NCBI GenBank assembly: GCA_017411405.1
Contig: JAFQQE010000014.1
Coordinates: forward strand, 1,067 to 65,066
Direction: 5' to 3'
Length of the DNA stretch: 64,000 bases
Source of the DNA: Bacilli bacterium
Lineage (GTDB): Bacteria > Bacillota_I > Bacilli_A > RF39 > UBA660
The position numbers and the translations under genes are program-made. Below are positions 1 to 64,000 of this stretch, piece by piece. The notes beneath the pieces were generated by a model. That model was not told the DNA's origin. It ran no database searches and worked only from the letters and a program-made list of their open reading frames with translations. How positions within the stretch are numbered: position 1 is the stretch's first letter; each line of letters begins with the position of its first letter.

Positions 1-171
1 AAATTAGCTAATATGTGTTGCCTAACACAAAGTACAGTAGATAGTTTAGTTAATGGTAAATCTAAAAATCCAAAACTTTTAACTATAGTAAGAATTTGTG
101 ATGGATTAAATATTACTTTAAAAGAATTTTTTGATGATGAAATATTTAAAAATATAGATAGAGAAGATTAG
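1..171 (+). CDS. XRE-family helix-turn-helix transcriptional regulator (3' part, truncated by window edge)
   Basis: Frame 1 is open from base 1 to TAG at 169-171: KLANMCCLTQSTVDSLVNGKSKNPKLLTIVRICDGLNITLKEFFDDEIFKNIDRED. This is a typical Cro/C1 HTH with a C-terminal TLKEFF motif. Not in the ORF track. Confidence 0.75.
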   Translation, partial: KLANMCCLTQSTVDSLVNGKSKNPKLLTIVRICDGLNITLKEFFDDEIFKNIDRED

Positions 172-226
172 TAATACTAGAAAAAAACAAACATATAACT
201 TATAATTAAATTAAGGAGTATGTAAT

Positions 227-2395
227 ATGTATGCAGAAATATTAATACAATATGGAGTTAAAGTACTAGATAAAACTTTTACATATAAAATACCTAATAA
301 TATGAATATATCTATAGGTAATAAAGTAAAAGTTCTTTTTGCAAACAAAATTATAAATGGAATAGTATTAAATATAAAAGATAATACTGAATTAGAAAAT
401 GTATTAGAAATATTAGAAGTAGTGAATCCTGATATAAAATTAAATAAAGAATTATTAGAATTAGGTAATTATTTATCTAATATAACATATACTACTTTAA
501 TTAAATCTTATCAAACAATGTTACCTACTAGTTTAAAAGTGAAAAATATAACTTCAAATTATGAAAAATATGATGAATATTTAGTATTAAATAAAAGTAA
601 AGATGAAATATTAAAATATATAGAAAATAATAAAAGAGCTATAGCTCAAATAAAAATACTAAATGATTTATTAGATAATAAAAAAATAAATAAAAAAGAA
701 GTAAGTAATTCTTACAAAATTCTAATAGAAAAAGACTTGATTAAAATAATAAAAGAAAGAAAATATAGATTAAATAAAACTGATAACGAAAAAAAAGAAT
801 ATACACTAACTAAAGAACAAGAAAATGTAGTTAATAATGTTTTCTTAAATAGTAAAGATATATATTTATTATATGGTGTTACTGGTAGTGGTAAAACGAT
901 TGTATATATTGATTTAATAAAGAAAACGATTAAGAACAATAAAACTGCATTAATGTTAGTACCAGAAATAAGTTTAACTACCCAAATGGTAAATAGATTA
1001 TATGATTCTTTTGGTAGTGATGTTGCAATACTACATAGTGGATTATCTGATGGAGAAAAATTCGATGAATATACAAAAATATATAAAAATGAAGTCAGTG
1101 TAGTAGTAGGCACAAGAAGTGCTATTTTTGCACCCCTTAATAATTTAGGATTAATTATAATAGATGAAGAACATAGTACAACATATAAACAAGAGAGTAG
1201 TCCAAGATATAATACTATAGATATTGCAACTTGGAGAGGAAACTATAACAACTGTCCAATTATTCTAGGTAGTGCAACACCAAGTTTAGAATCCTTTGCA
1301 CGAGCTAAAAAGGGAGTATATAAATTACTTACTTTAACTAACAGAGTAGGAAACTTTAGATTACCATTAGTTAATATAGTTGATATGAGTCAAGAAATGA
1401 AAAAAAGAAATATGATATTTTCTAATGAATTAAAAGAAAAAATTAAAGATACTTTAGAAAGACATGAACAAGTAATGTTGCTTCTAAATAGAAGAGGATT
1501 CTCAACTATAGCAAGTTGTCAAAATTGTGGTTATACATATAAATGCCCTCATTGTGAAATATCTCTTATATATCATAAATCATCCAATCATTTGAGATGT
1601 CATTATTGTGGTTATACAAAATTATATAATGAAATATGTCCAGAGTGTAAAGAAGGTGCAATAAGAAACTTTGGAACTGGTACAGAAAAAGTAAGTGAAG
1701 AAATAAAAAAACTATTCCCTACTGCAAGAGTTTTAAGAATGGATGCAGATACAACGACTAAAAAAGGTAGCCATGAGAAATATATAAATATGATTTCTAA
1801 TGGATTAGTAGATATTATAATAGGTACACAAATGATATCTAAAGGATTAGATTTTCCTAATATAAGTTTAGTTGGTGTAATAAACGCAGATGAATCGCTA
1901 AATATACCAGATTTTAGAAGTCAAGAAAAAACATTCTCTCTTCTAAATCAAGTTAGTGGTAGAGCAGGTAGAAGTGGCATAAAAAGCAATGTAATAATAC
2001 AAACATTTAACCCAGATAATAAAATATTTGAATTAGTAAAAAATAATGACTATATAGGATTATTTAATTCAGAAATGATTATACGAAAAAAACTAAATTA
2101 TCCACCATATTACTATATACTTGGCATAAAAATATGCAGTAAAGATTATGAACTTGCTAGTAAACATGCAACTAAAATTTATAATTATTTAGAAAAAAAT
2201 ATAGATGATACATCAATTATATTAGGTCCAAGTACTGCAAGTATGTTTAAATTAAATAATATATATAGATTTCAAATAATAATAAAATACAAATTTGATA
2301 ATAAGTTAGAAAACTCTATAAAATTTATAGATCAATTATATTCTAAAGAAAAAGATATATATTTAGAAATTGATAATAATCCAATAAGTTTATAA
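227..2395 (+). CDS. priA: Primosomal protein N' (replication restart helicase)
   Basis: Walker A GVTGSGKT, IIIDEEH motif II, GSATPS, four CxxC pairs (zinc ribbon), GTQMISKGLDFP, QVSGRAGR; AAGGAG RBS upstream. Confidence 0.96.
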   Translation: MYAEILIQYGVKVLDKTFTYKIPNNMNISIGNKVKVLFANKIINGIVLNIKDNTELENVLEILEVVNPDIKLNKELLELGNYLSNITYTTLIKSYQTMLPTSLKVKNITSNYEKYDEYLVLNKSKDEILKYIENNKRAIAQIKILNDLLDNKKINKKEVSNSYKILIEKDLIKIIKERKYRLNKTDNEKKEYTLTKEQENVVNNVFLNSKDIYLLYGVTGSGKTIVYIDLIKKTIKNNKTALMLVPEISLTTQMVNRLYDSFGSDVAILHSGLSDGEKFDEYTKIYKNEVSVVVGTRSAIFAPLNNLGLIIIDEEHSTTYKQESSPRYNTIDIATWRGNYNNCPIILGSATPSLESFARAKKGVYKLLTLTNRVGNFRLPLVNIVDMSQEMKKRNMIFSNELKEKIKDTLERHEQVMLLLNRRGFSTIASCQNCGYTYKCPHCEISLIYHKSSNHLRCHYCGYTKLYNEICPECKEGAIRNFGTGTEKVSEEIKKLFPTARVLRMDADTTTKKGSHEKYINMISNGLVDIIIGTQMISKGLDFPNISLVGVINADESLNIPDFRSQEKTFSLLNQVSGRAGRSGIKSNVIIQTFNPDNKIFELVKNNDYIGLFNSEMIIRKKLNYPPYYYILGIKICSKDYELASKHATKIYNYLEKNIDDTSIILGPSTASMFKLNNIYRFQIIIKYKFDNKLENSIKFIDQLYSKEKDIYLEIDNNPISL

Positions 2396-2489
2396 AAAAG
2401 TGGTTGAAATAATCACTTTTTTATGTTACTATTTTTATAGAGTAGAAGAGTACTCGAGAAAAATAAAGGAAAAGGAAAGAGGTAAAATA

Positions 2490-4547
2490 ATGAACAAAAG
2501 ACAAAAAATAATAGTAAGTATAGTTGGTATATTTATAGTACTTTTAGCATTAGTAGGATTAACTTATGGTTACTTTTTAACAAGAATAATAGGTAATACT
2601 AATGATACTAGTGTAAGTATTAAAACAGCATTATTAGAACTTACATATGATGATGAAGACAATATCATCGATTTACAAAACCTAATGCCAGGTGGAACTA
2701 TACCACCTAAAACATTTAGTGTTACTAATACTGGACAAGGTGAAGTAGAATACGGAGTATATTTAGAAAATATTGTAAATGAATTATCTTTACAAGAAGA
2801 TTTAACAATATCAATTACATGTGTATCAGAAACACTTGATACAGATGTTACTCCAACTCCAAAAGAGTGTAAAGGGTTAGATTCTACACAATATCCGGAA
2901 GAAACAACTCAATTATTAACAAATGCAATAGAACCAAGTGTGAAACATAATTATACATTAACAGTAAATTATAGAGATCACGGGAATCAAAGTGTAGATA
3001 TGGGCAAAACAATAGAAGGAAAAGTACAAATTTATGCAGTTAATGATGTAATGGATGTAGTAGTAGATGGAACGAATCTAGAAGATACAGACGTACTTGA
3101 ATTACATAGTGAAGTTAAAACAGCAAGAAAAATAAATGGTAAATACACTTTTAAAGGAGTTATGCCAGATGATCATACTTTAAAAGTAGTAAGAGATGGT
3201 GAAGTAATAGCAACAAAAGAAATAACTATAGCAAGAGGCGAAACAGAAACATCTAATACTAGTGGTAGTGAAATAACAGTAACAGAAGAAACGTTAAAAA
3301 TAGCAATAAATATTGCTGGAGTAAGTAATGGAACAATTAATATAGAAACTCCAACTTTCCAAAATGCAACATCAATGTTAGCTTATAAGATAAAAGATAG
3401 TGCTGAAAAAGGAACTAATGGAACTAAGTTTGTAGAAACAGCACCATCAACAATTGGAAGTACTCCATCAACAAATTGGGAAGGTGGCATAGAAACTTTA
3501 AAACCTTATGATGAGACTTCATGGAAAGAATTAATAAATTCATCAGATATATTTATATATTATATCTCAAAAGAAGCTTATGATAATGGTGATTTAAATG
3601 GTGTTGATTTATATAATGGCTGTTATTATGGAGAAGGGTGTCCTGAGAGTGTTAAACAATACAATCCATCTAGCAATACATGTGAAGATTTAGAAGATAG
3701 CTATTTTTATGTGAATAAATATGATTTATCATCTTCTAATTATTTCTACGATGGAAAAAGTTTAAATAAAGCTTATTACGTTTCAGGTTGTATAAATGGA
3801 GTTCCTTCAGATGGAACAAAAGAAAAAAAAGAAGTTGTATTATCTAAAACAACTGATGATGATGGAACCACATATTTCTATAGAGGTAATGTTAAAGATA
3901 ACTATGTATCATTTGCAAATAAATGTTGGAGAATAATGAGAATCAATGGTAATGGTTCAATAAAATTGATACTAGAAGACGATAGTCAAACTTGTTCACC
4001 AAGTATGGATAGTAATTCACTAACAATACAAGCTAGTTTAAGTGCAGTTTCTTCTGAATCCGAAATTCCTACATTATCCGCTGGTGGATTTAGTGATTAT
4101 CAAAAAAATGAATTGAATAATTACATTTCATATTTAGAACCTGGTAAATGGTGTGTAGAAAATATTAGTTCTTCCACAACACCTAGTAATTTAAACTGTA
4201 ATGGAAGGGTAATAACAAATTATGACGATGATAATAAAATGTATGTTGGTACATTAACTCTCAAAGAAGCATATTATGCTGGAGGTACAAATGAAAATTT
4301 GAAAGGAAGCTACTTTTCTCATTATGTAATAGATGGTAGTGAGTTTGGTATGAACTTGGGAATGTTGTCATATAATGGGTTTCAAATGGGAGCTGATGAA
4401 TATTATCCTAATGTGTATTTTTATAATTATAATATATGGACTGACTATAGCACTATATATAATCCTCGTCCAGTTATAAATCTAAAAAAAGATACTTTTG
4501 TAACTAGAGGAACTGGAACAATAACTGATCCGTATGTAGTTGGATAA
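2490..4547 (+). CDS. Large secreted protein with SipW/TasA-class signal peptide and a conserved C-terminal domain (YFYRGNVKDNYV..WRIMRING...RPVINLK..GTGT..DPY)
   Basis: ATG 2490 follows GAGG. The N-terminus MNKRQKIIVSIVGIFIVLLALVGLTYGYF resembles SipW-processed signal peptides, followed by a camelysin/TasA-like LMPGGT...F-V-N-G segment. The ORF-track start at 2400 lacks an RBS. Confidence 0.6.
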   Translation: MNKRQKIIVSIVGIFIVLLALVGLTYGYFLTRIIGNTNDTSVSIKTALLELTYDDEDNIIDLQNLMPGGTIPPKTFSVTNTGQGEVEYGVYLENIVNELSLQEDLTISITCVSETLDTDVTPTPKECKGLDSTQYPEETTQLLTNAIEPSVKHNYTLTVNYRDHGNQSVDMGKTIEGKVQIYAVNDVMDVVVDGTNLEDTDVLELHSEVKTARKINGKYTFKGVMPDDHTLKVVRDGEVIATKEITIARGETETSNTSGSEITVTEETLKIAINIAGVSNGTINIETPTFQNATSMLAYKIKDSAEKGTNGTKFVETAPSTIGSTPSTNWEGGIETLKPYDETSWKELINSSDIFIYYISKEAYDNGDLNGVDLYNGCYYGEGCPESVKQYNPSSNTCEDLEDSYFYVNKYDLSSSNYFYDGKSLNKAYYVSGCINGVPSDGTKEKKEVVLSKTTDDDGTTYFYRGNVKDNYVSFANKCWRIMRINGNGSIKLILEDDSQTCSPSMDSNSLTIQASLSAVSSESEIPTLSAGGFSDYQKNELNNYISYLEPGKWCVENISSSTTPSNLNCNGRVITNYDDDNKMYVGTLTLKEAYYAGGTNENLKGSYFSHYVIDGSEFGMNLGMLSYNGFQMGADEYYPNVYFYNYNIWTDYSTIYNPRPVINLKKDTFVTRGTGTITDPYVVG

Positions 4548-4550
4548 AAT

Positions 4551-4574
4551 AAGTGATTTTGTATCACTTTTTTT
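4551..4574 (+). terminator. Intrinsic terminator
   Basis: AAGTGAT-tttgt-ATCACTT followed by a T run, right after the stop at 4547. Confidence 0.75.
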
Positions 4575-4629
4575 ATTTACTAAAATCTCATCATTTAGTA
4601 TAATCTATATTAGATAAAGTAGGGATAAA

Positions 4630-5307
4630 ATGAAAAAAATAATTATATGTATAGTGTTATTTTTAAGTTTAAATATAAGGGTTAATGCTTCTAATAATGA
4701 AGTAATAAATCTAGATTATTTTAATGATGAATTAATCGCTAGTAGAAAAGAACTTGATAGTATAAAAGGTAATAATGAAACTTTAACATATAATGTTTTT
4801 AATAATGGAGAAATAATATATAGTTTTATATTTAATGGTAACTACTATAAAGATTCTTATAATAGTATAGATTTAAAAATTAATGAAGTAAATATAAGTA
4901 ATGATATATTAGAAAAATTTAATGACAAAAAACTTATTAAGTTTAAAACAAATTATGAAGGATATTATCCTGAAGGTACTATATTGAAAATAAGAAATAA
5001 TAATAATTTTAATATTAATAAAAAGTTATATTTAACTAATTTTAAAAATAATAATTTACAAAATACTAAAGAAGTTTATATAGAAAATGATTTTATAAAT
5101 ATAGATATTAATAATGGTAGTACATATATATTAAGTTATAATAAGATAGTTAGTTCTAACACTCTTATATTATTTTATATAATATTAAGTATACTTATTA
5201 TAGAAGTTCTTATAATAATGTTTATAACAATAAGAAATAATAAAAAGCAAATCGCTAAAAAACAAACAAGTTCTATAAAATACACTAAAAAAATAAATAT
5301 AAAATAA
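4630..5307 (+). CDS. Secreted protein with C-terminal membrane anchor, unknown function
   Basis: Signal peptide MKKIIICIVLFLSLNIRVNA, beta-rich body, hydrophobic helix TLILFYIILSILIIEVLIIMFITI and a basic tail. Confidence 0.7.
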   Translation: MKKIIICIVLFLSLNIRVNASNNEVINLDYFNDELIASRKELDSIKGNNETLTYNVFNNGEIIYSFIFNGNYYKDSYNSIDLKINEVNISNDILEKFNDKKLIKFKTNYEGYYPEGTILKIRNNNNFNINKKLYLTNFKNNNLQNTKEVYIENDFINIDINNGSTYILSYNKIVSSNTLILFYIILSILIIEVLIIMFITIRNNKKQIAKKQTSSIKYTKKINIK

Positions 5308-5439
5308 GTATGTAAGGAATTCTTACATACTGAAAGTGATAGTAATTTAAAAGGAAAAGATATATTAATAGATTTAGTTATGAATTTTTTAAATAGAACT
5401 ATTTAATAAAATATGATATATTAATATTAGGTGATATTA

Positions 5440-5859
5440 ATGAAGTGGTTTAAAGATAACAAACAATTACTATATAAATATTTATTAGTTTTAATATTTA
5501 ATATAATATTACATATATTATGTAATTACTATTTTAAAAATAGTGAATATGTTTCTATATATTTACTATTTGCCGTTTTAATAAGCAATTTAATCATATA
5601 TTATATAAAAGGTATAGTAAGATATAAATATTATTTAGATATTATTTTAAATGTTATATTAGGTTTTATTATAATATTATTTACTAAAGATTTCTATATA
5701 TATTCTACATCTTTATTTAGTATCGTATTAGCGAATAATATAATATTTATGCGTAGTAGATTAAGTGAAAAATTATTAAAAAAAACTTTACAATATTTAT
5801 TAATATTATTAATAAGCATATTATGTGTATCTATTAACTTTTTATATTTTTTAATATAA
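5440..5859 (+). CDS. Small multi-pass membrane protein, unknown function
   Basis: About 5 hydrophobic segments. ATG 5440 is preceded by AGGTGA; the ORF track starts at GTG 5431. Confidence 0.65.
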   Translation: MKWFKDNKQLLYKYLLVLIFNIILHILCNYYFKNSEYVSIYLLFAVLISNLIIYYIKGIVRYKYYLDIILNVILGFIIILFTKDFYIYSTSLFSIVLANNIIFMRSRLSEKLLKKTLQYLLILLISILCVSINFLYFLI

Positions 5860-5869
5860 AAATTGTACT

Positions 5870-6286
5870 TTATTTAGTACAATTTTTTTGATTAAAATAA
5901 GCTTTTATATTTATTAAAATAATAGGTATAAATATTGCTAAATTAGATAAATTATAATTTATACTTTTAGTAAAATCTAATGCTAAAATAAATAACATAC
6001 ACCAAATTAGTATTGATATAAAATGTAAATAATTCTTTTTATATATAATACTAGTTATAGTAAGTATACTAATTAATAATATAAATGATATGATTAACGC
6101 CCACCAAGTAGAAGTATACATATTTTGTATTAATAATGCTAGATCACTTATTATTAAACCTTGACTTTCAATATAATTTAATCTATCCATATAATTAAAA
6201 TATATTAAAAAATATAATGCAAGTATTGTTTCTAAAAAAGTAACAACTAATAATAATTTGCTATTTTCTCTAAATAATTTTTTCAT
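5870..6286 (-). CDS. Four-helix membrane protein, unknown function
   Basis: 138-aa ORF with four hydrophobic segments and a GGTGA RBS on the minus strand; divergent from the tad locus. Confidence 0.65.
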   Translation of the reverse strand: MKKLFRENSKLLLVVTFLETILALYFLIYFNYMDRLNYIESQGLIISDLALLIQNMYTSTWWALIISFILLISILTITSIIYKKNYLHFISILIWCMLFILALDFTKSINYNLSNLAIFIPIILINIKAYFNQKNCTK

Positions 6287-6414
6287 ATCATCACCAAATT
6301 AATAATATCATAATTATTAAATATATAAAATAATAAATTATTTAAAAATGAGTAATAATACTTTATTTTTTTTTGCCCATTTGATATAATTTATATATCA
6401 TAGGGGAGATAGTT

Positions 6415-6753
6415 ATGAATAAGAAGGGACAAGCTTTAGTTGAATTTATTATTATATTACCAATATTATTGTTTATTATGCTAGCAATATTAGATTATGG
6501 ATTACTATATTACAATAAAACTAAATTAGAAAATATTATTACTGAAGTAAGTAAAATGTATAATAATAATGAACCAGAAGAAGAAATAAATAACTTTATT
6601 AAAAGTAATGATAAAAATTTAAAATATACTGTAACTATAGAAGATAAGTATACAAATATAAAATTATATAAAGAACACTCCTTTATAACACCAGGCATAG
6701 AAAAAATATTTAATAATAATATTATTGTTGAAAGGAAGGTGTATAATGAATAA
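6415..6753 (+). CDS. tadE: TadE-like pseudopilin
   Basis: Prepilin motif MNKKG|QALVEFIIILP with Gly at -1 and Glu at +5, followed by a hydrophobic helix; first gene of the tad cluster. Confidence 0.8.
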   Translation: MNKKGQALVEFIIILPILLFIMLAILDYGLLYYNKTKLENIITEVSKMYNNNEPEEEINNFIKSNDKNLKYTVTIEDKYTNIKLYKEHSFITPGIEKIFNNNIIVERKVYNE

Positions 6754-7183
6754 TAATGGTAAGGGAACTATTATATTTATAATTTTAATTCCAATATTTT
6801 TTATTATATCTATTATAATATGTGATACAGTAGTTAGTTATAGTGCTAATAAAAAATTTAAAATAACAACTGAAAAAATAATCAAAGAAACAGTAAGTAG
6901 TGATCTTTATTATGAAGACTATGACGAATATATAAAAACATTATATGAAAGATATAACTATGAAACAGATATGTTATATATTAATGCTACTGAAGATTAT
7001 ATTTATTTAGAAAATGAACATAAGTATTTTGGTTTATTATCATCTTTAAATAATAAGGGTGAATCTACAACAATAAAAATATTAGGTATACCTTTTAAAG
7101 TAAAGAAAAGTAGTAGAATTTTTTTAAAACTTGAAGCAAATATAATAAGTGAAGATGAAATAGAATTTATATATACAAAGTAG
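6746..7183 (+). CDS. TadE/TadG-like pilin-family protein
   Basis: MNNNGKG|TIIFIILIPIFFII prepilin-like N-terminus (no Glu+5). Overlaps the tadE stop; AGGAAGG RBS. Confidence 0.6.
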   Translation: MNNNGKGTIIFIILIPIFFIISIIICDTVVSYSANKKFKITTEKIIKETVSSDLYYEDYDEYIKTLYERYNYETDMLYINATEDYIYLENEHKYFGLLSSLNNKGESTTIKILGIPFKVKKSSRIFLKLEANIISEDEIEFIYTK

Positions 7184-7191
7184 GTGATGAA

Positions 7192-7950
7192 ATGTCTGTA
7201 ATTAAAAATAATATAATGTGTATTTTTGGTGTTAAAGGTGGTATAGGTAAAAGTACTTTAACATTAAATCTTGCAGGTGTTTGTTCAAATTTAAAAAAGA
7301 AAGTATTAATAGTTGATATGGATTTATATGGAGGTAGTATAGCTTTATCTTTAAATAAAGAAGTACATAAAACTATTTATAATTTTGTAGATGATTATAT
7401 TAATAATAGATATAAAGATTTAAATGATTATATTACAACTTATAATGATTATATAGACTTTATAGCATGTCCTAAAGATCCTAGAAAAGCGAATAAAATA
7501 AATAGTGAATATATAGAAATATTACTTGATAAAGCTAAATTTAATTATGATTTGGTATTAATTGATACAACACATATATTAGATGAAATAAATCTTAATT
7601 TATTAGATAAATCACATAAAGTATTATTTGTATTATCTAATGATTCATATGATATTAAAAATATGAGAAGTTTAATAAGTATATTTAAAGATCTAGAAAT
7701 AGAAAAATATAAGGTGGTTTTAAATAATAGTTTAAGACCTAATAGAGAATATTTTAATTTATATGATATTAAAAATGTAATAAAAACTAATATAGATTAT
7801 GAATTAAGTAGTAAATTTTATATTAAAGATATAGATAAATATGTAATGGATGCTAATATTATAACATTAGATAATAAATATATTAATACAGAATACTATA
7901 AAGTTTTAGAAGGTATAGTAGATTATGCTATAGGTGAAGATTATGAGTAA
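7192..7950 (+). CDS. CpaE/TadZ-like MinD/ParA-family ATPase
   Basis: Deviant Walker A GVKGGIGKST, VLIVDMD and LVLIDT motifs; lies directly before cpaF; no N-terminal receiver domain. Confidence 0.8.
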   Translation: MSVIKNNIMCIFGVKGGIGKSTLTLNLAGVCSNLKKKVLIVDMDLYGGSIALSLNKEVHKTIYNFVDDYINNRYKDLNDYITTYNDYIDFIACPKDPRKANKINSEYIEILLDKAKFNYDLVLIDTTHILDEINLNLLDKSHKVLFVLSNDSYDIKNMRSLISIFKDLEIEKYKVVLNNSLRPNREYFNLYDIKNVIKTNIDYELSSKFYIKDIDKYVMDANIITLDNKYINTEYYKVLEGIVDYAIGEDYE

Positions 7951-9268
7951 GAGTTTAATAAGTGCATTTGAAATAGAAAAAACTAATGAAACAAATATAA
8001 TGATTAATGATTATGATATTTTTCCAGATAAAGATTTATTAGAAAAATTAAGAAATAAAATAATAGAAAATGTTATTGATAAAAAAATACCAAACGATAT
8101 AAATTTAAAAGATTATATTAATGATGAAATAGATAAAAGTATTGAAGGATATGATTTAACTAATTTAGAAAGAAGTCATATATTCAATATGATTGAAGAT
8201 GAAATAAATGGAAAAGGTCCATTAGGAGAATTATTAAATGATAAAGATATTACTGAAATAATGGTTAATGGACCAGAAGATATTTATATAGAAATAGACG
8301 GAAGAATTATTAAAGATGATAGTGTTTCATTTATAAATGATGAACATATTATAAGAACAGTACAAAGACTAATACAACCTTTAGGTAGAACAATTGATAA
8401 TACTAATCCTATGATCGATTCAAGACTTGCTGATGGATCAAGAATTAATGCAATAATACCACCATTAAGTGTTAAAGGACCAGTTGTTACAATACGTAAA
8501 TTCAAAGATGAAATGGTTTCTATAGATGAACTATTAAGAATAGGTACACTTACTCCATATATGGCAAGATTCTTAAGTGCTTGTGTAAAGGGTAAACTAA
8601 ATATTATAGTTTGTGGTGGAACAGGTAGTGGTAAGACAACACTTCTTAATATACTAAGTGGTTTCATAGAAGATTATGAACGTATTATTACAATAGAAGA
8701 TGCAGCAGAATTAAGATTACATCAAAGTCATGTAATATCATTGGAAACAAAGACGGTAAATTACGAAGTGGGTAATGAGGTTACAATAAGAGATTTAGTA
8801 CGTAATGCTTTACGTATGAGACCAGATAGAATTATAGTAGGAGAATGTCGTGGTAAAGAAGCCTTTGATATGTTACAAGCTATGAATACAGGACATGATG
8901 GATCACTTACCACATTGCACGCTAATGGAGTAATAGATGCATTAAATAGATTAGAAACAATGGTATTATTAAGCGGTTTAGAAATACCTATTAAAGCAAT
9001 AAGAGAATATATAGAAAATGCAATAGATTTAGTTGTTAATATAGAAAGAATGCCAGATGGTAAAAGAAAAATAACTAATATCAGCGAAATAGTTGGATTT
9101 AATAATGATGAAATCAAACTAGAAACAATATTTGAATTTAAACAACAAGGACTAACAGAAAATGGTGAAGTAAGAGGAGAATTCATCTTACATAAACGAA
9201 CACCTCTTGTTTATAATAAAATAATTAATAGAGGTATAAAAGATATAGAAGATATGTTTAAAAAATAG
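7943..9268 (+). CDS. cpaF: CpaF/TadA pilus assembly ATPase
   Basis: Walker A GGTGSGKTT, ITIEDAAEL Asp box, ALRMRPDRIIVGECRG Walker B, MNTGHDGSLTTLHAN His box. Confidence 0.93.
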   Translation: MSKSLISAFEIEKTNETNIMINDYDIFPDKDLLEKLRNKIIENVIDKKIPNDINLKDYINDEIDKSIEGYDLTNLERSHIFNMIEDEINGKGPLGELLNDKDITEIMVNGPEDIYIEIDGRIIKDDSVSFINDEHIIRTVQRLIQPLGRTIDNTNPMIDSRLADGSRINAIIPPLSVKGPVVTIRKFKDEMVSIDELLRIGTLTPYMARFLSACVKGKLNIIVCGGTGSGKTTLLNILSGFIEDYERIITIEDAAELRLHQSHVISLETKTVNYEVGNEVTIRDLVRNALRMRPDRIIVGECRGKEAFDMLQAMNTGHDGSLTTLHANGVIDALNRLETMVLLSGLEIPIKAIREYIENAIDLVVNIERMPDGKRKITNISEIVGFNNDEIKLETIFEFKQQGLTENGEVRGEFILHKRTPLVYNKIINRGIKDIEDMFKK

Positions 9269-9282
9269 AAAGGAAGATATAT

Positions 9283-10287
9283 ATGGAAGCTAGTATAGTA
9301 GTGTTGTTATCTATTCAAATAATTTTAATTCTTTTAGCAGCATTTATATTAACTATTATACTTGATAGTCATAAAATGCTACATTTAGAAAATAGAATAT
9401 CAAATTATTCACTTACTATTGCTAGTCCTAAAGATATATCTACTTTTGATAAATTTTATATTCTATTATGGAAATTTATAAAAAAGATAAGTAAGATTAA
9501 TTCACATAGTGAACTAATAAAAAAATATAGTTTAAAATATGATAAATATATTGATTATAATGAAAAAAATGATAAAACAGGTATAGATTTGGTTAGTATA
9601 AAATTCTTAATAAGTATTATTATGGGTTTAATTTATATAATAAGTACATTTATAAGATTAAATTTCAATTTACCAATACTATTATTTATAATGATACTTT
9701 CATTCTTTATTGTAGATATATATTATAAATTAGAATATAAAAGTAGATGTAAACAAATAGAAGAAGACTTATTAGGTGCAATAATACTTATGAATAATGC
9801 TTTTAAAAGTGGTATGAATATAATAGAAGCCTTAAGTATTGTAGAAAAAGAAACATCTGGACCTATACAAAAAGAATTCAAAAAAATAAATAAAGATATT
9901 AAATATGGTTTAAGTTTAGAAACTACATTTAATAGATTTTATGAAAGAGTAAAAATAGAAGATGCTAAGTATTTAACTAGTAGTTTATCATTAATAAATA
10001 AAACTGGAGGTAATATAGTTAAAGTATTTAATTCTATAGAGAAAAATTTCTATGATAAAAAAAGAATTAACGATGAAATGAAATCGTTAATAAGTAGTAG
10101 TATATTTATGTATAGAATGTTAGTAATTATGCCTATTATTTTATCTTTAATAATTACTGCAATAAATTTAGAATACTTTAAACCTTTAATATTTACTACA
10201 TTAGGTAGATTAATATTATTAGCAATAATAGTATTATATATAATATATATTATAGTTATTAAAAAAGTAATAAAGGTGGATATGTAA
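9283..10287 (+). CDS. tadB: TadB-like (T2SS GspF domain) inner membrane protein
   Basis: Follows cpaF; AFKSGMNIIEAL, GPIQKEF, KTGGNIV GspF-type motifs and TM helices. Confidence 0.82.
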   Translation: MEASIVVLLSIQIILILLAAFILTIILDSHKMLHLENRISNYSLTIASPKDISTFDKFYILLWKFIKKISKINSHSELIKKYSLKYDKYIDYNEKNDKTGIDLVSIKFLISIIMGLIYIISTFIRLNFNLPILLFIMILSFFIVDIYYKLEYKSRCKQIEEDLLGAIILMNNAFKSGMNIIEALSIVEKETSGPIQKEFKKINKDIKYGLSLETTFNRFYERVKIEDAKYLTSSLSLINKTGGNIVKVFNSIEKNFYDKKRINDEMKSLISSSIFMYRMLVIMPIILSLIITAINLEYFKPLIFTTLGRLILLAIIVLYIIYIIVIKKVIKVDM

Positions 10288-10982
10288 TGAAGAATTTATT
10301 AAGAAAAAATATATATAGAAAAAAAACTATAAAAAAGATAGAAAAGAAATGTAAATTATTAGGTGTAAATAATACCATAGAACCAGTAATATTTATGAAT
10401 ATACGACTTTTAATAACTATACTTTTATTTCTAGGATTCCTATTTACTAATAACGGTTTTATATATGCTCCTATTATATCATTAGTATTTTATATAGGTA
10501 GTGAATATTACTTAGATTTAAAAATAAAAAAAAGAAGTAATAAATTAAATAATGAATCAATATTCTTTTTTCAAATATTTATTCTTTCTTTAGAAAGCGG
10601 TAAAAATTTGAAAGGAGCATTAGAATTAACTTGCGAGAATTTAAATAATGAAATAAGTGCAGAATTTAAACAAGCTTTATTAGAAGTTGAACTTGGTAAA
10701 AGTTTAACAGAAGCGCTGAATAGTATTAAAGAAAGAATTCCAAGTAAAGAAATAAATAATATAATATTAAATATTAAACAATCTAGTATATTTGGTAATA
10801 ATATAATAGATTCGTTAAATAATCAAATAGACTATTTAAGAGAAAATAGATTACTTAGTATTAAAGCTATAATAAATAAAATGCCTATGAAAATAAGCGT
10901 AATTTCAGTAATATTTATAATACCAATAGTGCTATTATTAGTATTAGGACCTGTTGTAATAAATTTTATATTAAATAGTTGA
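10287..10982 (+). CDS. tadC: TadC-like (T2SS GspF domain) inner membrane protein
   Basis: LESGKNL..AL, GKSLTEAL, FGNNIIDSL and KMPMKISV motifs; TAATG coupling to tadB. Confidence 0.82.
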   Translation: MKNLLRKNIYRKKTIKKIEKKCKLLGVNNTIEPVIFMNIRLLITILLFLGFLFTNNGFIYAPIISLVFYIGSEYYLDLKIKKRSNKLNNESIFFFQIFILSLESGKNLKGALELTCENLNNEISAEFKQALLEVELGKSLTEALNSIKERIPSKEINNIILNIKQSSIFGNNIIDSLNNQIDYLRENRLLSIKAIINKMPMKISVISVIFIIPIVLLLVLGPVVINFILNS

Positions 10983-11025
10983 ATAATAAAATATAATAAA
11001 TTATAATTAAATTAGAGGTGAATTT

Positions 11026-11391
11026 ATGAGTAAATTTTGTACAAATTGTGGACAAGAATTAAATGAAGATACAAATTTTTGTATTAATTGCGGAAAAAAA
11101 GTAAATGAAAGTAATGAAGTTAAAGAATCAGTAAATCAAAATAATATAGGTAATAATTCTGATAAAAAAAGCAAAATTGCCGCAGGTTTATTAGGTATAT
11201 TTTTAGGTTCTTTAGGAATACATAATTTTTATTTAGGATATACAGGTAAAGCAGTAGGACAATTATTAATTTCTATATTGTCTTGTGGAGCATTATCTTT
11301 TGTTAGTGGTGTATGGGGACTTGTTGAAGGAATTTTAATACTAACAGGGTCTATTAACCAAGATGCAAATGGAAATCCGCTTGGAGAATAA
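11026..11391 (+). CDS. Zinc-ribbon plus TM2-domain membrane protein
   Basis: N-terminal CxxCG...CxxCG; TM2 motif KSKIAAGLLGIFLGSLGIHNFYLG. Confidence 0.85.
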   Translation: MSKFCTNCGQELNEDTNFCINCGKKVNESNEVKESVNQNNIGNNSDKKSKIAAGLLGIFLGSLGIHNFYLGYTGKAVGQLLISILSCGALSFVSGVWGLVEGILILTGSINQDANGNPLGE

Positions 11392-11746
11392 AAAGGCTAT
11401 AAATATAATTGCAATAAGTGGAATAATACTTCTACTTATTGTTTATTTCTTAGACTTTAACTGTATATTTAAAACTATATTTAATATTCCTTGTATATCA
11501 TGTGGTTTAACAAGAGGGTTTATTTATATTCTAAAATTAGATTTAATAAATGCTATAAAAATGAATTTATTAAGTATACCTCTATTTATTACAATAATTA
11601 TATTTTATGTTTTATATTTCTTATGGATATTATTAAAAAAAGAATATATATTTAAATATTATAATTACATTATTAAATATTATAAATTGATAATTATTAT
11701 TTTAATTATCAATTGGATATATAATGTTATAAAATATATATATTAA
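11363..11746 (+). CDS. DUF2752-family membrane protein
   Basis: CIFKTIFNIPCISCGLTRGF...AIKMN motif. This family is commonly paired with TM2 genes. Start codon is uncertain (11363, 11369 or 11381). Confidence 0.78.
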   Translation: MQMEIRLENKKAINIIAISGIILLLIVYFLDFNCIFKTIFNIPCISCGLTRGFIYILKLDLINAIKMNLLSIPLFITIIIFYVLYFLWILLKKEYIFKYYNYIIKYYKLIIIILIINWIYNVIKYIY

Positions 11747-11804
11747 TATTATTCTTTTTTTAATATATTTTTTTATTATGAATATTATTTATTAAGGTGA
11801 TGTT

Positions 11805-13055
11805 ATGATAAAAAAAATAATATATAATTTTTTAATTATAATATTAGTTTTTCCTATTATAGTAAATGCTAGTTCTAATACAATAGCAAAAGTAGGGAAT
11901 AATTATTATGATACTTTAAGTGATGCTATAAAAAATTCTAATAACAATGATACTATAAAACTATTATCAAACGTTATATCAACAGAATCATTTGATATAA
12001 ATAAAACAGTTAATATTGATTTAAATGGAAATAATATTCTAGCACCATCAAACGTATTTGTAGTAAAAGGAGGAGTTTTAAATTTAAGTGGTAATGGTAC
12101 AATAAGAGAAACAGAACCTAATTATGGAGCAATAAAAGTAATGGGAAGTAGTAATCCTACTGATAATGATTATAGTATAGTTAATATAGGAGAAAATGTA
12201 AAGTTAGAGGGATGGTCAGGTGTATTTATTACACATGAATCATCGAAATCATATGGAGTAGTAGTAAATTTATTTGGAAAAATTAATGCAATAAGTGATG
12301 TTAATGGTGGAACAGGTATAGGAATATATGTAAATGGAAATATTAAAGATGAAACTAATTCACCAATAGTTAATATAAAGGATGGAGCAGAAATAACTTC
12401 AAACGGGAATGGACTATATATAGCAGGATATTCTAAATTTAATATAGGAGACGCTTTTATAAGTGGAGATGAATCTGGTATTGGTATTAAATCAGGTATT
12501 TTAAATATAAACGGTGCTAATATAATATCAGAAGGATTAGATAAAACGCCAACTGAAGGATATAATAATGGAATATATCCGAGTGGTACTGCTATACAAA
12601 TAGAATCTAATACAGGATATAGTGGAAACATTGAATTAAATATAAAAGATGGTTATTTAAGAAGTAAAAATAGTCATACAATATATGAATATATAGGTAA
12701 AGGTAATAGTACTAAAGTTAAAGATATAAATTTATCAGGTGGAACTTATGTTACTGAATCTAATAAAAGTACATTATATTTCTCAGATTCATTTAAAGAT
12801 AAACATAATAAATTTATAACTGGAGGTAAGTATAGGACAGATATAAAAGAATATCTAGCATCAGGATATAGTACAACTATAGAAGATGAATATTATGTAG
12901 TATCAAAAAGTACTATGAAAGAAATAATATTATATAACTCTAATGGTACTAAAAAATCATATGGAAAAATAATTACAATAATCATAGTTTCAATAATAAC
13001 ACTAGTATTAGTTTATTTAAATAGGAATAAATTAATAAATCTTGTTAAAAGATAA
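11805..13055 (+). CDS. Cell-surface protein with pectin-lyase-like beta-helix and C-terminal TM anchor
   Basis: Signal peptide; AKVGNNYYDTLSDAI..TIKLL start motif; repeated I-x-G/GIYV/GIGI rungs; C-terminal hydrophobic helix plus basic tail. Confidence 0.65.
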   Translation: MIKKIIYNFLIIILVFPIIVNASSNTIAKVGNNYYDTLSDAIKNSNNNDTIKLLSNVISTESFDINKTVNIDLNGNNILAPSNVFVVKGGVLNLSGNGTIRETEPNYGAIKVMGSSNPTDNDYSIVNIGENVKLEGWSGVFITHESSKSYGVVVNLFGKINAISDVNGGTGIGIYVNGNIKDETNSPIVNIKDGAEITSNGNGLYIAGYSKFNIGDAFISGDESGIGIKSGILNINGANIISEGLDKTPTEGYNNGIYPSGTAIQIESNTGYSGNIELNIKDGYLRSKNSHTIYEYIGKGNSTKVKDINLSGGTYVTESNKSTLYFSDSFKDKHNKFITGGKYRTDIKEYLASGYSTTIEDEYYVVSKSTMKEIILYNSNGTKKSYGKIITIIIVSIITLVLVYLNRNKLINLVKR

Positions 13056-13133
13056 TTGTAAAGTTTTTGTATTATAAAAAAAACTTATTTTAAATATGTT
13101 TTTTTTATGTTATTATTTAAGTAAGGTGAAAGT

Positions 13134-14306
13134 ATGAGAAGCAAGTTTAAGAATATGGACAAATTTTTATTTTTTCTTATGATCATTTATACTATACTTG
13201 GACTTGTTATGGTATTTAGCGCATCAAGTATGACAGCTGTATTAGAATATGGACAAAGTGAATCTTTCTTTTTTGTAAGACAACTAGTATTTGTTATTTT
13301 AGCTTATATTGCTGGATTTATTATATTATTTATTCCAAATTCTATAATTAATTTATTAAAAAAAATGAATAAATTAATTATATTTGGTGCAATAGGTTTG
13401 CTATTAATAACTTTACTTTTTGGAAAAACAATTAATGGGGCAAAAAGTTGGATTGATTTGGGTGTTATAAGTATTCAACCTAGTGAATTTGTAAAAACTA
13501 TGACAATATTGTTTATTGCATTTTCGTTTAATAATCCAAAGAAAATGTTTACTAAATTCAAGTTTTTAACGCCTTTCATATACGCTGTTATTTGTGTAGC
13601 ATTAATCGCATTTCAACCGGATTTTGGAACTGCTATGATTTTAGCAATAACATGCTTTTTTATGTTTGTTAGTTTACCACTAAAAGATTCTAACTATAAA
13701 AAATTAAAAATTATTGCTGGTGCATTTGCAGTTATATGTTGTTGTATGTTTTTCTTTGGAGGAGAAATATTAAAAAACACAAAAATATTAAGTGAAAAAC
13801 AACTTAGCAGATTAACGTTTACTAATCCTTGTACAAGATATAGAGAACCAACTGGATATCAAGTATGTAATGGTTTTATCGCAATAAATAATGGGGGATT
13901 ATTGGGTTCTGGCTTAGGTAATAGCACCCAAAAATTCTTGTACCTTCCAGAAGCATTTACAGATTTTATATTCCCAATAATAGTAGAAGAATTGGGAAGT
14001 ATAGCAGGGGCTTTTATAATAATTGGATTTTTAATAATGTTATATAGAATACTTAAAATTGCAAGAAATGCAGAAACATTAACTGGCTCTCTTTTAGCAT
14101 TCGGTACATTTTCATTAATTGTTACACACTTATTAATAAATCTACTTGGAGTATTAGCAATAATACCAATAACTGGTGTACCATTACCATTCTTAAGTAG
14201 TGGAGGAAGTTTCTTACTAAATATAATAATATTATTATTTATTACTGAAAGAGTAAGTATAGAAAGTAAAAATACTAAATTAAAAAGAGAAATTGCAAAT
14301 CTATAA
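13134..14306 (+). CDS. ftsW: SEDS-family peptidoglycan polymerase (FtsW/RodA/SpoVE)
   Basis: GLVMVFSAS, GAKSWIDLG..IQPSEFVK, QPDFGT, LPEAFTDFIF and GVPLPFLSSGGS motifs. FtsW versus RodA is not resolved. Confidence 0.88.
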   Translation: MRSKFKNMDKFLFFLMIIYTILGLVMVFSASSMTAVLEYGQSESFFFVRQLVFVILAYIAGFIILFIPNSIINLLKKMNKLIIFGAIGLLLITLLFGKTINGAKSWIDLGVISIQPSEFVKTMTILFIAFSFNNPKKMFTKFKFLTPFIYAVICVALIAFQPDFGTAMILAITCFFMFVSLPLKDSNYKKLKIIAGAFAVICCCMFFFGGEILKNTKILSEKQLSRLTFTNPCTRYREPTGYQVCNGFIAINNGGLLGSGLGNSTQKFLYLPEAFTDFIFPIIVEELGSIAGAFIIIGFLIMLYRILKIARNAETLTGSLLAFGTFSLIVTHLLINLLGVLAIIPITGVPLPFLSSGGSFLLNIIILLFITERVSIESKNTKLKREIANL

Positions 14307-14332
14307 TATGCTAAAAATATAGCATATTTTTT
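14305..14332 (+). terminator. Intrinsic terminator after ftsW
   Basis: AATATGCTA-aaaata-TAGCATATT followed by TTTT. Confidence 0.75.
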
Positions 14333-14343
14333 ATATAAAGAAC

Positions 14344-14373
14344 TTGTATAAAAATACAAGTATATGTTATTAT
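14344..14373 (+). promoter_or_regulatory. SigA-type extended -10 promoter of the small peptide gene, with a palindrome over the -35
   Basis: TTGTAT (14344-49), 18-nt spacer, TG-n-TATTAT (14365-73). The inverted repeat ACTTGTAT-aaa-ATACAAGT (14342-14361 region) overlaps the -35. Confidence 0.6.
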
Positions 14374-14446
14374 AGACATTAATATATTTAACATGCGTTA
14401 GTTGCACTCCTTATAATTAAATTATTAATTTTAAGGAGGTGAAGTG

Positions 14447-14524
14447 ATGAAACAAATAGATAAATTTTTATCTTTCGTTATAATCCTTCTATTTATATTT
14501 GTATTTATACTATTATTTAAATAG
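14447..14524 (+). CDS. 25-aa hydrophobic peptide, candidate type I toxin (MKQIDKFLSFVIILLFIFVFILLFK)
   Basis: Consensus SD AAGGAGGTG at 14433-14441, ATG 14447, TAG 14522-24; single TM helix flanked by Lys. Missed by the ORF track. Confidence 0.72.
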   Translation: MKQIDKFLSFVIILLFIFVFILLFK

Positions 14525-14641
14525 AATAAAAGCACACTAACGGGTTTTGGTTTTGTTAGTGTGCACAAACCAATTTAGGAGTGTACCTAACTAATCGATC
14601 TGTTAAGTATATCCTTTTTATTTTATGCAAATATCTTTGCT
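14525..14641 (-). ncRNA. Candidate cis-antisense RNA (type I antitoxin), about 115 nt
   Basis: Minus-strand TTGACA (14676-71), 17 nt, TATTAT (14653-48). It ends at the perfect 10-bp hairpin GCACACTAAC/GTTAGTGTGC (14532-14564), which has a U-tract only on the minus strand. Confidence 0.6.
14578..14624 (+). terminator. Intrinsic terminator of the small-peptide mRNA
   Basis: GGAGTGTAC-c-TAAC ... GTTA-a-GTATATCC stem (with G-U pairs) followed by TTTTTATTTT on the + strand. Confidence 0.7.
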
Positions 14642-14647
14642 AAATAC

Positions 14648-14676
14648 ATAATATCGTAATAAAATTTTTATGTCAA
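14648..14676 (-). promoter_or_regulatory. SigA promoter driving the antisense RNA
   Basis: Perfect TTGACA, 17-nt spacer, TATTAT; no protein-coding ORF lies downstream on the minus strand. Confidence 0.68.
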
Positions 14677-14847
14677 AAAATATAGAATAAAGAATATTAA
14701 TGTGATAAAATTTATATAGAGTAGAAAGAGCACTATTTCAAATAACTTTTATACTAACCTAAATGATAATCCATATGTAATTAATTAAAAAGAATTATAT
14801 ATCTAGATTAATTTCTTTTTTTTGTGTATAATATTTTTAGTGATTTT

Positions 14848-16155
14848 ATGAAAAATTTAAATAGTGAATTAGTAAAACAAATTAGTAATATAAAAGGTGA
14901 ACCAGAATGGATGTTAGATTTTAGACTTAATAGTCTTAAATCTTTCTTTGCGTTAGATAATCCTAGTTTTGGACCTAATATAGATATAGATTTTAATAAT
15001 ATAAATTATTATAAAAAAGTAAGTGATTTAAAAGATAATTGGGATAATGTTGATAAAGATATTAAAAATACATTTAATGAATTAGGGGTTATTGAAGCAG
15101 AAGAAAAATATTTATGTGGGGTATCTAACCAATATGAAAGTGAAGTCGTATATCACAAAAATAAATTTGATAATGATAATATAATATTTACAAGTACAGA
15201 TGAAGCATTAAAAAAATATCCGGAATTATTTAAAAAATATTTTAATAATTTAGTTAAATATGATGAAAATAAATATACAGCATTAAATGGAGCGTTATGG
15301 AGTGGAGGAACATTTATTTATATTCCACCATTTACTAAGCTAGATAGACCACTACAAAGTTATTTTAGAATCAATAGTGTATCTTTAGGGCAATTTGAAA
15401 GAACTATAATAATAGTCGATGAAGGAGCAGAGCTTTCTTATATAGAAGGGTGTACAGCTCCTACTTATTCTGAAAATAGTTTACATGCAGGAGTAGTTGA
15501 AATATATGTAGGTCGTAATGCAAAATGCAAATATTCAACTATTCAAAACTGGAGTACTGATGTATATAACTTAGTAACTAAAAGAGCAATAGTAGAAGAA
15601 AATGGCTTGATGGAATGGGTTGACGGTAACTTAGGAAGTAAAGTAACTATGAAATATCCTTCATGTATATTAAAAGGAGATTATTCCAAAGGTAATTCAA
15701 TAAGTATTGCATATGCAAAAAATGGTCAATACTTAGATGCTGGAGCTAAAATGATACATATTGGTAAAAATACTAAAAGCAATATAATTAGTAAATCTAT
15801 TGCAAGTAGTGGTGGAATAAGTAATTACCGTGGTACTACTAAGATATCTAATAGTGCAAATAATTCAATAGCAAGTATAAAATGTGATACAATTCTTTTA
15901 GATGATAAATCTATAAGTGATACAATTCCAAAAAACATAGTATTAAATGATACAAGTATAATAGAACATGAAGCATCTGTATCTAAAATAAGTGAAGAAA
16001 AATTACTATATTTAAAAGAAAAAGGTATAGATGAAGAAACAGCAAAATCAATGATAATAATGGGATTTATAAATGATTTTAAAAATGAATTACCAATGGA
16101 ATATGCTGTTGAATTAAATAGATTAATGAGTGGAGAAAATGTATGCAAGATCTAA
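14848..16155 (+). CDS. sufB: Fe-S cluster assembly scaffold SufB
   Basis: IEAEEKYLCGVSNQYESEVVY, ALNGALWSGGTFIYIP, GQFERTIII, YIEGCTAP, SLHAGVVE, HEASVSKI, ELPMEYAVELNRL. Confidence 0.93.
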   Translation: MKNLNSELVKQISNIKGEPEWMLDFRLNSLKSFFALDNPSFGPNIDIDFNNINYYKKVSDLKDNWDNVDKDIKNTFNELGVIEAEEKYLCGVSNQYESEVVYHKNKFDNDNIIFTSTDEALKKYPELFKKYFNNLVKYDENKYTALNGALWSGGTFIYIPPFTKLDRPLQSYFRINSVSLGQFERTIIIVDEGAELSYIEGCTAPTYSENSLHAGVVEIYVGRNAKCKYSTIQNWSTDVYNLVTKRAIVEENGLMEWVDGNLGSKVTMKYPSCILKGDYSKGNSISIAYAKNGQYLDAGAKMIHIGKNTKSNIISKSIASSGGISNYRGTTKISNSANNSIASIKCDTILLDDKSISDTIPKNIVLNDTSIIEHEASVSKISEEKLLYLKEKGIDEETAKSMIIMGFINDFKNELPMEYAVELNRLMSGENVCKI

Positions 16156-16676
16156 ATATTTATAACGAATCCTATTTAATAATAGGAGGACCAAATACTA
16201 AAAAAAGTGAAGTTGCTTTAAATTTAAGCAAAAAATTAAAATATAAACTTATTAATTTAGATAGAGAAAAACATAAATACTTTGATGATTTTACTGATTA
16301 TGATTTTAAAACATATCAAAATATATTAGATAATTATGGAATAGAAAAAGCCATAAATTATATACATAAATATGAAATGAAACATTTGAATTATATATTA
16401 GATAATATAGATAGAAATGTTATAATTGATTTTGGTAATACTTATACATTGATAAATGATAAAGAAATATTAAATAAAATAAAATTATATAAAAATATAG
16501 TATTATTAAATCCAAGTGAAGAATTGATAAATAAAAGTGATATTATAACAAAAAAGTTATATAATAATAAAATAAATAAAGAAATCTCTACTATTAACAT
16601 TAATATAGATAATAAAGAAATTAATGAAATAATAGAAGAAATTATAAATTATAAAAAATTTAAGGATATATTATAA
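16143..16676 (+). CDS. P-loop kinase-like protein (shikimate/nucleotide kinase fold, degenerate Walker A)
   Basis: LIIGGPNTKKSEVALNLSKKLKYKLINLD resembles the NMP/shikimate kinase start; VIIDFG resembles the Walker B region. Overlaps the sufB end by 13 bp. Confidence 0.55.
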   Translation: MQDLNIYNESYLIIGGPNTKKSEVALNLSKKLKYKLINLDREKHKYFDDFTDYDFKTYQNILDNYGIEKAINYIHKYEMKHLNYILDNIDRNVIIDFGNTYTLINDKEILNKIKLYKNIVLLNPSEELINKSDIITKKLYNNKINKEISTININIDNKEINEIIEEIINYKKFKDIL

Positions 16677-16790
16677 AAAAGAATAATTAAATTATTAAGT
16701 GTTATTAAAGTATTTTTTTGACTAATACTTAACACTTTTTCTTTTTTTATATGAAAAAATTTGTTAAAATATAATTTAGGATGGTGCATT

Positions 16791-19286
16791 ATGGAAGACG
16801 TAATAAAGAAAATTCATGAATATAGTTTAGAAGAGATAATGGAAGAACGTTTTGCAAGATATTCCAAATATATTATTCAAGATAGAGCAATACCTGATGT
16901 TAGAGATGGTTTAAAGCCTGTTCAAAGAAGAATAATTTATGCTATGTATAAAGATCATAATACACATGATAAACAATTTAAAAAATGTGCTAATGCAGTT
17001 GGTATAGTATTAGGTAAATATCATCCACATGGAGATTCATCAGTTTATGAAGCGATGGTACGTATGAGTCAAGATTGGAAACAAAATCACATATTAGTTG
17101 AAATAGATGGTAATAATGGTTCTATAGATGGAGATGGGCCAGCAGCATATCGTTATACAGAGACGAGACTTGCAAAAATAACTGAAGAATTATTAAGAGA
17201 TATAGATAAAAATACAGTTATGATGGCTCCTAACTATAGTGATACATTAATGGAACCAACTGTTTTACCAGCAAAATTCCCGAATCTTTTAGTAAATGGT
17301 ACAACAGGAATAAGTGCAGGTTATGCAACAAACATTCCTCCGCATAATTTAGGAGAAATAATAGATGCAACAATTTTAAGAATAGAAAAACCTAATAGTA
17401 CTCTTGAAGAAGTAATGGAAATAGTAAAAGGACCTGATTTTCCTACCGGTGGAATAGTACAAGGAATAGATGCGATTAAAGATGCGTTTTCTAAAGGTAG
17501 AGGAAAAGTTATTGTACAAAGTAAATGTGAATTTGTTAAAACAAAAGGAAAAGAACAAATAGTAGTATCTGAAATACCATTTGAAGTAAATAAACAATTA
17601 TTAGTAAAAAAGATCGATGATATTAGAATAGATAAGAAAATAGATGGAATCGCCGAAGTTAGAGATGAATCAGATAAAGATTCTAATATAAGAATTGTTA
17701 TAGATTTAAAAAGTGGAGCAGATAAAAATTTAGTATTAAACTATTTATTATTAAATACTGATTTACAAGCAAACTATAATTATAATATGGTAACTATAGT
17801 TAATCGTAGACCAAGACTGTTAGGAATAATACCAATATTAGATGCATATATAAATCATCAAAGAGAGGTTATAAAACTTAGAAGTGAATTCGATCTAGCT
17901 ACTGCTAAAAAAGAAATACATACATTAGAAGGATTAGTTAAAGCATTAAGTATATTGGATGAAGTTATTGCTTGTATTAGAAAAAGTAAAAACAAAACAG
18001 ATGCTAGAGATAATTTAGTTAGTGAGTTTTCATTTACTGTTGAACAAGCAACAGCAATATTGGATTTACAATTATATAGATTAACTAATTTTGATGTTAC
18101 TGTATTAGAAGAAAAACTTGAAAAATTAAGAAGCGCTATAGAATTATTAAATGAGATATTAAGCAATCCTAAAAAATTAGATAGTGTAATTAAAAAGGAA
18201 CTTAAAGATATTAAGAAAGAATATGCATTACCGCGTAAAACTGAAATTAAAAAAGAAGTAAAAGAAATTAAGATTGATGCTAGTGATTTAATTACTAAAG
18301 AAAATGTTATAGTAGTATTAACTCATGATGGATATTTAAAGAAGGTTAGTAAAAAGTCTTTTGCAAGTAGTGATGAAATCACTGGTTTAAAACCTGGAGA
18401 TTATGTTTTAAATCAATTTGATACAACTACTTTAAATAAATTAGTAATTATTACAAGTATGGGTAACTATTTATTCTTACCAATACACGAGATAATAAGT
18501 TGTAAATGGAAAGATTTAGGTAAACATATATCTAATTATGTAAGTATACATCCAGATGATAAAGTAATAAATTCATTTGTAATTACAGAAGGTAATAAAG
18601 AACAAGAAATAGTTTTATATTCGAAATTAGGTATGGTAAAAAGAACAAAATTGTCAGATTTTATAGTTGCTAGATTTTCAAAAACATATACATCAATGAA
18701 ATTAAAAGATAATGATGAAATAGTTTCTGCAGAAATATTGAAAGAAAAAAATATACTTGTAACTAAAACCGGATATTATTTAAATTATGATATTAATGAA
18801 ATTCCATTATGTAATGTAAAATCTGGTGGAGTAAAAGGAATAAACTTAAAAGATGATGAATTAGTAAGTGGTTTATGTTTTAACGATTTAGATGAATATA
18901 TAACTATATTTACTAATAAGAATACTGCTAAACGTATTAAATTAACAGAGTTAAATAGCCTTAGTAGAGCTAAACGTGGTAGTACATTAATCAAGAAAGT
19001 TAAATCAACTAATTATGAAATATTAAATGCTTTTATAACAAATAAAAATGATTTAATAGGACTAGTTAGTGATGAAATAACAACTATAAAAAATACTGAT
19101 ATTCCTATAATGGATGAAGTAAGTACTGGTAGTTCTATTAGTAAAGAACAAATAAAAAGTGTATTTAAAGCTGATGGTTTAATACTAATTAATGAAGACG
19201 AGATTGAATTACCTAAAATTAAAGAAGAAACTACTGAAGTAAAAGAAATGACAATAGATGATTTTATAAATGATTTTAAATTATAA
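16791..19286 (+). CDS. parC: DNA topoisomerase IV subunit A
   Basis: RFARYSKYIIQDRAIPDVRDGLKPVQRRI, HPHGDSSVYEAMVRMSQDWK and the catalytic RYTE. The N-terminus and QDWK are ParC-type rather than GyrA-type; C-terminal beta-pinwheel repeats. Confidence 0.92.
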   Translation: MEDVIKKIHEYSLEEIMEERFARYSKYIIQDRAIPDVRDGLKPVQRRIIYAMYKDHNTHDKQFKKCANAVGIVLGKYHPHGDSSVYEAMVRMSQDWKQNHILVEIDGNNGSIDGDGPAAYRYTETRLAKITEELLRDIDKNTVMMAPNYSDTLMEPTVLPAKFPNLLVNGTTGISAGYATNIPPHNLGEIIDATILRIEKPNSTLEEVMEIVKGPDFPTGGIVQGIDAIKDAFSKGRGKVIVQSKCEFVKTKGKEQIVVSEIPFEVNKQLLVKKIDDIRIDKKIDGIAEVRDESDKDSNIRIVIDLKSGADKNLVLNYLLLNTDLQANYNYNMVTIVNRRPRLLGIIPILDAYINHQREVIKLRSEFDLATAKKEIHTLEGLVKALSILDEVIACIRKSKNKTDARDNLVSEFSFTVEQATAILDLQLYRLTNFDVTVLEEKLEKLRSAIELLNEILSNPKKLDSVIKKELKDIKKEYALPRKTEIKKEVKEIKIDASDLITKENVIVVLTHDGYLKKVSKKSFASSDEITGLKPGDYVLNQFDTTTLNKLVIITSMGNYLFLPIHEIISCKWKDLGKHISNYVSIHPDDKVINSFVITEGNKEQEIVLYSKLGMVKRTKLSDFIVARFSKTYTSMKLKDNDEIVSAEILKEKNILVTKTGYYLNYDINEIPLCNVKSGGVKGINLKDDELVSGLCFNDLDEYITIFTNKNTAKRIKLTELNSLSRAKRGSTLIKKVKSTNYEILNAFITNKNDLIGLVSDEITTIKNTDIPIMDEVSTGSSISKEQIKSVFKADGLILINEDEIELPKIKEETTEVKEMTIDDFINDFKL

Positions 19287-19322
19287 AACATTTATTGTTT
19301 TTTAATAGTCAACAAAAAAAGG

Positions 19323-19351
19323 TTGACATAATATATTTATACTGATATAAT
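19323..19351 (+). promoter_or_regulatory. Consensus SigA promoter of rpsP
   Basis: TTGACA, 17 nt, TATAAT preceded by TGn; AAGGAGG RBS downstream. Confidence 0.88.
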
Positions 19352-19380
19352 AATTTCAGTTATGTGAAGGAGGATTAAAT

Positions 19381-19644
19381 ATGGCTGTTAAAATAAGATT
19401 AAAAAGAATGGGATCTAAGCAAAAACCTTTCTATAGAATAGTTGCTGCTGATTCAAGAAGTCCAAGAGATGGTAGATTTATTGAAACTATCGGAACTTAT
19501 AATCCAATTGTAAAAGAAAATAATGTTACAGTTGATGAAGAAAAAGTTGCTAAATGGATTAAAAATGGTGCTCAACCAACTGATACTGTTAAAAGTTTAT
19601 TAAGTAAAAATGGTATTTGGTCTAAAATTAAAAACAATAAATAA
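19381..19644 (+). CDS. rpsP: 30S ribosomal protein S16
   Basis: [42 protein letters not shown]. Confidence 0.98.
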
Positions 19645-19656
19645 GAGGTAAATAAA

Positions 19657-19908
19657 GTGGTAGAAGATGTAAAAAAATTTACTGAAGAATTAATTAAAAG
19701 TCTAGTAAGCGAACCTGATTTAGTTAAAGTACAAGATTTTCAAGATGAAGAAGAAAATCCAATTATAGAAATTATGGTAAGTGAATCTGATATGGGAAGA
19801 GTAATTGGAAAAAGTGGAAAGATAGCAAAAGCTGTTAGAACACTAATTCAAGCTGCTGCTTTTAATAAAGGTATAAAAAGAGTTAAGATAAATATTGATT
19901 CATTTTAA
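19657..19908 (+). CDS. khpA: KH-domain RNA-binding protein
   Basis: DMGRVIGKSGKIAKAVRTLI (GxxG motif); conserved position after rpsP. Confidence 0.92.
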   Translation: MVEDVKKFTEELIKSLVSEPDLVKVQDFQDEEENPIIEIMVSESDMGRVIGKSGKIAKAVRTLIQAAAFNKGIKRVKINIDSF

Positions 19909-19933
19909 TTCTTTTTTTGTATAAGGAGGATAT

Positions 19934-20857
19934 ATGGAAAAAGATATAGAATTTTTAAAAAAAATAATGAACATAAAACTTGATAAAATGATAAGCGATG
20001 AAAATTTTTTCAATTGGTTATATCCATTTACTACTGAAAATATAAGGGATTATTATAATATTTTAGATTTTAATGATAAAGAAGTATTAACTGTTATCGG
20101 AAGTGGAGATCATATTATAAATGCATTTTTAAAAGGGGCTAAGCATGTTGAAGGATTTGATAAGAATCCTTTAGCTAAATATTATTCAGAATTAAAAATT
20201 GCTGGTGTAAAAAGTTTATCGCGTGAAGAATTTATTTTATTTTTTTATAAATATTCACTATTTAAGAACAAAAAACATTACTTAAATAAAGATATATATT
20301 TTAATAAAATAAGAAATGATTTATCTATAGAATATAGAAAATTTTGGGATTATTTTTTTACTAACTATACGCATAAAGAAATATATAAATCTTATCTTTT
20401 TACAACAGATGTTTTAAATATAAAAACATTGATTCAAATAAATGATTATTTAAACGAAAATAATTATTATAAAGCAAAAGAAATATTAAAAGATAAATCT
20501 ATAGTTTATCACGACTTAGATTTAGCTGAATTAGATAAGTTAGATAAAAACTATGATATTATAATTTTATCTAATATTCCAGCATACCTTGATACTATAT
20601 ATGATTCGGATAAATTAAAACAATTTAGAAATTTAATAGAAAAATTAAATAAAAATGCTAATACAAAAATTGTAGTTAGTTATTTATATAACAATTTGAT
20701 AAATGATGAAAAATTGCCTGATGATATATATAACAAGATGGAAGTTAGAAAGTATTTTAATGAAAAAGAATTTGATTATATATCAATTAATAGCACTGAT
20801 AGCTTTGAATATAGGAATAATACAAAGGATAGTGTAATAATAACAAACAAAAAATAG
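19934..20857 (+). CDS. DUF3419/BtaA-like SAM-dependent transferase
   Basis: YPFTTENI, VLTVIGSGDHIINA, GFDKNPLAKYYSELK and IILSNI motifs match the DUF3419 Rossmann pattern as I recall it. Confidence 0.6.
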   Translation: MEKDIEFLKKIMNIKLDKMISDENFFNWLYPFTTENIRDYYNILDFNDKEVLTVIGSGDHIINAFLKGAKHVEGFDKNPLAKYYSELKIAGVKSLSREEFILFFYKYSLFKNKKHYLNKDIYFNKIRNDLSIEYRKFWDYFFTNYTHKEIYKSYLFTTDVLNIKTLIQINDYLNENNYYKAKEILKDKSIVYHDLDLAELDKLDKNYDIIILSNIPAYLDTIYDSDKLKQFRNLIEKLNKNANTKIVVSYLYNNLINDEKLPDDIYNKMEVRKYFNEKEFDYISINSTDSFEYRNNTKDSVIITNKK

Positions 20858-20876
20858 GACGTGATATCCTATTTTT
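20850..20876. terminator. Bidirectional terminator between convergent genes
   Basis: AAAAATAGGA-cgtgata-TCCTATTTTT; both stop codons lie in the stem. Confidence 0.78.
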
Positions 20877-21750
20877 CTTTATATATTTCTTCTTTTAATA
20901 ATTCTATATTATCTCTCATTAAAGTTGCATAATTTTCATTTTTTTCTCTTTCTTCGCTAGTCAAAACTGTTAATGTATGAAGTGATTTAATTTCTGCTCC
21001 AGCTTTTTTAACCTCATTAATAGCATCATTATAATTTTCATTGTTGGCTTCTAAATCTGTTACATATATAAATTTGTTATTTTTTTCTTTAATCAAATTT
21101 TTTGCTCTATTAATAGTATCATTATTTAATTCATCTGTTTCTTCTAAACTAATAACTTCAAAACCATAATTTTCTAAAAATTTAAAATAATCTTTTGAAA
21201 CTATAATAGTTGTATATGTTCCATTATTACCCAGTGTCTTTAAAGTTGTTTCAAATTCAGATAATTGTACTTTTAATGAATTATAATTTTCATCTATAGT
21301 TTCTTTAGTTATCTTACTTTCTATATATTGTTTTAAACCATTTTTAACATTTTGAGCTAACATTAAATAATTAGTAGGATTTAACCATAATTCATGATAA
21401 GAATTCTTTATAGCAAGTCCTTCACTAACATCTATAATTTTTAATCTACTATTTCTATTAACAAAACTAGCAGCAATTTTCTTTTCATCAGTTAATCCAT
21501 TATATACAAATAAGTCTCCTTTAGAATATTTCTTTATTTTATTATTAGATAAAGTATATTCATTAATATCAACTCCATTAGGATATATACTTTTAACTTT
21601 AGAATTATATCCATATAATTCTGAAACTAAATATTCTATTGGATATGTAGTTGTATAAATATCTGCATTATCTAATTCTTCAGTTTTAAAACAACCTGAT
21701 AAAATAAATAAAAAACTTGTTACAATAAACAATCTTAATAATCTTTTCAT
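20869..21750 (-). CDS. ZnuA/AdcA-fold solute-binding lipoprotein with altered metal ligands
   Basis: Lipobox LSGC after MKRLLRLFIVTSFLFI; TTTYPIEYLV, IYPNG, LFVYNG, LWLNP and IVSKDYF align to cluster A-I SBPs. ATG 21750 has a GAGG RBS. Confidence 0.78.
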   Translation of the reverse strand: MKRLLRLFIVTSFLFILSGCFKTEELDNADIYTTTYPIEYLVSELYGYNSKVKSIYPNGVDINEYTLSNNKIKKYSKGDLFVYNGLTDEKKIAASFVNRNSRLKIIDVSEGLAIKNSYHELWLNPTNYLMLAQNVKNGLKQYIESKITKETIDENYNSLKVQLSEFETTLKTLGNNGTYTTIIVSKDYFKFLENYGFEVISLEETDELNNDTINRAKNLIKEKNNKFIYVTDLEANNENYNDAINEVKKAGAEIKSLHTLTVLTSEEREKNENYATLMRDNIELLKEEIYKEK

Positions 21751-21757
21751 AATAACC

Positions 21758-21958
21758 TCACAAATCATAGCCACTTTTACCAAAAGGGTGGCATTTTAAT
21801 ATTCTTTTTATACCTAAATAACAACCCTTAATGAAACCAAATTCATTTATTTTAATTTTAGCGTATTCACTACAAGTTGGAACAAACCTACACATTGTAT
21901 GTGAATGTAAAGGAGTTATTTGGTATAAATTAATTAAAAATATACTAATTTTTTTCAT
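21758..21958 (-). CDS. yidD: Membrane protein insertion efficiency factor
   Basis: LYQ...[11 protein letters not shown]....[26 protein letters not shown]. Confidence 0.88.
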
Positions 21959-22139
21959 AACTATCACATATATTTTACTATATTTTATTAAATATGTAAA
22001 ACTAAATTTTATTATATAACTTTAATATATAATAAAAGTCATGTAAATATATGTAATTTGTGATAAGAAAAATACTAATTAGTTGATTTATTTTAATAAT
22101 TGTGTTAACATAATTCTACTTTTATTTAGGAGTGATTAG

Positions 22140-22646
22140 ATGAAACCAATTTATGAATGTGAATTAAAAGTATTAAAAGATTATTTAAGAAAAGATGGTT
22201 GTAAAAATAAAGAATTTTATACCTTAAGAGATGATTATGATACATTTACTTTTGGAAGTAGAGCGTATTTTGATGCAGTAAAAGAAGAACCAGATTTAGA
22301 TTATTTTACATTTAATAAAAGAGAAAAAATAGACTTTAATAAGATTTATGTTACTAAAACTATTTTACCATACATAGTAAGAGAAATAATTACAGGAAAA
22401 TTATTTTATTTACATGATGATGACAATACTGTATATGAAATAAACGAATTTAATCCAATTAAACCAGTTATTGTACCAAACTTAACTTTAAAGAAAATTA
22501 ATAGTGATAAAAAAGCATTAGAAAAATTTGGCGCATATGTAGAAAAAGCAAATTTTATTAAAGATTTAATAACTGAAATAAGTAACTATGAAAAAGATTT
22601 TTACGATCTAAAAGAGAATAATAAAAAAACTAAAAAAAGAGGATAG
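22140..22646 (+). CDS. Hypothetical protein (paralog of the next gene)
   Basis: AGGAG RBS; shares TKTI-P--V/Y-EIITGK-F and IKP-I blocks with 22648..23268. Confidence 0.7.
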   Translation: MKPIYECELKVLKDYLRKDGCKNKEFYTLRDDYDTFTFGSRAYFDAVKEEPDLDYFTFNKREKIDFNKIYVTKTILPYIVREIITGKLFYLHDDDNTVYEINEFNPIKPVIVPNLTLKKINSDKKALEKFGAYVEKANFIKDLITEISNYEKDFYDLKENNKKTKKRG

Positions 22647-22647
22647 T

Positions 22648-23268
22648 ATGAAAAATATTTATATAGGTGAATTATTAAATGTAAAAAAAGAATTTTTAAA
22701 TAAAAACTTTAGAGGAATAAAAAAATGTTCTGTTGAAGATTATGAACTAAAGAATTTTAAAGATTCTGTATTTAAAGAATTAAGTAAAAAAGGTTATTCT
22801 TATGAAGAAATAATAAAGAATAATAAAATTTTATTAGATAAATTATTTTTTACTAAAACTATTATACCTGGTGTATATAAAGAAATAATAACTGGTAAAA
22901 AGTTTAGTATTCCATATTTACATGAAAATAATTATTATTTTATAACAAATACTTATGATATTAAACCAATAATATTAAAGTCTAAATCTATAAAAAATAT
23001 TACATCAACTGATAATGATTTAAAAACATTATCAGAATATAAGGTTTCTTTAGAAGCATATATAAATAATAAAGATATAATTATGAAAGTTATAGATGAT
23101 ATAACAGAATATGAAAATAATGTACATAATATTTATAATAAAAAAATAAATGATTTTTTAGAATCAGTAAAAATTAGAATAAATAAAAATATTAATTTAC
23201 GTGAGGTAGAATATAAAAGGAGAAAGATTCTTTCTAAGAGTATAAAAGATATGGCAAAAAACAAGTAG
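22648..23268 (+). CDS. Hypothetical protein (paralog of the previous gene)
   Basis: GAGG RBS, 1-bp gap to the upstream stop; shared TKTIIPGVYKEIITGKKF block. Confidence 0.7.
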   Translation: MKNIYIGELLNVKKEFLNKNFRGIKKCSVEDYELKNFKDSVFKELSKKGYSYEEIIKNNKILLDKLFFTKTIIPGVYKEIITGKKFSIPYLHENNYYFITNTYDIKPIILKSKSIKNITSTDNDLKTLSEYKVSLEAYINNKDIIMKVIDDITEYENNVHNIYNKKINDFLESVKIRINKNINLREVEYKRRKILSKSIKDMAKNK

Positions 23269-23337
23269 ACCCAAGTGTTTACTTGTTTTTACTTGTTTAG
23301 TATTCAAATATTTGATAAAATGAATAGGGTGGAACAT

Positions 23338-23985
23338 ATGAAATTTTTAAGTGATTTAGGAATAGAAATAAAAAACAAAGAATTATTAAGAGTTTCTCTA
23401 ACACATTCTAGTTATACAAATGAATTTGGCGGAGAAAATTATGAAAGATTAGAGTTTTTAGGAGATTCAGTTTTGCAACTTATAATGAGTGAATATTTCT
23501 TTACTAATACTGAGTATAGTGAAGGAGATATGAGCAAGATTAGAGCAAGTTATGTTTGTGAAAATGCATTATATGAATATTCTAAAAAGATTAATCTTAT
23601 AGGTGCAATTAGAGTTGGTAATAGCTTAGTTGGAAGTGTAAACGAAACTATAGTAGCAGATATATTTGAAGCAGTCTTAGCAGTAATATACTTGGATAAA
23701 GGATATGATGTAGCTAAAAAATACGTTTTAGATATAGTTTTACCATATATTAATACTAATCATGTATTTTTAAGTGATTATAAATCACATCTACAAGAAA
23801 TGGTACAAACAGAAAAAAAATCATTAGAGTATGTTTTAATAGAAGAAACAGGACCTGCTCATGATAAAAGATTTAAAGTTAATGTATTAGTAGACGATAT
23901 AGTATTTGGAACAGGAATAGGAAAAAGTAAAAAAGAAGCAGAACAAAGAGCTGCTAAAAATGCAATAGAAAAAGTAGCAAGGTGA
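23338..23985 (+). CDS. rnc: Ribonuclease III
   Basis: Signature NYERLEFLGDSVL, ADIFEAVL and a C-terminal dsRBD (DYKSHLQE...GPAHDKRF...GKSKKEAEQRAA). Confidence 0.97.
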   Translation: MKFLSDLGIEIKNKELLRVSLTHSSYTNEFGGENYERLEFLGDSVLQLIMSEYFFTNTEYSEGDMSKIRASYVCENALYEYSKKINLIGAIRVGNSLVGSVNETIVADIFEAVLAVIYLDKGYDVAKKYVLDIVLPYINTNHVFLSDYKSHLQEMVQTEKKSLEYVLIEETGPAHDKRFKVNVLVDDIVFGTGIGKSKKEAEQRAAKNAIEKVAR

Positions 23986-23990
23986 ATTAA

Positions 23991-26936
23991 ATGAAGTTAA
24001 TAAGTATTAAAGCACATGGATTCAAGTCTTTTGCTGATAAAATAGAAATAAATATAAAAGATGGAATAACTGGTATAGTTGGTCCAAATGGTTCTGGTAA
24101 ATCTAATATAGTAGATGCTGTAAAGTGGGTATTAGGTGAACAATCAATTAAAAATTTAAGAGGTAGCCAAAACATGTCAGATGTAATATTCCAAGGAAGT
24201 AACTCAAGAAAACCTATGAGTCGTGCTTGGGTTAGTTTGACATTTGATAATAATGATCACTATTTAAAAAGTGAATTTGATACAGTAGAAATAAAAAGAG
24301 TAGTATATTCTACTGGCGAGAACGAGTATTTCATAAATAATGCTAAAGTACGCTTAAAAGACATAATAGAATTATTTATGGATACAGGATCAAGTACAAA
24401 TTCATTTAGTATTATTAGTCAAGGTAAAATAAGTGAAATATTAAGTGGTAAACCATTAGATAGAAGAACAATAATAGAAGAAGCAGCAGGAGTACTAAAA
24501 TATAAAAAGCATAAAGAAGAAACATTAAGAAAAATAGAAAAAGCAAACGACAACATAGATAAAATAGACTTAGTTATAAAAGAATTAGAAAATAGCTTAG
24601 AACCATTAAAACAACAAAGAGATGACGCAATAAAATATAAAAAATTAAAAAGTGAAAACGACGAACTAGATATAGTGTTAACTGCAATTGATATAAAGGC
24701 GAGCGAACAAGAATTAAATAAATTAAAACAAGTAGTAAAAGAATTACAAGAAGAAATAAATAGAATAGATAATACCTCTATAAAAGACACATCAAAATTA
24801 GAAAGACTTAAACTAACTAATACTAACTTAGATACAAAAATAAATGAATTAAATGAAGAACTAATTAATTTAAATAAAGAAATAAGTGAAACAGAAGCAG
24901 AAAAACAAATATCTTTAGAAAGAAAAAAATATAAAGTAGATGATATTAAATTACAAGATAATATAGTTCATTTAAAGGAAAAAGAATTAAGTATTAATAA
25001 AGATATAGATGTACTAAATAATACTATAAGTGAATTAAAAATAGATTTAGAAAACATAACTGATAAAATAAATAAAAATAATATAGAATATAAAAAAGTA
25101 ATAGAAGAAAAGAATAATATACTAGATAATTTAAATAAGAAAAATTTAAATATAGTAAAATTAAAAAATAAAATAACAATACTAGAAAATAATCTAAGTA
25201 ATGATACATCTATACCTAGTAGTGTTAAAAATATACTAAATAGTAAAAGTTTAAAAGGAATACATAATATAGTAGGCAAAGTTATTGATTCTGATATAAA
25301 ATATAAAGATTCTTTAAATGTAGCATTAGGATATAATGCTAACGTAATTATTATAGATAATGAAGAATGTAGTAAAAAAGCAATAGAGTATTTAAAAACA
25401 AATAAACTAGGAAGATGTACATTCTTTCCATTAAATATAATAAAAGAAAAAAAAGTAGATAATAATACTTTAGATATATGTAATAAACATAATGGATTTA
25501 TTAATACATTAGATAAATTAGTTACATATGATGAAATATATACTAATATTATAAAAAATATATTAGGTAATGTATTAGTAGTAGATAATATAGATAGTAT
25601 GAATAAGTTAGGTAAATCTATTAATTATTCATATAGAATAGTAACTTTAGACGGAGAAATACTACATACAGGTGGATCATTAACAGGAGGTTCACTAAAT
25701 AAAAATAACAATACACTATTAGATAAATTTGAATTAGAAAGTAGTAAAAATGAATTAAATACTATATTAAATGAAGAAAAAACATTAGAAGAAAAATTAA
25801 ATAAAATAGAAGAGAAAATATTAGAATTTAATAATATTAGAAATGATATAACAAATAAATATAATGAAACTAATAGTTTATTAAATATTAAAAATAATAA
25901 TTTAAATGATTTAATAAATACTAAAAACAATATAGAAAGTGAAATAAAAGGTAATAATAACTTACTTAATAATGCAATTGATGAATCATTAGATAATTTA
26001 TTAAATAAATATTATAAATTAACTAGTGATAAAGAAATATTACTTTCTAATATTAGTAAATTAAAAAGTGAAAAGAATGATTGTTTAAGTGAAATCAATG
26101 AAATAGAATTATCTAATAAAAAGATTAATACTAATTATAATAAATTAGTTATAGAACTTAAAAATAATGAATTAGAATTAAATAAATATGAATTAAAGAT
26201 GGATAACTTACTAATTAAGTTAAATGAAGAATACAGTATGACTTATGAATATGTTATTAAAAACTATGATTTATCTATAGATGAAAAAAGTTCGTTAAGT
26301 CGATTAAATACTATAAAAAGAGAACTAAGTTTACTTAATAATGTTAATCTAGGTAGTATAGATGAATATGAAAGAATAAATGAAAGATTTGAATTCTTAA
26401 CAAGTCAAAAATTAGATATAGTTAATTCTATAAATAACTTGATGGAAGTTATAACAGATTTAGATAATACTATGATAGAAAAATTTAAAGATACATTTGA
26501 TAAAGTAAATATAGAATTTAATAAAGTATTTAAAAAATTATTTAAAGGTGGAGTTGGTGAACTAAAATTAACCGAACCTGAAGATTTATTAAATACAGGA
26601 ATAGATATAACAGCATGTCCTCCAGGAAAAACTCTAAAGAGTATAAATTTACTATCTGGTGGAGAAAAGACTCTAACAGCAATAGCATTGCTATTTGCAA
26701 TACTAAATATAAGATATGTACCATTCTGTATACTAGATGAAGTAGAAGCAGCATTAGATGAAGCTAATGTTGATATGTTTGGTAACTATATAAGTGATTA
26801 TAAAGATAAAACCGAATTTATTATAATTACTCATAAAAAACGTACTATGGAATATGCTAATACTTTATATGGAATAACAATGCAAGAAAGTGGAGTATCT
26901 AAACTAGTTAGTGTAAAGTTGGATGATATAAAATAA
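23991..26936 (+). CDS. smc: Chromosome segregation protein SMC (short, 981 aa)
   Basis: HGFKSFAD, GPNGSGKSN, hinge GRCTFFPL and GGSLTGG, LSGGEKTLTAIALLF, LDEVEAALD, IIITH. Confidence 0.96.
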   Translation: MKLISIKAHGFKSFADKIEINIKDGITGIVGPNGSGKSNIVDAVKWVLGEQSIKNLRGSQNMSDVIFQGSNSRKPMSRAWVSLTFDNNDHYLKSEFDTVEIKRVVYSTGENEYFINNAKVRLKDIIELFMDTGSSTNSFSIISQGKISEILSGKPLDRRTIIEEAAGVLKYKKHKEETLRKIEKANDNIDKIDLVIKELENSLEPLKQQRDDAIKYKKLKSENDELDIVLTAIDIKASEQELNKLKQVVKELQEEINRIDNTSIKDTSKLERLKLTNTNLDTKINELNEELINLNKEISETEAEKQISLERKKYKVDDIKLQDNIVHLKEKELSINKDIDVLNNTISELKIDLENITDKINKNNIEYKKVIEEKNNILDNLNKKNLNIVKLKNKITILENNLSNDTSIPSSVKNILNSKSLKGIHNIVGKVIDSDIKYKDSLNVALGYNANVIIIDNEECSKKAIEYLKTNKLGRCTFFPLNIIKEKKVDNNTLDICNKHNGFINTLDKLVTYDEIYTNIIKNILGNVLVVDNIDSMNKLGKSINYSYRIVTLDGEILHTGGSLTGGSLNKNNNTLLDKFELESSKNELNTILNEEKTLEEKLNKIEEKILEFNNIRNDITNKYNETNSLLNIKNNNLNDLINTKNNIESEIKGNNNLLNNAIDESLDNLLNKYYKLTSDKEILLSNISKLKSEKNDCLSEINEIELSNKKINTNYNKLVIELKNNELELNKYELKMDNLLIKLNEEYSMTYEYVIKNYDLSIDEKSSLSRLNTIKRELSLLNNVNLGSIDEYERINERFEFLTSQKLDIVNSINNLMEVITDLDNTMIEKFKDTFDKVNIEFNKVFKKLFKGGVGELKLTEPEDLLNTGIDITACPPGKTLKSINLLSGGEKTLTAIALLFAILNIRYVPFCILDEVEAALDEANVDMFGNYISDYKDKTEFIIITHKKRTMEYANTLYGITMQESGVSKLVSVKLDDIK

Positions 26937-26944
26937 AAATTACT

Positions 26945-26972
26945 AAAGTACTTTTACTAAAGTACTTTTTTT
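26945..26972 (+). terminator. Terminator after smc, built from a 14-bp tandem repeat
   Basis: TACTAAAGTACTTT x2 (26941-26968) forms an AAAGTAC/GTACTTT stem plus T run, abutting TATAAT at 26975-80. Confidence 0.6.
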
Positions 26973-26996
26973 AGTATAATATTTTTGGTGGTAAAA

Positions 26997-27890
26997 ATGT
27001 ATTTAGGAAGTCATGTTTCTTTTGATAGTAAAGAACAATTATTAAAAAGTGTTAAAGAATGTATAAGTTATGGAGCGAATACATTTATGTTTTATACAGG
27101 CGCTCCTCAAAATACTATGAGAAGTGCTATTAATGATGAATTAACATATAAAGCATATGAATTAATGAAAGAGAATAATATAAACTTAGAAAAAGTAATA
27201 TGTCATGCTCCATATATAGTTAATTTAGCTAACGATTTAGATCCTAGCAAATATGATTTTAGTATAAATTTTTTAAAAAATGAAGTTAGTAGATTAGAAA
27301 CTTTAGGAATAAAATATTTAGTATTACATCCAGGAAGCAGTGTAGGAATAGAAAAATATCATGCATTAGATAATATAATTAATGGATTAAATAATATTTT
27401 GTATCAAAATTGTAACGTTGTTATATTGCTAGAAACGATGTCTGGTAAAGGTACTGAGCTTGGAACTAATTTAGAAGAAATAAAATATATAATTGATAAC
27501 ATTAAAGAAAAAAACAATATAGGAGTATGTTTAGATACATGTCATTTGAATGATAGTGGAATAGATATATCTAAGTTCGATGACTATTTAGATTTATTTG
27601 ATAAAGAAATAGGAATAGATAAAATTAAATGTATCCATATAAATGATAGCAAAAACAATATAGGTGATCATAAAGATAGACATGAAAATTTCGGGTTTGG
27701 AACTATAGGATTTGATAACTTAATAAATATTATATATAATCCTAGATTAAATAATATACCTAAAATATTAGAAACACCATACGTAGGAGAAAATAAAGAA
27801 TATCCTCCATACAAATTTGAAATAGAAATGATAAAAAATAAAGAATTTAATTCTAATCTAATAAACGATATTATTAATTATTATAAATAG
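26997..27890 (+). CDS. nfo: Endonuclease IV (AP endonuclease)
   Basis: LGSHVS, HAPYIVNLA, LHPG, LETMSGKGTE, DTCH, HIND, DRHEN, ILETP metal-ligand motifs. Confidence 0.95.
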   Translation: MYLGSHVSFDSKEQLLKSVKECISYGANTFMFYTGAPQNTMRSAINDELTYKAYELMKENNINLEKVICHAPYIVNLANDLDPSKYDFSINFLKNEVSRLETLGIKYLVLHPGSSVGIEKYHALDNIINGLNNILYQNCNVVILLETMSGKGTELGTNLEEIKYIIDNIKEKNNIGVCLDTCHLNDSGIDISKFDDYLDLFDKEIGIDKIKCIHINDSKNNIGDHKDRHENFGFGTIGFDNLINIIYNPRLNNIPKILETPYVGENKEYPPYKFEIEMIKNKEFNSNLINDIINYYK

Positions 27891-27899
27891 GAGAGCAAC

Positions 27900-29045
27900 A
27901 TGAATTTAATGGCAGATACAAAACTCATCAACGATTATATAAATGGAAACGATATAGAAAATTATACTTTAGATGAATTAGAGAACAATTCAAATTTTAT
28001 GTTATCAGTAATAAAATATACACAAGATAAAAGAATTTATAATTTATGCTCTAATAAGTTAAAGAATGATTATGAATTTATAAAAGAAATAATATTATTC
28101 TTTAAAGATGATTTTAAGTTTATTAATAAAGTAGCAGGAGATTTCATTGATAATAATAAATATAAACCAAATGTAATAAACATAACTGATTATCTAAATC
28201 CAGATGATAAAACTAAAGAAACAGAAATATTTGAACTATGTATTATTATGTCTAGAATATATAAGAAATATTATCCTGATGAATTTAATAAATATGCAGT
28301 TAATGTTACTTTATTTAAAGAAAGTAGCTTAATAGAAAATGAAATTATTTTAAGAGAAAATAAAAATGAACTTTGGGTTAAAGATTTAGGATTAGGTTTT
28401 AAATTATGTGCTCTAGCATTTCAAAATAGTGAAGAAATATTAAAAGTATTCATTGATTATTATTTAAATGAATTATTTTTTGTTCCTGATATGGAATCAT
28501 TATTACATAAAAAATTTATTAATAAAGAAGAATTTATTAATTATGGTATCAATAACTATATAATAAATCATATAAAAAAGTATGATGAATATTTAGCATA
28601 TTATATTACTAAAAGATTATACTTAACTAAAGATATAAAAAAGGACATAGATAAAATTATATATAATTGGGATAAGTATAACTATAATATAGAAAAACAA
28701 AAATATGATCTATTTATGGAAAAGTTATTAGAGTATAAAGAAGAAAATTTTATGAATATGCTATATTCATTAGATGAATTAATAGATTTTATAAAGAATA
28801 ATTTAGGGTTAGAAGATATATTTAATAAATACTATATAAAAGATTATATATATAGTGAAGAAGATAAGTACTATGATTCATTATTTAATAGAAATGGAAT
28901 TAAACTAGAAAAAATGAATGAAGAAGAAATAAAGTGTATTAGATATGTATATAGTCTTGCAAAGAGGATATTTAATAAGAAAATAGAACTAGATGAATAT
29001 AGTAACGTAATTAATATTAAAAGTTTGAGAAAAGTAAAAAGATAA
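27900..29045 (+). CDS. Hypothetical all-helical protein
   Basis: 381-aa ORF with a GGAGAG RBS. The N-terminal ELENNSNFMLSVI / KLKNDYEFIKEII segments resemble DUF4116-type helical repeats. Confidence 0.65.
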   Translation: MNLMADTKLINDYINGNDIENYTLDELENNSNFMLSVIKYTQDKRIYNLCSNKLKNDYEFIKEIILFFKDDFKFINKVAGDFIDNNKYKPNVINITDYLNPDDKTKETEIFELCIIMSRIYKKYYPDEFNKYAVNVTLFKESSLIENEIILRENKNELWVKDLGLGFKLCALAFQNSEEILKVFIDYYLNELFFVPDMESLLHKKFINKEEFINYGINNYIINHIKKYDEYLAYYITKRLYLTKDIKKDIDKIIYNWDKYNYNIEKQKYDLFMEKLLEYKEENFMNMLYSLDELIDFIKNNLGLEDIFNKYYIKDYIYSEEDKYYDSLFNRNGIKLEKMNEEEIKCIRYVYSLAKRIFNKKIELDEYSNVINIKSLRKVKR

Positions 29046-29120
29046 TATGTAAAATAATAAGTATACTATCTTTTTTTTTATATAAAAATATACTATAATA
29101 TTTATGAAAGAGTTGATTAT

Positions 29121-29381
29121 ATGAACGATATAAAATTTAATTCCTTAAATGAATTATATACAAGATTATTACCAGCATTAAATACTAAAGTAAATGAGTT
29201 GAAACTTAATGGGATAAGTTATATTAAAGTTGATGATATATGGGATTATTTAAGAATGCATAAATGGAATAAAAGTAGTAATCTTACTTTAAGTGAATGT
29301 GTAGATGATATATTAAATACAAGTGACTTAGAATATAAGAAATATATGAAAAATAAAATGAGTAGTATTTTAGGTGGGTGA
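29121..29381 (+). CDS. comN: ComN-like post-transcriptional regulator
   Basis: LLPALNTKVNEL...GISYIKVDDIWDYL...KW motif. In B. subtilis comN lies in the same chromosomal block upstream of relA-dtd. Confidence 0.7.
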   Translation: MNDIKFNSLNELYTRLLPALNTKVNELKLNGISYIKVDDIWDYLRMHKWNKSSNLTLSECVDDILNTSDLEYKKYMKNKMSSILGG

Positions 29382-31528
29382 AAAATTTGGAAACTATAAA
29401 TTATATTATAGAAAAATATAAAAACGATGGATTAGAAAGTGATAAGTTAAATTTAATAAAAGAAGCTTATCTTTATGCAGAAAAAAAACATGAAGGCAAG
29501 AAGCGTAAAAGTGGTTGTGATTTTATTGAACATCCTCTAGAAGTTGCAAAAATCTTAACTGATATCAATGTTGATGATACTACAATAGTAGCAGCATTAG
29601 TACATGAAACTATAAGTGAAAGTGATGCTACTAAAGAAGAATTAGAAGAATTATTTGGCATAGATGTTGCAAAAATTGTAGAATCCCTAACTAAGATCAA
29701 TAAGTTAAAATTAAATGATTCTAGTGAATCCGGAAGCATATATTTAAGAAAAGTTCTTGTAGGACTTTCAGAAGATGCGAGAGTTTTAATTATAAAACTA
29801 GCAGATAGATTACATAATATGAGAACACTATCTTACTTGCCAGAATATAAGCAAAAACAAAAAACTATTGAGACTATGAATGTTTTAATTCCTATAGCAC
29901 ATAGATTAGGGATAAATAGCATTAAAAGTGAGTTAGAAGATCTAAGTTTAAAATATTCTAAACCTGAAGTCTATAATAGTATACTTGAAAAATTAGATGG
30001 GACAAGAGAAGAACTAAATAAAGTATTAAATGATATGTTAGAAAGTATTAGTGAAATACTTAGTAGTCATAATATTAAATTTAAAATTAAAGGTAGAGTA
30101 AAAAGTGTATATAGCATATATACTAAATTATGTACCGGTCGTAAATGGAATGATATCTACGATATTTTAGCTATGAGAGCAATAGTAGAAAATATAAGCG
30201 ATTGTTACTTAGCTGCCGGATTAATACATTCTAAATATAGACCAATACCAAAACGTTTTAAAGACTATATAGCAATGCCAAAGGCAAATATGTATCAAAG
30301 TTTACATACATCAGTATTTGGTGATGATGGACACATATTTGAAATACAATTAAGAACAAAAGAAATGGATGAAATAGCAGAAAATGGTATAGCAAGTCAT
30401 TGGTCTTATAAAGAACATACATCAGGTAATATTAAAAACTTAATGGACCAAAAATTAGAACTATATAAAAATATAATAGATAGCCATGCAAATGATGAAA
30501 GTGATGAAGCATTCGCAAAATCTATGGAAGAAGAATTATTATCAGATTTAATTTATGTATTTACTCCAAAAGGTGATGTAATGGAGTTACCTCAAGCATC
30601 TACACCAATTGACTTTGCATATAGAATACATACTAATGTAGGAGAAAAAATGGTGGGTGCAATAGTAAATGAAAATATTGTACCATTAGATTATAAATTA
30701 CAAGATGGAGATATTGTAAAGATTAAGACTGATCCAAATTCTAAGCCAAACAAAAACTGGTTAAATATAGTAAAAACAACACAAGCAAAAAACAAGATCA
30801 AATCATATTTTTCAAAAATTGATAAAGAAAAATATATAGAAAATGGTAAAGATTTATTAGAAAAAGAGATTAAAAAACAAAAACTAGTTATTAAAGAAGT
30901 ATTAAGCGATAATAATATAAATAAATTATGTAAAGATTTAAAAGTTAAAGATCTAGAAGAAATATATTTAAATATAGGATCACTAAGATATACAGCAACC
31001 TATATAATTAATTTAATATATGAGGACAAAAAGAACGTACAAGATATTTTATTAGATAAAGTATTAAATAATAAAATAGAAAGTAAAAACAATTATAAAA
31101 AAGACATAATTGTAGATGGTTGTGATGATATATTAGTTAATATTGCAGATTGTTGCCATCCAGTAAAAGGTGATGACATAATTGGATATATAACTAAAGG
31201 TAATGGAGTAACTGTACATAAAAAAAATTGTGCTAATTTAAAAGGAATAGATACTAGATTAATTAGTGTTAGTTGGAATATGGATAGTGATAATTTATAT
31301 ACATCTAAATTAAAAATATATACATTTGATTCAAATAATAATTTATTAAATATAGTAACAAAAGCAAGTTTAAAAAGTGTCGTTATTTCATCTATAAACG
31401 AATTTAATTCTAATAATAAATATGGATATGATGTAATTGTTAAAGTAAAAAATAAAACTGCTTTAGAAGATTTTAAAGAAAGTATACAAACTTTACCATT
31501 TGTATCTAAAGTAGAGATAGAGGAATAA
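29378..31528 (+). CDS. rel: Long RSH (p)ppGpp synthetase (Rel), hydrolase motif degenerate
   Basis: HD, SYNTH (GRVKSVYSIY, YDILAMR, RFKDYIAMPKANMYQSLHT, EIQLRT), TGS (TPKGDV..DFAYRIHT), ZFD (CCHP..C) and ACT domains. Confidence 0.95.
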   Translation: MKNLETINYIIEKYKNDGLESDKLNLIKEAYLYAEKKHEGKKRKSGCDFIEHPLEVAKILTDINVDDTTIVAALVHETISESDATKEELEELFGIDVAKIVESLTKINKLKLNDSSESGSIYLRKVLVGLSEDARVLIIKLADRLHNMRTLSYLPEYKQKQKTIETMNVLIPIAHRLGINSIKSELEDLSLKYSKPEVYNSILEKLDGTREELNKVLNDMLESISEILSSHNIKFKIKGRVKSVYSIYTKLCTGRKWNDIYDILAMRAIVENISDCYLAAGLIHSKYRPIPKRFKDYIAMPKANMYQSLHTSVFGDDGHIFEIQLRTKEMDEIAENGIASHWSYKEHTSGNIKNLMDQKLELYKNIIDSHANDESDEAFAKSMEEELLSDLIYVFTPKGDVMELPQASTPIDFAYRIHTNVGEKMVGAIVNENIVPLDYKLQDGDIVKIKTDPNSKPNKNWLNIVKTTQAKNKIKSYFSKIDKEKYIENGKDLLEKEIKKQKLVIKEVLSDNNINKLCKDLKVKDLEEIYLNIGSLRYTATYIINLIYEDKKNVQDILLDKVLNNKIESKNNYKKDIIVDGCDDILVNIADCCHPVKGDDIIGYITKGNGVTVHKKNCANLKGIDTRLISVSWNMDSDNLYTSKLKIYTFDSNNNLLNIVTKASLKSVVISSINEFNSNNKYGYDVIVKVKNKTALEDFKESIQTLPFVSKVEIEE

Positions 31529-31529
31529 T

Positions 31530-31973
31530 ATGAAAGTAATAATACAAAGAGTTAAAGAATCAAGTGTTTCTATAAATAATGAAGTATATAATTCTATAAA
31601 TAATGGATTTATGATACTTGTAGGATTTACTGAAGGAGATACTAGTATAGATATAGATTACATAATAAAGAAAATAGTAAACCTACGAATCTTTGATGAT
31701 GAATCTGGCATAATGAATAAAAGTATAATAGACGTTGGTGGTAGTATACTTTCTATTAGTCAATTTACTCTTTATGCAGATACAAAAAAGGGAAATAGAC
31801 CAAGTTATATTAAAGCATTAAAAGGCGAATTATCTACTAAATTATATGATGAATTTAACGAAAAATTAAACAAAATAGTCCCAACTAAAACAGGAATATT
31901 TGGTGCTGATATGAAAGTTAGTTTAATTAATGATGGCCCTGTAACTATAATAATAGATAGCAAGGATAAATAA
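31530..31973 (+). CDS. dtd: D-aminoacyl-tRNA deacylase
   Basis: [29 protein letters not shown]. Confidence 0.96.
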
Positions 31974-31974
31974 T

Positions 31975-32223
31975 ATGAATAAATTAATAATAAATAGAAT
32001 TTATAAGCACTTTAAGGGTGATTACTACTTAGTAATCGATAGAGGTTACTACACTGAAACTAATGAAGAAGTAGTTATATATAGAAAGTTATATGACGAT
32101 GGTTCATTATATGTTAGACCTAAAGATATGTTTTTAAGCGAAGTAGATCATAAAAAATATCCCGATGTAAAACAAAAGTATAGATTTGAATTACAAGATA
32201 TAAAGAGTATTAATAAAAAATAG
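31975..32223 (+). CDS. DUF1653-family protein
   Basis: YKHFKGDYY...[14 protein letters not shown]....[25 protein letters not shown]. Confidence 0.85.
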
Positions 32224-32247
32224 CATCAAGAAATTGATGCTATTTTT
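32216..32247 (+). terminator. Intrinsic terminator ending the rel-dtd-DUF1653 unit
   Basis: AAAAATAGCATCAA-gaaa-TTGATGCTATTTTT, a perfect 14-bp inverted repeat. Confidence 0.82.
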
Positions 32248-32257
32248 AAAATAAAAC

Positions 32258-32286
32258 TTGCATAATATTACGTGGTGGGTTATAAT
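32258..32286 (+). promoter_or_regulatory. SigA promoter of the higBA-like operon
   Basis: TTGCAT, 17 nt, TATAAT; RBS AGGAAAGG and ATG at 32312. Confidence 0.72.
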
Positions 32287-32311
32287 ATGTATACAGGAAA
32301 GGTTTTGGCAT

Positions 32312-32638
32312 ATGATAATAACAAAAAGTAAAAATTACAATAAATCTTATAATAAATATATTATAAAAAAACATTTAATATTAGAAAAAGAAAGAATAAA
32401 TAATATTGAAAATATTATAATTTCATCAAAAAATTTACAAGATTTATTAAATAATCCTTATAAAAATATATATCATATTGAACAAAAACAAGGAAATTTA
32501 AAAGAATATTATACAGCAAGAATAAATAATAAAATGAGACTAATAATGAAACCTGTTGGAGATTATCCATATAATATTTTAGAAATAGAAACTATAGAGT
32601 TTCAAGATATAGATAATAAACATTATGGGGAGGGTTAA
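32312..32638 (+). CDS. higB: HigB/RelE-superfamily toxin (plasmid maintenance killer-like)
   Basis: 108 aa, basic. HIEQKQGNLKEYYTARINNKMRLI resembles the HigB L-x-G-x-L...S-x-R-(I/V)-N...R-(L/I) pattern; C-terminal HY; toxin-first order. Confidence 0.7.
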   Translation: MIITKSKNYNKSYNKYIIKKHLILEKERINNIENIIISSKNLQDLLNNPYKNIYHIEQKQGNLKEYYTARINNKMRLIMKPVGDYPYNILEIETIEFQDIDNKHYGEG

Positions 32639-32639
32639 T

Positions 32640-33659
32640 ATGAATGGATTTGGACCTATGTTAAAAGATTATTTAGAATATAATAAAATTTCACAAAGTG
32701 ATTTTGCAGACAGGTTAGAAATATCTTTAAAACATATGAACGAAATATTAAATGATAATACTAATATAAGTGAAGAATTAATGCTATCTATTAGTTTAAT
32801 TACTGATATTGATGTAAATTTAATATTCTATGTAGAAAATAAAAAAAGAATGTATAACTATTTAATAAAAAGATATGGGACTGAAAAAAATATAGAAGAT
32901 TTATTAAATTCTTATTATATAAAAGAAATGTATAAATTAAATTGGATAAAATTAAAAGATAAAGAATCATTCGTACAAAATGCATTAGATTTGTTAGAAT
33001 ATTTAAAAATATCTAACTTTGATAATATAAATAATTATATAGATAAAAGAATACTATATAAAAAGAGTGATAATGCTAATTTAACTAAAATATTTTTATG
33101 GATAAAAAGATGCGATGAATTGATAAAGAAACAAAATGTAACAGAATATAAAAAAGATAAATTAAATGAGTTATTAAAAGAATTAATAGAAGAAAGAAAT
33201 AATAAATTCAATAAAGAAAAACTTATTAAATTATTTAATGAACATGGGATATATTTAGTAATAGAAGATGCATTAAAAGGAACAAAAATAAGAGGTTGTA
33301 CAATGGTTAAAGGTAATAATCCTGCAATATATTTAACCACTTACTTAAAAGAAAAATCGTCTTTTTACTTTACTTTATATCATGAATTATCCCATGTAAA
33401 AAGTGATTATAATAGTTTGAAAAGTAAAATCATTATAAACGATGGAGACTTAGAAACTAAAAGTGATAATTTTGCATTAGAACAAATGATAAGTGAAAAA
33501 ATATATAAAGAAATACTCATGAATAGAAATCATGAAAAAGAAATATGTAAAAACAATAAAATACCTTTATCATTTCTTTATACAAGACTCGCATATGAAG
33601 GTATTATAAAATATAATTCTAAAGAATATTTAGCTAATAGAGAATTATTAAATGAATAA
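32640..33659 (+). CDS. higA: HigA-type HTH antitoxin fused to an ImmA/IrrE (M78) metallopeptidase
   Basis: N-terminal XRE HTH (FGPMLKDYLEYNKISQSDFADRLEISLKHMNEIL); FTLYHELSHV (HExxH) and LETKSDNFA in the C-terminal domain. Confidence 0.78.
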   Translation: MNGFGPMLKDYLEYNKISQSDFADRLEISLKHMNEILNDNTNISEELMLSISLITDIDVNLIFYVENKKRMYNYLIKRYGTEKNIEDLLNSYYIKEMYKLNWIKLKDKESFVQNALDLLEYLKISNFDNINNYIDKRILYKKSDNANLTKIFLWIKRCDELIKKQNVTEYKKDKLNELLKELIEERNNKFNKEKLIKLFNEHGIYLVIEDALKGTKIRGCTMVKGNNPAIYLTTYLKEKSSFYFTLYHELSHVKSDYNSLKSKIIINDGDLETKSDNFALEQMISEKIYKEILMNRNHEKEICKNNKIPLSFLYTRLAYEGIIKYNSKEYLANRELLNE

Positions 33660-33686
33660 AAATATAACAAAACTTTTGTTATATTT

Positions 33687-34613
33687 TTATTTTATACTAA
33701 AAGTACTAACTATATTATCATTAACATAGTATAAAACTTCATTTACATCATAATTATCACTTATAGATAAATTTATAGAATAAGTAACTTCCTCTAATAT
33801 ATTATTTGTTGTTATATCATTTAATATTCCTTCATTAAAATTTAATAATAATGTCTTATCCGTTTCGTTATAACTTAATAATTCTGTATTACTATTTAAA
33901 TAACTAATTAAATTAGTACTAAGCATTTTACTACTACTTAATTCTTTTATTATAATTTCTATTTTACTTATTTCATCATTAGTTATTTTAGTAACTGGTA
34001 CATAGTAATAATAATCTTTATACTTAGCATTATAATATACTGTAGTTTTAGTGGTATTATCTATAGTATTTATATTAAACTCTTTATTAATACCAATAGT
34101 TCTATCTAAGATAGTATTTAATCTTCTATTAGAATTAGGTAATTTATTTAATATATTTCCCTCAACAAATATAGAAACATAATCGATATTATCTAAACTT
34201 GTTATACTATATACTATTGCTTCTATCATTTTTTCTTCATTATCAATACTTACATTAAGTATTTCTTTACTAAAATTTAATTTAACTAATTTATCTTCAA
34301 TAGTTAAACTTAAAAGCTTAGTATTTTTTGGTATAACTTTATTAAAGCCTTCTCTAATATATTTATTAGAATCTATTGTTAATATACTTATAATTTCCTT
34401 AATTTTATCTTTTAAATCTTCACTAGTAAGAACAGTACTTACTCTAGATATATAATTATTTTGGTCCATTAAATATACAATATTAGTTTCACTAGTATGA
34501 ATAATATTACTATTTAATTCCACTTTTTTATCTGGAAATAAATATAATATACCCAAAATAAAAAGACATGATAAACTTATTATTATTTTTCTTAAAGCTT
34601 TTCTTTTTAACAT
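33687..34613 (-). CDS. gerM: GerM-like protein with two GerMN domains
   Basis: N-terminal TM; VYLMDQNNYISRV, IPKNTKLLSLTIEDKLVKLNFS, IEAIVYSIT...VSIFVEG; the second domain is similar (LNFNEGIL...VLYYVN). Confidence 0.75.
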   Translation of the reverse strand: MLKRKALRKIIISLSCLFILGILYLFPDKKVELNSNIIHTSETNIVYLMDQNNYISRVSTVLTSEDLKDKIKEIISILTIDSNKYIREGFNKVIPKNTKLLSLTIEDKLVKLNFSKEILNVSIDNEEKMIEAIVYSITSLDNIDYVSIFVEGNILNKLPNSNRRLNTILDRTIGINKEFNINTIDNTTKTTVYYNAKYKDYYYYVPVTKITNDEISKIEIIIKELSSSKMLSTNLISYLNSNTELLSYNETDKTLLLNFNEGILNDITTNNILEEVTYSINLSISDNYDVNEVLYYVNDNIVSTFSIK

Positions 34614-34667
34614 ATTAACACCTAATAAAGATTATGAATTATAAAAAAATATATTCTTTTATTATAC

Positions 34668-34696
34668 TTGAAAATTAATATTAAATTTAATATAAT
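34668..34696 (+). promoter_or_regulatory. SigA promoter for the small ORF-carboxypeptidase operon
   Basis: TTGAAA, 17 nt, TATAAT; back-to-back with a minus-strand TATAAT at 34661-66 facing gerM. Confidence 0.68.
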
Positions 34697-34720
34697 TTAA
34701 TTAAGATAAGGAGTATGTTT

Positions 34721-34822
34721 ATGGATAAAAAATTAGATATAATTATTGCGATAGTAGTATTTTTAATAGTAGTAATAGTAGGAATAGTAATAGGTTATTT
34801 GCTATATAAAGGAATATTATAA
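34721..34822 (+). CDS. 33-aa single-TM small protein (MDKKLDIIIAIVVFLIVVIVGIVIGYLLYKGIL)
   Basis: AAGGAG RBS at 34708-13; the stop TAA overlaps the ATG of the next gene (TAATG). Not in the ORF track. Confidence 0.68.
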   Translation: MDKKLDIIIAIVVFLIVVIVGIVIGYLLYKGIL

Positions 34823-35778
34823 TGAAAAAGATGAAGTTAAAAAAGAAAGTAAAAAGATTATTTATATTATGTATAATTTTAATTATAGGATTAGTTATTG
34901 GATATAATAAATATAAAGAATATCAATATAAAAAGACTAATGAATATAAATTAACTGTAGTAGGGTATACATTAGATGAATCTAAAATAATAATAGATAA
35001 ATTGAATAATGAAAATGAAAATTATTTTATTAATAATACTAAAATAGAATATATAATAGATTTAATTAATGAAAAATATTTTTTAGAGAAGAATTTACAT
35101 GAATATATAGATTATAAAAATAATAATAAAAGTAAAGAACTTAATGAAGTAGTTGCTTTAGTAAACGTTGGTGCTAATAAAGATTGGTATGATGTAAAAA
35201 AAGTTAAACCAACGGATCTTTCTAAAGGAGATTTAATATTAGTTAATAAGTTTAATTATTTGACTAAAGATTATGTTCCAGAAGAAATAACTTCTATAAG
35301 TTTAAGTTATGCTTATTCTGATAATAAAGTAAGTAAAAGATGTAACGATGCTTATATAGAAATGGCCAAAGCAGCAAAAGAGGATGGTATAAAACTAATG
35401 GCTAATAGTACTTATAGAACTTACGAAAGACAAGAGAAAGTATATAAAGATTATTATTATTCTAAAGGAATAAGCTATGCCGATAAATATGCAGCTAGAG
35501 CGGGATATTCAGAACATCAAACTGGACTTGCAATAGATATATTCACACCAAGTCATCCAACAACTAGTACGTTTGAAAATAGTGATGCATTCGTTTGGTT
35601 AACAAATAATGCGCATAAATTTGGATTTATATTAAGATATCCAAAAGGAAAAGAACATTTAACAGGATATGCATATGAATCATGGCATTATAGATATTTA
35701 GGTAAAGATATAGCAACTAAAGTATATGAATCTGGCTTAACTTATGATGAATATTATGCATACTATTTAGAAAATTAG
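34822..35778 (+). CDS. M15B D-Ala-D-Ala/L,D-carboxypeptidase (VanY/LdcB family), membrane anchored
   Basis: STYRTYERQ, ARAGYSEHQTGLAID (SxHxxGxAxD), ILRYPKGKE..TGYAYESWHYRY (ExxH); N-terminal TM. Confidence 0.9.
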   Translation: MKKMKLKKKVKRLFILCIILIIGLVIGYNKYKEYQYKKTNEYKLTVVGYTLDESKIIIDKLNNENENYFINNTKIEYIIDLINEKYFLEKNLHEYIDYKNNNKSKELNEVVALVNVGANKDWYDVKKVKPTDLSKGDLILVNKFNYLTKDYVPEEITSISLSYAYSDNKVSKRCNDAYIEMAKAAKEDGIKLMANSTYRTYERQEKVYKDYYYSKGISYADKYAARAGYSEHQTGLAIDIFTPSHPTTSTFENSDAFVWLTNNAHKFGFILRYPKGKEHLTGYAYESWHYRYLGKDIATKVYESGLTYDEYYAYYLEN

Positions 35779-35875
35779 ATAAATAAAAATTTAGTTAAAT
35801 AAACTAGATTTTTTTTAACTTTATTGATAATAATATAAATGAATGGTATAATTTTTAGAGTAAAGAGGTAAAAAT

Positions 35876-37015
35876 ATGTATAGAAAAACTTATGTTGAAA
35901 TAGATTGTGAAAAGTTAGAAAATAATATAAAAGAAATAAAAGAAAAATATAACGATTATAAGTACTATATTGGTGTAGTTAAAGCTAATGCTTATGGACA
36001 TGGCATAGAATCTGTTAAATATATGATTAAAGGTGGAATTAATTATTTAGCAGTATCTTCTTTAGAAGAAGCATTAAAGATAAGAAATATAGAAAAAGAA
36101 GTACCAATACTAATTTTAGAACCAATTAGTTATGATGGAATAAAAGTAGCAGTTGAAAACAATCTAACTATTACTATTGATAATAAAGAATATTTTGATA
36201 AACTTTTAAAAGATAAAATAAATATTAAATTTCATATAAAAGTTGATTCAGGAATGAATAGATTTGGTTTCAAAAATAGTGAAGATATAAAATATGTTTT
36301 TTTAAATAGTACAAGTTCATTATATTTAGAAGGAATTTATACTCAATTATTTAGTGGTGTAGGAGAAACTTATAAAAAAGAATTAAATAAATTTAAAACT
36401 TTAACTAACAATATAGATTTAAATAAAATTGAAATAGTTCATTTAGATCGTTCATTAACTTTAGAACAACATGATAAAAATGAATTTGAAACTGGTATAA
36501 GATTGGGAATATTAATGTATGGATTTAATAAGCAAAGATATGCTTTATCTTGGAAGAGAAAACTATTAAATAAAATATTAAATAAGAAAGATAATTTTGT
36601 TCCATCTAAATTAGAATTAAAAACTGTATTAAAATTTTTTACAGAAGTTATTGAAATTAAGGATGTATCAAAAGATGAAATAATTGGATATGGTGGAATG
36701 TATGATAATAAAGAAAATGTTCGTATTGCTATTTTACCATATGGTTTTGCTGATTTCTCATTTATTAATAAAAGTTATGTATATATAAATGGAAAGAAAT
36801 ATAATATAGTTGTTAATTATATGGATATTACGGCAGTTATTATAGATGATGATATAAAAGTTGGAGATAAAGTAGAAATATTTGGTGAAAATATTAGTAT
36901 AAGAGAGGCTAGTAGATTAGCTAATGTTAATGTATATAAACTATTAACAAGTATTACTTATAGAGTACCACGTATTTATAATTATAAAGGAAAAAAGAAA
37001 GAAGTAGAATATTAG
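35876..37015 (+). CDS. PLP-dependent amino-acid racemase, alanine-racemase fold, divergent substrate pocket
   Basis: GVVKANAYGHG (PLP Lys36), HIKVDSGMNRFG, IRLGILMYG, IIGYGG (catalytic Tyr), MD motif and RVPRIY end. Several pocket motifs deviate from Alr. Confidence 0.88.
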   Translation: MYRKTYVEIDCEKLENNIKEIKEKYNDYKYYIGVVKANAYGHGIESVKYMIKGGINYLAVSSLEEALKIRNIEKEVPILILEPISYDGIKVAVENNLTITIDNKEYFDKLLKDKINIKFHIKVDSGMNRFGFKNSEDIKYVFLNSTSSLYLEGIYTQLFSGVGETYKKELNKFKTLTNNIDLNKIEIVHLDRSLTLEQHDKNEFETGIRLGILMYGFNKQRYALSWKRKLLNKILNKKDNFVPSKLELKTVLKFFTEVIEIKDVSKDEIIGYGGMYDNKENVRIAILPYGFADFSFINKSYVYINGKKYNIVVNYMDITAVIIDDDIKVGDKVEIFGENISIREASRLANVNVYKLLTSITYRVPRIYNYKGKKKEVEY

Positions 37016-37023
37016 GTGATTTT

Positions 37024-38256
37024 ATGAAAGATTTTAGAGCATTAATTATTGGTAATGATATAAATGCATATTATTTAGCAAGATGTTATCATGAATTAAC
37101 AGGAAAAAAAGCAGATTTAATAGGCCTTATAGTGCCCGGTGTTAAACCATATGCATATACAAGATATACAAAGATATTAAACATTAAATATGTAGAAAAT
37201 TTATGGGATGAAAAAGTATTTCTGAATGCTTTAAACGAATATTATTTAGAGCATAAAAAAGAAAAAATATTATTAGTAAGTAGTAATGAAACATATGGAG
37301 AATTTATTGCTAAGAATCAAGATAAATTAAAGAAAAAATTCTATTTCAATTATCCTAGTGTAGATTTACAAAATACTCTAGTAAATAAAGAAAAATTTTA
37401 TAAAGCATATGAAAATAGTATAATAGATCTACCAAAAACAATATATTATGATTGTAATAAAGATGATAAAATAGACAAAGATATTATGTTTCCTGTAATC
37501 GTAAAACCAGCGAACGTTATATTATTTAAACATATTACATTTAAGGGTAAGAAAAAAATATATAGACTAAATTCAATGGAAGAACTTAATGAAGTAATAA
37601 ATAATTTTAAAGTTGGGGGATATAATGATACTTTAATTATTCAAGAATATATACCTGGAGACGATTCTAAATTATTTGATGCAGTAGTGTATGCTGATAA
37701 AGATAGTAAAGTAAAATTAGTGTCTTTTGCACAAATAGGATTACAAGAACATGCACCTAGTATGATAGGAAATGCTGCTGTTATAATAAATGGTTATAGT
37801 GAATATCCTGGTGTTACAGAACAAATAAATAAAATAAAAGATTTTATTGAAAGTATAAATTATCAAGGATTTGCTGAGTTCGATATGAAATACGATGAAC
37901 GAGATGGTAAATTTAAAGTAATGGAAATTAATGCAAGACAAGGTAGATGTTCATACTATATAACTCCGTGCGGATTTAATTTAATAGAAATACTTGCACG
38001 TGATTTAATATTTAATGATAGTATTGAATATCAAGTAGTAGAGAAACAACAATTAGAAGTTTTTGTACCAAAATGTATAGTAAAAAAATACATAGTCAAT
38101 GAAAAATATAAAGAAAAAGTTCTGGAACTTTGGAAAAGTAGAGTAAATCCATTAGATTATAAAAAAGATAATGGTATATTAAGAAAATTATTATTACTTA
38201 AAATAAAATTAAATTATATCAAGGCTTATAAAGAAAATATTTGGGATTGGAATTGA
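37024..38256 (+). CDS. asl: ATP-grasp D-aspartate ligase (Asl family)
   Basis: IGNDINAYYLARCYHE, FPVIVKPAN, LIIQEYIPGDD, IGNAAVII, FAEFDMKYDERDG.FKVMEINARQGRCSYY match the enterococcal/lactococcal Asl pattern. Confidence 0.82.
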   Translation: MKDFRALIIGNDINAYYLARCYHELTGKKADLIGLIVPGVKPYAYTRYTKILNIKYVENLWDEKVFLNALNEYYLEHKKEKILLVSSNETYGEFIAKNQDKLKKKFYFNYPSVDLQNTLVNKEKFYKAYENSIIDLPKTIYYDCNKDDKIDKDIMFPVIVKPANVILFKHITFKGKKKIYRLNSMEELNEVINNFKVGGYNDTLIIQEYIPGDDSKLFDAVVYADKDSKVKLVSFAQIGLQEHAPSMIGNAAVIINGYSEYPGVTEQINKIKDFIESINYQGFAEFDMKYDERDGKFKVMEINARQGRCSYYITPCGFNLIEILARDLIFNDSIEYQVVEKQQLEVFVPKCIVKKYIVNEKYKEKVLELWKSRVNPLDYKKDNGILRKLLLLKIKLNYIKAYKENIWDWN

Positions 38257-38260
38257 TAAC

Positions 38261-40096
38261 ATGTGTGGATTTTGCGGATTTGTAAGTAAAGAAAATACTA
38301 AGAATAAAAAAAAGATAATAAAAGAAATGTCAGATAGAATTATACATAGAGGTCCAGATAGTGATGGATACTATGTAGATGAAAATATTGCTATGGGATT
38401 TAGAAGATTATCTATAATCGATTTAGAAGGTGGTGATCAACCACTATATAATGAAGATAAAAATATTGTTGTAATGTTTAATGGAGAAATATATAATTTT
38501 AAAGAATTAAGAGATGTTTTAATTAATTTAGGACACAAATTTAAAACAAATAGTGATACAGAGACAATAGTTCATGGTTATGAAGAATATGGTACAAACA
38601 TATTTAATAAATTAAGAGGAATGTTTGGAATTATTATATATGATAAAAGAAACAATACATTTATTGGAGCAAGAGATTACTTTGGAATAAAACCTGTATA
38701 TTATTATAATAATGATAATTTATTTATGGTAGGATCAGAAATAAAATCATTTCTAAGTCATCCTGATTTTCAAAAAAAATTAAATAAAAAAGTATTAAGT
38801 CTTTATTTATCATATGGAACAAATCATATGGAAGAAACATTTTTTGAAAACACCTATAAATTAAAACCAGGGCATTTCTTTATATATAAAGATGGAAATT
38901 TAGAAATTAAAGAATATCATAAATTAAAATATGAGAAATGTGATGAATCTTTTGATTACTATAAAAACTTAGTTAGAGAAACTATAGAATCTTCTATAGA
39001 ATATCATCAAATAAGTGATGTTGAAGTAGGAAGTTACTTAAGTGGTGGAGTAGATTCATCATATGTAGTAAGTAAAGTTAAGCCAGATAAAACATTTACT
39101 GTTGGATTTGAAGGTAAAGGATTCTCTGAAATAGAATATGCTAAAGATCTGTCAAAACACTTTAAAATAAAACATTATTCAAAAGTAATTAGCGGCGATG
39201 AATTTTTTGAAATATTGCCTACAGTTCAATATCACTCAGATGAACCTAGCGCGAATGTTTCTACAGTTCCTCTGTATTTCTTGAGTAAATTAGCTCGCAG
39301 CAAAGTTAAAGTGGTTTTATCCGGAGAAGGTGCAGATGAAATGTTTGGAGGATACAATGAATATAATGATTCTAAATATGAAAAATTATATTTATCATTG
39401 CCTCATTTTATTAGAGCGACAGTAGCTGGCATTATAAAATATTTACCATACTTTAAAGGTAAAAATACTTTAATTAAATATGGCAAAAATTTAGATAAAA
39501 GATATTACAATAAAACAGAAATGTTTTTACCTAACGAAGTTAATGATGTATTAAATAGTAAATATCAAACTAATTTAAGTCCATTTGATTTATGCAAACC
39601 TTATCATGATGAAGTTAAAAAATCTGATGATGTATTAAGAAAAATGTATATAGATTTAAATTTCTGGTTACCAAACGATATACTTTTAAAAGCAGATAAA
39701 ATGTCTATGGCAAACAGTGTAGAATTGCGTGTACCATTCTTAGATAAAGAAGTATGGAATCTATCAAAAAAAATTCCAACAAAATATTTTGTAAAAGACG
39801 GAGAAACTAAACATATTTTTAGATGTATTGCTAAAGAAACTATTCCTGAAAGTTGGTCAAAAAGAAAGAAGTTAGGTTTCCCTGTTCCATTTGGTAATTG
39901 GATTAAAGAAGAAAAATATTATAATAAAGTAAAAGAAATATTCAATGAGGATTTTACAAAAGAGTTCTTTAAAATTGACGTAATAAATAAAATGCTAGAT
40001 GATCATTATAATGGAATCCTTGGTAATGGTAAAAAAATCTATACCATATATAGTTTCTTAATATGGTATAAAAGATTCTTTATAGAAGAAAATTAA
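38261..40096 (+). CDS. asnB: Glutamine-hydrolysing asparagine synthetase (AsnB/AsnH-type amidotransferase)
   Basis: N-terminal MCG, HRGPD, GFRRLSIID, NGEIYN, LSGGVDSS, LSGEGADEMFGGY, ELRVPFLD. Confidence 0.93.
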   Translation: MCGFCGFVSKENTKNKKKIIKEMSDRIIHRGPDSDGYYVDENIAMGFRRLSIIDLEGGDQPLYNEDKNIVVMFNGEIYNFKELRDVLINLGHKFKTNSDTETIVHGYEEYGTNIFNKLRGMFGIIIYDKRNNTFIGARDYFGIKPVYYYNNDNLFMVGSEIKSFLSHPDFQKKLNKKVLSLYLSYGTNHMEETFFENTYKLKPGHFFIYKDGNLEIKEYHKLKYEKCDESFDYYKNLVRETIESSIEYHQISDVEVGSYLSGGVDSSYVVSKVKPDKTFTVGFEGKGFSEIEYAKDLSKHFKIKHYSKVISGDEFFEILPTVQYHSDEPSANVSTVPLYFLSKLARSKVKVVLSGEGADEMFGGYNEYNDSKYEKLYLSLPHFIRATVAGIIKYLPYFKGKNTLIKYGKNLDKRYYNKTEMFLPNEVNDVLNSKYQTNLSPFDLCKPYHDEVKKSDDVLRKMYIDLNFWLPNDILLKADKMSMANSVELRVPFLDKEVWNLSKKIPTKYFVKDGETKHIFRCIAKETIPESWSKRKKLGFPVPFGNWIKEEKYYNKVKEIFNEDFTKEFFKIDVINKMLDDHYNGILGNGKKIYTIYSFLIWYKRFFIEEN

Positions 40097-40152
40097 TGTA
40101 AGATTTGTACATTAATTTTTATTTGTTATAATAACATTTAGTTGGAGAAAGT

Positions 40153-40842
40153 ATGAAAGTAAAATATTTTTATAAAGATGGTAAAATAGAAGTAATAGAT
40201 GATAATGACTTAGATAAAAATTTAATTTATGATTATCAAGATAATATACATGAAATATTTGAATTAGAAAATATAAACGAATATTTAGAAAAAGAAAAAA
40301 TACTTCAAATAAAAGTAATTAAAGATATTAATAAAAAAATAAATTCAAATAACGAAGTTATTAAAATTTGTAAAATTATATGGATATCTGTTAATATATT
40401 TATGTCAATAACTGCTCTAGTAAATATATTATATTTTATAATTTGGTTTTTATTATCTTCTATAATTTGTTATATTCCTTATATATCAAAAAAAGGAAAC
40501 AATAAAATGTTAAAAAAAGAAATAAACGCTAAAGATAAAAAAATAAAAACCATTAATATAGAATTAAAAAAGAATAACAATATATTAAAAAAATTATATG
40601 AAGATAAAAAAATTACTCAAGATAAATTAAATCATATAAAAAAGAAATTTAATTATATTTTTATAAGAGAAGAATTAGAAAAATTAAAAAAATATTTAAT
40701 GTTAGTAAATGATATAGGATATAATGAAAAAGAATATAGAAAATACTATAATAAAGATATATTAGAAGAAAAACTAAAAGAAGAATATAATAGCTACGAA
40801 ATAAAATTAATTAATAAATATTTTGAAGATAATAAACAATAA
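40153..40842 (+). CDS. Hypothetical protein with two central TM helices and coiled coils
   Basis: GGAG RBS and its own TG-n-TATAAT promoter; hydrophobic segment at about aa 74-115. Confidence 0.65.
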   Translation: MKVKYFYKDGKIEVIDDNDLDKNLIYDYQDNIHEIFELENINEYLEKEKILQIKVIKDINKKINSNNEVIKICKIIWISVNIFMSITALVNILYFIIWFLLSSIICYIPYISKKGNNKMLKKEINAKDKKIKTINIELKKNNNILKKLYEDKKITQDKLNHIKKKFNYIFIREELEKLKKYLMLVNDIGYNEKEYRKYYNKDILEEKLKEEYNSYEIKLINKYFEDNKQ

Positions 40843-40886
40843 AAGAATCTCTATTTAATAGGGATTTTTTTATAAAAAAAGTTTCT

Positions 40887-42527
40887 TTAATCAGAAACTT
40901 TAATATGTAATTTTGTTTTAAATTTATTAATCATAGATTTACCAAATATATCTTCTATTACATTTAATTTATAAGTTATAAATATATAAATTATACCTCC
41001 AATAACAGAATTAATTATAATTGTTATTATAGCGCCTAATTTACTATATATATCAAAATTTAAGAAATTGTTAAGAATTAATAAACTTATAACCATAACT
41101 AATATAGCAAACATAGATTTATAGAATATATTAATAGTATTTTTAAATTTAAGATCTTTACTTTCTTTCTTTAAGAAATGAATATTTAATGAAATACTTA
41201 ATATATATCCTAAGAAACTTGCAAATATACTACCTAAGAAACTTTCTATACCTATATATTTACATAAATACATTAAAGGAACATCTAATAAACCATTAGC
41301 TAAAAATCCTGCTATAACTGCAATATATACAGCTTTAAATTTATTCATAGATTGTAACATAGTAGAAGTAGATAAGTTTATATTAACTAATAAAGCAGTA
41401 AAGATATTAAATTGTAATATCAAACCACCATATTGATTTGTGTTATAAAATATAGTCCATATAGGAGTAGATAAAATACATATTCCAACAGTTAATGGTA
41501 AAGATGCAAAGACTATAATTTGTAACGCTTTATTAATTTTTAAATTAACATTTTTAAAATCATTTTCTACATAACTAGAAACTATATTAGGTATTAATGA
41601 CATTGTCATACCTAATACAATTGAGTTTACAATCATACTTATTTTTGGACACCAAGTAGAAATAGAAGAAGTAATGAATTCAACATCTGTTGCACTATAA
41701 CCTAAATTTTGTATAGTTCTTGAAACAAGAATCATATCTGTTGAAGAATATATATTTGTTATTAAATTTATTATTATAATAGGTATTGAATAATAGATTA
41801 TTTTCTTTATAATTTCTTTATTAGTTATTTTATCTTTTTCATATTCTTTATCTAGATTTAATTTATTTTTGTTTTTTCTTATTTTAATTAATAAATAGAT
41901 ATCAGCAGCAACCGCACCAAAGAATGCTCCTAATAAAGATATTCCAACAGCTAAAGTTAAACTTTGATTTAGTAGTTTATAAACTGTAAATGAACCAATT
42001 AATATAACTGCAATTCTAACTATTTGTTCTAATAATTGACTGACACTTGAAGGTGTCATAAATTTATGACCTTGTAAATATCCTTTAGTTACACTTAAGA
42101 ATGGAACAACTAAGATTGATGTTGCAACACACCTTATAACAAAAGTAACATCACTTATTGTATTTCCACCAGTCATATCTCCTAAAATTAAATGTGCAAA
42201 TGAACGAGCAAATATAAATAAGGCTAAGAACGATACAATAGATAAAATAGTTATTATTTTTTTTGACAATTTGTATGCTCTTGTTTTTGCTTCTATATAA
42301 CCTAATGTATCATATTCGCTAATAATTTTACTTATAGCATTAGGAATACCTGCAGATGATATACTTAAAAATATCAAATAAATATTATAAGCATAACTGT
42401 ATAAAGCGGCTCCTTGTGATCCTACTATAGAATAAAATGGAACAACATAAACCATGCCTAGTATTTTTATTAATACTATAAAAAAGGTTGCAATTAAAGT
42501 ACCTTCTATAAAACTATTTTTTTTCAT
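40887..42527 (-). CDS. MOP-superfamily flippase (YtgP/SpoVB/MurJ-like)
   Basis: SFIEGTLIAT..KILGMVYVVPF, YSYAYNIY...SAGIPNAISK, KGYLQGH, SQLLEQIVRI; about 14 TM helices. Confidence 0.86.
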   Translation of the reverse strand: MKKNSFIEGTLIATFFIVLIKILGMVYVVPFYSIVGSQGAALYSYAYNIYLIFLSISSAGIPNAISKIISEYDTLGYIEAKTRAYKLSKKIITILSIVSFLALFIFARSFAHLILGDMTGGNTISDVTFVIRCVATSILVVPFLSVTKGYLQGHKFMTPSSVSQLLEQIVRIAVILIGSFTVYKLLNQSLTLAVGISLLGAFFGAVAADIYLLIKIRKNKNKLNLDKEYEKDKITNKEIIKKIIYYSIPIIIINLITNIYSSTDMILVSRTIQNLGYSATDVEFITSSISTWCPKISMIVNSIVLGMTMSLIPNIVSSYVENDFKNVNLKINKALQIIVFASLPLTVGICILSTPIWTIFYNTNQYGGLILQFNIFTALLVNINLSTSTMLQSMNKFKAVYIAVIAGFLANGLLDVPLMYLCKYIGIESFLGSIFASFLGYILSISLNIHFLKKESKDLKFKNTINIFYKSMFAILVMVISLLILNNFLNFDIYSKLGAIITIIINSVIGGIIYIFITYKLNVIEDIFGKSMINKFKTKLHIKVSD

Positions 42528-42654
42528 AATAACCTCCAGTTACAAAAAAATTATATAATAAATATAAATATTTTGCATTATTTTAAATAAATTTATACAT
42601 TCACTTAACAATTTTAATATTATTTTGTATAATAAGAAATATGGGAGGATAATT

Positions 42655-43212
42655 ATGGAAAAAACAATGTTAGAAAAAATATTTAAGATGAATAGATTAA
42701 TTATGATTCTTCTTATAGCTATACTTATAGTATTAACTCTTGGAGTATCAAAAATGTATACAACAGATGAAAAAGAAGTAACTAATACAAATACTAACTC
42801 AGAATATAATACTAATTATGATGTTTCTTCATTTAAAGAAATTACAGCAGATGAATTAAAGAAAACAGTTAAAAAAGGCACTCATGTACTTTATATTGGT
42901 AGAGAAACATGTGGATGGTGTGCTGCTTTCTTACCAGCATTATGGGAAGCTGAAGAAGAATACAAATATCAAACTTTATATATTGATATTGCTAAAATAA
43001 TTGATTTTGAAAAAAATGTTATTTCAGATGAAGAAGCTTATAATACTATGATTGGTTTAACTGGCGAAGGCTATGAAACTTATGTAGAAGAAAATTTCGG
43101 GGCTACACCAATGGTTTTAGTATTTAAAGATGGAAAAATAATCGCTGCTACTACTGGATATACAGAGTATAGTACATTTAAAACATTCCTAAATGATGCA
43201 GGAATTAAATAA
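42655..43212 (+). CDS. Membrane-anchored thioredoxin-fold protein (CGWC)
   Basis: N-terminal TM; YIGRETCGWC, cis-Pro motif GATPMVLVFKDG; GGGAGG RBS before ATG 42655. Confidence 0.8.
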   Translation: MEKTMLEKIFKMNRLIMILLIAILIVLTLGVSKMYTTDEKEVTNTNTNSEYNTNYDVSSFKEITADELKKTVKKGTHVLYIGRETCGWCAAFLPALWEAEEEYKYQTLYIDIAKIIDFEKNVISDEEAYNTMIGLTGEGYETYVEENFGATPMVLVFKDGKIIAATTGYTEYSTFKTFLNDAGIK

Positions 43213-43223
43213 AAGAGATATTT

Positions 43224-43679
43224 TTATATATCTTTTTTATTTATATTATTATCTAAATAAGCAATACATAAATTTATTATACTTCCTGATACTTTATAAT
43301 ATTTTATATTCTCACTAACATTATTAAGAAAAAAATCATCTAATAATCTTTTAAAATAAAAAAACAATTGATTTTTAATTATTAAAAAATATTTCCTATT
43401 CTTATCAACATAATTTATTATATCTTTTGCTAAATAATCTAACGATCTTTTTCTTAATTTGTTTAATAAATATAAAGAATATATCTCGTCTATAAGTATA
43501 TTTAATTTATAATTTATAGCATCACTTATATTATTAAAATTATTATAAAAAGTTGTCCTAGATATATTTGATAATTCTGAAACTTCTTTTATCGTTATAT
43601 TATCAATCTCTTTATTTTCTAATAACTTAAATATAGACTCGGTAATAAAAAACTTAATATCTGATTCATTTTTATACAT
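43224..43679 (-). CDS. TetR/AcrR-family regulator
   Basis: ITESIFKLLENKEIDNITIKEVSELSNISRTTFYNNF HTH. Confidence 0.85.
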   Translation of the reverse strand: MYKNESDIKFFITESIFKLLENKEIDNITIKEVSELSNISRTTFYNNFNNISDAINYKLNILIDEIYSLYLLNKLRKRSLDYLAKDIINYVDKNRKYFLIIKNQLFFYFKRLLDDFFLNNVSENIKYYKVSGSIINLCIAYLDNNINKKDI

Positions 43680-43788
43680 ATTTATCTTCCTTTGTTCATT
43701 TTAATATAATTTAATTTGTGTAATATAATTAATAGTGTTATACTTAATTCAAGATTTTATTTTAATAAAAAAAATGGGAGATGACAAT

Positions 43789-46209
43789 ATGTTAGAATTA
43801 AAAAATATAAAAAAAGTATATAAGACAGGCAATTTTATACAAAATGCATTAGATGATATAAGTATTAATTTTAGAGCAAATGAATTTGTATCTATATTAG
43901 GACCAAGTGGAAGTGGTAAAACAACACTATTAAATATTATAGGTGGATTAGATCAATATACCGAAGGAGATTTAAAAATATGTGATGTAAGTACAAAAAA
44001 ATATAAAGACAAAGATTGGGATACTTATAGAAATCATAAAGTAGGATTTATTTTTCAAAGTTATAATTTAATTAATCATCAAACAATTTTATCTAATGTT
44101 GAACTTGCATTAACTTTAAGTGGAGTAAAGAAAAGTGTAAGAAGAAAAAAAGCATTAGAAGCCTTAGATAAAGTAGGCTTAAAAGAACATATAAATAAAA
44201 AACCAAATCAACTATCAGGTGGACAAATGCAAAGAGTTGCAATTGCTAGAGCTTTAGTAAATGATCCTAAAATAATTTTAGCTGATGAACCTACAGGTGC
44301 ATTAGATACAAAAACTAGCGAGCAAATCATGACGTTATTAAAAGAAATATCACATGATAAACTAGTGATTATGGTAACTCATAATCCAGAACTTGCAAGT
44401 AGTTATTCAACAAGAATAGTTAGTGTTAAAGATGGTAAAATCTTAAATGATACAGACCCTTATGATGGGAATGATAATAATGATAATAATTCTAAAGAAA
44501 AAAAGACAAGTATGTCATTTTTGACAGCGCTAAGTTTATCATTTAATAATTTATTAACTAAAAAAGGTAGAACAATTTTAACAGCATTTGCTGGTTCAAT
44601 TGGAATAATAGGAATATCATTAATTTTATCTTTATCAAACGGAGTACAAAATTATATAGATAAAGTTCAAGCAGATACTCTTACAAGCTATCCTCTAACA
44701 ATTGAAAAAGAGAGCGTTGATTTTGGAAGTATGATTAGTATAATGGCAGAAAACAATAAAAATAAAGAACACGATAAAGAAGCTATATATTCAAATGATA
44801 TAATGAATGATATTATAAGTACTATGAGTAGTGAAATTAGAACAAATAATTTAAAAGATTTTAAAAAATTCATAAATGAAAAAAAAGATATAAAAAAGTA
44901 TTCTAACGATATTAAATATTCATATGACTTAGACTTACAAATATATAGTAAAGATACAAGCAATGGGATCTTAAAATTAAATCCTAGTAATATTATGAAT
45001 ATATTAGGTATGGGCATAGAAAATAATAATATGGCTATGAATGCTGATATATTTAAAGAATTAACAAATAATGAAACTTTATTAAAAAGTCAATATGATA
45101 TATTAAGTGGGCGATTACCAAAAGAGTATAATGAAGTTATGTTAATTGTTGATGAAAATAATGAAATAAGTGATTATGCTTTATATAGTTTGGGTATAAA
45201 AGAACAAAAAGAATTAATAGATATGATGCAATCTATTAGTAAAGGAGAAAAGATTGAATCGCATGAACAAGTAAAATATAGTTATAAAGACTTATTAAAT
45301 ACAGAATTCAAAGTTGTTTTAAATAGTGATATTTATAAAAAAGAAAATGATAAATGGATAGATTATAGTAATGATATAAATTATATGAAAAAAGTAATCG
45401 AAGAATCACTAAGTTTAAAAATAGTTGGTATCATGAAACCAAGCGATTCATCTACTGTTGAAACAAGTGGTGGCATAGGTTATAAAAGTGAATTAACAGA
45501 ATATGTTATTAATGAAATAAATAATAGTAAAATAGTTAAAGAACAAAAAGTAAATAAAAATATAAATGTGTTTACTGGTAGTGAATTTGCTATAGGAGAA
45601 TCATTAGAAAATAATTATAAATCAATGGGAGTGGTTGATTTAGAAGATCCTAAAAGTATAAATATATATCCTAAAGATTTTGAATCAAAAGATATAATAG
45701 AAAATATTATAAGTGAATATAATGATTCTAAAAATGATGAAGATAAAATAGAATATACAGATTATGTAGGAATTCTAATGAGCAGTGTTACTACAATAGT
45801 AAATATTATTAGCTATGTACTTATTGCATTTGTAAGTATTTCATTGATAGTATCGAGTATAATGATTGGAATAATCACTTACATTTCTGTATTAGAAAGA
45901 ACAAAAGAAATTGGAATATTAAGAGCAATTGGGGCTAGTAAAAAAGACATTAAACGAGTATTTAATGCAGAAACATTTATAGTTGGTTTAATATCAGGTT
46001 TAATAGGTGTTATAATTACAACTTTATTAAATATACCTATTAACAAAATAATTTATAATTTATCAGGAGTTAACGTTGGTGTAAAACTTCCTATAATTGC
46101 GGCAATTATATTAGTTTTAATCAGTTTGACTTTAACAATAATATCTGGTTTAATACCATCAAGATTTGCTGCAAAAAAAGACCCAGTAATAGCATTAAGA
46201 ACTGAATAA
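43789..46209 (+). CDS. MacB-like ABC ATPase-permease fusion (FtsX domain)
   Basis: GPSGSGKTT, LSGGQMQRVAIAR, LADEPTGALD, VTH; TM1, large extracellular domain, ERTKEIGILRAIGA, DPVIALRTE. Confidence 0.9.
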   Translation: MLELKNIKKVYKTGNFIQNALDDISINFRANEFVSILGPSGSGKTTLLNIIGGLDQYTEGDLKICDVSTKKYKDKDWDTYRNHKVGFIFQSYNLINHQTILSNVELALTLSGVKKSVRRKKALEALDKVGLKEHINKKPNQLSGGQMQRVAIARALVNDPKIILADEPTGALDTKTSEQIMTLLKEISHDKLVIMVTHNPELASSYSTRIVSVKDGKILNDTDPYDGNDNNDNNSKEKKTSMSFLTALSLSFNNLLTKKGRTILTAFAGSIGIIGISLILSLSNGVQNYIDKVQADTLTSYPLTIEKESVDFGSMISIMAENNKNKEHDKEAIYSNDIMNDIISTMSSEIRTNNLKDFKKFINEKKDIKKYSNDIKYSYDLDLQIYSKDTSNGILKLNPSNIMNILGMGIENNNMAMNADIFKELTNNETLLKSQYDILSGRLPKEYNEVMLIVDENNEISDYALYSLGIKEQKELIDMMQSISKGEKIESHEQVKYSYKDLLNTEFKVVLNSDIYKKENDKWIDYSNDINYMKKVIEESLSLKIVGIMKPSDSSTVETSGGIGYKSELTEYVINEINNSKIVKEQKVNKNINVFTGSEFAIGESLENNYKSMGVVDLEDPKSINIYPKDFESKDIIENIISEYNDSKNDEDKIEYTDYVGILMSSVTTIVNIISYVLIAFVSISLIVSSIMIGIITYISVLERTKEIGILRAIGASKKDIKRVFNAETFIVGLISGLIGVIITTLLNIPINKIIYNLSGVNVGVKLPIIAAIILVLISLTLTIISGLIPSRFAAKKDPVIALRTE

Positions 46210-46300
46210 TTTGTAATAAAGTGTAATAAACAACACTTTATTTTTTTGTATTTTATTGTTTTTTAAAATTTATTATGCTAAAATTTAATAGGGTGAGATT

Positions 46301-48202
46301 ATGGCAAAATATGATGAAAGTTCGATAAAAATACTAGAAGGTTTAGATGCAGTTAGAAAAAGACCTGGTATGTATATTGGATCAACAGACAAAAGAGGAC
46401 TTCACCATTTAGCATGGGAAATTATAGATAACTCGATAGATGAAATAATTAATGGATATGGTTCAGTAATAAAAATCACAATAAATGAAGATGGAAGTTT
46501 AACGGTAAGAGATAACGGTAGAGGAGTTCCGACTGGTAAACATTCAAGTGGTAAAAGCACACCAGAAGTAATTTATACTATACTTCATGCCGGTGGTAAA
46601 TTTGAAGAAGCAGGCTACAAAGTAAGTGGAGGATTACACGGTGTTGGTGCAAGTGTAGTTAATGCATTATCTGAATGGATGGATGTTACTATATATAGAG
46701 ATGGTGTTATTAATACCATAAAATTTGAAAAAGGTGGGCATGTTAAAGAACCGTTAAAACAAATTGGTACTACGAAACAAACAGGTACTGAAGTAACATT
46801 TATGCCAGATAAAGAAATATTCAAAACTACACAATTCTCATTTACTACATTATGCGAAAGAATGCAAGAAAGTGCTTTCTTACTTAATAAACTTACAGTA
46901 GAATTAACAGATGTTTTAGATGATAAAAAAGTAATTTATCATTATGATAATGGATTAATATCATTCGTAGAGTATATTAATGAAAATAGAAATTGCTTAC
47001 ATAAAGTAGTTCCTATACATGGAATAAAAAATGATATAGAAGTTGATATTGCTTTACAATATACAGATTCATATAATGAAGATATATTATCATTCGTTAA
47101 TAATGTAAAAACAGGTGATGGAGGAACACATGAAGTTGGTTTTAAAACTGGTATAACAAAAGTTTTTAATGATTATGCAAGAACTAATAATTTATTAAAA
47201 TCAAAAGATACTAATTTTGATGGTTCTGATGTTAGAGAAGGTTTAACAGCAGTAATAAATTTAAAAATTCCTGAAAAATTATTACAATTTGAAGGGCAAA
47301 CAAAAGGAAAACTTGGAACCCCAGAAGCTAGACCAACTGTAGAAAGTATTGTTTATGACAATTTAAAATTCTTTTTAGAAGAAAATAGAGATACGGCAAT
47401 TACAATAGTAGAAAAAGCGCAAAAAAGTAAAATGGCTAGAGAAGCAGCTAGGCGCGCTAGAGAAGAAGCTAGAAATGGTAAAGGTAAAAAAAGTGAAGCA
47501 AAAAGTTTAAGTGCAAAACTTACACCGCCTCAAACTAGAAATCCAAAAATAAATGAATTATTTATAGTAGAAGGAAATTCAGCAGGAGGAACAGCTAAAA
47601 AAAGTAGAGATAGAAAATTTCAAGCGATACTTCCTTTAAGAGGTAAGATTATTAATACTGAAAAAGCTAACCTTTCTGATATATTTAAAAATGAAGAAAT
47701 TAATACAATAATTCATTGTGTTGGAGCCGGTGTAGGAAATGATTTTGATATAAAAGACATTAATTATGATAAAGTAATTATAACAACCGATGCCGATGAT
47801 GACGGTGCTCACATACAATGTCTACTATTAACTTTCTTCTATAGATTTATGAAACCATTAATAGAAACTGGACATCTTTATATAGCAATGCCTCCATTAT
47901 TTAGAGTAGACTATAATAAAGAAACTAAATATTTCTGGACTAATGAAGAATTAAAAGAATATACAAATGGAAAAACGAATTACAAAGTTCAAAGATATAA
48001 AGGATTAGGTGAAATGAATCCAGGACCATTCTGGGATACTACAATGTGTCCTGAAACAAGAAACCTTATAAAAGTATCAATTAATGATGCTGTATTGGCA
48101 GAAAAAAGAGTAAGTGTTTTAATGGGAGATGTAGTTGAACCAAGAAAAGAATGGATTAACGAAAATGTAGAATTTTCACTTGAAGATGACTATGTTTTAT
48201 AA
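46301..48202 (+). CDS. parE: DNA topoisomerase IV subunit B
   Basis: LEGLDAVRKRPGMYIGS, DNSIDE, LHAGGKF, GGLHGVGASVVNALS, VEGNSAGG, PLRGK, TDADDDG. The C-terminus VEPRKEWINENVEF is ParE-type. Confidence 0.9.
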   Translation: MAKYDESSIKILEGLDAVRKRPGMYIGSTDKRGLHHLAWEIIDNSIDEIINGYGSVIKITINEDGSLTVRDNGRGVPTGKHSSGKSTPEVIYTILHAGGKFEEAGYKVSGGLHGVGASVVNALSEWMDVTIYRDGVINTIKFEKGGHVKEPLKQIGTTKQTGTEVTFMPDKEIFKTTQFSFTTLCERMQESAFLLNKLTVELTDVLDDKKVIYHYDNGLISFVEYINENRNCLHKVVPIHGIKNDIEVDIALQYTDSYNEDILSFVNNVKTGDGGTHEVGFKTGITKVFNDYARTNNLLKSKDTNFDGSDVREGLTAVINLKIPEKLLQFEGQTKGKLGTPEARPTVESIVYDNLKFFLEENRDTAITIVEKAQKSKMAREAARRAREEARNGKGKKSEAKSLSAKLTPPQTRNPKINELFIVEGNSAGGTAKKSRDRKFQAILPLRGKIINTEKANLSDIFKNEEINTIIHCVGAGVGNDFDIKDINYDKVIITTDADDDGAHIQCLLLTFFYRFMKPLIETGHLYIAMPPLFRVDYNKETKYFWTNEELKEYTNGKTNYKVQRYKGLGEMNPGPFWDTTMCPETRNLIKVSINDAVLAEKRVSVLMGDVVEPRKEWINENVEFSLEDDYVL

Positions 48203-48407
48203 AAAAATGTAAAAAAAGCGTAAAGTTTTAAATTTTAATGATTTTAAAAATTAGTTAATAAAAATAAACAGAATTTAAAAATGTATATCAAAAAATACAT
48301 ATAATTCTGTTTTTTTGTTAATTTTTCGCATCCAATATTTATATTTTGTATTTTGATTTTAAAAACTTATTTTGCTATCTTTTTCTTACGAAAGGAGGAA
48401 TATAAAA

Positions 48408-48740
48408 ATGCAAAATATAGTTTTCTTAATAGGTAGACTAGCAAGCGAACCAGAACTTAAAAAAACTGAAAATTCTAAAGATTACTCAACTATAACAGTT
48501 GCAGTACCAAGAAGTTTTAAAAATCCTGATGGTTTATATGAAACAGACTTTATTAGATGCAATCTTTGGAATGGTATTGCTACAAATGTTAATGAATATT
48601 GCCACAAAGGTGACTTAGTTGGTATTAAAGGAAGAATTCAAGTTAGAAGTTATCAAGATAATGAAGATACTAAATATATAACTGAAATAATAGTAGATAA
48701 AGTATCGTTTTTATCTAGTAAGAAAGTAGTAGAGGAATAA
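48408..48740 (+). CDS. ssb: Single-stranded DNA-binding protein, short form without acidic tail (SsbB-like)
   Basis: NIVFLIGRL..EPEL, AVPR, TDFIRC..W, KGDLVGIKGRIQVRSY; 110 aa, no DDDLPF tail; AAAGGAGG RBS. Confidence 0.9.
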   Translation: MQNIVFLIGRLASEPELKKTENSKDYSTITVAVPRSFKNPDGLYETDFIRCNLWNGIATNVNEYCHKGDLVGIKGRIQVRSYQDNEDTKYITEIIVDKVSFLSSKKVVEE

Positions 48741-48766
48741 TCTGCTTTTCTCTATAAAGGGGTTTT

Positions 48767-49657
48767 ATGAACTATTATTATGAAATAAAAAATAAATTAA
48801 TTGATAATGAGATATATTCAAAAGTAAAGGATTATTCAAAAGAAAGACATAGAGTAATTACTTATTTTGAAATCGGAAGATTATTGAGTGAAACAGGTAA
48901 TAAGTATGGAGATAATATTATTGATGAATATTCTAAAAAGTTAGTAATAGAGGTTGGAAAAAAATATAATAGAAGAACACTTTTTAGAATGAAACAATTT
49001 TATAATACATTTAGTAATGAAAAAGTGTCCCCATTGGGGACACAATTAACATGGAGTCATTGTAGAGCATTATTGTGTATAAAAGATTATGATAAAATAA
49101 ATTATTATATAAATTTAACAATAAATAATAATTTGAGTAAAAGGGAGTTAGAGGAAAAAATAAAACATAACGAATATGAGAGAGTACCCCAAGAAACTAA
49201 AGATAAATTAATTGGAAAAGAAACATTAGAAATTAAAGATTTTATCAAAAATCCTATAATTATTAAAAACAAATATAATTATGAAATAATATCTGAAAAA
49301 GTATTACAAAGATTAATATTAGAAAACATTTCTTCTTTTTTAGACGAATTAGGTAAAGATTTTACCTTTATTAGAAATGAATATAAAATAAAAATAGGAG
49401 ATAAATATAATTATATAGATTTACTTTTATATAATATTAAATTCAAATGTTATATAGTAATAGAATTGAAAATAACTCAACTTAAGAAGGAACATATAGG
49501 ACAAATTCAAGCTTATATGAATTATATTGATAAGAACATTAAAACAATAGATGAAGCTAAAACTATAGGAATAATAATAGCTAAGCAAGATGACAAATAT
49601 ATTATGGAATATTGTAGTGATAATAGAATACTAACTAGAGAATATGATTTGATATAA
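48767..49657 (+). CDS. YhcG/DUF1016 PD-(D/E)XK nuclease-family protein
   Basis: YFEIGRLL, LTWSH, FIKNP, FLDELGKDF, YIDLLLYN..CYIVIELK, HIGQIQAYMNY, TIGIII. Confidence 0.87.
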   Translation: MNYYYEIKNKLIDNEIYSKVKDYSKERHRVITYFEIGRLLSETGNKYGDNIIDEYSKKLVIEVGKKYNRRTLFRMKQFYNTFSNEKVSPLGTQLTWSHCRALLCIKDYDKINYYINLTINNNLSKRELEEKIKHNEYERVPQETKDKLIGKETLEIKDFIKNPIIIKNKYNYEIISEKVLQRLILENISSFLDELGKDFTFIRNEYKIKIGDKYNYIDLLLYNIKFKCYIVIELKITQLKKEHIGQIQAYMNYIDKNIKTIDEAKTIGIIIAKQDDKYIMEYCSDNRILTREYDLI

Positions 49658-49703
49658 ATTTAAAAATATTAAATCAATAAAAGAATAAGAAAAAAAGAAC
49701 ATT

Positions 49704-50648
49704 TTACTGTTCTGAATTTAGTCGATCAAGATTGTATAATGGATTTATTTTACTTAATTTTTTAATACTTTTATCATCAGATTCTATAACTTTTAAATCA
49801 TTTTCAATATCTGAAGTATATAAATTATATGATATAAATTTTGTATAAATAAATAATCTTATTTCATCGTCGTTAGGTAATGTATATTGTTCATTATGTA
49901 CACAATTATTTATATGAGATAAGATTTTTTTATCTATATTGTCGACTATTTTATCTGCTTCATCTATTTCTAATTCTTCGTCTTCTTTATTCATTCTTTC
50001 TATAAATAAAAAGCTATCCGCTAATATTAATCTTATTAAAATACTTTTATATTTTCTAATATTATCTTTATTTATAATGCCATTACTAAGTGAAATAAAA
50101 TCTTCATCAAAGTCATCATTTAATAAAAAATCATCTAATAAATTTTCTCTATCAGCCTGATCTGTACTACTTAAAAAATTTAACATTAATTTTCTATATA
50201 AAACAGTTAAACTATTTACCTCAATAAATATTTTACTTATTTTATTTAACAAGTTAGAATACTTAATGTTATAATTATATATCTTTTTATCACTTTTTCC
50301 TAACAATAAAAACGCATATTGTGTAGTCTTAGCTTGAAACAATATATTATTATCTAAATTAAATTGTAAGTTATCAAATTCATTATTTATAAAATTCAAA
50401 TAGTCTTTATCTTTTACAAGAGAAGCATACATAACAGCATATTTTATCAATACTTCTTTATATGAACTAAAATATATTTTATTAAAATCAACAACTACAT
50501 TAAAAGGTAATCTTAATTTATTTCTATTAATTTTTAAAATAAAATCAAAATTTTTTATCCTTCTTTTATAATCATTTTGTAAACGATCTTTAAGTATAAA
50601 TTCATACATTAATTCTATTAGTTCATCCTTCATAATATTCATCTCCAC
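49704..50648 (-). CDS. Hypothetical protein
   Basis: 314-aa uninterrupted ORF between convergent and divergent neighbours; acidic patches; no recognised motif. Confidence 0.65.
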   Translation of the reverse strand: MEMNIMKDELIELMYEFILKDRLQNDYKRRIKNFDFILKINRNKLRLPFNVVVDFNKIYFSSYKEVLIKYAVMYASLVKDKDYLNFINNEFDNLQFNLDNNILFQAKTTQYAFLLLGKSDKKIYNYNIKYSNLLNKISKIFIEVNSLTVLYRKLMLNFLSSTDQADRENLLDDFLLNDDFDEDFISLSNGIINKDNIRKYKSILIRLILADSFLFIERMNKEDEELEIDEADKIVDNIDKKILSHINNCVHNEQYTLPNDDEIRLFIYTKFISYNLYTSDIENDLKVIESDDKSIKKLSKINPLYNLDRLNSEQ

Positions 50649-50730
50649 AAATATAAATTTTGATTATTATTATAATAATAAAATGTAATTAAATCAATAT
50701 AAAATTTATATATTTAATTAGGGTGAAAAT

Positions 50731-51498
50731 ATGAAAATTTTTAGATTAATAGGTATTATGACATTGTTAGTATTTTCTTTTTACTTAACAGATTTTGTTA
50801 CAGAACTTGCAATAAATACTAATCCTATAATGCAAAGTATCAAAATTAATAGTAATAATTATTTTGTAGAAAGTGTGAATGCAACTATTGATAAAAATAC
50901 AATTATACCTGGGATAAAGGGTAAAAAAATAAATGAGATGGAAAGTTTTTTAAATATGAAAGATTTCGGAGCTTTTAATAGTAATTATATTATTTATGAT
51001 GATATTAAACCAGAAATAAGTATAGAAAGTAATAAAGATAAAATAATAATATCTGGTAATAAAAATATTAGACAAGTAAGTCTATTGTTATTTAATAATG
51101 ATAATTTAATAGAATATTTAAAAAGTAATAAGATAAAATATTCTAAATTAATTAATTCTAATGATATTTTAGATGTTAATGAAAACATCAATATTGAAAA
51201 TGATAAAAAATTATTTGATAATATAGATACTCTATTAAAGAAAAAGGATTTAAATAAAAAAATATGTATATTAAATTATTCAAATATAGAAAGTTGTAAA
51301 GAAAAAGAATATTATTTAGTAAAACCAACCTACATAGTTAAAAATAATAATATAATCAATATTATTAATAATATAGAAAGTGGAAATATTTTGTTAATAG
51401 AAAATAATTTAAGTATAGAAAATTTAAAATTATTGATATCAAGAATAAATAATAAAGATATAGAAATTAATTATTTAAGTGATTTAATTAAAGAATAA
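50731..51498 (+). CDS. YlxY-like polysaccharide-deacetylase-family protein, catalytic motifs not evident
   Basis: N-terminal TM, VNATIDKNTIIPGIKGKKIN, IISGNKNIRQVSLLL, IESGNILL. No recognisable NodB metal-binding motifs. Confidence 0.55.
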   Translation: MKIFRLIGIMTLLVFSFYLTDFVTELAINTNPIMQSIKINSNNYFVESVNATIDKNTIIPGIKGKKINEMESFLNMKDFGAFNSNYIIYDDIKPEISIESNKDKIIISGNKNIRQVSLLLFNNDNLIEYLKSNKIKYSKLINSNDILDVNENINIENDKKLFDNIDTLLKKKDLNKKICILNYSNIESCKEKEYYLVKPTYIVKNNNIINIINNIESGNILLIENNLSIENLKLLISRINNKDIEINYLSDLIKE

Positions 51499-51555
51499 TA
51501 ATAGACTTTTAAAAAAAATATGTTATACTTATTAGTAGGAATGGTAGATGATTTA

Positions 51556-52350
51556 ATGAAAAAGAGAATAACAAGTGCAGTTATAATGATACTAATTATA
51601 ATACCTTTAATTATTTTAGGAGGAGTACCTTATAGTTTAGGTGTTGGATTAATAGGATGTATAGCATATAAAGAATTAATAGATTTAAGAAAAGATAAAT
51701 CCAATGAATTTCCTAATTTAATGAAAATTATAGGAATATTATGTTTATTATTATTAATATATAATAATTTTGAAAAATATGGGTTATTATTTGGTATATC
51801 TTATAAAGTATTATGTGGAGTTATTTTAATACTTTGTATACCAACTATATTTTATAAAGATGATTATAAGATAAAAGATGCGTTTGCATTATTAAGTGAT
51901 ACTTTATTTTTAGGAATAGGGTTTAATTTATTAATAAGTGTTTATAATTATAATGTTAAATATTTTATATTATTGATATTAATTACTACATTAACAGATA
52001 CATTTGCATTATTTGGAGGTAAATTAATAGGTAAACATAAATTTACTAGTATTAGTCCAAATAAAACTATTGAAGGATGTGTAGTAGGTTCTTTAATATC
52101 AACATTTATATGTACTATGTATTATATAAATTTAATTAATGTTAATACAAATTTATTAAGTATTATATTCTTTATATTATTATTAAGCATATTTGGACAA
52201 ATAGGAGATTTATTTTTCAGTGCTATAAAAAGAGAATTTAATAAAAAAGATTTTGGTTCTTTAATACCTGGGCATGGTGGAATACTTGATAGATTAGATA
52301 GTATAATATTTGTATTATTTGCTTTTGTATTATTAATAACTTATATTTAG
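51556..52350 (+). CDS. cdsA: Phosphatidate cytidylyltransferase
   Basis: [58 protein letters not shown]. Confidence 0.93.
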
Positions 52351-52361
52351 GAGGTAAAAAT

Positions 52362-53420
52362 ATGTTAACTTTAATAATTTTAATTTTAATGTTAGGAATA
52401 CTAATTTTTGTGCATGAATTTGGTCATTTCATAGTAGCAAAAAAAACTGGAGTTCATGTAGATGAATTTGCTCTAGGAATGGGACCTATAATCTTTAAAT
52501 TTAAAAGAAAAAATGATCCTACACTTTATAGTCTAAGATTATTTCCAGTAGGCGGCTTTTGTGCTATGGCAGGAGAAGTCGTAGAGGAAGAAGAAAAAAA
52601 ATTGAGTAAAGATAAGTATATGTGTAATAAGAAACCATATCAAAAATTTCTAATCCTTGTTGCAGGTGTAACAATGAATTTCTTATTAGCGTTTATTATT
52701 TTCTTCTTACAAAGTTTAATTTGGGGTAGTTCAAATCAATTAAGTGATGTTGGGCTAGTTACTGAAGATTCTCCGATTGCAAAAAGCGGAATAGAAGTTG
52801 GAGATAAAATATTAAGTATTAATGGAGTAAAAACAGATACATGGGATAAAATACAAATAGCTTTATCTTTGAAAGATGAAGATAAAAAATATGATTTCGT
52901 AGTAGAAAAAAAAGATGGTACTACTAAAAAATATGAAGTTACACCAGAAACAAAATATGATAAAGATGGAAATCTTGAAAGTATGACTTTTGGATTTGGT
53001 GTAGGAGATAAATTAAATAAAGGTTTTATAAATTCAATAAAATATGCTTTTGTAAAGCTTTATAGTATTTTCACAAGTATGGGATTAATTATAATAAAAT
53101 TATTTACAGGGCAACTTGGATTAAATAGTTTGTCTGGTCCTATAGGAATGTATTCAGTAGTAGGAGAATCTGCTAAGTACGGGTTTCAAAACATTTTATA
53201 CTTAACAGGATATTTATCTGTAAACTTAGGATTTATAAATTTAATACCTTTCCCAGCATTTGATGGAGGAAGAATACTTTTCGTAATTATAGAAAAAATT
53301 AAAGGAAGTCCTGTAAAACCAGAAGTAGAAAATTGGTTTCATACTATTGGTTTTATGTTATTAATGCTTTTAATGATTGTAATAACTTATCAAGATATAA
53401 TAAGACTGTTTACCAAGTAG
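52362..53420 (+). CDS. rseP: RIP metalloprotease (site-2 protease) with PDZ domain
   Basis: HEFGH, FALGMGP, LFPVGGFCAMAG, AGVTMNF, PDZ, NLIPFPAFDGGR. Confidence 0.93.
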   Translation: MLTLIILILMLGILIFVHEFGHFIVAKKTGVHVDEFALGMGPIIFKFKRKNDPTLYSLRLFPVGGFCAMAGEVVEEEEKKLSKDKYMCNKKPYQKFLILVAGVTMNFLLAFIIFFLQSLIWGSSNQLSDVGLVTEDSPIAKSGIEVGDKILSINGVKTDTWDKIQIALSLKDEDKKYDFVVEKKDGTTKKYEVTPETKYDKDGNLESMTFGFGVGDKLNKGFINSIKYAFVKLYSIFTSMGLIIIKLFTGQLGLNSLSGPIGMYSVVGESAKYGFQNILYLTGYLSVNLGFINLIPFPAFDGGRILFVIIEKIKGSPVKPEVENWFHTIGFMLLMLLMIVITYQDIIRLFTK

Positions 53421-53554
53421 ACAGTTTTTTTACATATTATAAAAAAAATATCAAAAAAAGTCTTTTCAAATTAATATTTTGTGTTATAATTTATTATAGG
53501 TAGGGTATAAATAATAGTAGTAATAATATACCTAACTGAAGAAAGAAGGGTCTT

Positions 53555-55066
53555 ATGAAAAATTTATTAAAAAAATTAGGGGTATTAAGTCTTATTACAA
53601 TAATATTAGCTCCCGTAATTGAATTACCGAAAGTAAAAGCAGCAGGAACAGGAATAAATTGTGAACCGCATTTACAAAATTATTTATTTTTAGATCAGTT
53701 TATGTTTTCACCTGGTAATGATGGAACTAGTTGGGTAGAAAACTATATTGATGATGGAGGAAGAACAACATCAACATATTTCTTATATGCTTTTCCAGAA
53801 CAATCTGAAAGTAAAATAGTAAGAGTTACATCAGTTGATCAATATAATTTAGATGAAAGTGATTCATATGAAAATGATTTAAAAAAATATTGGCAAGTAT
53901 TTAATTCAATAGCAGGTAGTCAAGACGGAATGTATTCTGAAGGCTTAGATAATAACACAAAATATACTGTTGGAAATGTATTTGTAAGGAATTCAGTTAA
54001 TAAGAACTATGAAGATATTGCAACTTTCCTACATGGAGTATGGCAAGATCAAGATGGGAATGGCGATTTTGAATACGCTTTTTGGGAGAAAAAAGGTGAA
54101 GTAAATGAAGTAACAAATTTATCATTTCAAAAAGTACTTGAAACAATAAATTCAGATATGGATAAAATGTCAATAGAAATTTTAGAATCTACAACTGGTA
54201 CTAATGGAGATATAGTTGCGAGCAATGAAAAAATATCAAGTGAATATTTCAACGATATAATACAAAACAAAAAAAACATAAAAAAAATAGATGATTTTGA
54301 TACTTTCCCAATATCAATTAAAAGACAAATAAAATTAGGAAATATGGATGCTACAGAATATTTTAATCAATTCGTATTTGGTCATGATGATGGGAACGGT
54401 AATAAAGTAATATATACTACAATTGAAAAAGAATCTCTACAAGAATTAACAGCAGAAGAAATAAAAACAGATTTAGAAAAAGGAACTATTATAACTGATA
54501 GTTTTAATGCGATTGCTAATACAAATATTGCGGAAAATAAAAATCACTATGTAGGATATCAAGATCTCAAAATGGAAAAAGCTGATTTTGATGAATTATA
54601 TGATACATTAGTAGATTTTGAACAAGGAATAAATTATTATTGGCCTGCAATATTAGCAGTTGAATATGAAACTTGTACAGTTGCTCAAGAAGAAATAAAA
54701 ACATGGAATTTAGAATATGATGGTAATGTATCAGATAATAGTGTAAAAAATATACCTGATGGAAGTAGTGCTAATGTAGGAGAAAGTATAAAAGTTAGTA
54801 CAAAAATACCTGAAAGAGAAGGATATAAATTCGAAAAATGGTGTGAAGATCCTGAAGGGAAATCAGGATGTTATGAAGCAAATGAAGAAGTAAAATCAGA
54901 TGACCCTGCAGAAATCATTTTACATGCTCAATGGGCAGAAGTTGGAACAACAGATAACGAAAAAACTGGAGTTATGTCATATGTAATAGGATTTTTAACA
55001 GTAGGATTAATTGCTGGAGGGATTTATTACATAGTACGTAAGAAAAATTTATTTAAACAAATATAA
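53555..55066 (+). CDS. Cell-surface protein with InlB-B/Flg_new-type repeat and sortase-like anchor
   Basis: Signal peptide ..PKVKA; acidic body; LEYDGN...IPEREGYKFEKW...LHAQW repeat; NEKTG followed by a TM helix and RKK. Confidence 0.68.
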   Translation: MKNLLKKLGVLSLITIILAPVIELPKVKAAGTGINCEPHLQNYLFLDQFMFSPGNDGTSWVENYIDDGGRTTSTYFLYAFPEQSESKIVRVTSVDQYNLDESDSYENDLKKYWQVFNSIAGSQDGMYSEGLDNNTKYTVGNVFVRNSVNKNYEDIATFLHGVWQDQDGNGDFEYAFWEKKGEVNEVTNLSFQKVLETINSDMDKMSIEILESTTGTNGDIVASNEKISSEYFNDIIQNKKNIKKIDDFDTFPISIKRQIKLGNMDATEYFNQFVFGHDDGNGNKVIYTTIEKESLQELTAEEIKTDLEKGTIITDSFNAIANTNIAENKNHYVGYQDLKMEKADFDELYDTLVDFEQGINYYWPAILAVEYETCTVAQEEIKTWNLEYDGNVSDNSVKNIPDGSSANVGESIKVSTKIPEREGYKFEKWCEDPEGKSGCYEANEEVKSDDPAEIILHAQWAEVGTTDNEKTGVMSYVIGFLTVGLIAGGIYYIVRKKNLFKQI

Positions 55067-55071
55067 AAATT

Positions 55072-55096
55072 AAGTCTATAATATAGACTTTTTTTT
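55072..55096 (+). terminator. Intrinsic terminator
   Basis: AAGTCTAT-aat-ATAGACTT plus T run. Confidence 0.72.
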
Positions 55097-55138
55097 AATA
55101 CTATAATATAATTAATTTATAATGAAAGGTAGTTATTA

Positions 55139-55495
55139 ATGAAAAAAAATAAAGAAATACTAAATCATTGTCCAAATTTTTATAAAATAAAAAACTATGA
55201 ATTTGATGAAAATGATTATATAACATTAAAAATAATTGGAATATATGAAGATTATATATTTAATATTGATATAAATAATGAAGAAGAAGTTAGAAAAATT
55301 GAAGAAATAGATTGTATAATTTCTAAATATGTTGATGATTATGCTTTTAGAAGAGAAATACAAAATAACTTACTTAATTTAAAAGTTAAAAGAGGTAGCA
55401 ATATAGTAGAAATTATCATAGAAAATTTAATAAGAATATTTAATACCTATGAAGATGGGTATACTAGAAATATATATTTTGCTAGGTGGATATAG
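55139..55495 (+). CDS. Hypothetical protein
   Basis: 118 aa, GAAAGG RBS, overlaps the next ORF; no motif recognised. Confidence 0.65.
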   Translation: MKKNKEILNHCPNFYKIKNYEFDENDYITLKIIGIYEDYIFNIDINNEEEVRKIEEIDCIISKYVDDYAFRREIQNNLLNLKVKRGSNIVEIIIENLIRIFNTYEDGYTRNIYFARWI

Positions 55496-55497
55496 AT

Positions 55498-56361
55498 ATG
55501 GAAGAATTTTTTTACGAAGAAAGTAACACTAAACATAATTTTTTAAAAATATTAGTTTTATTATTCATTATCGGAATATTTATAGGAATATTTATATATT
55601 ATAGAAAAGTTAATTCTATTAAACTAAAAAATATAACAATAGAAGCTGGAGAAACTTTATCTAAAAATGTTGAAGATTACTTAGTTAATGGTGAAAAAAA
55701 TAAAGATAAATATAACTTAGATATTAGTAAAGTAAATACAAATAAAGTTGGTTCTTATACTTATACAGTAAAACACAATAAACATATTGAAAAGGCTATT
55801 ATTAAAGTAGTAGATACTACATCACCTAATGTAACTTTAGAAAATATTACAATTGGTCCTAAAGAAGAACTAGATCCTAATTTATTAATAAGCAGTTGTA
55901 ATGATATATCTTTACCTTGTAGAGCATCATTCACTAATGATAGCGATATTGATAAACTAAAAAATGTTGGAACTTATAATATATCTATAACTGTAAGCGA
56001 TAATGTATTTAACACAATTAAAAAGTATGTTACAATAACTGTCAAAGAAGGAGTTACTTTTTCTAACACAATAACTAATGATATAAATTATTATTCTAAT
56101 AGTGAAAATGATACAACATTAGGACACACACTATTTTATAAATTTGATAAAGCTGTTATAGAAGATTCTCATGAATATGAAGAAAAAATAAGAGAAATAT
56201 CTGTTATAGAATATGATTTATATTTAGAAAAAGAAATTCATGATATAAAATTAATTACTGCATATAATAAATATGGTTACGTTATTGGTATACAAGTAGA
56301 AGTAACTTATATTGATGGAGTAAAAGAATTATTAAGTGAACAGGTGATTTATGAAAACTAA
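55498..56361 (+). CDS. Membrane-anchored protein with two bacterial Ig-like repeats
   Basis: N-terminal TM; ITIEAGE..LDISKVNTNKVGSYTYTV..IIKVVDTTSP repeated as ..KNVGTYNISITVSD..YVTITV. Confidence 0.68.
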   Translation: MEEFFYEESNTKHNFLKILVLLFIIGIFIGIFIYYRKVNSIKLKNITIEAGETLSKNVEDYLVNGEKNKDKYNLDISKVNTNKVGSYTYTVKHNKHIEKAIIKVVDTTSPNVTLENITIGPKEELDPNLLISSCNDISLPCRASFTNDSDIDKLKNVGTYNISITVSDNVFNTIKKYVTITVKEGVTFSNTITNDINYYSNSENDTTLGHTLFYKFDKAVIEDSHEYEEKIREISVIEYDLYLEKEIHDIKLITAYNKYGYVIGIQVEVTYIDGVKELLSEQVIYEN

Positions 56362-57814
56362 TAAAAAAAAGAATAATATTAAAAATGATAAAATTAATTT
56401 AGTAATTAAAATAATGTCTTATATATTACTTTTTATGTCTATATTATCATTAGGATTTATTATATACTTTGACTTGTTACCTGTAGCATATTTAATTTTA
56501 TTTATAGCTATAATAGGTGTAATAGTATTTGGCTTATTTAAATTATTAAATAGTAGATTGAGAAAGTGGATTAGAACTTTATTTCTTATTCCAACTATAT
56601 TATTAATATTTCTATTTGCTTTAATCTGTTTTTACTGTTATGGAACAATAGATTTTTTTGGTAGTATATTTGATATAGGAATAAGACAAGATTACTATTC
56701 TATATATGTTTTAAAAGATTCTTTATACAACAAAATAGAAGATTTAGAAGATAAATATATTGCGACACATAATATAGAAGATAAAGGTATTGAAAAATCT
56801 ATAGATAAAGTATCTAAAAAGATTGAATTTAAATTAGCAGAATATGCTTCTAATAGTGAGGCAGTAGAAAGTGTAATAAATAGTGAAAATGAAGCAGTAT
56901 TAATGTTAAATTCTAATATGGATATATTAAAAGAAGATAATGAATTATATTCTAATTTAAGGCCGATATATACATTTAGTGTCACAACGAAAGTAGAAAC
57001 CTTGTCAAGTGATAAAAATGTATTAAAAGAAAGCTTTGTTCTTTATATAAGTGGAATTGATACTAGTGGTAAGGTTGGAGCAAAAGCAAGAAGTGATGTT
57101 AATATTCTAGTAGCTGTCAATCCTAAAACTAATAAAATATTACTTCTAAATACACCTCGTGATTACTATGTTAATTTAGCAAGTTATAATAAAATGGATA
57201 AACTAACCCATGCTGGAGTATATGGTATTGAAGAATCAGTAAATACGTTAAGCAAATTATATAATGTAGATGTAGACTATTATGCGAGATTAAATTTTAC
57301 AACTTTTATAAATGTAGTAGAAAAATTAGACGGTATAACAGTAGATGTTCCTGTAAGCTTTTGTGAACAAACATCTGATAGAAAAAGTACAAAACAAATA
57401 TGTTTGAAAAAAGGTGTACAAACTTTAAACGGAGAACAAGCATTAGCATTATCAAGAACAAGACATACAATATCTGGTGGTGATAGGGGAAGAATAGAAA
57501 ATCAAATGTTAGTACTAAGTGCTATTATTGATAAAATCTTAAGCCCTAAAATAATAGTAAATTATACTAGTTTATTAAATAGCATATCTGATTCAATTGT
57601 AACAAATGTAGATCAAAAATCAGTTACAAGATTAATTAAGAATCAATTAGACGAAAATCCTAGTTGGAGTATTGAAACATTATCTACTGAAGGAACAGAT
57701 GCATATAAACCTACATATTCAACTGGTAATCAAAATGTTTATGTAATGGAACCAAAATTAGAAAGTGTAACAAATGCTAAGAATAAATTAAAAGAAATAT
57801 TAAATACTAACTAA
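56351..57814 (+). CDS. LCP (LytR-CpsA-Psr) family glycopolymer transferase, Cps2A-like
   Basis: Three TM helices, accessory domain, YISGIDT, RSDVNIL, TPRDYYV, DKLTHAG, GEQALALSRTR, GDRGRIENQ. Confidence 0.9.
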   Translation: MKTNKKKNNIKNDKINLVIKIMSYILLFMSILSLGFIIYFDLLPVAYLILFIAIIGVIVFGLFKLLNSRLRKWIRTLFLIPTILLIFLFALICFYCYGTIDFFGSIFDIGIRQDYYSIYVLKDSLYNKIEDLEDKYIATHNIEDKGIEKSIDKVSKKIEFKLAEYASNSEAVESVINSENEAVLMLNSNMDILKEDNELYSNLRPIYTFSVTTKVETLSSDKNVLKESFVLYISGIDTSGKVGAKARSDVNILVAVNPKTNKILLLNTPRDYYVNLASYNKMDKLTHAGVYGIEESVNTLSKLYNVDVDYYARLNFTTFINVVEKLDGITVDVPVSFCEQTSDRKSTKQICLKKGVQTLNGEQALALSRTRHTISGGDRGRIENQMLVLSAIIDKILSPKIIVNYTSLLNSISDSIVTNVDQKSVTRLIKNQLDENPSWSIETLSTEGTDAYKPTYSTGNQNVYVMEPKLESVTNAKNKLKEILNTN

Positions 57815-57903
57815 AACATTTAAATTGTGCTAAAAAGCACTTTTTTCTTTATTGAAAAATATAGATTATTAATATATAATAATAACAGTTAAGGAGTTTT
57901 TTT

Positions 57904-58359
57904 ATGTGTAAAGAAGAAGCAAAGTTATATATTCCAAATATATGTAATTTAATAAACAATAATATTAAACAATTATTAGATAGTGATATTATATTAGGAG
58001 ATATTAGTTTTTATTATCTAAAAGATAATGATGAAAATAAAATTGTATTTGATATAAAAGTACCTATAAATAAATATGAAAGAAATTATAACACAAATAT
58101 TTCAATTAAATATAGCGATTTGTTTTTTGAAGAATTATTAAAAAGTTTTTTAGTAAGTTCTTTAGAAAAATATGAATTTATAATAACAAAAATTAAAAAA
58201 AGTGATTACAACACTTTGAAAATAAGTAATATAAATGGTAGTGAGTTAAGAATAAATTTCTTTTACAATTTTGATAACATAGAAAAATTAATAGAAAATT
58301 ATAATAATAAAATAGATGAATACTTAAATAGTAATAGATTAACTTTAAAAAGAAAGTAG
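57904..58359 (+). CDS. Hypothetical protein
   Basis: AAGGAG RBS, own TATAAT; 151 aa; basic C-terminus RLTLKRK. Confidence 0.65.
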   Translation: MCKEEAKLYIPNICNLINNNIKQLLDSDIILGDISFYYLKDNDENKIVFDIKVPINKYERNYNTNISIKYSDLFFEELLKSFLVSSLEKYEFIITKIKKSDYNTLKISNINGSELRINFFYNFDNIEKLIENYNNKIDEYLNSNRLTLKRK

Positions 58360-58366
58360 TGATAAA

Positions 58367-60106
58367 ATGAATTTAGTTAGTTTTTTAGAAAAAAAATTAA
58401 ATGAGATATTAAAAAGTTTAGGATATAACGATGATGTAGTTTTAAATATATCTAATAGACCAGACTTAGGTGATTATCAATATAATGGATGTATGAAACT
58501 TGCAAGTATATCTCATGAAAAACCAGTTGATATCGCAAATAAAATAGTTAGTGAATTAGAAAAAACTAATTATTTTAGTAATATAAATATTGCCGGGCCA
58601 GGATTTATCAATTTAACTATAAATGATGAAACCTTAGTAAAATATATAAACGAAGTAATAAATGATTTTAATGTAAATACATACAAAGAAGACGAAACTA
58701 AAACAATATTTTTAGATTATGGTGGAGCTAATGTTGCAAAAGCTTTACATGCCGGGCATTTAAGAAGTCCTAATATCGGAGAAGCATTAAAAAGATTATG
58801 CGAAGCAGTTGGACATAAAACTATTAGTGATGTACACTTCGGAGATTGGGGTAGACCGATGGGACTTATAATATGTGAATTAAAAGAAAGATTCCCAGAC
58901 TCTCCATTCTTCAATCCTAATTTTAATGGACCTTATCCCGAGTGCCCTGTAACATTAGATGATTTGTATGAAATATATCCACTTGCAAGCGCAAAAGCAA
59001 AAGAAGATCCGTTATTTTTAGAAGAAGCAAGAGAATTGACTGTTAAAATGCAAAATAAAGAAAAAGGAATATATGATTTGTATCTATCATTCACTAAGCT
59101 TTCTATAGACGATATTAAAGATATATATAATAAATTAAATGCAACTTTTGATTTATACGAAGGTGAAAAAGATGCAGACGAATATATCCCAGAATTGTTA
59201 GATTATTTAACAAAAAACAATCTAACAGAGATTAGTGAAGGGGCTACAATAATAGATGTTAAAGAAGAAACAGACAAAAAAGAAATGCCTCCTGTAATAT
59301 TAATTAAAAGTAATGGTGGAGTATTATATGATACTACAGAACTCGCAACTCTTTATTCAAGAGCAAAAAGATATGATGTAGATGCGTATTTTTATTTAAC
59401 AGATATACGCCAAGAATTACATTTTGTTCAAGCTTTTAGAGCAGCGTATAAAACAGCTTTGGTAGATAAAAATGTTGATTTAGAATGGTTTGGTTTTGGA
59501 ACAATGAATGGACCAGACGGGAAACCATTTAAAACTCGTGATGGTGGAGTAATGAGTTTGAGAGAACTTATAAAAATTGTTGCATTAGAAACTAGAAAAA
59601 TAATAAAAGATAATATACCGGAAAACGAAAAGGATGATCTAGCTGAAAAACTAGCAATAAGCGCTATAAAATATGCGGATTTGCTTCCAAATAGATCAAG
59701 CGATTACTTATTTGATCCTGTTAAATTTAGTGATATAAACGGTAAGACAGGACCTTATCTTTTATATAGTACTGTTAGAATGGCATCCCTTTTAAATAAA
59801 GCAAAAGATATTAGTTCAGACAAATATAAAGTTATATCTACAAAAGAAGAAAGAGATATAATATTAAATCTATTAAATTTAAGCACTGTAATAGAAAAAT
59901 CATTCAACTCAAGAACATTAAATGAAATATGTGAATACTTATATCGATTAACTAATTCTTATAATTCATTCTATAGCAATCATGAAGTATTAACAGAAAC
60001 AGATTTAGATAAGAAAGAAAGTTATATTGCATTAACTAAATTAGTACATGATACTAATAAATATTTATTAAATATACTTGCAATAGACGTTCCAAATAAG
60101 ATATAA
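58367..60106 (+). CDS. argS: Arginine--tRNA ligase
   Basis: DYQYNG, AGPGFIN, DYGGANVAKALHAGHLRS (HIGH-like), FKTRDGG, GPYLLYSTVR, DALR C-terminus. Confidence 0.95.
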   Translation: MNLVSFLEKKLNEILKSLGYNDDVVLNISNRPDLGDYQYNGCMKLASISHEKPVDIANKIVSELEKTNYFSNINIAGPGFINLTINDETLVKYINEVINDFNVNTYKEDETKTIFLDYGGANVAKALHAGHLRSPNIGEALKRLCEAVGHKTISDVHFGDWGRPMGLIICELKERFPDSPFFNPNFNGPYPECPVTLDDLYEIYPLASAKAKEDPLFLEEARELTVKMQNKEKGIYDLYLSFTKLSIDDIKDIYNKLNATFDLYEGEKDADEYIPELLDYLTKNNLTEISEGATIIDVKEETDKKEMPPVILIKSNGGVLYDTTELATLYSRAKRYDVDAYFYLTDIRQELHFVQAFRAAYKTALVDKNVDLEWFGFGTMNGPDGKPFKTRDGGVMSLRELIKIVALETRKIIKDNIPENEKDDLAEKLAISAIKYADLLPNRSSDYLFDPVKFSDINGKTGPYLLYSTVRMASLLNKAKDISSDKYKVISTKEERDIILNLLNLSTVIEKSFNSRTLNEICEYLYRLTNSYNSFYSNHEVLTETDLDKKESYIALTKLVHDTNKYLLNILAIDVPNKI

Positions 60107-60111
60107 AAAAA

Positions 60112-60411
60112 TTATAGATTATTTAAATCTATAATATCATTAATATGTATATTTAGAGAACTATTACTAGGTAATTCTAGTATATTAGTTCTTTTTTTAT
60201 AATTAAATATAAGTATTCTATTAGGTTTTATATTTCTATTTATCTTTAAAACTTTATTATTTTTATCCAATAATATCACATCAATATTCTCTCTCATAAA
60301 AAAAGTATGTATACTTTTACAATTATTAAAAAGTAATCCATAATCTATATTTCTTTTATTCATTAAGCCAAAGAATCTATCTTTAAAACTTTTAGCTATT
60401 AATACTTTCAT
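60112..60411 (-). CDS. DUF192-family protein
   Basis: FKDRFFGLM..GLLF..SIHTFFM..IDVILLD..ILELP. Confidence 0.85.
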   Translation of the reverse strand: MKVLIAKSFKDRFFGLMNKRNIDYGLLFNNCKSIHTFFMRENIDVILLDKNNKVLKINRNIKPNRILIFNYKKRTNILELPSNSSLNIHINDIIDLNNL

Positions 60412-60518
60412 AATACACCTTCCATAAATTAATTATACTGTATTATTTTTTTTAATTCAATTGTTGTATTATAAAATAAAACATGATAATATATAATTTG
60501 CAAAAAAGAGGGATATCT

Positions 60519-61070
60519 ATGTTTTTAAAGTTTTTAATACTATTATATTTATCAAGTGTTTTTTATTCTTGTGCTATGTTTAGTTATGCAATGTACTTAC
60601 AAAAAAAACAAATGAAAAAAGATGGATTTCATGAAGTTTATAACAAGAAATCCATTAAAGAAAGAATAAAAAACTTTATATCTGACTATAGTTTTACAAT
60701 TATACCTGTTATTAATATATGTGTTATATTACCATTCTTCTTAGAAGATTTTGACGAATTATATAATGAATATATTAAATATGCTTTGAATTCAAAAAGT
60801 ATTATTTATTACAATAAAGAGATGGAAAATATAGACAACGAAATAAAAGAAATAAATATAAATAAAGATAATGAAAAAGAATATTATGAAAAACTAAAGA
60901 AAGTAATAATATTATATAAAAAGTATTTAAATGAATATAATAAATTAAAATATAAAGATCCTAATACTAAAAAAGAAATAGATATTATAAATGAAACATT
61001 AAATGAAAAAGAAAAAGAATTAAATAAATATGAAGAGAAAAACAAAGTATTAAAAAAGACAATTGATTAA
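60519..61070 (+). CDS. Hypothetical membrane protein with C-terminal coiled coil
   Basis: GAGGG RBS before ATG 60519; two hydrophobic segments (IIPVINI motif); Lys/Glu-rich tail. Confidence 0.62.
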   Translation: MFLKFLILLYLSSVFYSCAMFSYAMYLQKKQMKKDGFHEVYNKKSIKERIKNFISDYSFTIIPVINICVILPFFLEDFDELYNEYIKYALNSKSIIYYNKEMENIDNEIKEININKDNEKEYYEKLKKVIILYKKYLNEYNKLKYKDPNTKKEIDIINETLNEKEKELNKYEEKNKVLKKTID

Positions 61071-61196
61071 AAATAATAATTGTCTTTTTCATATTATTTT
61101 CAAATAAAATTAATATAATTGATATAAAAGTAATAGACTAATTTATAAAATTATTATATTATATTCTATAGTGTTTAAAAAAAGGAGAATAAAGAA

Positions 61197-63269
61197 ATGA
61201 AAAAGTATATGAATAAAAATGTTTTATTAAATTTCTTAATAAATTTTATACTTTTGTTTATATTAGAGGTTATATTTAAATTAGTTAATTTCTTTAATAT
61301 TATAGATTGGTCAAGTATAAGAATAATTATAGGTATTATTATAATTTCATTTGTTATTTCTTCTTTAGAATACTTAATTCCAAAAAAGTTACATAAATAT
61401 ATAAATATTATTTTTATATTTATATGTTCAATTTATAGTTTACTTCAAACAGCATTTAATAACTATATTGGAGTTTATATGTCTTTAGGTACTAGTAGTC
61501 AACTAACTAGAGTTATAGATTATGTTAGAGAATTTATACTTTCGTTTAAATGGTATTATTACTTTAATTTATTACCATTTATACTTATTTTAATCTATTA
61601 TATTTTCATAAACAAAAAGATAATTAATAAATTTAATATAAGTAATAATAAGAATAATTATAAAAAATTAGATAAAAAAATATTCATCAAAAAAGTATTG
61701 GTTTATTTTATATTCTTAACTATGATGTCTAGTCTTTATTCTATGACTTTATTTATGCCTTTTATGCAAAATAAATTACAAACTATTAGTAATGATAAAT
61801 TATTTATAAATCCATCAGTTCCTAGTATATCTATTAAACAATTTGGTATTACTACTTATGGATTATTAGATATTAAAAATTATTTTTTTCCGATAGAAGT
61901 TATTGAAGAATATAATATAGAAAATATGAATAAAGATAATTTAAATGAGAATATCAAAAGAACATTTGATGATAAAAAATGGATAAGTGTTATAGAAAAC
62001 GAAACTAATAACAAATATAATACTTTAAATAATTACTTTATAAATAATAATATAACTGATATAAATGAATATACAGGGTTATTTGAAGATAAAAACTTAA
62101 TTGTGATAATGCTAGAAAGTGTAAATGATATTATAATAAATGAGAAAGATTATCCTAATTTTTATAAAATGTATAATAATGGTATGAAATGGGTTAATAA
62201 TTATAGTCCAAGGAATAGTTGTAGTACAGGTAATAATGAAATGAGTGGAATGATAAGTTTATATTCTATATATAATACATGTACTGCTAATATCTATAAA
62301 GAAAATACATATTTCAATAGTATATTTAATCTATTTAATAATAAAAATTATTATACGTTTAGTGCACATAATTATACAGAACATTATTATTATAGAAATG
62401 ATATACATACTAACATGGGAAGTAAGAAATATTATGGAGTAGAAGAGTTAGGCATAGATTATTCTAATCAATATAAAAATTGGTCTAGTGATGAAGATTT
62501 TATGACTAAAGTTTTAGATATATTAGGTGCTATTGACCTTGATACTAAATTTATGACATGGTTAACAACAGTTTCTTCTCATCAACCGTATTATTATTCA
62601 TCCAAAGAGGGTGATATGTATTTAGATTTGTATGATGATTTAGATATTAGTAAGGATTTAAAAAGATATAAATCTAAATTAAAAATATTAGATAATGCAT
62701 TAGGTATACTTTTAACTGGATTAGAAGAAAAAGGTATATTAGATGATACTGTAATTGTTATGTTTGGTGATCATTATCCATATGGTTTGTCTACAGAAAC
62801 AATTAATACTGTGTTAGATTATGATACAGAAAAGGATTATGAAGCTGAAAGAGTACCTTTTGTTATATATAATAGTGAAATAGAAAGTAAAACTTTTCAT
62901 GAATACACATCATATATAAATATATTACCAACTATAGCTAATTTATTTAATTTAAATTATGATCCACGACTTTATATGGGAACAGATTTATTAAGTGAAG
63001 ATTATGAATCATTAGTTATATTTGCAGACGGTTCTTGGAAAAATGAAAATGCATACTATAATGCTTCTAGTGGAGAAATTGAGTATTATAAAGATTTTGA
63101 ATATTCTTTAGATGAAATAAAAGAAATAAATCAAAAAATAGAATTAAAAATACAAATGAGTAGTCTTGCTATTAAAAATAATTATTTTAACTACTTATAT
63201 AATAAATTAAGTGATAAAGAACAATCTATAAATACTAATATGACTAAAAATGATATAGAAGAATCATAA
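61197..63269 (+). CDS. LTA synthase (LtaS)-family sulfatase-like membrane enzyme
   Basis: Five N-terminal TM helices; NLIVIMLES, CSTGNNE (Thr nucleophile region), AHN, TVSSHQPY, LDNALG, VMFGDHYP, VPFVIY. Confidence 0.88.
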   Translation: MKKYMNKNVLLNFLINFILLFILEVIFKLVNFFNIIDWSSIRIIIGIIIISFVISSLEYLIPKKLHKYINIIFIFICSIYSLLQTAFNNYIGVYMSLGTSSQLTRVIDYVREFILSFKWYYYFNLLPFILILIYYIFINKKIINKFNISNNKNNYKKLDKKIFIKKVLVYFIFLTMMSSLYSMTLFMPFMQNKLQTISNDKLFINPSVPSISIKQFGITTYGLLDIKNYFFPIEVIEEYNIENMNKDNLNENIKRTFDDKKWISVIENETNNKYNTLNNYFINNNITDINEYTGLFEDKNLIVIMLESVNDIIINEKDYPNFYKMYNNGMKWVNNYSPRNSCSTGNNEMSGMISLYSIYNTCTANIYKENTYFNSIFNLFNNKNYYTFSAHNYTEHYYYRNDIHTNMGSKKYYGVEELGIDYSNQYKNWSSDEDFMTKVLDILGAIDLDTKFMTWLTTVSSHQPYYYSSKEGDMYLDLYDDLDISKDLKRYKSKLKILDNALGILLTGLEEKGILDDTVIVMFGDHYPYGLSTETINTVLDYDTEKDYEAERVPFVIYNSEIESKTFHEYTSYINILPTIANLFNLNYDPRLYMGTDLLSEDYESLVIFADGSWKNENAYYNASSGEIEYYKDFEYSLDEIKEINQKIELKIQMSSLAIKNNYFNYLYNKLSDKEQSINTNMTKNDIEES

Positions 63270-63302
63270 AGATATAATATTTTAAAATTTATATCTTTTT
63301 TT
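63268..63302 (+). terminator. Intrinsic terminator
   Basis: AAAGATATAA...TTATATCTTT plus T run. Confidence 0.7.
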
Positions 63303-63353
63303 ATTTTAAAAATTGTGTTATAATTAACTTATATTTAAAAAAGGGGAATCTTA

Positions 63354-63944
63354 ATGGGACAATACTTTACTAATGATGAAAACTTAAAAAGTGAATATAG
63401 AAATATAGTGTATAATTATAAGGAATATACTTTTAATTTTACAAGTGATTTAGGAGTTTTTAGTAAAGACAGAATAGATTATGCTAGCAAATTACTTATA
63501 GAAACTTATTTTGAAAACGCAAAGCCAGAAAGAAAAATTTTAGATGTGGGATGCGGTTATGGATTTATTGGGGTAACTTTATCTAAAATTACTAATTCTT
63601 ATGTAGATATGATAGATGTAAATAAAAGAGCAATACATTTATCTAACTTAAATATTAAAAACAATAATGCTAATTGTAATGCATTTATAAGTAATATATA
63701 TGAAAATATAAAAGACAAATATGACGTTATTATATCAAACCCGCCTATAAGAGCAGGTAAGAATGTATATATGGAAATAATTTTAAAAGCTAACGAACAT
63801 TTGAAAGAAAATGGAGAATTTTGGTTTGTAATGAATAAAGATCAAGGGGCAAAAAGTACAATAGAGAAAATAAAGGATGTTTATGAGGTAAACGTTTTAA
63901 ATAAAAGTAAAGGTTTTTTTGTAATTCTTTGTAAAAAGCGTTGA
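63354..63944 (+). CDS. Class I SAM-dependent methyltransferase, RsmC/YbxB family
   Basis: FTSDLGVFSKDRID, LDVGCGYG, DVNKRA, SNPPIRAGK. Confidence 0.88.
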   Translation: MGQYFTNDENLKSEYRNIVYNYKEYTFNFTSDLGVFSKDRIDYASKLLIETYFENAKPERKILDVGCGYGFIGVTLSKITNSYVDMIDVNKRAIHLSNLNIKNNNANCNAFISNIYENIKDKYDVIISNPPIRAGKNVYMEIILKANEHLKENGEFWFVMNKDQGAKSTIEKIKDVYEVNVLNKSKGFFVILCKKR

Positions 63945-63969
63945 CATAATCATTTTTTATTGATAAAAT
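63941..63969 (+). promoter_or_regulatory. SigA promoter for a gene beyond the window (rpoB follows ybxB in many Bacilli)
   Basis: TTGACA, 17 nt, TG-n-TAAAAT. The identity of the downstream gene is inferred from synteny only. Confidence 0.7.
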
Positions 63970-64000
63970 TTTAAATTGGTGGCGTAGTCTCTTTTAATTA

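Follow-up and report, generated by a model that had tools for sequence, protein, structure and literature searches.

Among the known systems closest to the locus analyzed here is the one in which RacD, AslA (Aslfm), and AsnH build the D-Asp (D-iso-Asn) cross-bridge in the peptidoglycan of Lactococcus lactis and Enterococcus faecium (PMC4155827, PMC13631041). RacD is a cofactor-independent, two-cysteine enzyme. A second relevant system is VanT (PDB 4ECL), an alanine racemase (Alr)-fold paralog that is encoded beside a dedicated partner ligase (VanG/VanC) and whose specificity was expanded with retention of the alanine activity; the determinants are located around residues 202 and 354 (PMC4542195). 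Tyr354 functions as a steric gate at a distance of 3.5 Å from the substrate methyl and is replaced by a small residue in VanT, BsrV, Bar, and Lyr, as it is in every characterised Alr-fold enzyme for a larger substrate (PMC4542195). Reversion of Asn to Tyr in VanT lowers the Ser activity 30-fold (PMC4542195). The preliminary description of the DNA analyzed here held that bacterial Asp racemases are PLP-independent. This statement requires amendment, since Asp racemisation is known for some bacterial SerR homologs of fold type II (PMC11850409), but no fold-type III example was found. Literature searches provided no description of an Alr-fold (fold type III) Asp racemase or of the racemase–ligase module presented below.

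The window is the complete stretch of DNA that was analyzed (64,000 nucleotides). The open reading frame at 35876..37015 (+ strand) encodes a protein of 379 residues, denoted AlrX, which is a PLP enzyme of the Alr fold (fold type III) from a distinct clade not described before. Domains PF01168 and PF00842 were identified in a Pfam profile search, and a score of 211 bits against the alr equivalog TIGR00492 (cut-off 168) was obtained in an NCBIfam search. No match to PF01177 appears in the Pfam search, and thus AlrX is not a RacD-type two-Cys (CNT...GCTE) aspartate racemase; it may work like RacD without being a member of the RacD family. The AF2 model (pLDDT 93.5, pTM 0.91) has the standard two-domain Alr fold (TIM barrel and beta domain). 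The top 50 Foldseek matches are all Alr-family proteins (TM ~0.8-0.89), of which the best are alanine racemases with TM values of 0.83-0.89. An insertion of ~15 residues is found between the two domains, and a signal peptide is absent, consistent with a cytoplasmic protein. A promoter-like TTGATA-17-TATAAT site with an extended -10 TG is located at 35824..35852 (+ strand) as a consensus match only, at 11/12 positions; it is among the three best in the 8.5 kb scanned, a region in which the total of such sites is lower than in shuffled sequence. It is followed by a ribosome binding site, AAAGAGG, at 35863-35869 (+ strand), upstream of AlrX.

The residues of AlrX were read from an alignment to B. 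anthracis Alr (2vd8) and from a 220-sequence MAFFT alignment. The PLP-binding lysine is K36 within VVKANAYGHG (codon at 35981-35983). R129 (GMNRFG), R209 (GIRLG), Y272 (IGYGG; codon at 36689-36691), S193, M316, D317, and Y354 (codon at 36935-36937) are retained, and both alignments bear out the earlier statement that the catalytic Lys, the Arg, the IRLG motif, and the catalytic Tyr are kept. Y272, R209, and R129 are invariant in 69/69 ligase-linked homologs, and the AlrX clade as a whole conserves Lys36, Tyr272', Arg129, Arg209, and an intact phosphate cradle. AlrX has the same fold as the housekeeping alanine racemases 1SFT (G. stearothermophilus), 2VD8 (B. anthracis), and 4A3Q (S. aureus), with the same PLP cradle and the same dimer-type active-site residues. 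It is 32-34% identical to housekeeping Alr and differs by H166Q, N203R, D171G, R290'I, R309'N, I352N, Y284'F, and the inter-domain insertion, and by its position in a clade of its own whose genes are linked to that of an ATP-grasp ligase.

All of the pocket changes listed in the preliminary description are found in the alignments. His166 appears as Q157 (YTQL), Asn203 as R192 (HLDRS; codon at 36449-36451), Tyr284 as F291 and Gly288 as F294 (GFADF), and Glu355 as K355 (VYK). The assignment of Cys311 to Tyr is ambiguous because VVN-YMD lacks one residue relative to the G-R-I-C-M-D loop, and Y315 may replace either I310 or C311. Beyond these changes, Gly stands in place of Asp171, Ile in place of Arg290', and Asn in place of both Arg309' (N314) and Ile352. 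As read from the alignments, the whole middle layer of the AlrX entryway is rebuilt. Next to Y354 is V353, and position 202 is occupied by D191.

The changes at D171, R290', R309', and I352 are clade-wide among the linked homologs, with Arg290' and Arg309' often replaced by Asp or Glu. H166Q, Y284F, C311Y, and E355K are limited to the 26-row subclade of the window, and His166, which is part of the Arg219-His166-Tyr265' network, is kept in 49/69 linked homologs. The only clade-wide hallmark of the pocket is the replacement of Asn203 by Arg or Lys. Position 203 is R or K in 64/69 linked sequences and N in most others; a non-basic residue occurs in 5-6 linked sequences, among them that of the complete genome G032. 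Tyr354 is present in 67/69 linked sequences. A water molecule on the PLP phosphate is contacted by Asn203 (PMC3245724), and the network around residue 354 that sets VanT specificity includes residue 202 (PMC4542195). This places position 203 at the side-chain end of the pocket. An arginine at this position could also simply supply an additional phosphate contact.

The stop codon of AlrX is separated by 8 bp from the start of a gene for an ATP-grasp carboxylate-amine ligase of the D-aspartate-ligase (Asl) family (410 aa, 37024..38256, + strand), and a further gap of 4 bp precedes the gene for a glutamine-dependent AsnB/AsnH-type amidotransferase (611 aa, 38261..40096, + strand; PF00733, PF13537, PF13522). 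The tight operon of AlrX with the ligase gene, as proposed earlier, is confirmed by these distances. The AsnB-like protein has an N-terminal MCGF nucleophile and scores 503 bits against TIGR01536; it has the N-terminal Cys, the GATase class II domain, and the Asn_synthase domain of an AsnH/AsnB1-type peptidoglycan amidotransferase. The next gene (40153..40842, + strand) encodes a hypothetical protein of 229 aa with one hydrophobic segment and Lys/Glu-rich coiled regions, for which no Pfam or NCBIfam match was found and which has a relative (40% identity) in one related locus only (L029). This gene may be the last of the unit, but it may also be outside the module. A convergent gene (40887..42527, - strand) encodes a SpoVB/MurJ-like MOP-family flippase of 546 aa (PF01943 and PF03023; 140 bits against TIGR02900, below the cut-off). 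The flippase recurs beside the module in loci of the same genus and also beside a module of a Ser203 Alr with an ATPgrasp_ST ligase. The cell-wall carboxypeptidase gene located 98 bp upstream of AlrX (34822..35778, + strand) encodes a VanY/LdcB-type D,D- or L,D-carboxypeptidase with an N-terminal membrane anchor (PF02557 VanY, 1.5e-41; 125 bits against NF041194 LdcB, below the cut-off). It is probably a transcription unit of its own, and it adjoins the module in few related loci only (L029, L080, L178).

For the ligase, no Pfam match, no NCBIfam model, and no PDB relative were found, and the match to PRK12767 is weak. A 73%-identical homolog is named "D-aspartate ligase" by JGI; the names of the other ligase clusters ("carboxylate-amine ligase", "ATP-grasp domain-containing protein") are uninformative. 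The ligase was placed in the Asl family indirectly, via the RacD adjacency and the taxa of its homologs. Homologs at 25-37% identity are directly followed by genes of 222-241 aa with both RacD cysteine motifs, and three of these loci continue with AsnB-like genes. One RacD-type locus (G431) belongs to the GTDB family of the window. The order Asl-MurE-RacD is found in Halobacillus, Ornithinibacillus, and others among the relatives of the RacD-linked ligases. Compared with RacD/AslA/AsnH, the operon logic is the same (racemase and ATP-grasp ligase, with or without an asparagine-synthase-type amidotransferase), and the ligase of the window is homologous to ligases directly beside two-Cys RacD genes, via which the comparison is made. 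The differences are that AlrX is an Alr-fold PLP enzyme and is encoded upstream of the ligase, whereas RacD is encoded downstream. In addition, the MurE of this genome carries the mDAP-type DNPR motif. The acceptor of the ligase may therefore not be L-Lys, and the AsnB-like enzyme may act on either D-Asp or mDAP.

In a first sample of 80 loci at 41-83% ligase identity, an AlrX homolog is located immediately upstream of the ligase on the same strand in ~70/80 loci, and RacD in 0. In a second sample an AlrX homolog is directly upstream in 74/79 loci, again with RacD in 0. The reverse is observed for 80 loci of the clade A ligase relatives, which are arranged as Asl-MurE-RacD or Asl-MurE-AsnB, with RacD in 45 and AlrX in 0. 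AlrX and RacD are thus mutually exclusive beside Asl across >230 loci. An AsnB-like gene follows the ligase in approximately half of the AlrX-type loci and is also present in RacD-type modules (L164, L166, L168; 44-56% identity). The module was confirmed in 355 species-level genomes by one pattern scan, nearly all from uncultured gut or rumen Firmicutes; the carriers in the two samples are MAGs of Bacilli, Clostridia, Lachnospiraceae, and Erysipelotrichaceae and one isolate, Lachnospiraceae bacterium YSD2013, which is the sole cultured carrier among 160 loci.

The AlrX-linked ligases form one clade in the ligase tree (n = 84, support 95), which is sister to a RacD-linked clade (33-37% identity to this nearest clade), and a further RacD-linked clade is the outgroup. 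The expectation that an Alr homolog and an Asl-like ligase constitute a conserved two-gene module was borne out; in the sister and outgroup clades of Asl, RacD occupies that place, as would be expected if one enzyme had displaced an unrelated one with the same job.

All of the ligase-linked racemases (69/69) are located in one clade of the Alr tree. The clade foreseen in the preliminary description, sharing R192 and Y315, therefore exists with respect to the basic residue at 203 (R192), but Y315 is confined to the subclade of the window, and Q157, F291, and K355 likewise fail as hallmarks of the clade. Where the same genomes carry a second Alr (G031, G034, G036, G039, G010, G047), it is canonical, has N or A at position 203, and appears elsewhere in the tree. 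All five further R203 representatives for which the gene context was retrieved are likewise followed by an Asl-sized gene, as far as the contig extends. A nested subclade with Ser203 and His354 has another ligase (PF14397, ATPgrasp_ST) as its downstream neighbor, and this switch of partner is accompanied by changes at both 203 and 354. One Asl-linked racemase, P0245, has HAYDS and Asn354, a VanT-like signature, and the motif HLYKS is found in other members of the clade. The raw 2x2 table for residue 203 and linkage is 56/6/5/19; the phylogenetically independent-pairs test, with 4-7 usable contrasts, is not significant. The association reduces to very few independent events, and residue 203 is a clade hallmark, not a proven specificity determinant.

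We propose, with a probability of about 0.5, that AlrX is a ligase-coupled racemase, most probably for D-Asp, that replaces RacD non-orthologously and probably retains activity with Ala. Members of the AlrX clade are co-transcribed and inherited together with one clade of ATP-grasp enzymes from the D-aspartate-ligase family. AlrX would racemise a free L-amino acid by the usual Lys36/Tyr272' two-base PLP chemistry. The AsnB-like enzyme would then amidate a carboxylate that is still free. With D-aspartate as the most probable amino acid, AlrX would stand in the place of the PLP-independent RacD, and the Arg or Lys at 203, beside the PLP phosphate and Tyr354, is a candidate partner of the beta-carboxylate. 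The earlier argument from added basic residues and the D-Asp-ligase operon to an acidic substrate is supported by the module, but the loss of Arg290' and Arg309' offsets the added charge and Tyr354 is kept. The loss of the two entryway arginines looks odd for an acidic substrate.

By analogy with VanT, the specificity of AlrX is more likely expanded than retuned away from Ala. VanT has Asn354 (plus Tyr202, Ser, and Thr353), whereas AlrX has Tyr354, Arg/Lys203, and the rebuilt entryway; a membrane transport domain is part of VanT or of a protein paired with it, whereas AlrX is soluble. A VanT-type serine racemase was ruled out by the retained Tyr354 and by scores below the cut-offs of the vanT models (NF033131, 153 bits vs 460). 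BsrV, Bar, Lyr, and Orr have the Alr fold and an altered substrate range, but they are periplasmic or catabolic and have a small residue at 354, whereas AlrX is cytoplasmic, has Tyr354, and is biosynthetic by context. To our knowledge, none of these four acts on acidic amino acids. A Bsr-type broad racemase was ruled out by the retained Tyr354 and the absent signal peptide.

AlrX is the sole Alr-fold (PF01168) protein in the genome of the window, in 10/13 Asl carriers of the same genus, and in 11/20 other carriers, and Ddl is present in most. Since AlrX is the only Alr-fold protein in many small genomes that retain Ddl, its alanine racemisation is likely kept. It is less probable, though still a serious alternative, that AlrX is nothing other than a divergent housekeeping Alr, with the ligase linkage reflecting co-regulation of peptidoglycan genes and D-Asp being scavenged or produced by another enzyme. 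The TIGR00492 score above the cut-off, the retention of Tyr354 with all catalytic and PLP-binding residues, and the status of AlrX as the only PF01168 protein beside Ddl in its own genome and ~20 other carriers are in accord with this explanation. It would also be compatible with the related genera (G016, G017) in which MurD is present and Alr, MurI, and Dat are all absent. Scavenging of D-amino acids is therefore plausible in this family, and the argument that the carriers have no other source is weak. An ordinary Alr leaves unexplained why a separate paralog is located beside the ligase in genomes that already have a canonical Alr (the six named above and G011), why AlrX and RacD exclude each other beside Asl, and why residues 203 and 354 change jointly with the type of partner ligase.

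No alternative source of D-Asp was detected. Profile searches with PF01177 and PF01063 provided no match in the genome of the window or in 15 genomes of the same genus, and nothing was found in the former by tblastn with RacD. The PF01177 matches in 20 other carrier genomes are all MurI except for one YgeA-like protein, and Dat is found in only 2/20. MurI and Dat are absent from many carriers that possess MurD. A broader version of the D-Asp proposal, which we regard as rather improbable, is that AlrX is a multi-substrate racemase for small and acidic amino acids and the sole racemase of the cell in reduced gut Bacilli, within an Alr superclade of ligase-coupled racemases. It would furnish Ddl with D-Ala, the Asl branch with D-Asp, and perhaps MurD with D-Glu, and if so, the joint absence of MurI, Dat, RacD, and canonical Alr would be explained. 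Residues 202, 203, and 354 of the superclade would encode the amino acid that is passed to the ATP-grasp partner: Arg/Lys203 with Asl, Ser203/His354 with ATPgrasp_ST, and Tyr202/Asn354 as a VanT-like variant. The stronger form, in which a sole racemase must make everything, is weakened by the MurD-bearing sister genera described above.

Similarly doubtful is the proposal that the product of AlrX is some other D-amino acid, such as D-Glu, D-Asn, D-Ser, or a further polar residue, and that the specificity of the linked ligase shifted alongside. The identity of only 33-37% to the nearest RacD-linked ligases and the variation of the pockets within the clade (P0245 and the HLYKS proteins) would allow such a shift. 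D-Glu also is without a source in many MurD carriers that have neither MurI nor Dat, and L-Lys-D-Glu bridges reportedly occur in nature according to the Schleifer-Kandler peptidoglycan classification. Against this proposal, two deeply diverged RacD-linked clades bracket the AlrX-linked clade, from which D-Asp appears to be ancestral and stable, and the AsnB-like partner is common to both types of module. For D-Glu in particular, genomes of the same genus exist that lack both MurI and a basic-203 AlrX (G002, G015), and the gap in D-Glu supply is not explained by AlrX. It is very improbable that AlrX does not racemise free amino acids and instead has a moonlighting or regulatory function or epimerises a ligated precursor: the change of His166 to Gln in the subclade of the window, the rebuilt entryway, and the inter-domain insertion would fit such a role, but the catalytic residues and phosphate cradle are intact clade-wide, the AF2 model has the standard fold, and we know of no Alr-fold enzyme that acts on nucleotide-linked peptides.

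Should D-Asp prove to be its product, AlrX would be the first enzyme of the Alr fold (fold type III) to act on an acidic amino acid, and it would exemplify cleanly how an enzyme of a known cell-wall pathway is displaced by a non-orthologous one. A determinant of cell-wall chemotype would then be mislabelled as "alanine racemase" and "hypothetical protein" across much of the gut microbiota, and residues 202, 203, and 354 would provide a simple sequence rule for racemase specificity. If AlrX is a plain Alr, a conserved alr-asl-asnB wall module is still defined, and the source of D-Asp becomes a question. The D-Asp proposal would, if true, bear on the supply of D-amino acids for the walls of 1-Mb gut bacteria and on the production of D-Asp in the gut.

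The gene for AlrX, a 379-residue alanine racemase (Alr) homolog of fold type III (PF01168 and PF00842), is located at 35876-37015 on the plus strand, downstream of a gene for a VanY/LdcB-like carboxypeptidase (34822-35778, +). It is followed on the same strand by genes for a 410-residue ATP-grasp protein of the D-aspartate ligase family with no Pfam match (Asl, 37024-38256), a glutamine-dependent asparagine synthase homolog (AsnB-like, 38261-40096), and a hypothetical protein of 229 residues. The gene for a SpoVB/MurJ-like flippase (40887-42527, minus strand) is convergent to these five genes. Gaps of 8 and 4 bp separate AlrX from Asl and Asl from the AsnB-like gene, respectively. AlrX is preceded by an extended -10 promoter-like site close to consensus and by the ribosome binding site AAAGAGG. 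The assembly is 1.04 Mb in length, 22% G+C, and 78% complete; its relatives were deposited as gut MAGs of uncultured Bacilli, Tenericutes, or Clostridia.

Further upstream, a RelA/SpoT homolog (716 aa) followed directly by a Dtd D-aminoacyl-tRNA deacylase (147 aa) was identified by reading translations at 29378-31973 (+), a few kb from the D-amino-acid module; in two other loci (L047 and L178), too, the module adjoins a RelA homolog. Between this pair and a GerM-like gene (PF10646, 33687-34613, minus strand), a 126-aa small ORF overlaps the start of a 344-aa protein with an HTH-like N-terminal region and the metallopeptidase-like motif YHELSHV (32258-33659, +). This gene couple looks like a pair of the ImmA/IrrE-XRE type. 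The GerM-like and SpoVB-like genes, present here in a reduced genome of ~1 Mb deposited as Tenericutes/Bacilli, may be remnants of sporulation or just wall-related paralogs.

The tight operon with a D-Asp ligase family gene, noted in the preliminary description, is widely conserved. Among 80 loci with Asl homologs of 41-83% identity, an AlrX homolog is directly upstream on the same strand in ~70, and an AsnB-like gene is directly downstream in about half. A second scan, started at the Lachnospiraceae end of the ligase family, confirmed 355 relatives; of its 79 new loci (L063 was left out as already sampled), 74 carry AlrX upstream, and RacD, the PLP-independent aspartate racemase, occurs in none. 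The sole isolate among the carriers is Lachnospiraceae bacterium YSD2013. Besides the AlrX-Asl-AsnB module, this strain (G031) encodes a canonical Alr, two homologs of the D-amino-acid transaminase Dat, and a 231-aa YgeA-like PF01177 protein (C11:35737-36387; MDMKTIGLIGGMSWEST..., GCTEIG) that could provide it with a minor alternative supply of D-Asp.

Beside more distant ligases, this slot is normally taken by RacD. Homologs at 25-38% identity were obtained from 399 genomes sampled from the same class. In nine of these, the ligase gene is followed directly by a gene for a 222-241-aa protein in which GG(L/M)GP, CNT, and GCTE, motifs typical of PLP-independent aspartate racemases, are present; the order is Asl-RacD-AsnB in three of the nine, one of them within the GTDB family of the window. 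The most distant ligase group has relatives in Halobacillus, Ornithinibacillus, Paenibacillus, Alkalibacterium, and others, and several of these genera have been described with D-Asp bridges. The gene order in these relatives is Asl-MurE-RacD or Asl-MurE-AsnB; of 80 loci, 45 have RacD less than 3.5 kb away and none has AlrX within that distance. The AlrX-linked ligases group together on the ligase tree as a single clade (84 rows, support 95), sister to one RacD-linked clade and with a second RacD-linked clade outside. The simplest history would be that of a putative D-Asp ligase, assigned indirectly through the homologs beside RacD, whose racemase partner was swapped once. A single exchange fits the known racD-aslA/asnH logic (PMC4155827), in which the racemase is the PLP-independent RacD, whereas an Alr-fold protein is found in the module of the window. 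RacD was still listed as the bacterial D-Asp route in an October 2026 review (PMC13631041).

The residues previously read from the AlrX sequence were confirmed by alignment: K36, R129, R209, and Y272 are kept, as are S193, M316, D317, and Y354, and the pocket motifs are rewritten at H166 (Q), N203 (R192), Y284 (F), G288 (F), and E355 (K). A Tyr is also present near C311, but its exact equivalence is ambiguous because the loop at RICMD has one residue fewer. R309' is lost, and D171, R290', and I352 are replaced too, so the whole "middle layer" of the Alr entryway (PMC3245724) is rebuilt. In the Alr of S. aureus, a water that binds OP3 of the PLP phosphate and the NH of Ser204 is held in place by the Asn203 side chain (PMC3245724). 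Residue 202 corresponds by numbering offset to Tyr543 of VanT, where serine specificity is set by a network of hydrogen bonds around Asn696 (the equivalent of Alr Tyr354) to which Tyr543 belongs; Tyr354 is 3.5 Å from the substrate methyl (PMC4542195). These contacts place an Arg at 203 at the side-chain end of the pocket, as a candidate partner of a substrate β-carboxylate.

When 157 Alr-family sequences were placed on a tree, the 69 ligase-linked proteins all grouped within a single clade of 93. The expected clade sharing R192 and Y315 was thus recovered for the basic residue (R or K at 203 in 64 of 69; H-x-x-[RK]-[ST] in 68 of 74 in the second sample); the Tyr of the 311 loop is limited to the 26-row subclade of the window, together with H166Q, Y284F, G288F/Y, and E355K. 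Further clade-wide hallmarks are I352 to N/T/S, R309' to D/E/N/T, and D171 to G. For five further R203 representatives, an Asl-sized gene is next wherever the contig allows. In six genomes with two Alr proteins (G031, G034, G036, G039, G010, and G047) the ligase-linked copy is AlrX; the second copy has canonical residues (203 is N or A, 352 is I, 309 is R) and is found elsewhere. Arg/Lys203 is the one consistent pocket change of the AlrX clade.

That AlrX is a plain Alr is a doubtful but credible alternative, and the following observations argue against a retuned specificity. Tyr354 is retained in 67 of 69 linked sequences, whereas VanT, BsrV, Bar, and Lyr have a small residue at 354, and the Asn696Tyr change lowers serine turnover by VanT 30-fold (PMC4542195). 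The genome of the window has no PF01168 protein other than AlrX, and the same holds for 10 of 13 carriers from its genus and for 11 of the 20 other carriers, including a complete circular genome of 1.2 Mb. Ddl is present in most of these genomes (C14:137321-138490 in the genome of the window), and D-Ala, if made by these cells, must come from AlrX. Given Tyr354 and the lack of a second Alr, the specificity was more likely expanded than switched. Since VanT shows that an Alr-fold enzyme can acquire a new substrate without losing alanine (PMC4542195), a bifunctional AlrX would be the natural reconciliation with the ligase coupling.

Profile searches with PF01177 and PF01063 gave no match in the genome of the window or in 15 same-genus genomes, and no candidate D-Asp source besides AlrX is visible there. 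The PF01177 matches of the 20 other carriers are MurI (DSGxGG and GCTH(F/Y)P motifs), except for one YgeA-like protein, and Dat occurs in two of the 20. MurD is present in the genus, although MurI/RacD and Dat were not found there. Two sister genera (G016 and G017) likewise have MurD, and Alr, MurI, and Dat were not found in them; living on imported D-amino acids is therefore realistic for members of this family, and absence-based arguments cut both ways. Candidate sources of D-Glu, and of D-Ala in some genomes, are uptake, a broad racemase, or an unrecognised enzyme.

A nested Alr subclade with Ser203 and His354, which takes in same-genus genomes G002, G012, and G006, is followed by a different ATP-grasp gene (~340 aa, PF14397, ATPgrasp_ST) and accompanied by a MurJ-like gene. 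The order MurJ/SpoVB-like, Alr, ATPgrasp_ST is found in G002 (C4; L186 6600-8800), G012 (C128; L189), L175, and L177, and the contig of G006 ends before the ligase position. This module occurs in same-genus genomes without the Asl module; the genome of the window has two ATPgrasp_ST homologs (C13:8413-9255 and C18:8297-9130, 35-37% identity) and no Ser203 Alr. The Asl-linked Alr P0245 (L178/L179; FemAB-AsnB-Alr-Asl) has HAYDS at 200-204 and Asn354, the VanT-like Tyr202/Asn354 signature. D-Ser or a different residue is thus suggested as a possible substrate of some modules; P0245 may be equivalent to the Asn696 "clade 2", which lacks gene context, in bioRxiv 10.64898/2026.10.22.760690. Residues 203 and 354 thus differ with the partner ligase, as would be expected if the racemase feeds it, with few independent events and a paired-contrast test that is not significant. 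Formation of another D-amino acid by AlrX is improbable, and that AlrX does not racemise free amino acids at all is very improbable. It scores 211 bits against TIGR00492 (cutoff 168), aligns end-to-end with B. anthracis Alr (about 32-34% identity), and gives an AlphaFold2 model (pLDDT 93.5) whose top 50 Foldseek matches are all Alr-family structures.

At 452 aa, the only MurE found in the genome of the window (C14:27493-28851, minus strand) is short; it carries DNPR, a motif typical of MurE enzymes that add mDAP, so the acceptor of Asl may be mDAP. The MurE directly after Asl in L098/L099 has EDPG instead of DNPR, and the acceptor residue may differ between carriers. The AsnB-like enzyme could target either mDAP (AsnB1-like) or the α-carboxylate of D-Asp (AsnH-like).

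The proposal of a first PLP-dependent fold type III aspartate racemase is partly supported: the sequence features are confirmed, whereas a retuned specificity is at odds with Tyr354 and the sole-Alr status. We put the probability that D-Asp is supplied by AlrX, probably along with D-Ala, at roughly one-half. The comparison of genomes provides a good case for a ligase-coupled racemase in place of RacD, and AlrX would racemise an amino acid and feed its Asl partner in RacD's stead.
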